From Sulfolobus acidocaldarius DSM 639 (GTDB lineage Archaea; Thermoproteota; Thermoprotei_A; Sulfolobales; Sulfolobaceae), in assembly GCF_000012285.1 (NCBI RefSeq), contig NC_007181.1, forward strand, positions 360,001 to 392,000: 32,000 nucleotides of DNA, written 5' to 3'. This document shows, one piece after another, positions 1 through 32,000 of this stretch (positions within the stretch are counted from its first letter, which is position 1; every line of letters starts with the position of its first letter). Made by a program: the position numbers and the translations under genes. The notes beneath the pieces were generated by a model. The model saw nothing but the letters and a program-made list of their open reading frames with translations, did not search any database and was not told the DNA's origin.

Positions 1-1
1 C

Positions 2-874
2 ATGGCACTCTTCATATACGCTTTAGGCTATAATCCATTAGTCTGGAGAATACCTTCATGGATTTTAGGTGATCTCACAATTATTATTGCCTTTCTAATG
101 GCTAGAAAACTTATCGGAAACAATGTATTGGGAAATGTATCTGGGTTAATTGCATCTGTACTGATTGCATTAGACCCAAACATATGGGTTATGCACGGAA
201 TTGCTATGCTCGAGATATATGCTGGATTTTTCTCCCTCTTCACACTCTATCTTCTGCTCTCAGATAGAATAAAGTCGTCTTCTGTAGGTTTAGGTTTAGC
301 ATTCCTGGCTAAAGAGAGCTTGCTACCCCTTCTTATACCATACATATATTATCTAGGAGAGATAGTAAAACAACGTACCAAGAGAGTTATTTATGGGATA
401 CTTATTCCGGTAGCAATATACGTGGCTTTTTCAATACCATTAATTATCTATTTTGGTGGTATAAAACAATGGTTAGATGCGTCATTTCTGCACATGCTAA
501 GTTGGGATGTTACTAATGGGCACATTTCCCTTTCTGCAACAAACCAGATAAGTGCACCGTGGGATTGGTTCTTAGATATTCACCCATTTTTCTTAGGCTA
601 TGGACTATATGCTAATGTGAATCCGCTTCTAATGTGGGCTTGGGTCGTAACTACACCATTAGCCTTTATAATGAAAGACATTAAACTAATTATCTTCACC
701 ATGTCTGCATGGTCTATATGGCTGGGTTTTGTAGCCGTATACTTTCTGGGAAATCATACATTGTTCAGCTTCTATGTTACTGATTTTGCTACAATCTCAG
801 ATGTTTACGTGCCTATCTCATTATTTAAATTTCTTAACTGGATAGAACTAAGGAATAAGGGTGAAAATAATTGA
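2..874 (+). CDS. Polytopic membrane protein, C-terminal part; the gene very likely continues upstream of the window. Possible GT-C/PMT-like glycosyltransferase.
   Basis: The frame is open to the window edge. It has many hydrophobic helices and sits directly upstream of, and 4 nt overlapping with, the sugar-nucleotide genes of the agl3 cluster. The family assignment is only a guess from context and topology. Confidence 0.55.
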   Translation: MALFIYALGYNPLVWRIPSWILGDLTIIIAFLMARKLIGNNVLGNVSGLIASVLIALDPNIWVMHGIAMLEIYAGFFSLFTLYLLLSDRIKSSSVGLGLAFLAKESLLPLLIPYIYYLGEIVKQRTKRVIYGILIPVAIYVAFSIPLIIYFGGIKQWLDASFLHMLSWDVTNGHISLSATNQISAPWDWFLDIHPFFLGYGLYANVNPLLMWAWVVTTPLAFIMKDIKLIIFTMSAWSIWLGFVAVYFLGNHTLFSFYVTDFATISDVYVPISLFKFLNWIELRNKGENN

Positions 875-1644
875 TCGAGAAGGCTGTTATTACCGCAGCA
901 GGTAAGGGAAGTAGAATGAAATACATAACTACAGTGCTTCCAAAGGCACTTTTACCTCTTTTTAGTAGTGAAAATGGAGATCTAATTACGAGACCTGTTA
1001 TAGATCTTATTTTTGATTCTTTGTCTTCTGTTGGAGTTAAAAAGTTCTGTATAGTTGTTGGAAAACATGGAAAATTATTGATGGACTATCTATTTGATAT
1101 GGGGGTTACTTTTGTATTTCAACCTCATCCGAAAGGGTTCGGTGATGCAGTATTAAAAGCTGAAGACTTCTCTAGTAACGACCCATTCATAGTTCATGCT
1201 GATGATGGAGTATTAACAGGAGGGTATAAGGAGGCTGTCTCACTTTTTGATGAGGTAAAACCAGATGCTGTGCTTTTACTTAGAGAAGTTAAGAATCCTA
1301 AGAGATATGGTATAGTTGATGTTAAAGATGAAGGAGAGTATATGGGGCATAAAATGTATAGAGTGATTGAAGCTCAAGAAAAACCCCAAAATCCTAGGTC
1401 AAACATAGGTATATCTGCTGTATACATATTTTCTCCAAAAATATTTCAGGGTTTGAATAAGGTTAAAGTAGAGGAGGGAAAAGAGCTCGAACTAACATAC
1501 GGAATTCAAAATATCATAAGCGAAGGCGGTGAGGTATATGGAATTCTGTTGAAAGATGAAAAATGGTTAAATGTAGGAGATCCAGTAAGTTATATCGACG
1601 CTTTAAACCTCACTTACTCTTTTCATGTTAAGAAGTATCAGTGA
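871..1644 (+). CDS. Sugar-1-phosphate nucleotidylyltransferase (glucose-1-phosphate uridylyl/thymidylyltransferase family)
   Basis: N-terminal AVITAAGKGSRM...LPKALLP signature of NTP-transferase (GlmU/RmlA-like) enzymes. The TTG start overlaps the upstream stop by 4 nt. The gene is adjacent to the UDP-sulfoquinovose synthase gene. Confidence 0.8.
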   Translation: MIEKAVITAAGKGSRMKYITTVLPKALLPLFSSENGDLITRPVIDLIFDSLSSVGVKKFCIVVGKHGKLLMDYLFDMGVTFVFQPHPKGFGDAVLKAEDFSSNDPFIVHADDGVLTGGYKEAVSLFDEVKPDAVLLLREVKNPKRYGIVDVKDEGEYMGHKMYRVIEAQEKPQNPRSNIGISAVYIFSPKIFQGLNKVKVEEGKELELTYGIQNIISEGGEVYGILLKDEKWLNVGDPVSYIDALNLTYSFHVKKYQ

Positions 1645-1678
1645 TTTTCCAAGAACGATCAAGAAATCAAGTAAAAAG

Positions 1679-1694
1679 ATAAATCATGATTTAT
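1679..1694. repeat. Perfect 16-bp palindrome ATAAATCATGATTTAT between convergent genes
   Basis: Read directly from the sequence: the reverse complement of ATAAATCA is TGATTTAT. It lies in the 52-nt gap between the stop at 1644 (+) and the stop at 1697 (-). Confidence 0.6.
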
Positions 1695-1696
1695 GT

Positions 1697-2878
1697 TTAT
1701 CTTACTCTTTTAACGTATTGTGGTTTTCTCCATTTAGTCTTTGGCAATATAACATGCTTAAATCTCTCTAACCTAGTCTTATAAGGTAGTAGATCCTTTA
1801 TCATTATTTTAACATCCTCAGGTAATCTCTTTTTAGGATAAAATCCTAAGGATGGCAACACTTTCCTCTCAGGGTTGTAGTAATGCTCTTCCGCCTCCAC
1901 TCTAGGATTTTCGTATGAACCTATTTCCACATTTAATCCTAGCTCCTCTCCAGCCTTCTTTACAAATTCAGCTATTTTCTTAACACTATATATCTCTGCA
2001 AACTGATTAGCAACTCTATATTCCCCTTGTTTAGGAGGATTCTCCAAGAGCAAGGTTAATGCTTGGATACTGTCCTCTAATGATATAAATCCTCTAGTTT
2101 GACCACCCTTTCCATAAACTGTTAGTGGAAGCCCGAGGATGGCTTCTACACAATATCGATTAACCACAGTTCCCCAAACCTCGTCAAAGTCAAACCTAGT
2201 CCTCAGTGTTTCCTCCACAATCTCTTCTGTTCTAGTACCGTATACAGGACCTTGCATTATATCAGTGACAGTGAGCCCGTAAAGTTCTTGGAAATGAAGA
2301 AGAAAATCAGTATCATGAACCTTAGTCCAGTGATAAACAGAACCCGCTTTTCTAGGAACTATTATCTTATCTTTCTTACCATTAACTATAGCTTCAACAT
2401 ATATACTCTCAGGTATATCGAAAGCAGGTGTTCCATACTCACCCATGGTACCCATCTTCAATATATGTATTGTTGGATCTACCTCCAATACAGCTTGGAT
2501 AACTCTCAAAGTGCTTACCTCATTATTTATAACTGTGTAGACCGCGTGATCCATGTCTATCATAGAGTACGGAGCAGATCTCTGCTCAGCGAAGTGCACT
2601 ATGGCATCAGGTTTATATCTCTGTACTATGTCCTTAAAGAATCCATAATTAGTAATATCCCCCACGTAAAAGGTTATGTCTACACCCAAATGTTTCTTTG
2701 CCTCACTCACCCTCTCCTGTGGTTGAGGCAAAGGAAAAGCTGAATCTGACCCAACCTCTTCTGAAAACCTCCTTGTCGACAAGTTATCGATACCAATTAC
2801 CTCATGACCTCTTTTAGCTAACCTTAATGCCAATGGCCATCCTAAATGACCATCAATTCCTAGTACTAGAATCCTCAT
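1697..2878 (-). CDS. agl3: UDP-sulfoquinovose synthase (SQD1-like NAD-dependent epimerase/dehydratase), Agl3
   Basis: N-terminal Rossmann motif MRILVLGIDGHLGWPLALRL and an SDR-type YxxxK region. The 393 aa length and extended inserts are typical of SQD1. The neighbourhood (membrane protein, NDP-sugar pyrophosphorylase, BadF-type kinase) matches what I recall of the published S. acidocaldarius agl3 locus. Confidence 0.8.
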   Translation of the reverse strand: MRILVLGIDGHLGWPLALRLAKRGHEVIGIDNLSTRRFSEEVGSDSAFPLPQPQERVSEAKKHLGVDITFYVGDITNYGFFKDIVQRYKPDAIVHFAEQRSAPYSMIDMDHAVYTVINNEVSTLRVIQAVLEVDPTIHILKMGTMGEYGTPAFDIPESIYVEAIVNGKKDKIIVPRKAGSVYHWTKVHDTDFLLHFQELYGLTVTDIMQGPVYGTRTEEIVEETLRTRFDFDEVWGTVVNRYCVEAILGLPLTVYGKGGQTRGFISLEDSIQALTLLLENPPKQGEYRVANQFAEIYSVKKIAEFVKKAGEELGLNVEIGSYENPRVEAEEHYYNPERKVLPSLGFYPKKRLPEDVKIMIKDLLPYKTRLERFKHVILPKTKWRKPQYVKRVR

Positions 2879-2890
2879 TACGCTTCGAGA

Positions 2891-2907
2891 ATATTTATAT
2901 TATATAG
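2891..2907. promoter_or_regulatory. Compact bidirectional promoter: overlapping TATA boxes for agl3 (-) and the BadF-type kinase (+)
   Basis: The divergent start codons at 2878 and 2924 are only 45 nt apart. The A/T block ATATTTATATTATATAG lies about 25-30 nt from both starts, the expected archaeal TATA position for leaderless transcripts. Confidence 0.5.
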
Positions 2908-2923
2908 ATTAATAAATGTAATC

Positions 2924-3823
2924 ATGATTATAGTTGGCATAGACGCAGGAGGAACAAAGACTAAGGCAGTAGCTTACACTTGTGACGGTCAATATATAGG
3001 CGAGGGGGAAACAGGACCAGGCAATTATCATAACGTAGGATTAAGTAAGGCAATTAACAACATAAGGGAGGCTGCCCTTAAGGCAACAAAAGGAGAAGAA
3101 CCTGATGTAATATCAATTGGAGCTGCAGGGTTAGATTCGAGATATGATTATGAAAGTTTTAACTCCTTAGCGTCAACTGTAGCTAAAAAAGTTATAGTAA
3201 ACCACGATGGAGTTATAGCCCTTTTTGCAGAAACATTAGGAGAGAAAGGTGTAGTAGTAATCTCTGGGACTGGAAGTGTAGTGGAGGGATACGATGGAAA
3301 GGATTTCCACAGAATTGGTGGAAGAGGATGGTTACTCTCTGATGTAGGATCAGCCTATTGGGTTGGTAGAAGAGCATTAAGGGCTGTTTTAGAGGTAATG
3401 GATGGTCTTAGGCAAAAGAGTAACTTATATTATAAAGTTTTAGAGAAAATTAGAGTAAAAGACTTAGATGATCTTGTGCTTTGGTCCTATACTAGCAGTT
3501 GTCAGGCGGACATAATAGCCTCAGTCGCTGAGGCTGTAAACAGCTCCGCACTCACAGGTGACGAACTGGCAATCAGTATTTTGAAGGAAGGTGCGGAGAA
3601 GTTAGCAAATCAAGCTGTCCTAATGGCTAGAAGATTAAACGTTAACACTGTATATATGAAGGGAGGAATGTTTAAGTCACCAATCTACTTAGCAACATTT
3701 AAGAACTATTTATCGTTGTACGGGATCAAAGGAGAAGTAGGAAAAAGAAATCCTGAATTAGGAGCTATGGTCATAGCATTCAAGGAATTAGGGTGCAGTA
3801 TAGAAAAGTTACTGAACGGATAA
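2924..3823 (+). CDS. BadF/BadG/BcrA/BcrD-type ATPase, sugar (glucose/N-acetylglucosamine-like) kinase
   Basis: ASKHA-fold phosphate-1 motif MIIVGIDAGGTKTK and a later ISGTGS motif. Part of the agl3 cluster. Confidence 0.7.
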   Translation: MIIVGIDAGGTKTKAVAYTCDGQYIGEGETGPGNYHNVGLSKAINNIREAALKATKGEEPDVISIGAAGLDSRYDYESFNSLASTVAKKVIVNHDGVIALFAETLGEKGVVVISGTGSVVEGYDGKDFHRIGGRGWLLSDVGSAYWVGRRALRAVLEVMDGLRQKSNLYYKVLEKIRVKDLDDLVLWSYTSSCQADIIASVAEAVNSSALTGDELAISILKEGAEKLANQAVLMARRLNVNTVYMKGGMFKSPIYLATFKNYLSLYGIKGEVGKRNPELGAMVIAFKELGCSIEKLLNG

Positions 3824-5248
3824 GCTTACACCCTCACTCCTTAAGTCAGCTACTGCATAGTATCTATCGCTTTTCCTCTTCAGAGCTTGAACTACCCCTA
3901 CCTCAGGTGTGAAATAGTCAAGTTGCTGGAAAGGCAAATTCAACCTCTTCTCAGCTACAATCTTATCGCTCAATAATATGAATCTCGGAGCATTAACAGC
4001 CTCATCAATCTCCATGTTGTAATCAGCATAATACTGAAACACTTCAGCATGAATTTGAGGTCTAAGATCTCCACCAGCACATCCTATAAACAAGCTCTCG
4101 TCGTCTTTTTCTGCGTAGAGTATTGATAAGGTGTGCAATGGTCTCTTTCTGGGTTCTGGTTTGTTATTTCCTTCTGTAAATCCAAACCCCCTGTTATTAA
4201 ACGGAAACTGTTTCACAGTGATTCCTGATCCGAAATGGAAAAATAGACTTTGTATGAAACCAACTTCATTTTCGCCATCTGCTACCACAAAGAAAGTTGT
4301 GTCCTCAGTTCTCAGTATACGGTTAGGTAATATACCCATCTCTCTCAATTTTACTCTTAATACGTTTTCATCTAATAGGTTAATTTCCGGTGAGTAAAAA
4401 CGAGGGTCAGTAACATATCTGTCCCTATCATTATATCCAATTGCAAAGATTTTCACCATCTCTTTTACTCTTTCTATATCGTCAAACTTATGCTTCCATG
4501 TTTCCACCATTTCAGACAACTTAAGTATCTCAAGAGTCGTTATGCCTTGGCTATTAGGAGGAAGTTCATAAAGTGTGAAATCCCTATAAGTAGATTTTAT
4601 AGGTTTAACCTCCTCACCCCTGAAATTGGCGAAATCAGAAAACTCCATTTCTACACCCTGTTTATTTAAGCCCAGGACTATTTCTTCCATTAGTTTGCCT
4701 TCATAAAACTCTCTAGGATTTCTAGAAATTACTTTCAGTGCTTCTCCTAGTTCTCTAAGTTTAATGAAGTCCCCAGCCATTCTGCCTTTGTACAGTTTAG
4801 ACCAACTTTCAGGCATATCAATGGCTCTAGATATGGCTCTCCCCAGCTCTTTTCCTATGTAGAAACCATTTGTAGCTAACTTTACAGCTGGTTGCAAAAC
4901 AGTCTGCAAGTCTAAGCTCATGAATTTCCTCTCTATGTAATCCCACATGTCCACTAACCCAGGAACTAAAACTGTTGATGGGTGTCTAGGGCTCGGTATT
5001 TTTTGAATCTTCAGATTTTTTGAAGTCCACCCTGAAGCGTTATAAGCTATCAAACCCTCAGGGGTATTTGCCAAGAGAAAACCATCTCCGCCCAGTCCAC
5101 TAGTGTAGGGTAAAACAACCGAAAGAACTGCGCTTACTCCTACAGCTGCATCAAATGCATTTCCGCCCGTTTCAAGTATCTTAGCACCAACATATGTAGC
5201 CAACTGATTTTGACTAGCAACCACTTTTTTACCTATACTAACTTTCAT
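3809..5248 (-). CDS. ggt: Gamma-glutamyltranspeptidase (short archaeal type)
   Basis: GLGGDGFLL motif, a candidate autoprocessing threonine in EDTTFFVVAD, and a C-terminal GGD..RPQ motif. 479 aa. Confidence 0.8.
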   Translation of the reverse strand: MKVSIGKKVVASQNQLATYVGAKILETGGNAFDAAVGVSAVLSVVLPYTSGLGGDGFLLANTPEGLIAYNASGWTSKNLKIQKIPSPRHPSTVLVPGLVDMWDYIERKFMSLDLQTVLQPAVKLATNGFYIGKELGRAISRAIDMPESWSKLYKGRMAGDFIKLRELGEALKVISRNPREFYEGKLMEEIVLGLNKQGVEMEFSDFANFRGEEVKPIKSTYRDFTLYELPPNSQGITTLEILKLSEMVETWKHKFDDIERVKEMVKIFAIGYNDRDRYVTDPRFYSPEINLLDENVLRVKLREMGILPNRILRTEDTTFFVVADGENEVGFIQSLFFHFGSGITVKQFPFNNRGFGFTEGNNKPEPRKRPLHTLSILYAEKDDESLFIGCAGGDLRPQIHAEVFQYYADYNMEIDEAVNAPRFILLSDKIVAEKRLNLPFQQLDYFTPEVGVVQALKRKSDRYYAVADLRSEGVSLSVQ

Positions 5249-5285
5249 ACCATGTTATTTTTTATCCAAAAGTAAATAAGAGAAT

Positions 5286-5651
5286 ATGATGGAAATTCCA
5301 GAGAATGTCAAAAAGGAACTAAAAGATGGCGTTTGTGTAGCCTGTTGCGATAACATTGTTATATGCATGAGTGAAGATCTGCCCACGAACCCCAATGCAG
5401 ATACAGATCTTGAAGTGGATAGGGAAGGTGGTGAAATAATAATTAGACACATAATTAAGGATAATCCTGATAATCCCTTATATTTAGAATATCCTGCAGA
5501 CAGGAAGTTTGTAGAAAATGTTAGTAAAGCGAACGGAAGCGTAAAAATATTCTTTGTAGATCAAAAGTTCAATGAAAAGTCAACATTCATAGTGAAGCTA
5601 AATAAAGAAGACTTAAGATTACTAAGGAGGGAAATTGGTCTTGGACCTTAA
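5286..5651 (+). CDS. Hypothetical protein (121 aa) with a Cys-rich VCVACCD segment
   Basis: The ORF has plausible composition and overlaps the downstream MazG-like gene by 17 nt on the same strand. I recognise no family. Confidence 0.5.
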   Translation: MMEIPENVKKELKDGVCVACCDNIVICMSEDLPTNPNADTDLEVDREGGEIIIRHIIKDNPDNPLYLEYPADRKFVENVSKANGSVKIFFVDQKFNEKSTFIVKLNKEDLRLLRREIGLGP

Positions 5652-5886
5652 GTACATCCAGGAAAAGATGAAAGAGCTTTATTACGTTAAGGATTCAGAG
5701 AGAGGAGTATACGCTACTTTTACGTGGTTGGTAGAAGAGGTTGGGGAACTAGCTGAAGCACTATTATCAAAAAATAAGGATTCGTTAGAAGAAGAGTTGG
5801 CTGACGTTTTAGCGTGGACTGTGTCAGTAGCTAACCTAGTAGGAATAGATTTGGAAGAAGCTTTAAGGAAGAAATACCACATATAA
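5635..5886 (+). CDS. Small MazG-like nucleoside triphosphate pyrophosphohydrolase
   Basis: EEVGELAEAL ... EELADVLAWTVSVAN, the EExxE/ExxD helix pair of all-alpha NTP pyrophosphatases. TTG start at 5635 (or 5641). The stop codon directly abuts the tmcA ATG. Confidence 0.75.
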   Translation: MVLDLKYIQEKMKELYYVKDSERGVYATFTWLVEEVGELAEALLSKNKDSLEEELADVLAWTVSVANLVGIDLEEALRKKYHI

Positions 5887-8208
5887 ATGATGGAAAAAAA
5901 GGAATTCTTTGAAATTCTAAGGAACTCAATGTTAGATAGTAAGGATAGATATTACAGAAATTTAGTATTTATTCAAGATGAATCGGATATTTTACGTCAT
6001 GTTTTAGAAGTTTTACAGCTTTACTTAGACATAAATCCAGATCCCCTTATAGCATATGCATTTCATCCCTGGGCTAAGGGGGCTAAGGATAGACTTGAGG
6101 AACTAAGAAAGATTGTTAAAAATAGCGAGAAACTCATAGATATCGATTACTCAAGCTCTGAAAGATATCTAGGTTCTACTTTTGATGTTGCTATTCTAGA
6201 TTTAGTAGATAACTTTGAACCCAATCACATAGGTAGATTAGTGGATTTAGTAAGAGGTGGCGGATTAATAATACTTTACACAAACGACTTAAAGAATAAT
6301 AAGATATTTAAAAATTCTATCCTTAGGGAGGGAAAGGTACTTGATGTTTATGAAACGAGATTTATAAGAAAACTAACCGAGCATGAGGGCATCTTCGTCA
6401 TATCTAACTCCGAATACTACGCAAAGCCTTTTAAGGGTGAGGTGAAGGAAAAACCCTCACCACAATTACCTAAAAAGCCTACAATGCCAGTAGAGTTGCA
6501 TTCCTTATGCCTTAGCTCTGATCAAAACAAAGTTTTAGAGTCATTTATCGGAATGAGATACGGATCAAGAAAAGTTCTAGTTATAACGGCTTCTAGAGGA
6601 AGAGGTAAAAGTGCGGTAACTGGACTAGGTATGGCAGGTCTAATATTTAAACATGGCTTTAGAAAGGGACGAAAATACAAGATAATAGTTACTGCACCTT
6701 CAATAGCAAGCTCTTCACAGACTATGGAATTCCTCAAGAGAGGTCTTGACGCATTGGGAGTAGAATACAGGGAAAAAAGATCTCCTATGGGGTTCATAAA
6801 TAGCCTTGAAGGAGAAGGATTCAGAGTATTTTTTGAGATACCTGAAGCTACTTTAGAGCATGAGGGTGATTTACTTGTCGTGGATGAGGCAGCAGCGATA
6901 GGTATTGGGTATATTGATTCAGCTCTCAAGACATGGAAAAAGGTCGTTCTCGTAACGACTGTTCACGGTTATGAAGGTTCAGGTAAAGCATTCCTAAGAT
7001 ACCTAAATAGATTGCTTAAACAGAGAAAAACTACAGTGTATTGGGAGGAAATGAGAAAACCTCTAAGGTATGCTGAAGGCGATCCTATTGAGAAATGGTT
7101 GTACGATTCGTTATTACTTGATGCAGAACCGGAGGATGTGCAACAAGAGATCGATAAAGTGTATTTCGAAACCTTAGACAAGGAAGAGTTATTCTCAGAT
7201 GATCGTAAATTGAGGCAAGTTTATGGAATTTTGGTCACAGCTCATTACAGAAATAATCCCAATGACCTGATGATAATGGGAGATGGGATTCATCATACAA
7301 TAAAGGGATTAAGTATTGAGGGCACGAATAGTTACATAGGAGTAGTACAGATAGCTAATGAGGGAGGTTTATCTGATGAGCTAATACATTCAGCATTAAT
7401 GGGTGTGACATTTGATGGAGATCTTATACCAGATAGAATGATAAAACACTCTAGGCTGATAGAATTCGGAAAGATGAAAGGATGGAGAATTGTAAGAATA
7501 GCAGTAATGCAAGAACTACAGGACAAGGGATTCGGAAGCCAGATGTTAGAGATGATAATCGAAGATGCTAAGAGGCAGGAAATTGATTGGGTTGGATCCT
7601 CATTTATGGGAGATATGAGAGTACTTAATTTCTGGATTAGAAACGGATTCTACCCTGTTCATGTTTCGCCCAAGAAAAATGAAAAACTTGGGGATTACCC
7701 TGTAATAGTAATAAAGCCTATAAGCGAAATTGCAACTAAGGCAGTAAGAGTAGCAGCATATGTATTGAAGGAAAAACTACTTAACACCTTACATGATGTT
7801 TACTTTTCCATGGACCCAGAAATTGCCCAAATAATACTCAGTGGTATAAAAGTTCATAAAGAAGTTAAGATAAACCCGATATACGTAGATAAAGCAGTAG
7901 CATTTCTTCAAGGAGTAAGCCCATATGAATCCTCAGCCGATGGGATTCACCTACTAGCGTTAAAATACTTTTGGGATGCTAAAAGGGAATGGTCCTTAGA
8001 GCCTGAACAAGAAATTTTACTAATAGCAAAAATACTGCAAGGCAGACCATGGAGATTTACTTCAGCCTCACTAAATTCGAATAGAACCGGAGTTAATGAA
8101 ATGTTATATCAGGCTATTGCCGAATTATTATACAGGTACTATTCCTTAAATAGTGAAACAAAAGTAGGAATTAGCTTAGATAAATTGGATGATGACCAAA
8201 TAGACTGA
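5887..8208 (+). CDS. tmcA: RNA cytidine acetyltransferase (tRNA(Met) cytidine acetyltransferase TmcA / Nat10 homolog)
   Basis: 773 aa. Central helicase-type Walker A (ASRGRGKSA) and Walker B (LLVVDEAAAI), followed by a GNAT acetyl-CoA motif (QDKGFGSQM). This is the architecture characteristic of TmcA/Nat10. Confidence 0.85.
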   Translation: MMEKKEFFEILRNSMLDSKDRYYRNLVFIQDESDILRHVLEVLQLYLDINPDPLIAYAFHPWAKGAKDRLEELRKIVKNSEKLIDIDYSSSERYLGSTFDVAILDLVDNFEPNHIGRLVDLVRGGGLIILYTNDLKNNKIFKNSILREGKVLDVYETRFIRKLTEHEGIFVISNSEYYAKPFKGEVKEKPSPQLPKKPTMPVELHSLCLSSDQNKVLESFIGMRYGSRKVLVITASRGRGKSAVTGLGMAGLIFKHGFRKGRKYKIIVTAPSIASSSQTMEFLKRGLDALGVEYREKRSPMGFINSLEGEGFRVFFEIPEATLEHEGDLLVVDEAAAIGIGYIDSALKTWKKVVLVTTVHGYEGSGKAFLRYLNRLLKQRKTTVYWEEMRKPLRYAEGDPIEKWLYDSLLLDAEPEDVQQEIDKVYFETLDKEELFSDDRKLRQVYGILVTAHYRNNPNDLMIMGDGIHHTIKGLSIEGTNSYIGVVQIANEGGLSDELIHSALMGVTFDGDLIPDRMIKHSRLIEFGKMKGWRIVRIAVMQELQDKGFGSQMLEMIIEDAKRQEIDWVGSSFMGDMRVLNFWIRNGFYPVHVSPKKNEKLGDYPVIVIKPISEIATKAVRVAAYVLKEKLLNTLHDVYFSMDPEIAQIILSGIKVHKEVKINPIYVDKAVAFLQGVSPYESSADGIHLLALKYFWDAKREWSLEPEQEILLIAKILQGRPWRFTSASLNSNRTGVNEMLYQAIAELLYRYYSLNSETKVGISLDKLDDDQID

Positions 8209-8238
8209 AAGATGAAGAAATGCACCTCAACTGACTAA
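8185..8238 (+). ncRNA. Candidate C/D box sRNA overlapping the tmcA stop codon
   Basis: C box AUGAUGA 8189-8195; 9-nt spacer; D' CUGA 8205-8208 (contains the tmcA TGA stop); 3-nt linker; C' AUGAAGA 8212-8218; 12-nt guide AAUGCACCUCAA 8219-8230; D box CUGA 8231-8234. The flanks UUGG (8185-8188) and CUAA (8235-8238) can form a 4-bp terminal stem including one G-U pair. Weakness: the C-to-D' spacer is short. Confidence 0.5.
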
Positions 8239-9014
8239 ATGCTAAATATAACCAAAGATAATACAATTGCGATTGAGAACAGTTGGTGTAATCCAACCAC
8301 TATACCAGGCTTCTCAGGATTTCTGTTTATACCCCTGAAAACTAGTAAACCCACTATGCCTTCTATCAGAGCTAGAGCCAATGGAATCCACAACTGCAAT
8401 AAAATTAATGAAAGAAAGAAGATTACTCCTGCTATACTGTGCACAATCCATATCCATTGTAATCTGTTCTTAGGCTTTCTAACGTCACCTATACTGAACC
8501 TCATCTTCCTAGTTCCTGTAACCACACCACCCATGAATATTACAAAATACAAAAAGTGTGGTGGAGTAATTGCGTCTATTATGAAACTAGTAAACCTGCT
8601 AGGATCAAAACCCATTGCTATTAGAAGATATATTACCATTGTCGTATACGCTGCAATGTCATGAAAACCTTGAAATATAGATGGTAATTTTCCTGCTAGT
8701 ACGTAGAGTGTTGCCATTCCAAGTAACGCTGTAAATATAACACTGATAAATCCTGCAATAGAGAGCAGGTTAAAATCAAGAATTAAAATAGTTAAGGAAA
8801 GTAAACCCACTAAAGTTGCAGATATTCTATGCATAGCCTCAGGATCTGCTTTTCTAACAGCAAGATGAACCATGTCTCTAGTATAAGGCCATTTAGTACC
8901 CAATGAAAGACCATAGCCATAACCTTCAACTATACCCCCTAATACTATGGTCAACCCTGCTAGAAATGTGGTAGCTAAAGACAGTTCAATTATCATATGA
9001 GATAATTTTCTCAT
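8235..9014 (-). CDS. 8-TM membrane protein, probable heme A synthase (CtaA/COX15 family)
   Basis: Eight predicted helices with a conserved-looking His in helices 2, 4, 6 and 8 (HRISATL, FHDIAAY, VHSIAGV, LHQLFSI). This is the two-fold repeated His pattern of CtaA. The function is inferred only from that pattern. Confidence 0.5.
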   Translation of the reverse strand: MRKLSHMIIELSLATTFLAGLTIVLGGIVEGYGYGLSLGTKWPYTRDMVHLAVRKADPEAMHRISATLVGLLSLTILILDFNLLSIAGFISVIFTALLGMATLYVLAGKLPSIFQGFHDIAAYTTMVIYLLIAMGFDPSRFTSFIIDAITPPHFLYFVIFMGGVVTGTRKMRFSIGDVRKPKNRLQWIWIVHSIAGVIFFLSLILLQLWIPLALALIEGIVGLLVFRGINRNPEKPGIVVGLHQLFSIAIVLSLVIFSI

Positions 9015-9257
9015 ATGTTTAAAAAATTCATGTCAATGAAAATAGTTCAGAGTTAAGATGTATTTTCACGACCTATAGGAGGCATAATTGAACGACATGA
9101 TGGAAACTCAAGTGCAATTCACATCTAATATGGTGCCATGATACTGTTCAATAGAAGACTTTATACAATTTGTCTGGGATAGAGATAATTCTAGAAATCA
9201 AGATAATTTCTTTTTGGTGTAAAACTTAATCTATCATAGATAAATGTTATATTCCTG

Positions 9258-9596
9258 TTGGTTTATGAACTTATTATGAGCCTAATAGATATAATGTGGA
9301 AGCTAGTTAATTACAGTATACCTCTTGCAAATGATGATTTTGAAACGTATTTAACTAAAGATGGTACCATAACTGAGGAAGGTTTAAATTTGTGGAAAGA
9401 TGCAATAAAAGCTATTAGAGAAGCATATAGCAAAATAGATAAGGGAGATAAGCAGAGTAGTTTTAAATTGTTAAGTCAAGCTTTAGAAAAGCTAAATTCC
9501 ATAAAATCGAACAAACCCTTACCTCCAGACGCTAAAGTGAGATTCGAAGAAGTAAAAAATAATGTTTCAAAAGCAATAGAATTATTGAAGTCCTAA
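9258..9596 (+). CDS. Hypothetical helical protein (112 aa; the true start may be the ATG at 9276)
   Basis: ORF followed by T-rich tracts. I recognise no family. Confidence 0.5.
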   Translation: MVYELIMSLIDIMWKLVNYSIPLANDDFETYLTKDGTITEEGLNLWKDAIKAIREAYSKIDKGDKQSSFKLLSQALEKLNSIKSNKPLPPDAKVRFEEVKNNVSKAIELLKS

Positions 9597-9795
9597 TTTT
9601 ACACACGATTTTTATACTATATTTAAAAATCATTTATTTTAACTACCTTGATGATTAGTATTATATATTTTACCTATAAGCCATTTTTTATACTTTTCAA
9701 GGGGAACTCCCTTTAAGCTTTCATGAAACTAACGGGGGTAAACTAGGAAAACTTTTTAAAACTTTAGGACAGTAAAGCTTAAAGGGAGATGTAGT

Positions 9796-11196
9796 ATGCA
9801 ACTTTCAAAAGGTTCTTTGTCGATAAGAGAATCATATGGACAAGCAATGGCTGTAACTGCACCATTAGGAAGCGTTGTATCCACAACAACTGCAGCAATA
9901 GCTTATGCAGGAAAATCAGTCTTGTTTGCGACACTCCTAGCCTTTTTAGCGAGTTTGCTCTGGATGTTCACTTTGACAAAATATACTAAGAAAATTGCCT
10001 CTCCAGGAGGATACTATACATTCGGATCAGCTGCATGGAGAAGTAAGACCGTAGCCTACTATGAAGCTATAACTGAAGTAATAGCATATTCTTCACTAAA
10101 TGCTGTTAATTCCTTCTCAGTTTACCTATTACTGAAAGTAACTTTTCAAATGTTAAATCTTGAATTGCCAGATTATGTTCTCCCTCTCTCCCTTGTGATA
10201 GGACTAATTTATCCCACGCTCTCTTCAGTAATTCTACACATTAGAAAAGTGTTGGGATACATAGTTAGTATAAGTGCTACATTAGAAGTAATATTCTTAT
10301 ACGTTCTTTTCGGCTATGCAGTAGCCACGAGAGGATTTGATATAACATATTTATCCCCTGTTGGAACGAATTTTAGTAGTTTAGGTACTGCGATGGTTCT
10401 AACAATTGTCAGTATAGCAGGTGCAGGGGCTGCTGCTTACTTAGGAGAGGAAACCAAAAAGCCTACCTCAACTATTACCACTGGAATAAAGATTGCCTAT
10501 GTCGTAGGAGGAGGAGCAATTTTAGCAGGTACTTACGCGTTAGTAGCTCTATGGAATGAACCTATACAGACTCTAAGTAACTCTCCACAACCCTTAATTC
10601 AGGAGCTATATCCAATTAGTTTCATCGTAATGCTAATCAGTCTAATATTATCCATAAATAGTCTACTTGCTTCAAACATAGGAACAACAGTGGGTGCTGC
10701 AAGAATCTTATTTAACCTTGCAAGAGAGAAGGCTATGCCGAAAGTATTTTCTAGATTAAACTCCGAGCGAGAGCCACTTATAGCTACAGTAGTGGTCGGT
10801 TTAATTTCTGCCATATTTGCTATTTCCTCTTTAACTTATACTGGATCAGCTGATGTTGCATTTACAGAGATTAGTTTCATATCAAGCTTATTCTGGTTAG
10901 CTGGAAGGATAGTCGACAATCTAGGTGCACCAGTGTTTTACTGGAGATTAAGAGAGTTAACTCCTAAAATATTAATCGTATTCCTAGGCTCCACTACTAT
11001 TAACTTAGTTGGTATGATTGGGTCTTTACAGGCACCAGACATGTTCCAGGCTGTTTACTTGATTTCCGTGTTGGCTGCAGCTACGCTTTGGTATATTATT
11101 AAAGCCAGAAAAGGTATAGCAGGTAAATATCTTGTAGACGAAAACAATCAACTAATTACAATGGAAGAGTATTTCGCAAAAGTAAGAAGTAGATAG
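9796..11196 (+). CDS. Amino acid/polyamine permease (APC superfamily)
   Basis: 466 aa with about 12 hydrophobic helices. Composition and length are typical of APC transporters. Confidence 0.75.
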   Translation: MQLSKGSLSIRESYGQAMAVTAPLGSVVSTTTAAIAYAGKSVLFATLLAFLASLLWMFTLTKYTKKIASPGGYYTFGSAAWRSKTVAYYEAITEVIAYSSLNAVNSFSVYLLLKVTFQMLNLELPDYVLPLSLVIGLIYPTLSSVILHIRKVLGYIVSISATLEVIFLYVLFGYAVATRGFDITYLSPVGTNFSSLGTAMVLTIVSIAGAGAAAYLGEETKKPTSTITTGIKIAYVVGGGAILAGTYALVALWNEPIQTLSNSPQPLIQELYPISFIVMLISLILSINSLLASNIGTTVGAARILFNLAREKAMPKVFSRLNSEREPLIATVVVGLISAIFAISSLTYTGSADVAFTEISFISSLFWLAGRIVDNLGAPVFYWRLRELTPKILIVFLGSTTINLVGMIGSLQAPDMFQAVYLISVLAAATLWYIIKARKGIAGKYLVDENNQLITMEEYFAKVRSR

Positions 11197-11318
11197 TTCT
11201 AGTCCTAACTACTTATTTTAACTTTAGTAATATTTTAGTTTAGTCTAAATGAATAATACAGCATTCTCCTTTTTCGGTCATATAAATTAATATTCTACGA
11301 TTCGCCGATTATTATTCA

Positions 11319-11498
11319 ATGAACTCTAAACAGAGGATTGTTTTTGCAGTGGGTATCATATTAATGGCTATTTTGTTTGATTATTTAGGTTCATCATTTC
11401 AGAATATATGGATACTTGTACTTTCAATGGCTTTAGCTATTACTGGAGTGTTGATTGGGATAAGAAGTATAATTGAATATTTAGGTGAAAGAATGTAA
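11319..11498 (+). CDS. Possible small membrane protein (59 aa, two TM helices); not in the supplied ORF track
   Basis: I translated ATG 11319 to TAA 11496-11498 as MNSKQRIVFAVGIILMAILFDYLGSSFQNIWILVLSMALAITGVLIGIRSIIEYLGERM. A TATAAATT box at 11281-11288 lies about 35 nt upstream. Confidence 0.35.
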   Translation: MNSKQRIVFAVGIILMAILFDYLGSSFQNIWILVLSMALAITGVLIGIRSIIEYLGERM

Positions 11499-11658
11499 TA
11501 TAAATATATCTACAAAATTCTACAAATATTTTACCATTATATATCTAGGAAAACTCATAAATCGTTTAAGCATGTATTAGTTAGTGCAGTTCATTAAATT
11601 ACTATTTACTACGATTAACTAAATTATAATAAGTAAAGAATGAGCTCAGAGACTTAAC

Positions 11659-11668
11659 AATTATATAC
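11659..11668 (+). promoter_or_regulatory. TATA-like box (AATTATATAC) for the C/D box sRNA at 11688
   Basis: It is centred about 25-28 nt upstream of the sRNA 5' flank, the expected archaeal spacing. Confidence 0.4.
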
Positions 11669-11687
11669 TTATAATTTACACTAGATA

Positions 11688-11742
11688 TTAATGATGAGCT
11701 CGGACGTACCGATGTGTGAGGAAGGTCTTGAGTACTGATAAA
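11688..11742 (+). ncRNA. C/D box sRNA (2'-O-methylation guide)
   Basis: C box AUGAUGA 11691-11697; 11-nt spacer GCUCGGACGUA; degenerate D' CCGA 11709-11712; 3-nt loop; C' GUGAGGA 11716-11722; 12-nt guide AGGUCUUGAGUA 11723-11734; D box CUGA 11735-11738. There is a short A/U terminal stem. It is a GC-rich island within AT-rich noncoding DNA and has its own TATA box. Confidence 0.65.
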
Positions 11743-12077
11743 ATCTATAACTCTAACTTCTAAAATGAGTTTTTAGAGATTTTTAATTAAAAATTAAAGT
11801 TGAACATAAAATATTAATTTTTGATGTAACCATGAATATGTATTCATATAAACTATCTTCAACATATGCTGTTTTAAAAGAATAAATAGAATCTTTAAGT
11901 ATACTCATACTAATTTATAGCGAAAGTAATAATACTCAGCTTATGTACAGACGCGTAAATAAAGGAGAAGGATTAACGAGAAAGACAGCTTTTAACTAGG
12001 AGCTGATTAACGTTGTAAATGATTAGCCTTTAAAATGTCTCCATATAATCTTACGTTACGTAGGAAAAAGCCTCTCA

Positions 12078-12728
12078 TTAGTACCAAAATCCACATAAAC
12101 CCCTCAGTCGTGTAAAATATACGTCCATTACCTTAGTTATCACAGGAGAGCCAGTCTCTCCCTTATATATCCTGTATAACCCTTGTCTTTTTTCATTATC
12201 AGAAATTGGCACAATCATAATTCCTTTTTCTTTCATCTGTTGATATAGAGCATATGGAAAAGTAGGCGAAGATGCCCAAACAATGATCTTGTCATATGGA
12301 GATCCTGAAATGTAACCAAGGCTTCCATCCCCAAAAATCAAATGAATACCATGGTACTCCTTAAGATTATTCTTTGCTAAATTGTACGCCTCCTCATCAA
12401 ACTCAATTGTATATACATTTTCTGCCCCAACAATTTCAGCCATTAATGCAGTATAATACCCACTCCCTGTACCAATCTCTAAGACCTTATCACTCTTCTT
12501 TAATTCTAAAAGATCCACCATTTTCACTCCTAATCCCAATGCAGTAGTATTGTAATTTTTAGTAATTTGGATAGGTTGATCTATATGCTTGAGAGAATAA
12601 GCTATATCTGAATACTTAGCAGGAAGAAACTTCCTCCTGTCAAGTTTCATGAAAGCCTCCAGTACATCTGAATTTACAACTATAGTTGAGAGGTATTTTA
12701 GAATAGCTTCTTTTTCACTCGTACTCAT
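12078..12728 (-). CDS. pcm: Protein-L-isoaspartate O-methyltransferase
   Basis: SAM-binding motif [17 protein letters not shown] plus the PIMT post-I/II motifs. 216 aa. Its ATG overlaps the upstream stop (ATGA). Confidence 0.85.
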
Positions 12729-14482
12729 GTATACCTCTTCAAGTTTTCTTTTAATTCTTGTACATTGTTCTCAGCTTTAAACATTACTGGAATATCTTCC
12801 TTTAGTGCAGCCTTAAAACTAATCAATAGCCATTGACCTATATCGAAATTTAACGTCCTGTCTACCAGAGAATCTGATATACCAAATGTATCTGATATCA
12901 GTTGCCTATCATAGGGTCTTGGCAAGGTACTCACGAAGTAGGTGTGGATCTGTTGCAGTACGTTTGTATTAAGGTAAGCTAATCTCTGCGTGCTTATCAA
13001 AGCGTGAAGATGATACTTTCTACCGTGTCTAAGTAATTTTTCAACAGAGGAAGAGGACTGCTCTGTGTAGTCTTTTTGTCTAGTCTCAAACGGTATAAAT
13101 TCCTGAGCTTCGTCTAATACAAAAAGAATTACCGGTAAGGAAGAGTAGGCTCTCTTCCTCCTCATATATATATTTTCAATCAGCAAATGGGTAACTAATC
13201 TAGCATCGTCTATATTAGGTGTCTCTACCACAAATAGTCTTGGTGAAGAGGGGTCTTGATCCAATATTTCAATAGCTAAGCTCTCTACATCGTATTCTTC
13301 CACCTCTGATGGTTTAACCTGAATATATGTCTTTATGGAAGATAAGAAGGTGAATATCACTGAGCCGTCTCTGACTCCTGCTTCTCTTGCTTTCTCTTCA
13401 GCTTCTCTGAGCAGTGGGTTAATTGTATCGTCTACAATATCGTCTTTAGTTAATTTACGTTCTCTCATGAGGTTATCGAGAGATTGAAGGAGAGCCATAA
13501 AGAGAGGCTTCTGGGATGTGGAAACATATTTATCTTCTATCTGTGAACGTATCATTTCAATTAATGTGCCATAACTAAGATAACTTATCCCCTGCGGGGG
13601 AATGTATAGCCTTCTTAGTTTTTGTTCAGTATACAATTTGATAAAGCCCTTCCTTATAGATTCACGAACGTCCTCTAATTCTTCAGGTAAAACATGTGTC
13701 CTCAACAGCCTTTTTCCAGCATCTAGTTCATTAGATGGTAACCTATCTAGGGTGACTAGTCTTGAGTTTAAGGAGAGTAATTCATCTAAAAGAAGAATAG
13801 AATATTCCATTGAAACGTCTATTATTACGACTTTAAGGTCCTTGTATTTGTTTAAAGCCCTCCTAACTATTAATGAGGTTAAATTCGACTTACCTGATCC
13901 TGTGTATGCAAAAACTCCTATGTGGTAATTTATAGCCTTTAGTAAGTTTACCTTAAGATCTATCTCCTCGTTGACTGACTTACCTAGTATTGTCCCTTCA
14001 GGATAGAAAATGAACTTCTCTAGAGCTTCTGATGTGAAAAGTTTCACTTTTGAAGCAGGCAAGGGGGGTACATAGCCCTTTTTAAACTCTATCTTTCCGT
14101 CCTCTTCTTTCATTATGTAACCGACAGGTGTTGCTATAACGTCAATCCAAGCTTGATTTGTATTCCACGTTTCCTCTATCCTTCTCATTATTTCGTTTCT
14201 TAACTCTGGGGGAATGGTACCATCTAGGTTTATCATTCCAAAATGTTGAGGAATATAGTCAGTTATTTCTAAAATTAAATAGACACCCTTCCTTATGGTC
14301 TCTACGAGCAAAAGTTTTCCTACATCAATCTGTGTATCTGATGAGAAGGGAATCTCCACCATAAACGTTTTGAACGTTATAGTGCCTCTTCCATCCGCTG
14401 TTGGTCTTGTGATAGTTTTTATTTCCCTTAGCCTTCCATTAAGTTCTTTAAACAACATAATTATCCCTTTTTCCTTTTCCAC
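12725..14482 (-). CDS. HerA-like (FtsK-HerA superfamily, DUF87) ATPase
   Basis: N-terminal HAS-barrel-like segment, Walker [13 protein letters not shown], Walker [12 protein letters not shown] and an STQR sensor motif. 585 aa. Confidence 0.8.
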
Positions 14483-15159
14483 TCAATAAAACTTCTGAAT
14501 TCCCTGTAATTATTATAATTGTGAGCGATAACATCTAGTGCCTTACTACCCTTATCCCTGTAATATTTAGCAACTTTATCTACCAAGAATAATAGATAAT
14601 TGTATCCTAAAGCCTCTGGAATGGGCTCTTTGCCCAAAACATACAATAATGACAAAATATTTTCCCAGCTCCAATCTACTGTAACTTCCACAAGGAAGAC
14701 CCAAGAAAAGCTAAATAGTTTAAAATATCCTCCTCTGATACCATCTCGTTCATAAGAGGACACGAGCCAAGGTGTTTCATGATTAATGTTAGGCACATTA
14801 GCGGGATCCTTTGCAATGCTTATGATATTTTTACCTGTAAATTTATCGAATGTTAGCTTCCTGTCTAGAAATATGAGATCAACGTCTAATTTCTGAGCCT
14901 CCTCATATTCCATTTTCCTCATAACATCTTCAGGATTACAGTCTTCGCATATGTTATCCTTGTACGAAATCTCTTTCACATTATATTCATTACCGCAAAT
15001 TTCACCTTTCACTATACCCACTACAATGTAAGAAAGGTTTGCGACTGTATGGAAGCTACCGTCTATAGCCTTATAAGTTCCACACCAATTATTTTTTCCA
15101 AAAGTAGTATAAAGTACTGTGGCTGAATCACCATTATCAATCATCGCAGACGATCTCAT
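14461..15159 (-). CDS. Miniature NurA-like nuclease candidate (232 aa)
   Basis: Three motifs resemble the NurA catalytic motifs: KAIDGS (motif I), LIFLDRKL (DG-type motif) and a C-terminal [16 protein letters not shown] (compare GYPYxLxxAHxxA). It overlaps the HerA-like gene by 22 nt. It is much shorter than canonical NurA, and the assignment is by eye only. Confidence 0.5.
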
Positions 15160-16042
15160 TCCTGTAATTAGAGTATTCGTAGCTAAAAAACTTAGAGAGA
15201 GGGGTATGACGCAGTCCAGGATAGCTACACTATTAGGTGTTAGCCAGCCAGCAATAAAGCAATACCTTGATGAGGACGAACAAGAGGAAGTTAATAAGAT
15301 AAGGAAGATGGGATTAAATGAAGAGGAAATTTACGACGTCGTTAACAATGTAGTTGAACTTCTATTGAGGAATAACACTAAGTCTGCTATGTATTACATA
15401 ACAGACTTTGGTTTAAGAGTATTAAATGAATTAAAACTGTGTAAATACCATAGAGAAATAAATAATCTAATACCGCAAGACTGTGACATATGCAAATTAT
15501 TCTATCATAGTTCAGATGAAGAAATCATGGATATCGCAATTTCATTGATTCAAAATCCAATAGTAGCTCCACTTATACCTCAGGTTCTAAGCAATATTGC
15601 CTATGCAGAACAGAATGCTAAAAATGAAGACGATGTAATTGCAATTCCTGGTAGAATCACAAGAGTTCTGGGAGTACCTACACCTGCCTCAAAACCAATG
15701 AGGGGAGCTAGTAAGCATTTGTCTAGAATTCTCCTGGGTATAATAAAAAAAAGAGGAGATATAAGGGCTGTAATGAACATAAAATACGATGAGACCTTAA
15801 AAACTGTTTTCAGTCAACTAAAGCTTAAAGTAGTTTACGTTGGACCTCATGATTACGCTACAAATGAAGATATAGCAAAGGAAATTGTAGACGCATTTAC
15901 TGATGATGCTGACTGTGTAGTTCATTTAGGAGGAAAAAATATTGAGGCTAATACTTATGTCTTTGGACGAGATCCTATCGATGTAACAAAAAAAGTTCTT
16001 AATATCGCAAGGAAGTACAGGGAATTAACTGAAAATGAATAA
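15119..16042 (+). CDS. HTH + ThiN-domain protein (ThiR-like thiamine regulator candidate)
   Basis: N-terminal XRE-like HTH (MTQSRIATLLGVSQPAIKQYL) and a C-terminal region with IPQVLSNIAYA...IPGRITR, resembling the ThiN thiamine-phosphate synthase domain. The GTG start is uncertain. Confidence 0.55.
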   Translation: MAESPLSIIADDLIPVIRVFVAKKLRERGMTQSRIATLLGVSQPAIKQYLDEDEQEEVNKIRKMGLNEEEIYDVVNNVVELLLRNNTKSAMYYITDFGLRVLNELKLCKYHREINNLIPQDCDICKLFYHSSDEEIMDIAISLIQNPIVAPLIPQVLSNIAYAEQNAKNEDDVIAIPGRITRVLGVPTPASKPMRGASKHLSRILLGIIKKRGDIRAVMNIKYDETLKTVFSQLKLKVVYVGPHDYATNEDIAKEIVDAFTDDADCVVHLGGKNIEANTYVFGRDPIDVTKKVLNIARKYRELTENE

Positions 16043-16107
16043 TGTTGGAGTAATACCACGTCTTATGTACGTACTGCTTAATTATTACTCAAAAGGAAAG
16101 AGTGAAT

Positions 16108-16275
16108 ATGTCACAACTTAAAGATGCTGTTAAAATGTTGGAGGAAATTGAAAGAATAATAAAGAACTCGGATATAAAAGAAGGGGACGATGGTAAAGTT
16201 TTAGAAGAGATTCTCCTGCGAAATATGAATATAGAGGCTGAAATTTACGCAAGATATTTTAAAAAGCAAGAGTGA
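16108..16275 (+). CDS. Possible small helical protein (55 aa); not in the supplied ORF track
   Basis: I translated it as [55 protein letters not shown]. Its TGA overlaps the GTG start of the next ORF (GTGA), suggesting translational coupling. Confidence 0.4.
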
Positions 16276-16916
16276 AGTTTGATTTTGTGTTTGATGTTTA
16301 TGTAAATCAATTAAGAGGAGACTTCAAAATATTAAGTAATCACAACGTGGTCATAGGTCTTAATAGGAATGTAATTTCTGAATTAGATAAGGTAGGACTT
16401 CCATATAAAATATTCGTAGACAATCTCTCAGATTTCATACTTAACAAAGATCATATAAGGACTTTTTACCTTGTCGGTAAGAAGCAAGGAGAAAACAGGG
16501 GAACTGCGTTTAACTTAACCGTTCATACTAATATTGACGAGGAAGATAACATTTTCTTTCTCGTTATAAATCAGGATGGGAATGTTCAAGTTAACTTTGC
16601 TAAAAATAATTATATAAATGAGAGCATATATAGAGCTACAGAAAAACTATTAAATACCGACAGATTAGAGTTCTCATTGCCTTATTTATATAGATTTGTA
16701 ATATTTGAAGCTTTCAATTCATTCAAAAAACTTACAAACACAGTTTTTGAAGGGATAGTAGATGATAAATTAATAGTTATAGATGACAGGAATAGAGGGC
16801 TAATATGGGAGGTCGATAATCTAACTTTCATGTATTACTCTGAGATATCAAACCCTATTTCCTCGAAAAGTTTAGGATTATTAAGGAATAAATATTTTAA
16901 ACATAGAATTAACTAA
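16272..16916 (+). CDS. Hypothetical protein (214 aa), no recognisable family
   Basis: Long ORF at the head of a tightly spaced co-directional array. N/K/I/F-rich, with no motif I can assign. Confidence 0.6.
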
Positions 16917-16930
16917 CTTTAGGATATACT

Positions 16931-17545
16931 TTGAGTAACTTACTAAATGAACTTGAATGGAGATTTAGGAATCTGAATGAAGGCTTAGCGTTTCTTTTGG
17001 CAATACTGTCCATAGCCATAGCGTATATAAGACCATATTCGTTGACCTATGATCCCTTAGTCTATTTAGTATTTCCGATCGTAACCGCAACAATAGCCAT
17101 AGTTCCGCATGAAATAGCACATAGACAAATTGCTAGGAGGTATGGTTCATATTCGAGATTTGCCCTGAGTTTCACAGGATTTCTAATAACGTTATTAGTT
17201 AATTTGATAAGTGCCTTTGGAATATCTCCATTTGTAATATTTGCGTCAGGCTATACACTAATTTTGGGTAGATTCGGTGTACCTACCCAAGAGGTTGAAG
17301 GAAAAATATCTTTTGGAGGACCGGCTGTTAACCTTGCAGTAAGTATAGTTTCATTCATTATTGCTGGCTTTACATCAAATCCTCTTGTATACATTTTCTT
17401 TGCAGAGCTTTATAGTTTTAATGCATGGGTAGCATTCTTTAACCTGTTACCTATTCCTCCCCTAGATGGATTTAAGGTATTCAGATGGAATAAAACACTG
17501 TGGATAATAGGTCTCATAGTATCTTTAGCTCTTGTAATATTATGA
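16931..17545 (+). CDS. M50 family site-2-protease-like intramembrane metalloprotease
   Basis: HEIAH (HExxH) within a TM helix and a C-terminal NLLPIPPLDG motif. Multiple TM helices and no PDZ domain. Confidence 0.8.
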   Translation: MSNLLNELEWRFRNLNEGLAFLLAILSIAIAYIRPYSLTYDPLVYLVFPIVTATIAIVPHEIAHRQIARRYGSYSRFALSFTGFLITLLVNLISAFGISPFVIFASGYTLILGRFGVPTQEVEGKISFGGPAVNLAVSIVSFIIAGFTSNPLVYIFFAELYSFNAWVAFFNLLPIPPLDGFKVFRWNKTLWIIGLIVSLALVIL

Positions 17546-17558
17546 GATGTGAAACTGA

Positions 17559-18125
17559 ATGTCTAATCCAATAAGAAATGCTACCTTTTTTATAATGGTA
17601 TTGGTTACTATAGGATTTATAGTGGGTTTAATACTTGAATTTGTAAATCCGTTCCTATTATTTTTATTAATTCAATATAATAGACTAGTGATAGATTATC
17701 ACTTTTATTGGCAATTACTGACCTCTATATTTGTTACTCCTTCAATATTGGATTGGTTATTTAACACCGCAGCTCTGTATTTCATCTATTGGTTATATAA
17801 AAGTAGGTCAGCAAAACTAGAAATACCTATCTTTTTAGTCTCAGGAATTATTGGCAATCTAGTATACTTATTATTGGATCCCAATGGACCTCCTTCAGCA
17901 GGTGCCTCAGGGGGTATATTTGGCTTGCTTTCTTTCTATGCATTGAACGATTATTTAGAGAAGAGAGAAAAGAATGGGCTTCTACTTCTTCTCCTCATAT
18001 TTCTGCTTAGTAATTTGTTTCCTTTTCTTAACGTGAATGTCTATGCACACACAGGTGGGGTAATAGCGGGGTTATTACTGTCTCTAATTCTTTATAAAAC
18101 TTTCAGAAGAGACTATTATATGTGA
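17559..18125 (+). CDS. Rhomboid family intramembrane serine protease
   Basis: Catalytic GASGGIFG (GxSG) in one TM helix and AHTGGVIAG (His) in a later helix. About six TM helices. Confidence 0.8.
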   Translation: MSNPIRNATFFIMVLVTIGFIVGLILEFVNPFLLFLLIQYNRLVIDYHFYWQLLTSIFVTPSILDWLFNTAALYFIYWLYKSRSAKLEIPIFLVSGIIGNLVYLLLDPNGPPSAGASGGIFGLLSFYALNDYLEKREKNGLLLLLLIFLLSNLFPFLNVNVYAHTGGVIAGLLLSLILYKTFRRDYYM

Positions 18126-18289
18126 ATGTAGTAGAACTCATTTTACTAATAGTAGGTATATGCATGTTTCCATATGGTATCTATGAAGTATGGAAAGGGA
18201 ATGGGGACAAGGATCTTAAATTAGTTATTATAGGAATCTCCCTAGCCTTATTTATTGTAGAAACAGTTTTAGTCTTCATAACTAAATAA
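18122..18289 (+). CDS. Possible small 2-TM protein (55 aa); not in the supplied ORF track
   Basis: The GTG at 18122 overlaps the rhomboid TGA (GTGA). I translated it as [55 protein letters not shown]. It ends 8 nt before the next gene. Confidence 0.35.
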
Positions 18290-18297
18290 TTAGAAGA

Positions 18298-18867
18298 ATG
18301 ATTATAATCGTAGCAGGGACACCGGGAACCGGAAAGACTACAGTTGCAAAGGCGTTATCTGAAAAATTAAACCTAAATTTTCTTCTTCTCTCATCATTTA
18401 TAATAGAAAATAAGGCTTACACAGAATATGATGATATTAGACAAAGTTATATCATCGATGAAGATAAAGTATTTGAGTTAATAGAGAAATATATAGAGAA
18501 TAATCCTAATGTTGTGATCGAGACAATTTACCCTTCTCTTGTGCCTAAAGCGGATAAGATCGTAGTTCTGAAAAGAGATCCTTTCATCTTGCATGAGGAG
18601 TTGAAAAAGAGAAATTGGAATGAGTTAAAGATAGCGGAAAATTTAGAGGCTGAAATATTAGGTGTAATAGAGGCAGAGGCAATAGAAGCTTTTGGAAAAG
18701 ATAAGGTATGTAGCATAAACAATACAGGAAGGACAATTTCTCAGATATTAGAAAAAATAATTAAAAATGAATGTGAGCAAATTGATTGGTTAGATGATGA
18801 AAAAATTCAGAATTTCTTATTATCATTAGATAAGGTTATTAGTAAGTATGAAGATGAGAAAAGTTGA
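18298..18867 (+). CDS. Fap7/AK6-like adenylate kinase (ribosome-biogenesis NTPase)
   Basis: P-loop [15 protein letters not shown] at the extreme N-terminus. The 189 aa length and layout match archaeal Fap7-type kinases. Confidence 0.7.
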
Positions 18868-18879
18868 GAGTGAAAATTT

Positions 18880-19767
18880 TTGAGTGATAATCCTTTCAGA
18901 ATGTCTTCTCCCCAGCAACCCACAAAACAACCCAGAGACCTAAGAAAGGTACAGCCACAAGCACCACAAGCAGTAGATATGAAGCTACAGCTTAGAATGA
19001 AGAGGGTTAAGTATAAGATAGCTATTCTTAGTGGAAAAGGCGGTGTAGGAAAATCATTTGTATCGTCAAATTTAGCTATGGCGATAGCAGCTAGCGGAAG
19101 AAAAGTAGGCATAGTCGATGTAGACTTTCACGGTCCATCAGTACCTAAAATGCTAGGAGTTAGAGGACAGTATTTAACTGCAGATGATAATGGAATTAAT
19201 CCAGTTACCGGACCATTCAACATAAAAGTAGTTTCCATTGATTTCCTCTTACCTAAAGACGATACGCCTGTAGTTTGGAGAGGGGCTATAAAACATACTG
19301 CAATTAGACAGTTTTTGGGAGATGTAAATTGGGGAGAACTAGATTACCTATTTATTGATATGCCACCGGGGACAGGAGACGAAGCATTATCAATAGCCCA
19401 ATTAATACCAAACCTTACAGGGATGGTCATAGTTACAATTCCGTCGGAAGTGTCAACACTAGCTGTCAAGAGATCTATAAATTTCGCAAAGACTGTAAAT
19501 GCAAAGATTATAGGCGTAGTTGAAAACATGAGTCATTTCGTTTGCCCAGACTCCGGTAAGACTTACTTCATTTTTGGTGAAGGAAGAGGCAAGAAAATGG
19601 CAGATGAAATGGGAGTACCATTATTAGGTCAGGTACCATTAGATCCAATCATAGCTAAGGCTAACGATATGGGTGAACCATTCTTCGTAAAATATCCTGA
19701 GAGTCCTACTTCAAAAGAATTTATGAGTATAGCTCAAAAAATTATAAATAACGTAGAAGTAAATTAG
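18880..19767 (+). CDS. Mrp/NBP35/ApbC family Fe-S cluster carrier ATPase
   Basis: Deviant Walker A ILSGKGGVGKS, DMPPGTGD, and a C-x-x-C-like FVCPDSGK motif. Confidence 0.85.
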   Translation: MSDNPFRMSSPQQPTKQPRDLRKVQPQAPQAVDMKLQLRMKRVKYKIAILSGKGGVGKSFVSSNLAMAIAASGRKVGIVDVDFHGPSVPKMLGVRGQYLTADDNGINPVTGPFNIKVVSIDFLLPKDDTPVVWRGAIKHTAIRQFLGDVNWGELDYLFIDMPPGTGDEALSIAQLIPNLTGMVIVTIPSEVSTLAVKRSINFAKTVNAKIIGVVENMSHFVCPDSGKTYFIFGEGRGKKMADEMGVPLLGQVPLDPIIAKANDMGEPFFVKYPESPTSKEFMSIAQKIINNVEVN

Positions 19768-19988
19768 ATTTTAAATAAAAACTTCTTCTTTTCATAATCT
19801 GGTTCCTTTTTGATTTTTCCTTCTCTAACCAAATCCGCTAATATTTCTCTGAATTCTACCATATTAAATTGTATTCCTTTCTCCATGAGGATATCTCGAA
19901 TTTGGGTGGAGGTAATACCCTGTCTGTTCTCTTCAATAATCTTTAGGATTTCTGCCTTTAAATCTTCCTTTCCCATTGCATAATACAA
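19764..19988 (-). CDS. Small winged-helix-like protein (about 70 aa; likely start at MGKEDL)
   Basis: ITSTQIRDILMEKG...LADLVREGKI resembles a wHTH recognition helix plus wing. Convergent with Mrp, overlapping by 4 nt. Confidence 0.45.
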   Translation of the reverse strand: MYYAMGKEDLKAEILKIIEENRQGITSTQIRDILMEKGIQFNMVEFREILADLVREGKIKKEPDYEKKKFLFKI

Positions 19989-20050
19989 TTAGTTTTAAAA
20001 GATAAAAAGTATAAAGACAGTAGTAGTAAGATTTAAAAAAACATACTAAG

Positions 20051-20060
20051 ATATAAATTA
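20051..20060 (+). promoter_or_regulatory. TATA box (ATATAAATTA) for the Lrs14-type regulator gene
   Basis: It is centred about 23-25 nt upstream of the ATG at 20078, consistent with a leaderless transcript. Confidence 0.45.
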
Positions 20061-20077
20061 ACAAAGGCGAGATTAAA

Positions 20078-20428
20078 ATGAGTATTGAAATTACTGAAAA
20101 ATATGTAATTTTAAAAAGATTCTTATCAGTAGCCTATGGTCTTTCTGAATCAGAAATAGACACATTTCTAAGGATACTTGAAAGCAAAGAAGGTAAGGAT
20201 ATTGATGCAATATCTGCAGAACTAAAAATTAGTAAAAGTAGAACAAGCATAATATTAAAGAAGCTTTCAGATGCAGGATTAGTTGATAAGGAAAAAGGAG
20301 ATAACATGAAGGGAGGAAGACCCAAGTACGTGTATAGTGTAAATAAAGAAGAACTGAAAAATAGATTAATAGCTAAGTCTGAGGAATTATGCAAAGAATT
20401 AAACCAAGTTATTAAGTCTTTTATTTAA
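20078..20428 (+). CDS. abfR1: Lrs14-family wHTH transcriptional regulator, probably biofilm/motility regulator AbfR1
   Basis: 116 aa wHTH ([25 protein letters not shown]) with a wing [10 protein letters not shown]. Counting from Met1 puts Tyr at 84 and Ser at 87, the two wing phosphosites I recall being reported for S. acidocaldarius AbfR1. Gene order relative to agl3 and cdvB1 also fits. Confidence 0.65.
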
Positions 20429-21127
20429 ATACTCCTTCAAAAAAGGAGTGTCCTCTATCTTTTCTTTCGTTAAGTATTCTATGTAAATACCCTTTGGTTT
20501 TTCTCTTTTATTTGTTGTATATACTACTTTGGTGGGCGTCACTATAATATCGACAGGAACGTCAAATACCTCAGTTGGAATTTCATCAACTATCTGAATA
20601 TCATGGATAGTTGTTACCACTGGAGTTGTTTCATCAATCTTTCCAATTTCCCTCAGTATAGCATATTCCAGCTCACTATAGCCTTCACCCTTTCCAACCC
20701 TATCTCCTCTTGAGGTTAAAGCCACTGAGCCTACTACTACAAGATCTACTTTGGGTATAGAATATATGTCTACTAACTCCCCTAAGTATATAAAACCTGA
20801 TATGGTTGAGGCTTTCTTATAATCACTGATTTTCGACGGATCCAAAAGATAGAAACCGCCCTTCAGTCTCGGTGTAGGTACTAGCACAGTTTTACCGTCA
20901 ATTAAAGCAAATTCTCTCACCCATCTTTGAGGAGAATCAGGATTTACCTTGAGTACTTTGGCTTTCCTGTATTCTACTATCTCTCTTAGTCTCAGCGCAG
21001 CCTCTTTAGATCCCTTGAAATTAGGAATTCTACCGAAAACAGGTCTCGGGAAAGATGCGATGTTCTTATCCTCCAGTAAACTCCAAATTTTCTCTCTTAT
21101 TTCAGCCTTAGATAAAATAATGAACAC
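20399..21127 (-). CDS. 5-formyltetrahydrofolate cyclo-ligase family protein
   Basis: N-terminal [10 protein letters not shown]...[12 protein letters not shown] and a central [11 protein letters not shown] resemble MTHFS-like proteins. 242 aa. Confidence 0.65.
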
Positions 21128-21671
21128 CCTGATATAATATGTATGCGCCGAAAATAAGTAAAATGGTGAAGGAAAATATTTTTACATATTTTACATATCT
21201 TTGCCCTATCCTGTTTATCAGGAACGGAAAAGCTAATATCCATATTAAAATTCCTATAAAGAAACCTGGTGCTACCAGTACAGAGAATTGATTAAGCATG
21301 GAGATTCCGAATGTAAGCCACCAGCTTATTTGATAAGGATTTACTATTGCTACACTGAGACCCTTAACATAACTACCACCTGTACTAGATGATACTTGCT
21401 TTGCTCTAAGAACACTATAAGACAGGTACAACATGTACACTCCTCCTACTATGTAGAAAACAAACAGAATATTTGATGGTATAATAGACTTAAACAAGTA
21501 TGTGATCCAAAAGAATACAAAATCTGCAGTCATAGCCCCTGCGCCTACTGCGATTCCATTTAAAAATGATCTAGTAGACTCATTAGCCATCATTGCATTT
21601 ATAGGACCAGGAGGAGCAGCAATGGATAAACCCATTAAAATTCCAGTAGCAAGAGAATAAACTTCACTCAT
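21108..21671 (-). CDS. LysE/RhtB family amino-acid exporter
   Basis: 187 aa with about six TM helices and an N-terminal PGPIN motif typical of LysE-type translocators. It overlaps the downstream gene by 20 nt. Confidence 0.7.
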
Positions 21672-21829
21672 AAATATTCTTAACCCTATTGATAACTTAA
21701 ATTTTAAAGTATATTTTGTTGTATTCTGAAAGATCTTTGGCTACACGATGTAAGAATAGATCATTCACGTGTTTAAGCGAATATGAAAGATAATTACACT
21801 TACACAATCTGATTTCAAATTTAATTCAA

Positions 21830-22318
21830 ATGAAGTTTAACAATACAAAGATTGGGAAAAAATTTATTTTAAAGAATGTAGATAGCTCAATTATGACTGA
21901 AGCATCCGTAGATGAGTTGAAAAGATTATATAATCAAGGAAAGTCCATGAAGAGTATAGCTAGAGAATTAGGAATTAGTTATACTAAAGTGAGAAATATT
22001 CTCTTAAATGCAGGAGTTAATATAAGAAAGAAGAGGATTAATGAGCAGGAAGTGGTCGAGCTAGCTAAACAAGGTCATAGTGCAAGATATATCAGTAAGA
22101 TGTTAAAAATAAGTGAATCTTCAGCACTACGAATACTGAAAAAGCATAACGTGGGGAGAAAAATAAAGAAGCTGAGTGATGAGGATATAAATAAAATTAA
22201 GGAAATGTATCTTAAGGGAGAATCGATCTATAGAATTGCAAAGACTCTAGGTAAGTCCACTAACCTGGTAGTATATCATTTGAAGAGATTGGGAGTGTAT
22301 AAAAGAGGTTATACATGA
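21830..22318 (+). CDS. DNA-binding protein built from three tandem HTH repeats
   Basis: Three units of about 45 aa: GKSMKSIARELGISYTKVRNILLNAGV, GHSARYISKMLKISESSALRILKKHNV and GESIYRIAKTLGKSTNLVVYHLKRLGV. Confidence 0.6.
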   Translation: MKFNNTKIGKKFILKNVDSSIMTEASVDELKRLYNQGKSMKSIARELGISYTKVRNILLNAGVNIRKKRINEQEVVELAKQGHSARYISKMLKISESSALRILKKHNVGRKIKKLSDEDINKIKEMYLKGESIYRIAKTLGKSTNLVVYHLKRLGVYKRGYT

Positions 22319-23454
22319 ATTCTTTTCCACATATCTCTTGCTAAATCTCCATCAAATTTGAATACGTTCACTAAATCTTTAGCCTTCTCTCTTTTTTCTC
22401 TATGTTCTTCCAGGAATGCATTTAACTTGTCTACCAAAATTTGCTTAAGTTCTCCTGTCAGCATAGCACCAGACCTATAATCTTCCTCAATCTTCCTTAT
22501 CCGCTGATCATCAGGTTCAAAGAACATGTAGAGCCACTGGAAAGCAACATCTATATCTGGATTTCCGCCATATTTCCTGTGAAGTTCCACCGTAGCTTGC
22601 CCACCAGAAAATGCATATTTCATTATTTTTCTCTCAACAGTTTTGGGATCATCCGTAAGATATATAGCAGTTTCAGGCTGCGAGGAACTCATCTTTCCTT
22701 CTGGTCCTGTAAGAGGAGGGAGGAACTTACTATGTATTTGGGCTGCCTTGAAGTACCCTAAGCTTTCAGCTATATCTCTTTGTAATCTCCAATAAGGATC
22801 TTGATCAATACCTGCAGGAATTAAACATCTCCTTTTCTCGAACATTGTGGGGACTATCTGTAAAGCAGGATAGAATATAATACCTATATTGGAGGAAGTA
22901 TCAAGTCCAAATGTAGCTCTTACTTCATTAAAAGTTAGTTTTTTAGCAATTTTTACGGACAGTGGGTACATATTTTTAATGTACTCAGTATCTTGGAATA
23001 TGAATGTTTTATTGGGATCGAACCCAACAGCTATTATATCTAATATATTCTCATATGACCACTCCTTTGTCTGATCCAATGTATAATCCACGTTCCTTAG
23101 GAATTTCTCGTCATCTGTTATTTCAATATATACATTCACCTTAAACTTCTCTTGTAACCACTTAGTAAATATGAAAGGAATCAAGTGACCGATATGCATT
23201 CCTAATGACGGTGCCCTACCAGTATATAGAAAGAAACCATTACCCTTTTCATAATCATTTAGTATCAAATCGAAGTCCCTATGTGAGAAAAATACATCTC
23301 TCCTCAACATTACGTGCAACTCGTCATTAATAGCCCTCTTTGCCCTCTCCTTGAGCTCACTAGTCATTTTCTGCGTACCAAATTGCACAATTAATTTATC
23401 ATAATCTACTTTCCCTTTAACTTCCCAAGGTGTTACAGTAAAATCTTGTGCCAT
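22309..23454 (-). CDS. trpS: Tryptophan--tRNA ligase (archaeal/eukaryotic type)
   Basis: HIGH-type motif (GMHIGHLIPF), KMSKS-type motif (KMSSS) and class Ic length of 381 aa. Confidence 0.9.
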   Translation of the reverse strand: MAQDFTVTPWEVKGKVDYDKLIVQFGTQKMTSELKERAKRAINDELHVMLRRDVFFSHRDFDLILNDYEKGNGFFLYTGRAPSLGMHIGHLIPFIFTKWLQEKFKVNVYIEITDDEKFLRNVDYTLDQTKEWSYENILDIIAVGFDPNKTFIFQDTEYIKNMYPLSVKIAKKLTFNEVRATFGLDTSSNIGIIFYPALQIVPTMFEKRRCLIPAGIDQDPYWRLQRDIAESLGYFKAAQIHSKFLPPLTGPEGKMSSSQPETAIYLTDDPKTVERKIMKYAFSGGQATVELHRKYGGNPDIDVAFQWLYMFFEPDDQRIRKIEEDYRSGAMLTGELKQILVDKLNAFLEEHREKREKAKDLVNVFKFDGDLARDMWKRIHV

Positions 23455-23512
23455 ATAAAAGGAGTGAGAAAATTACAAATAAAAGCTTTAAAAATGGTAA
23501 GGGAGGGAAAAA

Positions 23513-24157
23513 TTAGCTCTTTTGTTGCTGTGTAATTCCTGCAGCAGGTAGAGATGGGAATTTCTCCTTCATCCTCTGTTCTGCAACTACAGAAGCTTCC
23601 TCTAATATCTGTCTTGCCTCTGGTGAATAGGTTGCACTTATACCACTTACACCGCTGAATTCACCAGCTTCAATTACTATTTCTTGTAAACCTTCACCTA
23701 GTTCACCTAACTCTATAGACAGTTCGGGCATTACGCCTTTCAACGAAGTCTTTAACTCATTAATTACACCCATTACGGGTATCAAGTTAGCAAATATATC
23801 ACCAAGCTCAGTTACAGTCTCTAGCCTTAAAGAGACTTGCTCCAATGCTATCTGGGTTGTCAATAATTGTTTTGTGATCTTCCTTATTTCTGCTAATTCG
23901 TTAGCGTACATTGCTGCCCTTGACTGGTCTTTACTCATCTGTGACTCTACAACTCTCTCAAATAATACTTTATCTCTCTCCTGCATTCTTCCTATATAAA
24001 CGTCAAGTCTACTAACCATGGATCTTACTCTATACTGAGCCTGAACAAGCCTGTACTTGAGAGGATCTTTACTCTTGGGAATCTTTACTTTTTGATTCCC
24101 CTCCCATATCTTTTGGAACTCTTTGCTTATCATGGTCAATATATATATTGCGGTCAT
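23513..24157 (-). CDS. cdvB1: ESCRT-III (Snf7/CdvB family) paralog, probably CdvB1; the true start is likely the ATG at 24133
   Basis: Long helical hairpin with a basic N-terminal and acidic C-terminal half, typical of ESCRT-III. Gene position relative to agl3 and abfR1 matches my recollection of S. acidocaldarius cdvB1. The TATA at 24161-24169 favours the shorter start. Confidence 0.65.
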
Positions 24158-24160
24158 ACC

Positions 24161-24169
24161 TCTTATAAA
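24161..24169 (-). promoter_or_regulatory. TATA box (TTTTATAAG on the minus strand) for the ESCRT-III gene
   Basis: It lies about 30 nt upstream of the ATG at 24133 and immediately upstream (4 nt) of the longer ORF start at 24157, too close to serve that start. Confidence 0.4.
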
Positions 24170-24232
24170 ACAGAAGGTGCGATATTATACTACTAAAAAT
24201 TAATATAAAAGAGAAGAAGTAGAATAAAGTCA

Positions 24233-24937
24233 ATGAATCAAAAAATATATCTTTCTGATTGCTACGTAAAAGAATTCAGTGCAAAAATACTGAAAATCAG
24301 TCCTCAGGGAGTAGTTCTAGATAAAACTGCTTTCTATCCTGGAGGTGGAGGAGTAGAAAATGATATGGGATATTTTGTAATAGATGACAAAAAATATAAA
24401 GTAACATCTGTTAGAGAAATAGATGATGAAATATACCACGAAGTCGAGAATTCACAAGAGTTAAAAGAAGGACAGGAAATTAAGGGAGAGATTGACTGGG
24501 GAAGGCGTTATAGAATGATGAGATTACACACAGCGTCACACGTTGTCGCATCCATAGCCTTTACTAAGTATAACTCCAGGATTACCGGAGGCAATATTTC
24601 TCCTGAATATGCAAAGGACGATTTTGATATAGATGATAAAAATAAGTTAATAGAGATAATAAATGAAGCGAATCAGGTAATTAAGAAAAATATTCCGGTC
24701 AAAATTTACTTTCTAAAGCGGGACGAGGCAATGAAAATTCCTGGAATAGTGAAATTAGCCGAGAGAATGCCCCCAAATGTAGATACTTGGAGGATAGTAG
24801 AAATAGAGGGAATAGATATTCAAGCTGATGGAGGACCCCATGTCTCAAACACAAAAGAAATAGGTGAAATTAAAATTATCAAAGTCGAGAATAGAGGGAA
24901 AGGCAGAAAACGAATATACTATACTGTTTCACCTTAG
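24233..24937 (+). CDS. alaX: Alanyl-tRNA editing protein AlaX (AlaX-M type)
   Basis: HTASHVV (HxxxH) zinc motif, a later GGPHV motif, and an N-terminal beta-barrel-like region. 234 aa. Confidence 0.8.
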   Translation: MNQKIYLSDCYVKEFSAKILKISPQGVVLDKTAFYPGGGGVENDMGYFVIDDKKYKVTSVREIDDEIYHEVENSQELKEGQEIKGEIDWGRRYRMMRLHTASHVVASIAFTKYNSRITGGNISPEYAKDDFDIDDKNKLIEIINEANQVIKKNIPVKIYFLKRDEAMKIPGIVKLAERMPPNVDTWRIVEIEGIDIQADGGPHVSNTKEIGEIKIIKVENRGKGRKRIYYTVSP

Positions 24938-25016
24938 GTATTTAGTACGTTAACATTTTTTGAATTATAGTTACAATGAAGTGCTCCAACTGTTCTTCGA
25001 TCAAGAAGCTCAAAGT

Positions 25017-25448
25017 TTAGCCCCAAACATACTTGAGGCTTAAAATAAATCTTACTCCAAAACCCCCTACAATACCAATGAAATTTATTGCTGCAAGATA
25101 AATTGATGAAAGTTTCAGTGAGGAAAAAAACAGTAAAAACAGTAATTCAGTTAAATTTGAGTAATTCACAAATAAGATCACTAATCCTATAACTATGACA
25201 TATTGTACTGCTCCACCTACAAGCGAAGATACATGAAATCTCAGTAACCTACCACCAATACTACCAACTCGGCTATCCCTGAAAGTCCATATATCATTTA
25301 GAATGAAATTTGAGAGTATAGAGAATTCTATGGCAAGTGCAAGACCAACAGTAAGAGGTAAATAGTCACGGAGTAGTAGCAACACTCCCTCATTAACAAT
25401 AACACCTAGTGCACCTACTAGTGAATATTTCAGGAACCTCCCGAACAT
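25017..25448 (-). CDS. GtrA-like small membrane protein
   Basis: 143 aa with four TM helices. N-terminal FLKYSLVGALGVIVN is typical of the GtrA family. Confidence 0.65.
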   Translation of the reverse strand: MFGRFLKYSLVGALGVIVNEGVLLLLRDYLPLTVGLALAIEFSILSNFILNDIWTFRDSRVGSIGGRLLRFHVSSLVGGAVQYVIVIGLVILFVNYSNLTELLFLLFFSSLKLSSIYLAAINFIGIVGGFGVRFILSLKYVWG

Positions 25449-25507
25449 ACGATAATAAAATGAACCCTGTGTTATTAAATTTTCTCACAAGTATTTTTAA
25501 CCCTTAT

Positions 25508-26461
25508 TTATTGAATACTTACTAAATCATATATCTTTTTGAATAGAACATTAGTGTTATGTTTTACAGCTACCCTCCCATAAAATTCATTTAGCCCTTT
25601 AAATCCCTCTGAATCCCTTATTTGATAACCCAATGGTCTTAGCATCTGATTAACCCTCGTGGCAGGTATAGGAAATTTAACCAAAACGAATGGTGCTACC
25701 GTTTTGTATATTTTAAAAGGGGAAGATAAACCAGATATTAGACTACTTAGATGATCCTTACTCTTTCTAAAGAAATCCCTAACTTCCTTCGCATGAAGAT
25801 TAGAAAATACATAATAGGCTATACTATTTAGCCTCCAAGGTGGAGATTTATCTTCAAGCTCCTTAGATCTCTTACCTATTGTAAAACCTATCCTTAGACC
25901 TGGTATTGCTAAAGACTTGGTAAAGGACGAAATAAAAAGTAAATTATCAAACTCACTTGCTAAATCATAGTTAGGTTCAATTAAACTAATATCGGCAAAG
26001 GACTCGTCTAGGATAAGTTTGCCCCCATTGGATAGGAAGTCAATTATCTTTTCTCTCTCTACAAAAGATCCAGTAGGATTCACAGGATTGCTTGTAATTA
26101 CACAGCTACCCTCCAAAGAGTAAATAAAAATATCGTCTGACTCCATTGCGTAATAACTTCCTGCCCTTTTGTACTCAGAATAATTAGGCTCTGGTACATT
26201 GCATGGTTCCAACAACGAAATTACTTCTGATGCTCCGTTAAAAATTCCCACAAGTGAAATGTCAACGTTATAAAGATCAGCAATGAACTCCTTTATATCT
26301 CTCAGTTGCAAAGGCGGATAATACGAATACACTTTATTCATTAATGCGTCTCTTATGAGTTCATCGATGAATTCTGGTGTACCTAGAGGATTCAGATTAA
26401 CACTGAAATCATCTATCTTAAGTGGTCTTCCATGAACCCATTCTACGCCACCATGTCTCAT
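25508..26461 (-). CDS. Class I/II PLP enzyme, CobD-like threonine-phosphate decarboxylase / HisC family
   Basis: N-terminal HGG...DFSVNLNPLGTP hallmark of CobD-type enzymes and a PLP-lysine motif SFTKSLAIPGLRIG. 317 aa. Confidence 0.65.
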   Translation of the reverse strand: MRHGGVEWVHGRPLKIDDFSVNLNPLGTPEFIDELIRDALMNKVYSYYPPLQLRDIKEFIADLYNVDISLVGIFNGASEVISLLEPCNVPEPNYSEYKRAGSYYAMESDDIFIYSLEGSCVITSNPVNPTGSFVEREKIIDFLSNGGKLILDESFADISLIEPNYDLASEFDNLLFISSFTKSLAIPGLRIGFTIGKRSKELEDKSPPWRLNSIAYYVFSNLHAKEVRDFFRKSKDHLSSLISGLSSPFKIYKTVAPFVLVKFPIPATRVNQMLRPLGYQIRDSEGFKGLNEFYGRVAVKHNTNVLFKKIYDLVSIQ

Positions 26462-27045
26462 AAGTCTCTCTCCCTTAGAAATGCCTCAATTATATTTCTC
26501 TCTGCCCTTCTAATAATTTCAGCAAGTGTAGATGTACTAATGTTTAATTTCTTTGATAACTCATTCAGCCTAATTCTTCTGGGAAAGTCAAAGTACCCTA
26601 ACTCTAGTGCGATCTTCAGAATTTGCTCCTGTCTTCCTGTAATTATTGAAGATGGTTTAGCCTTTAGAACCTTGAGAATTTTAACGTCTATCTTACTATC
26701 GATAAAGTCTCTTAACAATTTTCTTAATTCTGTGTATCCGTTAAGAACTACAACCCATACGACAGAGTCATTACTTACTGTCCCATTAATTATAGAGTAA
26801 TTACCTAAGACTCTTATAACTCCACTAGATCTTACTTTGATGATTCCCATATAAGTATCCTTAGATACCTTTGAAAAGGACTCCTTATATGTATCTGGAA
26901 GGTTCCCCTTGAGTTCTATTAAAAGTCTGAATGTAGAGAAATTTTCCTCAGGTTTGATATCTAGAATCGTAAAGGAATTTCTTGTCCAATCCATATTTGT
27001 TATCCATTCATCAAGAGGAGTAAGAAGCGTTACGTATAATAGCAT
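26458..27045 (-). CDS. Bat-type HTH_10 transcriptional regulator with an N-terminal sensor-like domain
   Basis: C-terminal ITGRQEQILKIALELGYFDFPRRIRLNELSKKLNISTSTLAEIIRRAE is the classic HTH_10 (bacterio-opsin activator-like) motif. It overlaps the downstream PLP enzyme gene by 4 nt. Confidence 0.65.
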   Translation of the reverse strand: MLLYVTLLTPLDEWITNMDWTRNSFTILDIKPEENFSTFRLLIELKGNLPDTYKESFSKVSKDTYMGIIKVRSSGVIRVLGNYSIINGTVSNDSVVWVVVLNGYTELRKLLRDFIDSKIDVKILKVLKAKPSSIITGRQEQILKIALELGYFDFPRRIRLNELSKKLNISTSTLAEIIRRAERNIIEAFLRERDL

Positions 27046-27054
27046 CCCGAATAG

Positions 27055-27423
<369 letters not shown>

Positions 27424-27434
27424 GAAGTTAAGAA

Positions 27435-27444
27435 TTTTATTTTT
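27435..27444 (+). terminator. Oligo-T terminator after the ferredoxin gene
   Basis: TTTTATTTTT starts 12 nt after the stop codon. Archaeal termination typically occurs at T-tracts. Confidence 0.45.
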
Positions 27445-27656
27445 CCAACCTTATTTTAATATTAAAATTTCTAGAATTGTCTTGAATTAAGCTATAGGCT
27501 TATATCGAGAATTATAAACAAAAATAGAAGACAAAGAGCTATATTTTATACACACAATTTGTTAAATCACATTAATCTAGATATAACATCCTTTCTTATT
27601 TTTCTAGTTCTAGAATATTAGACATAAAATCGGCAATTAGTGATGTCACTCTAGTT

Positions 27657-27671
27657 AAAAATACATAAAAA
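27657..27671 (-). terminator. Oligo-T terminator after tRNA-His
   Basis: The minus strand reads TTTTTATGTATTTTT directly after the tRNA 3' end. Confidence 0.5.
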
Positions 27672-27672
27672 G

Positions 27673-27748
27673 GGCTCGGGCCGGGACTTGAACCCGGGAC
27701 CTATGGGTCCACAGCCCATCGCTCTAACCAGGCTGAGCTACCCGAGCC
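27673..27748 (-). tRNA. tRNA-His (anticodon GUG) with genome-encoded G-1; CCA not encoded
   Basis: Hand-folded cloverleaf: acceptor GCUCGGG/CCCGAGC, D stem GCUC/GAGC, anticodon stem AUGGG/CCCAU with loop CUGUGGA, variable loop AGGUC, T arm CCGGG-UUCAAGU-CCCGG. An extra 5' G pairs with discriminator C73, the His identity element. No intron. Confidence 0.92.
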
Positions 27749-27777
27749 AAACTACAAGACAATAGATTCATGCAAAG

Positions 27778-27785
27778 AATTTAAA
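27778..27785 (-). promoter_or_regulatory. TATA box (TTTAAATT on the minus strand) for tRNA-His
   Basis: It lies about 30 nt upstream of the tRNA 5' end, just 3' of the coaBC stop codon. Confidence 0.45.
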
Positions 27786-27786
27786 C

Positions 27787-29016
27787 TTAAACCTTTCTAC
27801 TTACTTCGTATTTAACGATATCTAACAATTCTCTAGCTATAATTGTCTTATAGTTCTTTTCTAGCTTCCTAACGAAAGAATTTCCTATAACTATTACCTC
27901 ATTATATTCTGAGGAAAAGCCTATGTCCTTTCTCTTCACGTTATTTGCAACTATTATATCAAATTTATGCCTTTCTTTTTTCATCTTTGCCTTCTCGATC
28001 AGCTCCTCATCACTATTTACGGTTTCAGCAGAAAATCCCACTAGTAGTGGGCGATAGATTGACAATTTTGAGGAAATTTTAGGAGTCGTCTCTAATTCAA
28101 CTTTAGGAACTTCTGAATGGCTATCTATTTTACTTGAAGCAGTATTCTTGGGCTTAAAATCAGCTGGTGCACCGGCTAATATAACTATACCATATTTCTC
28201 ATCTCTAACCAATTTTTCTACATTTTCAGCCATCTCTTGCGTAGTATCAACCCTGATTCTTTTAGTGTATGGCTTAACGCTTGAGGATAATGGACCGTGA
28301 ACTAAGATAACGTCTGCGCCCCTAAAATAGGCTTCATTAGCTATCGACACACCCATAGTACCACTACTTGAATTTGAAATAAACCTGACCGGGTCAATGT
28401 ATTCTCTAGTTGGACCGGCAGTCACCACTATTTTATATCCTTTAAGATCTTTTCCCCTGAGAAGAAAAGATGTGATATAACTAGAGAGATATTCAATATC
28501 TGGGTAATGAGCCACATCCCTGGTAATCTCTGGGCTAATTATTTCAATGCCCTGTTTGACAAGTTTTTCTATATTCTCTTTAAACTGAGGAGCCTCATAC
28601 ATTGTCAGGTGCATTGCAGGTACCAAAATAACAGGTTTCTTAATTCCAACAAAGTTCAGTGCAGTCAATGTTATAGAAGTGTCCGCTATTCCGTTGGCTA
28701 ATTTAGAAATTGTATTAGCTGTAGATGGTGCTATAACTAGTGCATCGTATTCTTCAGCAAGTTCAACATGTTCTATTTCTCCTCCTACACTTACTACAGG
28801 CTCTTCCCCTGTAGCCCAATGGAACATCATGGGATTAATCAATCTAATTGAATCCTTACTCATTATGACTCTAACATTTGCTCCCCTTCTCATCAATGCT
28901 CTGACTAAATCGAGACTTTTGTAAATGGATACACTAGCTGTTACACCAACCAATATCTTTTTATTTAGTAATTCTCTAGAAACCTCTCCTATAATTTTTT
29001 TCGATGGGTGTACCAT
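27787..29016 (-). CDS. coaBC: Bifunctional phosphopantothenoylcysteine decarboxylase / phosphopantothenate--cysteine ligase
   Basis: N-terminal flavoprotein domain (ILVGVTASVSIYKS, PAMHLTM) and a C-terminal DFP/CoaB domain (VTAGPTREYIDPVRFISNSSSG). 409 aa. Confidence 0.85.
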   Translation of the reverse strand: MVHPSKKIIGEVSRELLNKKILVGVTASVSIYKSLDLVRALMRRGANVRVIMSKDSIRLINPMMFHWATGEEPVVSVGGEIEHVELAEEYDALVIAPSTANTISKLANGIADTSITLTALNFVGIKKPVILVPAMHLTMYEAPQFKENIEKLVKQGIEIISPEITRDVAHYPDIEYLSSYITSFLLRGKDLKGYKIVVTAGPTREYIDPVRFISNSSSGTMGVSIANEAYFRGADVILVHGPLSSSVKPYTKRIRVDTTQEMAENVEKLVRDEKYGIVILAGAPADFKPKNTASSKIDSHSEVPKVELETTPKISSKLSIYRPLLVGFSAETVNSDEELIEKAKMKKERHKFDIIVANNVKRKDIGFSSEYNEVIVIGNSFVRKLEKNYKTIIARELLDIVKYEVSRKV

Positions 29017-29059
29017 ATGACCAAATATAAATTTAAGTGATCACTAAAAACCTTATATT

Positions 29060-29566
29060 ATGGAAATAACCGAGGATAGTAAGAGGAAAATCAATTATCA
29101 AATCAGGCTTGCGACATTATCAGACATAGACCAAATAATTAGGATAAATAGATCTGCACTACCCGAAAATTATCCATATTATTTTTTTGTTGAACATTTA
29201 AAGGAATATGGACAGGCATTTTATGTAGCTGACCTAGAAGGTGAAGTTGTTGGTTATGTCATGCCGAGAATAGAATGGGGATTTAGTAATCTTAAACACA
29301 TTCCGTCTCTAGTTAGAAAAGGTCATATAGTGTCTATTGCTGTTCTTGAACCCTTCAGAAAGATAGGTGTCGGCACATCACTTTTACAAAACTCTCTCAA
29401 AGCCATGAAAGATACATATAATGCTGAGGAAGTATATCTAGAAGTAAGAGTTACAAACTATCCTGCAATATCACTGTACAAGAAATTCAATTTCAGAGAA
29501 GTTAAACTCCTTAAACACTATTATGCAGACGGAGAAGATGCATACTTAATGGCTGCTCCTCTTTAA
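29060..29566 (+). CDS. ard1: N-terminal protein acetyltransferase (Ard1/RimI-type GNAT)
   Basis: GNAT acetyl-CoA motif RKIGVGTSLL and an N-terminal LPENYPYYFF segment resembling the characterised Sulfolobus Ard1. 168 aa. Confidence 0.7.
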   Translation: MEITEDSKRKINYQIRLATLSDIDQIIRINRSALPENYPYYFFVEHLKEYGQAFYVADLEGEVVGYVMPRIEWGFSNLKHIPSLVRKGHIVSIAVLEPFRKIGVGTSLLQNSLKAMKDTYNAEEVYLEVRVTNYPAISLYKKFNFREVKLLKHYYADGEDAYLMAAPL

Positions 29567-30019
29567 AATAATCTCGTTCATATTAGAATCGTAAATAACA
29601 TAGTACCCTTTTTCTCCGCTTCCAATAGATACTATTTTAGTTAAACCTAGATTGTATATCTTCTGAACTTCAGAATGACCATGAAATACAATCTTTGGGC
29701 TATTTGTGAGTATTTGGTTTCTAACTATCAACGATCCATACTCTAATCTAGGAGGAAAATGTGTAATAGTTATATTCGAAAAGTTAGTACTAAAAGTAAG
29801 GAAAGAAGACTCTATTAATTTACCTGTATTTTTCAAATACTTCATTGTAGTTATGTTGTCCATCTCCCCTAAAATACCATAAAAATCTCTTAAAAATTGT
29901 GGACACTCCACGTCACCTAAACCAACAACATAGTCCACATTCAAACTGTTTATTTTCTCTATCAGGGAATTTTCACACGGAAGTCTGGTTATAAGTGCCA
30001 TTATCGCCATAAAGAACAC
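29546..30019 (-). CDS. Small calcineurin-like metallophosphoesterase (YfcE/MJ0936-like) with a degenerate N-terminal motif
   Basis: Motif II (GLGD), motif IV (ITHFPP) and motif V (FHGHSE) are recognisable. The N-terminal DxH motif is absent and motif III GN is GE (ILGEMDN). It overlaps the upstream gene by 47 nt. Confidence 0.55.
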   Translation of the reverse strand: MFFMAIMALITRLPCENSLIEKINSLNVDYVVGLGDVECPQFLRDFYGILGEMDNITTMKYLKNTGKLIESSFLTFSTNFSNITITHFPPRLEYGSLIVRNQILTNSPKIVFHGHSEVQKIYNLGLTKIVSIGSGEKGYYVIYDSNMNEIILKRSSH

Positions 30020-30845
30020 CCAGTTCGTGAATAGCTATACCTACTGCAACTATATCTGCCGTAGAGCCAGGATTATATCCCCTAGAGACCAAATATTCAT
30101 CTAAAATACTCACCAATTTTTCATTACTCAAACATTGGCAAGCCAGTTTTGATACTTCCATTGCTATTCTTCCACCGTTTCTCCTAAATATTAACCCATC
30201 TGGTAATTCACATAAAACCTTTAAAAATCCCAATAGAATCCCTCTATCATACCCCTCCTGCTCAACAAGTTTTGCAACCCATAGAGAATATTTGTAGCCA
30301 TCCAACATATTTCTAACTGCACTATCAAAGGCTGATATCTTGAGAATTTCAAATAGGGAAAGATTATCATCTTGCTCTCTATAATCATATGCCCTATCTA
30401 ATTTACCCAAATAGCTTGGTTGCAATGTTTCCAGAGTCATCTTAAAATACCTAGATTCAATACTATCCAATGACCTAATTAGCTGTGTTGCTCTAAAAAT
30501 AAGTTGACCAATGGAGTCAGCTGAAGAGGAAGAATATGCTAAGGGTAGAAGTTGCATAGCAGTACCTAATATGGAAAAATTAACTTGCAGTGTTTTACTA
30601 ATTTTAGCCATCATGTACAAAAGATCATACAATGGCTTTTCCTGTGAGCTACCCCTTATACAAGCGGTTTTATAATAATTTGTTGAAAGTAATGCAGACT
30701 GTACAAGGTCCGAGAACTTGACACCTTTAATATCTCTTGTTCTTGAAGCGTTTCCAGGTTTGTAATATGATGCTTCTAAGACAGTGGCGTTAGAAAGGAT
30801 AAATGCTACTTTCTCACAATATTCTCCTAACTCTCCCTCCAACAT
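29973..30845 (-). CDS. CitG/MdcB-like triphosphoribosyl-dephospho-CoA synthase family protein
   Basis: Family-like motifs YYKPGNASR (compare KPGLVD), NFSILGTAMQLLPLA and a C-terminal NPGSTADIVAV (compare GGSADLLA). 290 aa. Confidence 0.65.
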   Translation of the reverse strand: MLEGELGEYCEKVAFILSNATVLEASYYKPGNASRTRDIKGVKFSDLVQSALLSTNYYKTACIRGSSQEKPLYDLLYMMAKISKTLQVNFSILGTAMQLLPLAYSSSSADSIGQLIFRATQLIRSLDSIESRYFKMTLETLQPSYLGKLDRAYDYREQDDNLSLFEILKISAFDSAVRNMLDGYKYSLWVAKLVEQEGYDRGILLGFLKVLCELPDGLIFRRNGGRIAMEVSKLACQCLSNEKLVSILDEYLVSRGYNPGSTADIVAVGIAIHELGVLYGDNGTYNQTSV

Positions 30846-31728
30846 TTCTATCGCCCACTATTACTTGACTGGAATTTTCACATTTCACAAGTAAGCCATC
30901 AACTTCTATTTTTCTCGAGGAGTATAATAGATAAGAATATATGCCCTCATATGAAACTAAATTGTCTACTTTTTCATCGCCTTCCACATGATACAGACTC
31001 ACTTTAGAAGGGTAAAATAATGCTTTACAATCAGGTTCTATTTCAGCCTTAATTTTAACTCTTTTATGAGTAGGAATGCACACATCTTCACAATATCTTT
31101 GAGGTTTATCATCTACAAATAAAATAGAATATTTTACGTTATTGTAATATTTGCCCCTAATTTTTCTAGTATATAATTTTTTAACTAAGTCTAATTCTAA
31201 GCCGTAATTCTTACTGGTTTCATAGATCCATTCCTCATCGTCATTGAAACCTTCAAAACTCTCAATCACATTCAATGATTCTTTGCATCCATATATTACG
31301 ATATCTAGATCAGAGAGTTCATGATAGGTGTTTGTAAGTAAACTGCCAGAGACTCCTAACCTAGATGTATGAATGTACTGAATTATTTCGAGGAGTGTAA
31401 GCTCTTGCTTACTCTGTGAGGGATGCTTTATTATTTCCCTTATTTTCTCTTCAGGCTTGAGGTGATTAGAAATTGCTGATTTTCTTAGTACGGGAAAGCT
31501 AACACCATAACAGCACTCATGGATAAACTCCTGCTTTACTTTTAGGACGTTATGAATCCCATAATATTTTAAAGCTCTCTCATATCCTTTCCATAATCCC
31601 TTACCAGTAAAAACGTACTTTAATATCGCGTAAATATATCCAAAGGGATTAATATTACTGTACACGTAGTATATGTTGTTATCCCTGTCTAGTACTAGAT
31701 CCTTGTCAAGGAAATAATCTCTTCCCAT
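30814..31728 (-). CDS. Pol-beta superfamily nucleotidyltransferase with a C-terminal beta-rich (OB-like?) domain
   Basis: Catalytic signature GVSGSLLTNTYHELSDLDIVIYG (G-S ... D-x-D). The 304 aa length and layout resemble the archaeal 'predicted nucleotidyltransferase' family. It overlaps the CitG-like gene by 32 nt. Confidence 0.6.
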   Translation of the reverse strand: MGRDYFLDKDLVLDRDNNIYYVYSNINPFGYIYAILKYVFTGKGLWKGYERALKYYGIHNVLKVKQEFIHECCYGVSFPVLRKSAISNHLKPEEKIREIIKHPSQSKQELTLLEIIQYIHTSRLGVSGSLLTNTYHELSDLDIVIYGCKESLNVIESFEGFNDDEEWIYETSKNYGLELDLVKKLYTRKIRGKYYNNVKYSILFVDDKPQRYCEDVCIPTHKRVKIKAEIEPDCKALFYPSKVSLYHVEGDEKVDNLVSYEGIYSYLLYSSRKIEVDGLLVKCENSSQVIVGDRNVGGRVRRIL

Positions 31729-32000
31729 CCCTTTAGCCTCACATGTGATAATGGAGTACCTGCACTTTTAAGGAAATCTATATATTTCCTGTAGATTCCA
31801 CCATAGAGAGAATTTGCTATATAAGCTGAACCTATGGCTGATTCTTTGAAAGGGAAAGAAAATTTCTTACCAAAATCTACATCCCACTTTCTCCTGCCAG
31901 AAACTATTATTGGGAGATCATATTTAGATGAATACCATTCAGAAATTATCCTGATTATTTCTACTCCTCTTTCCCAGTTACCTCCTGAATAAATTGTCTC
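31695..32000 (-). CDS. C-terminal part of an unidentified protein (gene start lies beyond the window); not in the supplied ORF track
   Basis: I translated an open minus-strand frame from the window edge: ...ETIYSGGNWERGVEIIRIISEWYSSKYDLPIIVSGRRKWDVDFGKKFSFPFKESAIGSAYIANSLYGGIYRKYIDFLKSAGTPLSHVRLKGWEEIISLTRI, with a TAG stop at 31695-31697. It overlaps the nucleotidyltransferase start by 34 nt. Confidence 0.5.
   Translation of the reverse strand, partial: ETIYSGGNWERGVEIIRIISEWYSSKYDLPIIVSGRRKWDVDFGKKFSFPFKESAIGSAYIANSLYGGIYRKYIDFLKSAGTPLSHVRLKGWEEIISLTRI

Follow-up and report, generated by a model that had tools for sequence, protein, structure and literature searches.

Three minus-strand genes in Sulfolobus acidocaldarius DSM 639 raise the question of what a second, very small NurA-like nuclease and a HerA-like ATPase do when they are encoded apart from mre11 and rad50, and why their reading frames run on into a gene for protein-isoaspartate repair. 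The genes, here named nurA2, herA2 and pcm, lie in the window, that is, the whole 32,000-nt stretch of DNA that was analysed. The open reading frame list places them in a chain of overlaps on the minus strand, as the initial annotation had described, and no mre11 or rad50 gene occurs within the 32,000-nt window, in keeping with its remark that neither was nearby. The features of the locus are the following.

14461..15159, minus strand: nurA2, miniature NurA-family nuclease, 232 aa (RefSeq WP_230937884)
12725..14482, minus strand: herA2, HerA-family ATPase, 585 aa from GTG 14482 or 577 aa from ATG 14458
12078..12728, minus strand: pcm, protein-L-isoaspartate O-methyltransferase, 216 aa, last gene of the probable operon
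14461..14482, minus strand: nurA2/herA2 junction, a 22-nt overlap (GTG start) or TAA-tt-ATG (ATG start)
12725..12728, minus strand: herA2/pcm junction, ATGA start/stop overlap of 4 nt, read from the sequence
15183..15190, minus strand: TATA-like element, T-rich, TTTTTTAG, centred about 27 nt upstream of ATG 15159
12065..12069, minus strand: T5 tract, 9 nt past the pcm stop codon
15119..16042, plus strand: thiR, gene for an HTH-ThiN (ThiR-type) regulator, divergent; Pfam ThiN 157 bits plus an N-terminal HTH

Direct reading of the sequence confirmed that herA2 and pcm share ATGA. The 22-nt overlap claimed between nurA2 and herA2 depends on the start codon chosen for the ATPase: it stands with the GTG start and is lost with the RefSeq start at ATG 14458 (577 aa), which leaves a 2-nt gap past the NurA TAA. 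An overlap is nevertheless plausible in S. acidocaldarius because orthologous junctions mostly overlap, the herA2 start lying 1-29 nt inside the 3′ end of nurA2 at loci L001, L003, L004, L006, L009, L011 and L020 of the comparative set. An older annotation begins nurA2 at ATG 15144 and gives a product of 227 aa. Upstream, the TATA-like element suggests a leaderless operon transcript; it is kept in an alignment of eight genomes (A3), a conservation that is confounded since the same bases encode AKKLRE of the divergent gene. The T5 tract is the likely end of the operon, and nurA2, herA2 and pcm are probably carried on a single leaderless transcript with overlapping frames. A scan for sigma-70 promoters and terminators was discarded, as its sites were no commoner than in shuffled sequence and the model is inapplicable to an archaeon.

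The 232-aa protein had been called NurA-like, and this assignment has held. The product of nurA2 passes the threshold of the Pfam NurA family (PF09376; 48.3 bits against a cutoff of 21, E 1.2e-12) with a match made up of two stretches, the better of which spans residues 124-198. In the Foldseek search that the initial annotation had proposed, its AF2 model (pLDDT 83.5) found S. solfataricus NurA as the best PDB match (2ygk, E 4.5e-7), followed by EndoV and Argonaute PIWI, with TkoNurA and PfNurA also among the matches. PDB sequence searches with the mini protein alone and with a family profile gave no NurA, so that what ties it to NurA is its Pfam profile match together with its fold. The three NurA-like motifs quoted for the protein are all present, including AIDGS (residues 31-35) and LIFLDRKL, and all lie on columns that are invariant in the family. 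One 678-aa protein (P0043) with seven apparent matches to the C-terminal motif proved to be a low-complexity repeat protein and was set aside.

Four acidic residues of NurA2, D33, E84, D99 and D194, are invariant across 18 mini and 9 long homologues, and in the model they are placed on beta1, on alpha1, at the end of beta4 and on the C-terminal helix. In PfNurA the metal site is formed by D51, E105, D126 and H411, the histidine being replaced by aspartate in TmNurA and Argonaute (PMC3300031). Judged by the secondary-structure elements that bear them, the four NurA2 residues would correspond, in this order, to those of the PfNurA site. When mini and long NurA2 were compared with hhalign only the C-terminal block aligned, and the equivalence of their N-terminal motifs therefore rests on the MAFFT alignment. 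NurA2 lacks both the N-terminal dimerisation domain and the M (middle) domain of PfNurA, with about 25 residues preceding beta1, and it has no counterpart of the insert of about 180 aa that long orthologues bear at the M-domain position. The mini NurA2 is a bare PIWI core, and its earlier description as stripped-down was apt.

The ATPase is HerA-like with a barrel at its N-terminus and Walker A and B motifs, as had been claimed, and Pfam, NCBIfam, fold and invariant motifs agree on this point. The herA2 product matches the DUF87/HerA central domain (PF01935) at 63.9 bits against a cutoff of 23.2, and HerA matches were also returned by NCBIfam, PADLOC and PDB sequence searches. Walker A (G187-N192, GSGKSN), Walker B (D449-E450) and an RxGRKY motif (R477/G479/R480/K481) are invariant in 32 homologues. 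The AF2 model (pLDDT 86.8) has an N-terminal beta-barrel, with residues 3-141 mainly in beta-strands, and its best 50 PDB matches are all HerA (E 5e-24 to 6e-19), the T. kodakarensis HerA-NurA complex included; membership of a P-loop family other than HerA is thus contradicted by both sequence and fold. Its place relative to the canonical and defence clades was judged by the curated equivalog cutoffs of NCBIfam. HerA2 falls below those of the canonical repair HerA (66.9 bits against 800 for NF040937, 40.9 against 970 for NF040819) and of the Ced DNA-import ATPases (CedD 54 bits, cutoff 600; CedB 29 bits, cutoff 700). The canonical HerA of S. acidocaldarius is Saci_0053, and herA2 is Saci_0435 by gene order and by an orthology table (Table 2, PMC5682000), its orthologues in arCOG00283 being Sso0469 (SsoPK3), SiRe_1531 and M164_1683.

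The name SsoPK3 brings in a different account of the locus, one that makes the ATPase first and foremost a signalling protein Ser/Thr kinase, with the NurA-like neighbour and pcm as its substrates or as unrelated genes. With Mn2+ present, casein, BSA, MBP and RCM-lysozyme were all substrates of recombinant Sso0469 (Lower et al. 2004, from the table in PMC5007285), and the label ‘Serine/threonine-protein kinase’ has passed in UniRef to the orthologue from S. tokodaii. The herA2 product, however, matches no protein-kinase Pfam family at E <= 1, kinases are absent from the best 50 fold matches of its model, and its strictly conserved residues are those of the HerA Walker A/B and RxGRKY motifs. 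SiRe_1531, moreover, showed neither autophosphorylation nor phosphorylation of other kinases. In the similar case of SiRe_0181, activity required the Walker motif and not the proposed HRD motif, which suggests that kinase activity is perhaps a side reaction of a P-loop ATPase. A signalling kinase is very unlikely on this evidence; the published label of SsoPK3 describes an in vitro side activity, whereas the protein is HerA by sequence and fold and its NurA partner goes undiscussed there. The published activity of the ATPase orthologue is in vitro protein phosphorylation only, which counts against a nuclease-motor reading.

The second NurA-HerA pair is real, yet already catalogued. RefSeq calls the 232-aa protein ‘NurA’, the arCOG collection lists the S. 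islandicus pair as HerA (arCOG00283) and NurA (arCOG05927), and the ATPase orthologue was published as SsoPK3. A literature search with the arCOG numbers returned no papers, and the DNA-repair reviews that were searched do not discuss the paralogue. Published work treats SiRe_1531 as a paralogue of HerA and found that cells overexpressing it grow more slowly. Transposon sequencing (Tn-seq) in S. islandicus found the herA2 and nurA2 orthologues both non-essential and the four canonical genes mre11, rad50, herA and nurA essential, which answers in part the question of what a deletion would do.

Conservation beyond this genome, which the initial annotation had left to be surveyed, is extensive. 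The mini nurA2 directly precedes herA2 in all 12 nurA2-bearing Sulfolobales loci (L001-L011, L020), and at 12 loci outside the Sulfolobales (L012-L019, L022-L025), from Marsarchaeota, Nitrososphaerales, Methanosuratincola and other Thermoproteota, the gene before herA2 encodes a NurA of 480-600 aa that has the same motifs. The long-form pairs have the same gene order, with genes that overlap or abut, a HerA2 that is 33-42% identical over its full length, and a NurA2 with every conserved motif, including a near-exact PEALGYN[YF]PLFLADK block; one long orthologue (L015) covers nearly the entire Pfam NurA profile, positions 5-253 of 254. They differ in the size of their NurA2, whose LDR and IxK[DE] motifs are set apart by the insert of about 180 aa (where PfNurA has its M domain) and which has smaller inserts as well, and in having no linkage to ThiR or pcm. 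At locus L026 herA2-pcm is retained and nurA2 is not adjacent, so that HerA2 may work without NurA2.

A second reading of the pair is that of an anti-virus defence module, in which a stand-alone HerA and a nuclease effector degrade invading DNA in the manner of SIR2-HerA (Nezha), DUF4297-HerA or the CRISPR type III NurA-Csm6-HerA. The top PADLOC model for HerA2 is ‘HerA, Type III coevolved’ (123 bits), pcm product and HerA2 have domain-level PADLOC matches to mad2 and mad8 of the MADS system, and the dispensability of both genes in S. islandicus would fit such a role. Structures of anti-phage HerA fit the HerA2 model nearly as well as repair HerA does (E 1e-19 to 1e-23), and in SIR2-HerA/Nezha, DUF4297-HerA and TdpAB the HerA hexamer is the platform for an effector nuclease or NADase. 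Those systems, however, use other effector families and are mobile and patchy, whereas NurA2-HerA2 belongs to the syntenic core genome: every sampled Sulfolobales locus with a mini NurA has the same housekeeping context, and divergence parallels that of neighbouring genes (identities of 68-82% for Mrp, 50-72% for HerA2 and 43-57% for ThiR). No homologue was found by tblastn on 72,556 plasmids or 50,697 phage records, nor by a pattern scan of IMG/VR viral contigs. The NCBIfam anti-phage HerA models NF042943 and NF042944 score far under their cutoffs (62 and 50.6 bits against 800 and 850), NurA2 has no PADLOC match, and the window has no cas or csm6 domain in any ORF, no integrase, and no tandem repeats or repeat array.

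The closest CRISPR parallel is in Pyrobaculum, where paralogous nurA-herA pairs include a CRISPR-associated nurA-csm6-herA; the shared feature is the CRISPR-type HerA profile that is the top PADLOC match of HerA2, and the S. acidocaldarius pair differs in having no nearby csm6, cas or CRISPR array. Crenarchaea are known to carry several vertically inherited nurA-herA pairs beyond the recombination pair (Bernick et al. 2012, PMC3396285). Given the core-genome synteny, the vertical-looking divergence, the housekeeping neighbours and the lack of copies on the plasmids, phages and viral contigs searched, a defence role is unlikely, and the better-supported reading is a conserved housekeeping function on the chromosome. 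Of the initial proposal of a second HerA/NurA module for either defence or nucleic-acid processing, the second pair thus stands and the defence option is disfavoured.

The linkage to pcm is of narrower distribution. Its product is an ordinary PIMT orthologue, matching Pfam PCMT (PF01135) at 148 bits and S. tokodaii PIMT (1vbf) over residues 4-215 (E 3.5e-49), and it narrowly misses the NCBIfam equivalog cutoffs (153.8 against 188 and 142.4 against 159 bits). The coupling of pcm to the ATPase gene that the initial annotation noted is real in S. acidocaldarius and confined to some lineages: of 14 Sulfolobales-type loci, five have pcm directly after herA2, and in four of these the two genes overlap by 4 nt (S. 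acidocaldarius, and L001, L002 and L026, where the overlap reads TTGA or GTGA); at L010 they are simply adjacent. A functional link, by which the HerA2 ring with or without NurA2 would take part in protein damage control together with PIMT, or PIMT would maintain a long-lived complex at high temperature, could draw on the range of HerA2 identities (46-73%) over which these five loci keep the arrangement, on the retention of herA2-pcm at L026 in spite of a non-adjacent nurA2, and on L005, where a different class I SAM methyltransferase lies directly 3′ of herA2. Against this, herA2 is followed by convergent genes and not by pcm in Acidianus, Saccharolobus/S. islandicus, Aramenus and others; in HS-7 (L004) pcm is nearby on the opposite strand; and none of the 12 non-Sulfolobales loci has a pcm match. 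HerA-family rings are known as nucleic-acid translocases, and the PIMT is an ordinary one, so that such a link is highly improbable. A weak match past herA2 at L005, at first taken for a pcm remnant, belongs to the intact methyltransferase of a different kind.

The more constant neighbour of nurA2-herA2 is thiR. It is divergent from nurA2 in 12 of 12 nurA2-bearing Sulfolobales loci (L001-L011, L020), and the two genes overlap at their 5′ ends, on opposite strands, by 41 nt (15119-15159), an overlap of exactly this length in the S. acidocaldarius window and at L001, L002, L009 and L020. The S. islandicus gene is M164_1685 (arCOG00021). Also in the neighbourhood of nurA2-herA2 are C/D-box sRNAs and genes for RNA modification such as TmcA.

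Such neighbours, together with the pair's lack of linkage to DNA-repair genes, could be taken to mean that the substrate is RNA and that the pair is an RNA-processing or decay machine built on a PIWI/EndoV-like core; the nearest folds to NurA2 after NurA are, as noted, those of EndoV (in some organisms a nuclease that cuts RNA containing inosine) and Argonaute PIWI. The association with RNA genes is weak, however, and is not kept outside the Sulfolobales, and characterised NurA-HerA complexes all act on DNA, which leaves an RNA substrate quite unlikely.

The canonical archaeal HerA-NurA of end resection (S. solfataricus Sso2251/Sso2248, P. furiosus, and T. kodakarensis, PDB 9x1l-9x1p) gives the best structural matches of both models and shares the main features of the second pair, namely a NurA gene directly upstream of and overlapping the HerA gene, a PIWI/RNase H nuclease with acidic metal ligands, and an ATPase with a beta-barrel, a RecA-like core and Walker A/B motifs. 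The second pair differs in lying outside the mre11-rad50 operon, in a HerA2 that reaches 66.9 bits where the equivalog cutoff is 800, in a NurA2 of 232 aa that has no N and M domains and has Asp in place of His as the fourth catalytic residue, and in being non-essential in S. islandicus, where the canonical genes are essential. Bacterial pairs (Deinococcus radiodurans, and Thermotoga maritima for NurA) stand alone without mre11-rad50 (PMC9960219), and TmNurA, like NurA2, has Asp for the NurA His; they are of another lineage with a full-size NurA, and PDB sequence searches gave no close relationship.

The locus is therefore best read, with reasonable though not full confidence, as a chromosomally fixed second NurA-HerA helicase-nuclease pair (arCOG05927 and arCOG00283), separate from the essential mre11-rad50-herA-nurA operon and acting in accessory processing or clearance. 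By analogy with the canonical complex, HerA2 would be an ATP-driven ring translocase working through its N-terminal beta-barrel and RecA-like core, and a NurA2 dimer, with its PIWI/RNase H core and D-E-D-D metal site, would dock on the ring and cut the nucleic acid that the ring feeds to it. A 6:2 HerA2:NurA2 assembly would follow from the same analogy, and the dimerisation and docking of NurA2 are assumed, given that the mini protein has no N and M domains such as shape the dimer and channel of PfNurA. The substrate would most likely be DNA and the physiological role an accessory, non-essential one in processing or clearance, with pcm as the final cistron in some of the Sulfolobales. A bolder version, speculative and rather unlikely, has the pair as an ancient housekeeping nucleic-acid machine of the Thermoproteota that does not serve double-strand break resection (for example, one that clears or processes DNA or RNA species), in which the Sulfolobales have cut the nuclease to its PIWI core and added translational coupling to isoaspartate repair and a conserved 41-nt face-to-face promoter overlap with thiR. 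If this were true, that overlap would make the expression of the two units mutually interfering.

For the family, these observations define a NurA-HerA paralogue that is widespread in the Thermoproteota, and SsoPK3, still an ‘atypical Ser/Thr kinase’ in the literature and in UniRef, is given a NurA partner and with it a plausible function. As a NurA cut down to its PIWI core, NurA2 could reveal which parts of NurA dimerisation, HerA docking and the choice of strand depend on, and since a genetically tractable relative can do without both genes the function of the pair is directly testable.

The initial annotation had placed three chained ORFs on the minus strand, and all were found there:

14461..15159, minus strand: nurA2, a NurA-family protein gene (232 aa)
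12725..14482, minus strand: herA2, a HerA-family ATPase gene (585 aa, GTG start)
12078..12728, minus strand: pcm, the protein-isoaspartate methyltransferase (PIMT) gene (216 aa)

The ATGA said to be common to herA2 and pcm can be read in the sequence, where the pcm start codon ATG runs into the TGA that ends herA2 (...ACATGAGT...). The 22-nt overlap claimed for nurA2 and herA2 holds with the GTG start but not with the RefSeq start, ATG 14458 (577 aa), which gives the junction TAA-tt-ATG. Since herA2 starts in orthologous loci overlap the 3′ end of nurA2 by 1-29 nt (most commonly 17-20 nt), coupling is tight with either start. Taken together, the tight junctions, a T5 tract 9 nt past the pcm stop and a TATA-like T-rich element centred ~27 nt upstream of ATG 15159 suggest that nurA2-herA2-pcm forms one leaderless transcript. 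The spacer downstream of pcm (11197-12077) is unusually long (~880 bp) and AT-rich (GC about 0.29), and holds a 59-aa hydrophobic ORF (11319-11498, plus strand) and little else. Six C/D-box sRNA models fall on the same ~54 nt of this spacer (11687-11740, plus strand), all below threshold and the best being sR5 (25 bits vs 40, E 0.0016); as the segment begins AUGAUGA and ends CUGA, it may represent a C/D-box sRNA missed by annotation.

The description of the 232-aa protein as NurA-like is borne out by the Pfam NurA profile (48.3 bits, threshold 21) and by its fold. The AlphaFold model (pLDDT 83.5, built on 18 homologues) is matched best by S. solfataricus NurA 2ygk (E 4.5e-7), next by endonuclease V and Argonaute PIWI domains, and also by the T. 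kodakarensis and P. furiosus NurA proteins. The invariant residues are D33, E84, D99/R100, K117/D118, P130/W131 and D194/K195. In the model D33 lies on β1, E84 on α1, D99 at the end of β4 and D194 on the C-terminal helix, placed as D51, E105, D126 and H411 of P. furiosus NurA (PfNurA), where the equivalent of H411 is an Asp in T. maritima NurA and in Argonaute (PMC3300031). At the sequence level, the predicted catalytic residues are strictly conserved.

When 1.84 billion representatives were searched exhaustively with the family profile, only ~15 clusters of the short form were recovered; weaker matches fell in the C-terminal block of longer proteins (450-680 aa). In Marsarchaeota, Nitrososphaerales, Methanosuratincola and other Thermoproteota, the gene immediately 5′ of the herA2 orthologue encodes such a long form, and one long form matches the whole Pfam NurA profile. 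Long and mini forms have in common the motifs AIDG[ST], M..E, LDR, I.K[DE], PW, Y.KL and PEALGYN[YF]PLFLADK, whereas only the long forms carry an insert of ~180 aa between LDR and I.K[DE], at the position where the M domain of PfNurA interrupts the PIWI domain (PMC3300031). Judged from these sequence comparisons, the Sulfolobales NurA2 is thus a NurA paralogue reduced to its PIWI core by loss of the accessory domains. Another short NurA-like protein, P0084 (274 aa, of unassigned lineage), carries the motifs AVDGGS and GYPYPLILADQLA, so small NurA proteins are not exclusive to Sulfolobales.

The ATPase is HerA-like, as first proposed, by both the Pfam HerA central domain (63.9 bits) and fold; HerA models head its NCBIfam and PADLOC lists, and its PDB sequence matches are HerA throughout. 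Against curated equivalogs it scores 67 bits for repair HerA (cutoff 800), 62 for anti-phage HerA (800), 54 for CedD (600) and 29 for CedB (700), far under every cutoff, and HerA2 thus represents a separate orthologous group. Its predicted structure (AF2, pLDDT 86.8) has a beta-barrel at the N-terminus, a RecA-like core and a helical insert of ~150 residues. HerA structures make up all of the best 50 PDB matches to this model, with T. kodakarensis HerA from the HerA-NurA complex and S. solfataricus HerA at the head of the list. Walker A, Walker B and RxGRKY are invariant in 32 homologues, at identities down to 39%. No protein-kinase domain or fold was found by Pfam or among the top 50 PDB fold matches.

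Exact DSM 639 matches for the three proteins are AAY79849, AAY79847 and AAY79846; in RefSeq the 232-aa protein is entered as 'DNA double-strand break repair nuclease NurA', the ATPase as 'ATP-binding protein'. By orthology and gene order herA2 is assigned to Saci_0435, with which a count of the genes from the epimerase (1697-2878, presumably Agl3/Saci_0423) also agrees. Saci_0435 is equated with SiRe_1531, Sso0469 and STK_01810 in the orthologue table of Huang et al. (2017, PMC5682000), who label SiRe_1531 a HerA paralogue. In vitro and in the presence of Mn2+, Sso0469 ('SsoPK3') was reported to phosphorylate generic substrates (Lower et al. 2004, as tabulated in PMC5007285); SiRe_1531 showed neither autophosphorylation nor phosphorylation of other kinases, and its overexpression slowed growth (PMC5682000). 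For SiRe_0181, a comparable P-loop 'kinase', the Walker motif was required and the proposed HRD motif was not. The simplest account of the kinase label is that a P-loop ATPase catalyses phosphorylation as a side reaction. The S. tokodaii orthologue (P0091) bears the UniRef title 'Serine/threonine-protein kinase', carried over from the SsoPK3 report; this annotation is probably misleading, sequence and fold being those of HerA.

Whether the pair is co-conserved, a question raised by the initial annotation, can be answered for Sulfolobales: nurA2 lies directly 5′ of herA2 in 12 of 12 nurA2 loci (L001-L011, L020), with 38-53% (NurA2) and 50-73% (HerA2) identity to the window proteins. All twelve have a divergent HTH-ThiN regulator gene upstream of nurA2 (in the window thiR, 15119..16042, plus strand), and the N-termini of NurA2 and of the regulator each align from residue 1. 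The overlap of the two coding 5′ ends (window 15119-15159) is exactly 41 nt long in five genomes from several genera (S. acidocaldarius, L001, L002, L009 and S. islandicus L020) and 35 nt long in L011. Each gene's TATA-like element consequently sits inside the coding sequence of the other, which suggests that the promoters face each other and that transcription of the two genes may interfere. In a metagenomic relative (L026, 7998-10369; HerA2 46% identical, all ATPase motifs kept) herA2 and pcm overlap by TTGA, and herA2 has no adjacent nurA2 or thiR, with an Mrp gene 5′ of it instead.

The coupling of pcm to the pair applies to part of the Sulfolobales-type loci only. Same-strand pcm directly follows herA2 in S. 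acidocaldarius, L001, L002, L010 and L026, with a 4-nt overlap in four of the five; in HS-7 (L004) it is nearby on the opposite strand. This overlap recurs across loci in which HerA2 shares only 46-73% identity with the window protein, which would favour a functional tie between the pair and PIMT. However, herA2 is followed by convergent genes instead of an adjacent pcm in Acidianus, Saccharolobus/S. islandicus, Aramenus and related loci, and no pcm was found in the 12 non-Sulfolobales herA2 loci examined; with the link missing from most genera, such a tie is improbable. In a Sulfolobales-like MAG (L005, 8372-8947) a class I SAM methyltransferase gene (Methyltransf_31/25/11, 191 aa), not PIMT, lies 21 nt past herA2 on the same strand.

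The pair had been read as a second HerA/NurA module for defence or processing. A second module it is, but defence is unlikely, given its distribution and context. As first noted, mre11 and rad50 are missing from the window, as are cas genes, integrases and repeat arrays, and the other genes are housekeeping ones (TmcA, Mrp/NUBPL, rhomboid, M50 protease, aminoacyl-tRNA synthetase-type proteins and a CoA biosynthesis gene). A tblastn search with HerA2 against 72,556 plasmids and 50,697 phage records gave no match, nor did a pattern scan of IMG/VR. The window also contains an sR6 C/D-box sRNA (8187-8239, plus strand; 89 bits, threshold 60) that shares 22 nt with the end of the TmcA/NAT10-like ORF (5887-8208) and adjoins an opposite-strand ORF (8235-9014) at the 3′ end of the latter. 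A 162-aa protein (21830-22318, plus strand) apparently has several tandem helix-turn-helix units, with HTH_38, HTH_7, HTH_58, HTH_23 and HTH_28 matches along its length, and tRNA-His (GTG; 27672-27747, minus strand) is the sole tRNA gene.

In S. islandicus (L020) the order ThiN regulator, NurA, DUF87, two small genes, ADH, XPB and Bax1 agrees with that of the Tn-seq tables, which runs from M164_1685, M164_1684 and M164_1683 to xpb2 (M164_1678). There the pair is classed as arCOG05927 'NurA 5'-3' nuclease' and arCOG00283 'HerA helicase', and both genes are flagged non-essential; the canonical set nurA-rad50-mre11-herA (M164_0062-0065) is essential (PMC6249222). A third, unrelated NurA-like/HerA set, M164_0014-0017 (PMC6249222 supplement), consists of an arCOG07312 NurA-like gene, an unknown gene, a ~1,010-codon arCOG07313 ATPase gene and an arCOG00280 HerA gene, all flagged non-essential. 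Pyrobaculum has multiple nurA-herA pairs, vertically inherited (PMC3396285).

The best-supported reading is that NurA2-HerA2 is a vertically inherited, non-essential pair, an accessory nuclease-translocase that would work like the canonical complex. By analogy in both assembly and substrate, a HerA2 hexamer would pass nucleic acid on to a dimer of NurA2, which would cut with its DEDD site. Because the components were already annotated and the HerA paralogy published, the pair is not new as an identification. A literature search found no paper on nurA2-herA2 as a unit, and three features appear to be undescribed: the conserved mini-NurA partner of SsoPK3, the derivation of this mini NurA from a long-NurA family via domain loss, and the partial pcm linkage together with the conserved head-to-head thiR overlap of the operon. 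The pair is a worthwhile but modest target for experiments.

What the first reader, a model, noticed from the sequence alone, without database searches (positions are those of the whole stretch)
29546..32000. Orphan CitG-like + pol-beta nucleotidyltransferase + phosphoesterase operon with no lyase or ACP partner
Seen in sequence: four minus-strand genes overlap one another by 34, 32 and 47 nt, which implies one translationally coupled operon. In order they are an unknown protein, a 304-aa GS...DxD nucleotidyltransferase, a 290-aa CitG/MdcB-like protein and a 157-aa metallophosphoesterase. Established knowledge: in bacteria CitG/MdcB make 2'-(5''-triphosphoribosyl)-3'-dephospho-CoA from ATP, releasing adenine. 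A dedicated transferase (CitX/MdcG, reported to carry a nucleotidyltransferase-type signature) then attaches this group to a serine of the lyase/decarboxylase ACP. Here the same enzyme pairing logic appears, but no citrate lyase, malonate decarboxylase or ACP gene is in the window. Inference: this could be an uncharacterised archaeal system that builds an alpha-ribosyl-linked group and installs it on an unknown protein, RNA or cofactor acceptor, with the phosphoesterase trimming the triphosphate. An alternative is a role in the ribosyl-phosphate side chain of the methanopterin-like pterin of Sulfolobales. I recall CitG homologs being genetically tied to H4MPT biosynthesis in methylotrophs, but that is unverified memory. 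coaBC lies 530 nt away, which may be coincidental.
Basis: partly seen in the sequence, partly recalled or inferred. Interest (0 to 1): 0.78.

Follow-up and report, generated by a model that had tools for sequence, protein, structure and literature searches.

The report
Candidate methanopterin-type cofactor side-chain operon
This Sulfolobus acidocaldarius operon pairs a CitG-like ribosyl transferase with an uncharacterised nucleotidyltransferase, and in other microbes the same pair sits inside methanopterin biosynthesis gene clusters, so it probably builds the ribosyl-phosphate tail of Sulfolobus's folate-like cofactor, steps for which I know of no assigned enzyme.

Summary
Four overlapping minus-strand genes of Sulfolobus acidocaldarius encode the end of a DUF1464 (ASKHA-type) protein, a 304-aa pol-beta nucleotidyltransferase, a 290-aa CitG-family protein (Pfam E 3e-42) and a roughly 151-157-aa protein with a degenerate metallophosphoesterase fold.

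The pair is not an orphan. CitG-like and this nucleotidyltransferase family ("NTase-OB") are neighbours in at least five different gene arrangements. These are Sulfolobales, a Thermoprotei MAG, an uncultured Cdv-encoding lineage (34 of 36 informative loci), and contigs L102 and L103. Elsewhere they lie next to beta-RFAP synthase, DHPS-like MptH, AfpA/DmrX-like flavoprotein, DUF447, MptA, MptE-like and PTPS, or among Fwd/Ftr/Mtd/Mer genes.

Proposed mechanism, inferred only: the CitG-like enzyme puts a 5-triphospho-alpha-ribosyl group from ATP onto the ribitol hydroxyl. NTase-OB then joins the alpha-phosphate to an alcohol and releases pyrophosphate, as MdcB/MdcG do.

coaBC proximity is order-specific synteny. 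The phosphoesterase-like and DUF1464 genes are lineage-restricted. No biochemistry exists. This is a new variant of a known logic, of moderately high interest.

The parts
31695..32000 (-). 3' end (last 101 codons) of a 300-aa DUF1464 / ASKHA-type putative ATPase or kinase gene. It continues beyond the window end. Its stop overlaps the next gene by 34 nt.
   Evidence: Pfam PF07318 E 3.2e-28. The full gene is seen in L001 9132-10034. It is syntenic in 9 of 10 Sulfolobales loci. A homologue sits between a nucleotidyltransferase homologue and a beta-RFAP synthase family gene in an MSBL1 archaeon.
30814..31728 (-). 304-aa 'NTase-OB' gene: an N-terminal beta-rich domain, a pol-beta nucleotidyltransferase core (G128-S129...S139-D140-x-D142) and a C-terminal OB-like barrel. 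It is the candidate phosphodiester-forming transferase.
   Evidence: NTP_transf_2 at 32.5 bits against a cutoff of 21. Motif residues are invariant in alignments A1 and A3. AlphaFold model pLDDT 92, pTM 0.90. Only domain-level PDB matches, to OB folds and TUTase. Relatives lie in H4MPT clusters.
29973..30845 (-). 290-aa CitG-like (Orf7-type) gene, a putative ATP-dependent triphosphoribosyl transferase. It overlaps the nucleotidyltransferase gene by 32 nt.
   Evidence: Pfam CitG E 3.3e-42. No CitG or MdcB equivalog match. Family motifs are retained. PDB 3H9P at E 1.8e-8. Adjacent to NTase-OB homologues in several lineages.
29546..30019 (-). 151-157-aa protein with a divergent metallophosphoesterase fold; likely start at about 30010 or about 30001. 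It is the last gene of the operon and its 3' end overlaps the convergent GNAT gene by 21 nt.
   Evidence: Sub-threshold Metallophos_2 and Metallophos_3 hits. Profile hit to PDB 2KKN at E 3.2e-7. Conserved GLGDxECPQ, GExM[DE], THF and HGHS motifs, but no DxH, GNHD or GHxH. Found next to the CitG-like gene only in Sulfolobales.

Best explanation
The operon encodes late steps in building the side chain of the methanopterin-type C1 carrier of Sulfolobales (sulfopterin), not a citrate-lyase or malonate-decarboxylase prosthetic group.

Proposed mechanism:
1. The CitG-like enzyme, the counterpart of methylotroph Orf7, uses ATP. It displaces adenine with inversion and attaches a 5-triphospho-alpha-D-ribofuranosyl group to a hydroxyl of the aminophenyl-ribitol pterin intermediate.
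2. NTase-OB treats this triphosphoribosyl intermediate like an NTP. An alcohol attacks the alpha-phosphate and pyrophosphate leaves, giving a phosphodiester. In methanopterin the alcohol is hydroxyglutarate. In sulfopterin the tail group is unknown to me. This is the chemistry MdcG and CitX perform on ACP serine.
3. The DUF1464 ASKHA protein and the degenerate phosphoesterase-like protein are lineage-specific helpers. Possible roles are a kinase or ATPase step, and dephosphorylation of the ribitol 5'-phosphate or handling of pyrophosphate or triphosphate.

Shown: family memberships, operon structure, and conserved linkage to H4MPT genes. Inferred: the substrates, ATP as the ribosyl donor, and the order of steps.
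For: Conserved pairing of CitG-like and NTase-OB:
- The pair is adjacent in at least five different arrangements.
- Sulfolobales: NTase then CitG, overlapping, in 9 of 10 loci.
- Thermoprotei MAG: FdhD, CitG, NTase with a 32-nt overlap; hhalign probability 99%, E 2.7e-18.
- Uncultured Cdv-encoding lineage: divergent CitG | ECF-S - NTase. CitG lies within 3 kb in 34 of 36 loci that have enough upstream sequence.
- L103: CitG | NTase - DUF447 - beta-RFAP synthase.
- L102: both genes in one cluster about 6.5 kb apart.

Links to known H4MPT genes:
- L102: NTase - AfpA/DmrX-like - DHPS-like (TIGR00284) - NTase - DUF447 - beta-RFAP synthase. CitG lies next to an MptA/FolK fusion (TIGR00294, 308.9 against a cutoff of 220) and PTPS.
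- MSBL1 L019: NTase, DUF1464 and a beta-RFAP synthase family gene (TIGR00144, 163.8 against 113.5).
- Asgard L020: MptE-like, PTPS, DUF447, NTase.
- L021: Mtd, Mer, two NTases, Ftr.
- Uncultured lineage: FwdA, FwdB and FwdD beside CitG.

Sequence features:
- The Sulfolobus CitG-like protein and its 145 nearest relatives are not CitG or MdcB equivalogs. They keep the family motifs.
- The nucleotidyltransferase catalytic motif is invariant.

Literature:
- The CitG-annotated orf7 lies in the mch-orf5-orf7-fae1 island (PMC3615186, PMC11533326).
- Sulfolobus uses sulfopterin (PMC3697235, PMC3432047) and has group-1 RFAP synthase homologues (PMC6787355).

Chemistry, from established knowledge:
- Methanopterin has an alpha-ribofuranosyl 5-phosphate on the ribitol, esterified to hydroxyglutarate.
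- CitG chemistry (EC 2.4.2.52) yields exactly an alpha-5-triphosphoribosyl O-glycoside from ATP.
- Pol-beta nucleotidyltransferases attack alpha-phosphates and release pyrophosphate.
Against: - There is no biochemical or genetic test for any of these four Sulfolobus genes.
- No pterin gene is adjacent in the S. acidocaldarius window itself. The nearest is a 5-formyl-THF cyclo-ligase family gene about 8.4 kb away.
- Several CitG-like relatives (L016-L018) and nucleotidyltransferase relatives (L003, L010) are not adjacent to each other.
- As I recall it, White's 1996 pathway scheme names PRPP, not ATP, as the ribosyl donor.
- Some 'H4MPT' orfs of methylotrophs turned out to be methylofuran genes (PMC8141765), so neighbourhood alone cannot say which C1 cofactor is served.
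- The nucleotidyltransferase has an OB-like domain, which usually binds nucleic acids. It has no invariant third carboxylate and no match to the CitX or MdcG families.
- Organisms with two to four paralogs are not explained by a single phosphodiester step.
- I did not have the structure of the sulfopterin tail to hand.
Confidence: 0.72

Rival explanations
1. The module serves another cofactor of the same C1 pathway rather than the methanopterin-type pterin. Candidates are methanofuran/methylofuran, the molybdo- or tungstopterin guanine dinucleotide of formylmethanofuran dehydrogenase, or an F420-like phosphodiester.
For: - CitG-like lies directly beside fwdD, fwdB and fwdA, and MobB is nearby, in the uncultured lineage.
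- FdhD precedes CitG in L014.
- Divergent CofE-like genes lie beside the nucleotidyltransferase in L014 and L021.
- MfnB-, MfnE- and MfnF-like genes flank it in L020 and L102.
- orf5, orfY and orf17, once linked to H4MPT, proved to be methylofuran genes (PMC8141765).
Against: - The tightest partners are methanopterin-specific: beta-RFAP synthase, DHPS-like MptH, DUF447, AfpA/DmrX-like, MptA and MptE-like.
- To my knowledge methanofuran has no ribose or phosphate, and Sulfolobales lack the methanofuran pathway. The latter was not tested here.
- Sulfolobales do make an RFAP-derived pterin (PMC6787355, PMC3697235).
- The alpha-ribosyl-5-phosphate of methanopterin fits CitG chemistry uniquely.
Confidence: 0.12
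2. This is a macromolecule-modifying system. The CitG-like enzyme makes a triphosphoribosyl donor, and NTase-OB installs it on a protein or on RNA or tRNA.
For: - The C-terminal OB-like barrel gives its best, though weak, PDB matches to SSB and RPA OB folds.
- The Zestosphaera homologue lies between a B3_4-domain protein and AspRS, away from CitG.
- MdcG and CitX modify a protein serine (established knowledge).
Against: - Apart from the Zestosphaera B3_4/AspRS case above, no tRNA, RNA or acceptor-protein gene recurs beside the pair in about 100 loci.
- The recurrent neighbours are small-molecule cofactor genes and an ECF-type S component resembling folate-family transporters.
- Foldseek E-values were all 0.1 or higher, so the OB assignment is at fold level only.
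Confidence: 0.08
3. This is a classical CitG function. It makes 2'-(5''-triphosphoribosyl)-3'-dephospho-CoA for an ACP encoded elsewhere, and the nearby coaBC reflects a CoA link.
For: - The Pfam CitG match is strong.
- coaBC lies 530 nt away and is syntenic within Sulfolobales.
Against: - There is no hit to the CitG or MdcB equivalog models, even at E 0.1.
- The relatives score far below the equivalog cutoffs.
- coaBC is separated by an oppositely oriented gene and is never adjacent outside Sulfolobales.
- No lyase, decarboxylase, ACP, CitX or MdcG family was seen in the window or in any locus table.
Confidence: 0.03

Closest known systems
MdcB/CitG plus MdcG/CitX (prosthetic-group synthesis for malonate decarboxylase and citrate lyase ACP)
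   Same: It has the same two-enzyme logic: a CitG-family protein next to a pol-beta-type nucleotidyltransferase. The CitG family motifs are retained. The predicted chemistry is also the same: ATP gives an alpha-5-triphosphoribosyl O-glycoside plus adenine, then an alcohol attacks the alpha-phosphate and pyrophosphate is released.
   Different: The CitG-like protein is not an equivalog of CitG or MdcB. The nucleotidyltransferase does not match the CitX or MdcG Pfam families and has extra N-terminal and OB-like domains. No ACP or lyase genes are present. The neighbours are pterin and C1-cofactor genes, so the acceptor is probably a small molecule, not dephospho-CoA or a protein serine.
Orf7, the 'H4MPT-linked C1 transfer pathway protein' of methylotrophic bacteria (mch-orf5-orf7-fae island)
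   Same: It is a CitG-family protein associated with H4MPT genes and has no assigned reaction (PMC3615186, PMC11533326). L102 shows the same ATP-grasp then CitG order, embedded in a full H4MPT/methanofuran cluster.
   Different: Identity between the Sulfolobus protein and a bona fide Orf7 sequence was not measured here. The classical methylotroph islands, as described in the papers read, list no NTase-OB partner. That fits their dephospho-H4MPT, which lacks the phosphate and hydroxyglutarate (PMC8141765). This absence was not tested directly.
Phosphodiester-forming cofactor tailoring pairs such as CofC/CofD (F420) and CobU/CobS (cobalamin)
   Same: They also use nucleotidyl-transfer chemistry to build a phosphodiester in a cofactor side chain. 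This is an analogy from established knowledge.
   Different: In those systems the phosphate is activated by GMP or AMP transfer, and a second enzyme displaces the nucleotide. Here the triphosphate would arrive already attached to the ribosyl group through the CitG-like step. The protein families are unrelated.

Membership tests
CitG/MdcB triphosphoribosyl-dephospho-CoA synthase (PF01874; EC 2.4.2.52) | Full-length match to the family profile | tested here: met
   PF01874 at E 3.3e-42, 145.5 bits against a cutoff of 27. Residues 17-273 align to profile positions 4-284 of 284.
CitG/MdcB triphosphoribosyl-dephospho-CoA synthase (PF01874; EC 2.4.2.52) | Match to the curated isofunctional models (TIGR03125 citG, TIGR03132 mdcB, NF002315) | tested here: not met
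   No NCBIfam hit at E 0.1 or lower. Among the 145 nearest relatives the best E-values are only 1e-18 to 1e-22, and examples score 44-66 bits against cutoffs of 272-282.
CitG/MdcB triphosphoribosyl-dephospho-CoA synthase (PF01874; EC 2.4.2.52) | Conserved family motifs (E..KPGN, N..G..P, D, PD, NPGxxAD) | tested here: met
   In the 145-sequence alignment A6, D216, G260 and D264 are invariant. E24, K29, P30, G31, N90, G94, P101, D174, N258 and P259 are at least 90% conserved. All are present in the window protein.
CitG/MdcB triphosphoribosyl-dephospho-CoA synthase (PF01874; EC 2.4.2.52) | Genomic partners: citrate lyase or malonate decarboxylase, their ACP, and CitX or MdcG | tested here: not met
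   None appears among the window proteins scanned or in the gene tables of the loci inspected. The rest of the genome could not be searched.
CitG/MdcB triphosphoribosyl-dephospho-CoA synthase (PF01874; EC 2.4.2.52) | Adenine release from ATP with dephospho-CoA as acceptor | not testable with these tools
   This needs an enzyme assay.
Pol-beta superfamily nucleotidyltransferase | hG[GS]-x9-13-Dh[DE]h signature and a profile match | tested here: met
   NTP_transf_2 at 32.5 bits against a cutoff of 21. G125, G128, S129, S139, D140 and D142 are invariant across 25 diverse homologues.
Pol-beta superfamily nucleotidyltransferase | Third catalytic carboxylate on a later strand | tested here: inconclusive
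   No further invariant acidic column appears in A3. The LFVDD region varies between D, N and K.
CitX/MdcG holo-ACP synthase (phosphoribosyl-dephospho-CoA transferase) | Sequence membership in the CitX or MdcG families | tested here: not met
   The Pfam scan at E 0.1 or lower lists only NTP_transf_2, Polbeta and DUF2540. There are no NCBIfam hits and no PDB sequence hits.
Calcineurin-like metallophosphoesterase (YfcE/MJ0936 type) | Profile or fold match | tested here: inconclusive
   Metallophos_2 scores 22.8 against 27 and Metallophos_3 scores 23.3 against 28.2, both below cutoff. A family profile hits PDB 2KKN at E 3.2e-7, and LpxH and aq_1956 weakly.
Calcineurin-like metallophosphoesterase (YfcE/MJ0936 type) | Canonical metal-binding motifs DxH, GDxxD, GNH[DE], H, GHxH | tested here: not met
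   The DxH position reads ITRxPC. GD is present but followed by E-C. GNHD is replaced by GEM[DE]. GHxH is replaced by HGHS[ED].
Methanopterin (H4MPT-type cofactor) biosynthesis gene set | Conserved neighbourhood with known H4MPT biosynthesis genes (mptG, the DHPS-like MJ0301 family, mptA, mptE, afpA/dmrX) | tested here: met
   This holds for homologues of the CitG-like and NTase-OB genes in L019, L020, L102 and L103. It does not hold in the S. acidocaldarius window itself.
Methanopterin (H4MPT-type cofactor) biosynthesis gene set | Loss or alteration of the cofactor on gene inactivation; defined reaction in vitro | not testable with these tools
   This needs genetics and LC-MS. The papers I could read gave no reaction for orf7.
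DUF1464 (PF07318, ASKHA-type) | Profile match | tested here: met
   E 3.2e-28 for the 101-aa fragment in the window. The full-length 300-aa gene is labelled PF07318 in L001. The MSBL1 homologue scores E 3.6e-89.

The most novel reading that the evidence does not exclude
The CitG-like enzyme and the NTase-OB family are the missing enzymes for the last side-chain steps of methanopterin-type cofactors. On this reading ATP, not PRPP, donates the alpha-ribosyl group as a 5-triphosphate. NTase-OB then uses that 'base-swapped NTP' directly to form the phosphodiester to hydroxyglutarate, or to the sulfopterin-specific tail. This would be a CitG/CitX-type prosthetic-group pathway repurposed for a small-molecule coenzyme across archaea and some bacteria.
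Probability: 0.4. Interest if true: 0.8.

Novelty: new variant of a known kind. Interest (0 to 1): 0.66.

Why it matters
To my knowledge, several late steps of methanopterin biosynthesis have had no assigned enzymes since the pathway was outlined in the 1990s. These are dephosphorylation of the ribitol phosphate, addition of the alpha-ribosyl 5-phosphate, and attachment of hydroxyglutarate. Methanopterin-type cofactors underlie methanogenesis, anaerobic methane oxidation, bacterial methylotrophy and C1 metabolism in Sulfolobales.

This finding names two concrete candidate enzymes: CitG-like/Orf7 and an unannotated three-domain nucleotidyltransferase family. It also gives a chemically specific, testable order of reactions, in a genetically tractable host, S. 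acidocaldarius.

If correct, three things follow. The many archaeal genes annotated 'triphosphoribosyl-dephospho-CoA synthase' would need re-annotation. The ribosyl donor in the textbook pathway would change. New targets for methanogen inhibitors would become available.

Tried and rejected
1. coaBC link. coaBC and the GNAT gene are syntenic only within Sulfolobales. They are absent from the roughly 90 other loci. Rejected as functional evidence.

2. Conserved trio with the phosphoesterase. No MPE-like homologue was found outside Sulfolobales. Rejected as a core component.

4. Genome-collection scan with the nucleotidyltransferase alignment. It returned only 10 loci: nine labelled Sulfolobales or related taxa and one labelled Methanobacteriota with the same four-gene block. 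It was too narrow to test distribution. The first metagenome scan attempt failed because the alignment was too diverse.

5. Literature.
- No paper in the library links CitG, 'triphosphoribosyl' and methanopterin mechanistically.
- The key 2005 J Bacteriol papers, Maden 2000, and the ids tried for two de Crecy-Lagard papers (one id recalled from memory) were not held.
- I therefore could not confirm what is published on the orf7 mutant phenotype or the sulfopterin tail structure.

6. Bacterial promoter and terminator scan. It is not meaningful for an archaeon and was ignored.

7. Upstream 218-aa and 171-aa ORFs beyond the window. They have no family matches and are poorly conserved. They are not counted as part of the module.

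8. DUF1464 against PDB. No significant hit.

Full report
**1. Observation**

The window is Sulfolobus acidocaldarius. The 304-aa protein is 100% identical to a protein named from that species.

Four minus-strand ORFs lie at 29546-30019, 29973-30845, 30814-31728 and 31695 to beyond 32000.

The last gene more likely starts at an internal ATG, which gives an overlap of 38 or 29 nt.

In the full genome the cut gene is a 300-aa DUF1464 protein. Two further co-oriented ORFs without family matches lie upstream, and one of them overlaps the DUF1464 start by 4 nt.

**2. What the four proteins are**

- The 290-aa protein is a full-length CitG-family member (PF01874, E 3.3e-42).
  - It matches none of NCBI's isofunctional CitG or MdcB models, even at E 0.1.
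  - An exhaustive HMMER search of 1.84 billion representatives found only 225 relatives at E 0.001 or lower.
  - The nearest named relatives outside Sulfolobales are Thermoprotei, Desulfurococcaceae and Geothermarchaeota.
  - The 145 nearest relatives hit the CitG and MdcB models only weakly. They keep the family's conserved motifs.
  - The only solved relative by sequence is 3H9P, deposited as a 'putative triphosphoribosyl-dephospho-CoA synthase' (E 1.8e-8).
- The 304-aa protein has the pol-beta nucleotidyltransferase signature, invariant across homologues.
  - A confident AlphaFold model (pLDDT 92) shows three domains: an N-terminal beta-rich domain, the nucleotidyltransferase core and a C-terminal OB-like barrel.
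  - Nothing in the PDB matches the whole chain. I call this family NTase-OB.
- The upstream fragment is DUF1464. It has weak similarity to butyrate kinase and to methanogenesis marker 12.
- The last protein has a metallophosphoesterase-type fold: sub-threshold Pfam hits and a profile hit to 2KKN at E 3e-7.
  - It lacks the DxH motif. GNHD reads GEM[DE] and GHxH reads HGHS[ED], with two invariant cysteines instead.
  - Calling it a phosphoesterase is therefore uncertain.

**3. Is the gene set co-conserved?**

Within Sulfolobales, the block DUF1464 - NTase - CitG - MPE-like occurs in 9 of 10 loci, together with the GNAT and CoaBC genes. One Sulfolobaceae MAG (L010) instead has the nucleotidyltransferase between a GGACT gene and a 5-formyl-THF cyclo-ligase family gene.

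Outside the order, CoaBC, GNAT and the MPE-like gene are never adjacent. DUF1464 is adjacent only once.

The CitG-like/NTase-OB pair does recur, in different arrangements:

- A Thermoprotei MAG has FdhD - CitG - NTase with a 32-nt overlap. The order is reversed relative to Sulfolobus.
  - A divergently oriented CitG-like gene lies within 3 kb in 34 of the 36 loci with enough upstream sequence.
  - Two more nucleotidyltransferase paralogs lie downstream in 40 of 47 loci.
  - These 80 loci belong to one related lineage (57-100% identity), so they count as one further lineage, not 80 independent observations.
- Some CitG-like genes (L016-L018) and nucleotidyltransferase genes (Zestosphaera L003) stand alone.

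**4. What the neighbours say**

| Locus | Source | Arrangement |
|---|---|---|
| L019 | MSBL1 archaeon | NTase, DUF1464, beta-RFAP synthase family gene (above the TIGR00144 cutoff) |
| L020 | Asgard archaeon | MptE-like, PTPS, DUF447, NTase, beside MfnD-, MfnE- and MfnF-like genes |
| L021 | Metagenome contig | Two tandem NTases between Mtd/Mer and Ftr, with Fwd subunits nearby |
| L022-L101 | Uncultured Cdv-encoding lineage | CitG-like directly upstream of fwdD, fwdB and fwdA; an ECF-type S component upstream of NTase 1 in 54 loci |
| L103 | Metagenome contig (archaeal Cdc6 and Rio2) | CitG \| NTase - DUF447 - beta-RFAP synthase |
| L102 | Metagenome contig (ECF sigma factor, so probably bacterial) | One cluster, listed below |

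The ECF-type S component in the uncultured lineage weakly resembles the folate-family S components (42.6 bits, below the cutoff of 60).

The L102 cluster reads: ATP-grasp - CitG-like - MptA/FolK - PTPS - His_biosynth - ATP-grasp - Hydantoinase_A - AA_kinase - MfnB | NTase - AfpA/DmrX-like - DHPS-like - NTase - DUF447 - beta-RFAP synthase.

Beta-RFAP synthase catalyses the first committed step of methanopterin synthesis (PMC6787355). The nucleotidyltransferase family and the CitG-like family therefore belong to the H4MPT gene neighbourhood in unrelated lineages.

**5. Literature**

- The methylotroph island mch-orf5-orf7-fae1 is described in PMC3615186.
- In Methylomonas DH-1, consecutive locus tags are annotated mch, alpha-L-glutamate ligase and 'triphosphoribosyl-dephospho-CoA synthase' (PMC11533326). 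Orf7 is therefore a CitG homologue.
- The papers I could read give no reaction for orf7. orf5, orfY and orf17 were reassigned to methylofuran (PMC8141765).
- Methanogens also carry an annotated CitG (PMC7386643).
- Sulfolobus uses the modified folate sulfopterin (PMC3697235, PMC3432047) and has group-1 RFAP synthase homologues (PMC6787355).
- No paper in the searchable library links CitG chemistry to methanopterin. Several key papers were not held.

**6. Mechanism (inference)**

Methanopterin carries an alpha-D-ribofuranosyl 5-phosphate on the ribitol 5-hydroxyl, and the phosphate is esterified to hydroxyglutarate (established knowledge).

CitG chemistry converts ATP, a beta-N-glycoside, into an alpha-O-glycoside by inversion and leaves a 5-triphosphate. 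A pol-beta nucleotidyltransferase would then let an alcohol attack the alpha-phosphate with loss of pyrophosphate. This is exactly what MdcG and CitX do to ACP serine.

This route yields both the alpha linkage and the phosphodiester without a separate activation step. PRPP, which is alpha at C1, would need retention of configuration.

Methylotrophs make dephospho-H4MPT, which lacks the phosphate and hydroxyglutarate (PMC8141765). As far as I could see they have Orf7 but no NTase-OB, which fits the model. That absence was not tested.

The MPE-like protein could remove the ribitol 5'-phosphate or process the triphosphate. The DUF1464 ASKHA protein may supply a kinase or ATPase step. Both roles are guesses.

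Unexplained points:

- A rough NJ tree shows at least two nucleotidyltransferase subfamilies, A and B. L021 and L102 have both, and Sulfolobus has a B-like one.
- The uncultured lineage carries three to four paralogs.
- The function of the OB-like domain is unknown.

**7. Comparison and verdict**

The module works like MdcB/MdcG but is not a member of those isofunctional families. The CitG-like protein fails the equivalog models, and the nucleotidyltransferase fails the CitX and MdcG families. The protein partners that define those systems are absent.

It is best filed as the Sulfolobus version of an H4MPT-type cofactor side-chain module that includes the Orf7 family. The previously unannotated NTase-OB family is a new candidate component.

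- Confidence that the operon serves the methanopterin-type cofactor: about 0.7.
- Confidence in the specific two-step mechanism: about 0.4.
- Novelty: a new variant of a known kind.
- Interest is moderately high, because the finding makes long-missing biosynthetic steps directly testable.

Noticed in passing
L022-L101 (e.g. L022 6073-11120; L059 6942-11095): In an uncultured Cdv-encoding archaeal lineage, three NTase-OB paralogs (four in L065) sit together: one on the + strand and two tandem on the - strand. An ECF-type S component (PF07155; weak, sub-threshold resemblance to the folate-family S-component model) lies directly upstream of the first in 54 loci. This might indicate salvage or uptake of a pterin or folate-like precursor.
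   Followed up: partly
L014 9983-10891 (-); L021 10335-11174 (-): A divergent CofE-like protein lies next to the NTase-OB genes in two unrelated loci. It matches PF01996 F420_ligase but scores far below the CofE equivalog cutoff. It may be another member of the module. DUF166 is also adjacent in L014.
   Followed up: no
L017 5733-7963; L018 6568-7936: In two CitG-like loci without an adjacent nucleotidyltransferase, the CitG-like gene overlaps the end of a type III RuBisCO large-subunit gene by 25 nt (L017). It follows a CTP-dependent riboflavin kinase gene in L018, and the same family lies two genes away on the opposite strand in L017. A link to ribose-bisphosphate or nucleoside salvage, or to flavins, is conceivable but unexplored.
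   Followed up: no
window 20399-21127 (-); L010 7495-9675: A 5-formyltetrahydrofolate cyclo-ligase family gene lies about 8.4 kb from the operon in the window. In Sulfolobaceae MAG L010 the same family sits immediately after the NTase-OB gene, with a GGACT gene before it and no CitG-like gene adjacent.
   Followed up: partly
L102 1-13527: This contig has an ECF sigma factor and a putative anti-sigma gene, so it is probably bacterial. It carries a near-complete H4MPT plus methanofuran biosynthesis cluster that includes a CitG-like gene and two NTase-OB paralogs. The nucleotidyltransferase family is therefore not restricted to archaea.
   Followed up: partly
L001 versus L002, locus positions 1-7000 (beyond the window end at 32000): Two S. 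acidocaldarius genomes differ just upstream of the operon region. One has an SSV-type integrase with SSV1_D-63-like and other small ORFs. The other has VirArc_Nuclease, PAPS_reduct and DUF87 genes. Both are followed by the same VapBC pair. This looks like a strain-variable integration spot.
   Followed up: no
window 29546-29566 and 29060-29566 (+): A RimI/Ard1-type GNAT acetyltransferase gene (TIGR01575, 92.9 against a cutoff of 86.4) converges on the operon and overlaps its last 21 nt. It separates the operon from coaBC.
   Followed up: yes
window 27672-27747 (-): tRNA-His (GTG) lies directly downstream of coaBC.
   Followed up: no
L003 9267-11041: In Zestosphaera the NTase-OB homologue (34% identity) is not next to a CitG-like gene. 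It follows a B3_4-domain protein and precedes AspRS, and an ECF S component and ribose-5-phosphate isomerase are nearby. This is the one context that hints at a tRNA-related role.
   Followed up: partly
L001 7914-9135 (beyond the window end): Two co-oriented ORFs without any family match (218 aa and 171 aa) precede the DUF1464 gene. The second overlaps its start by 4 nt. They are conserved only weakly, in close relatives (L004, L005).
   Followed up: partly
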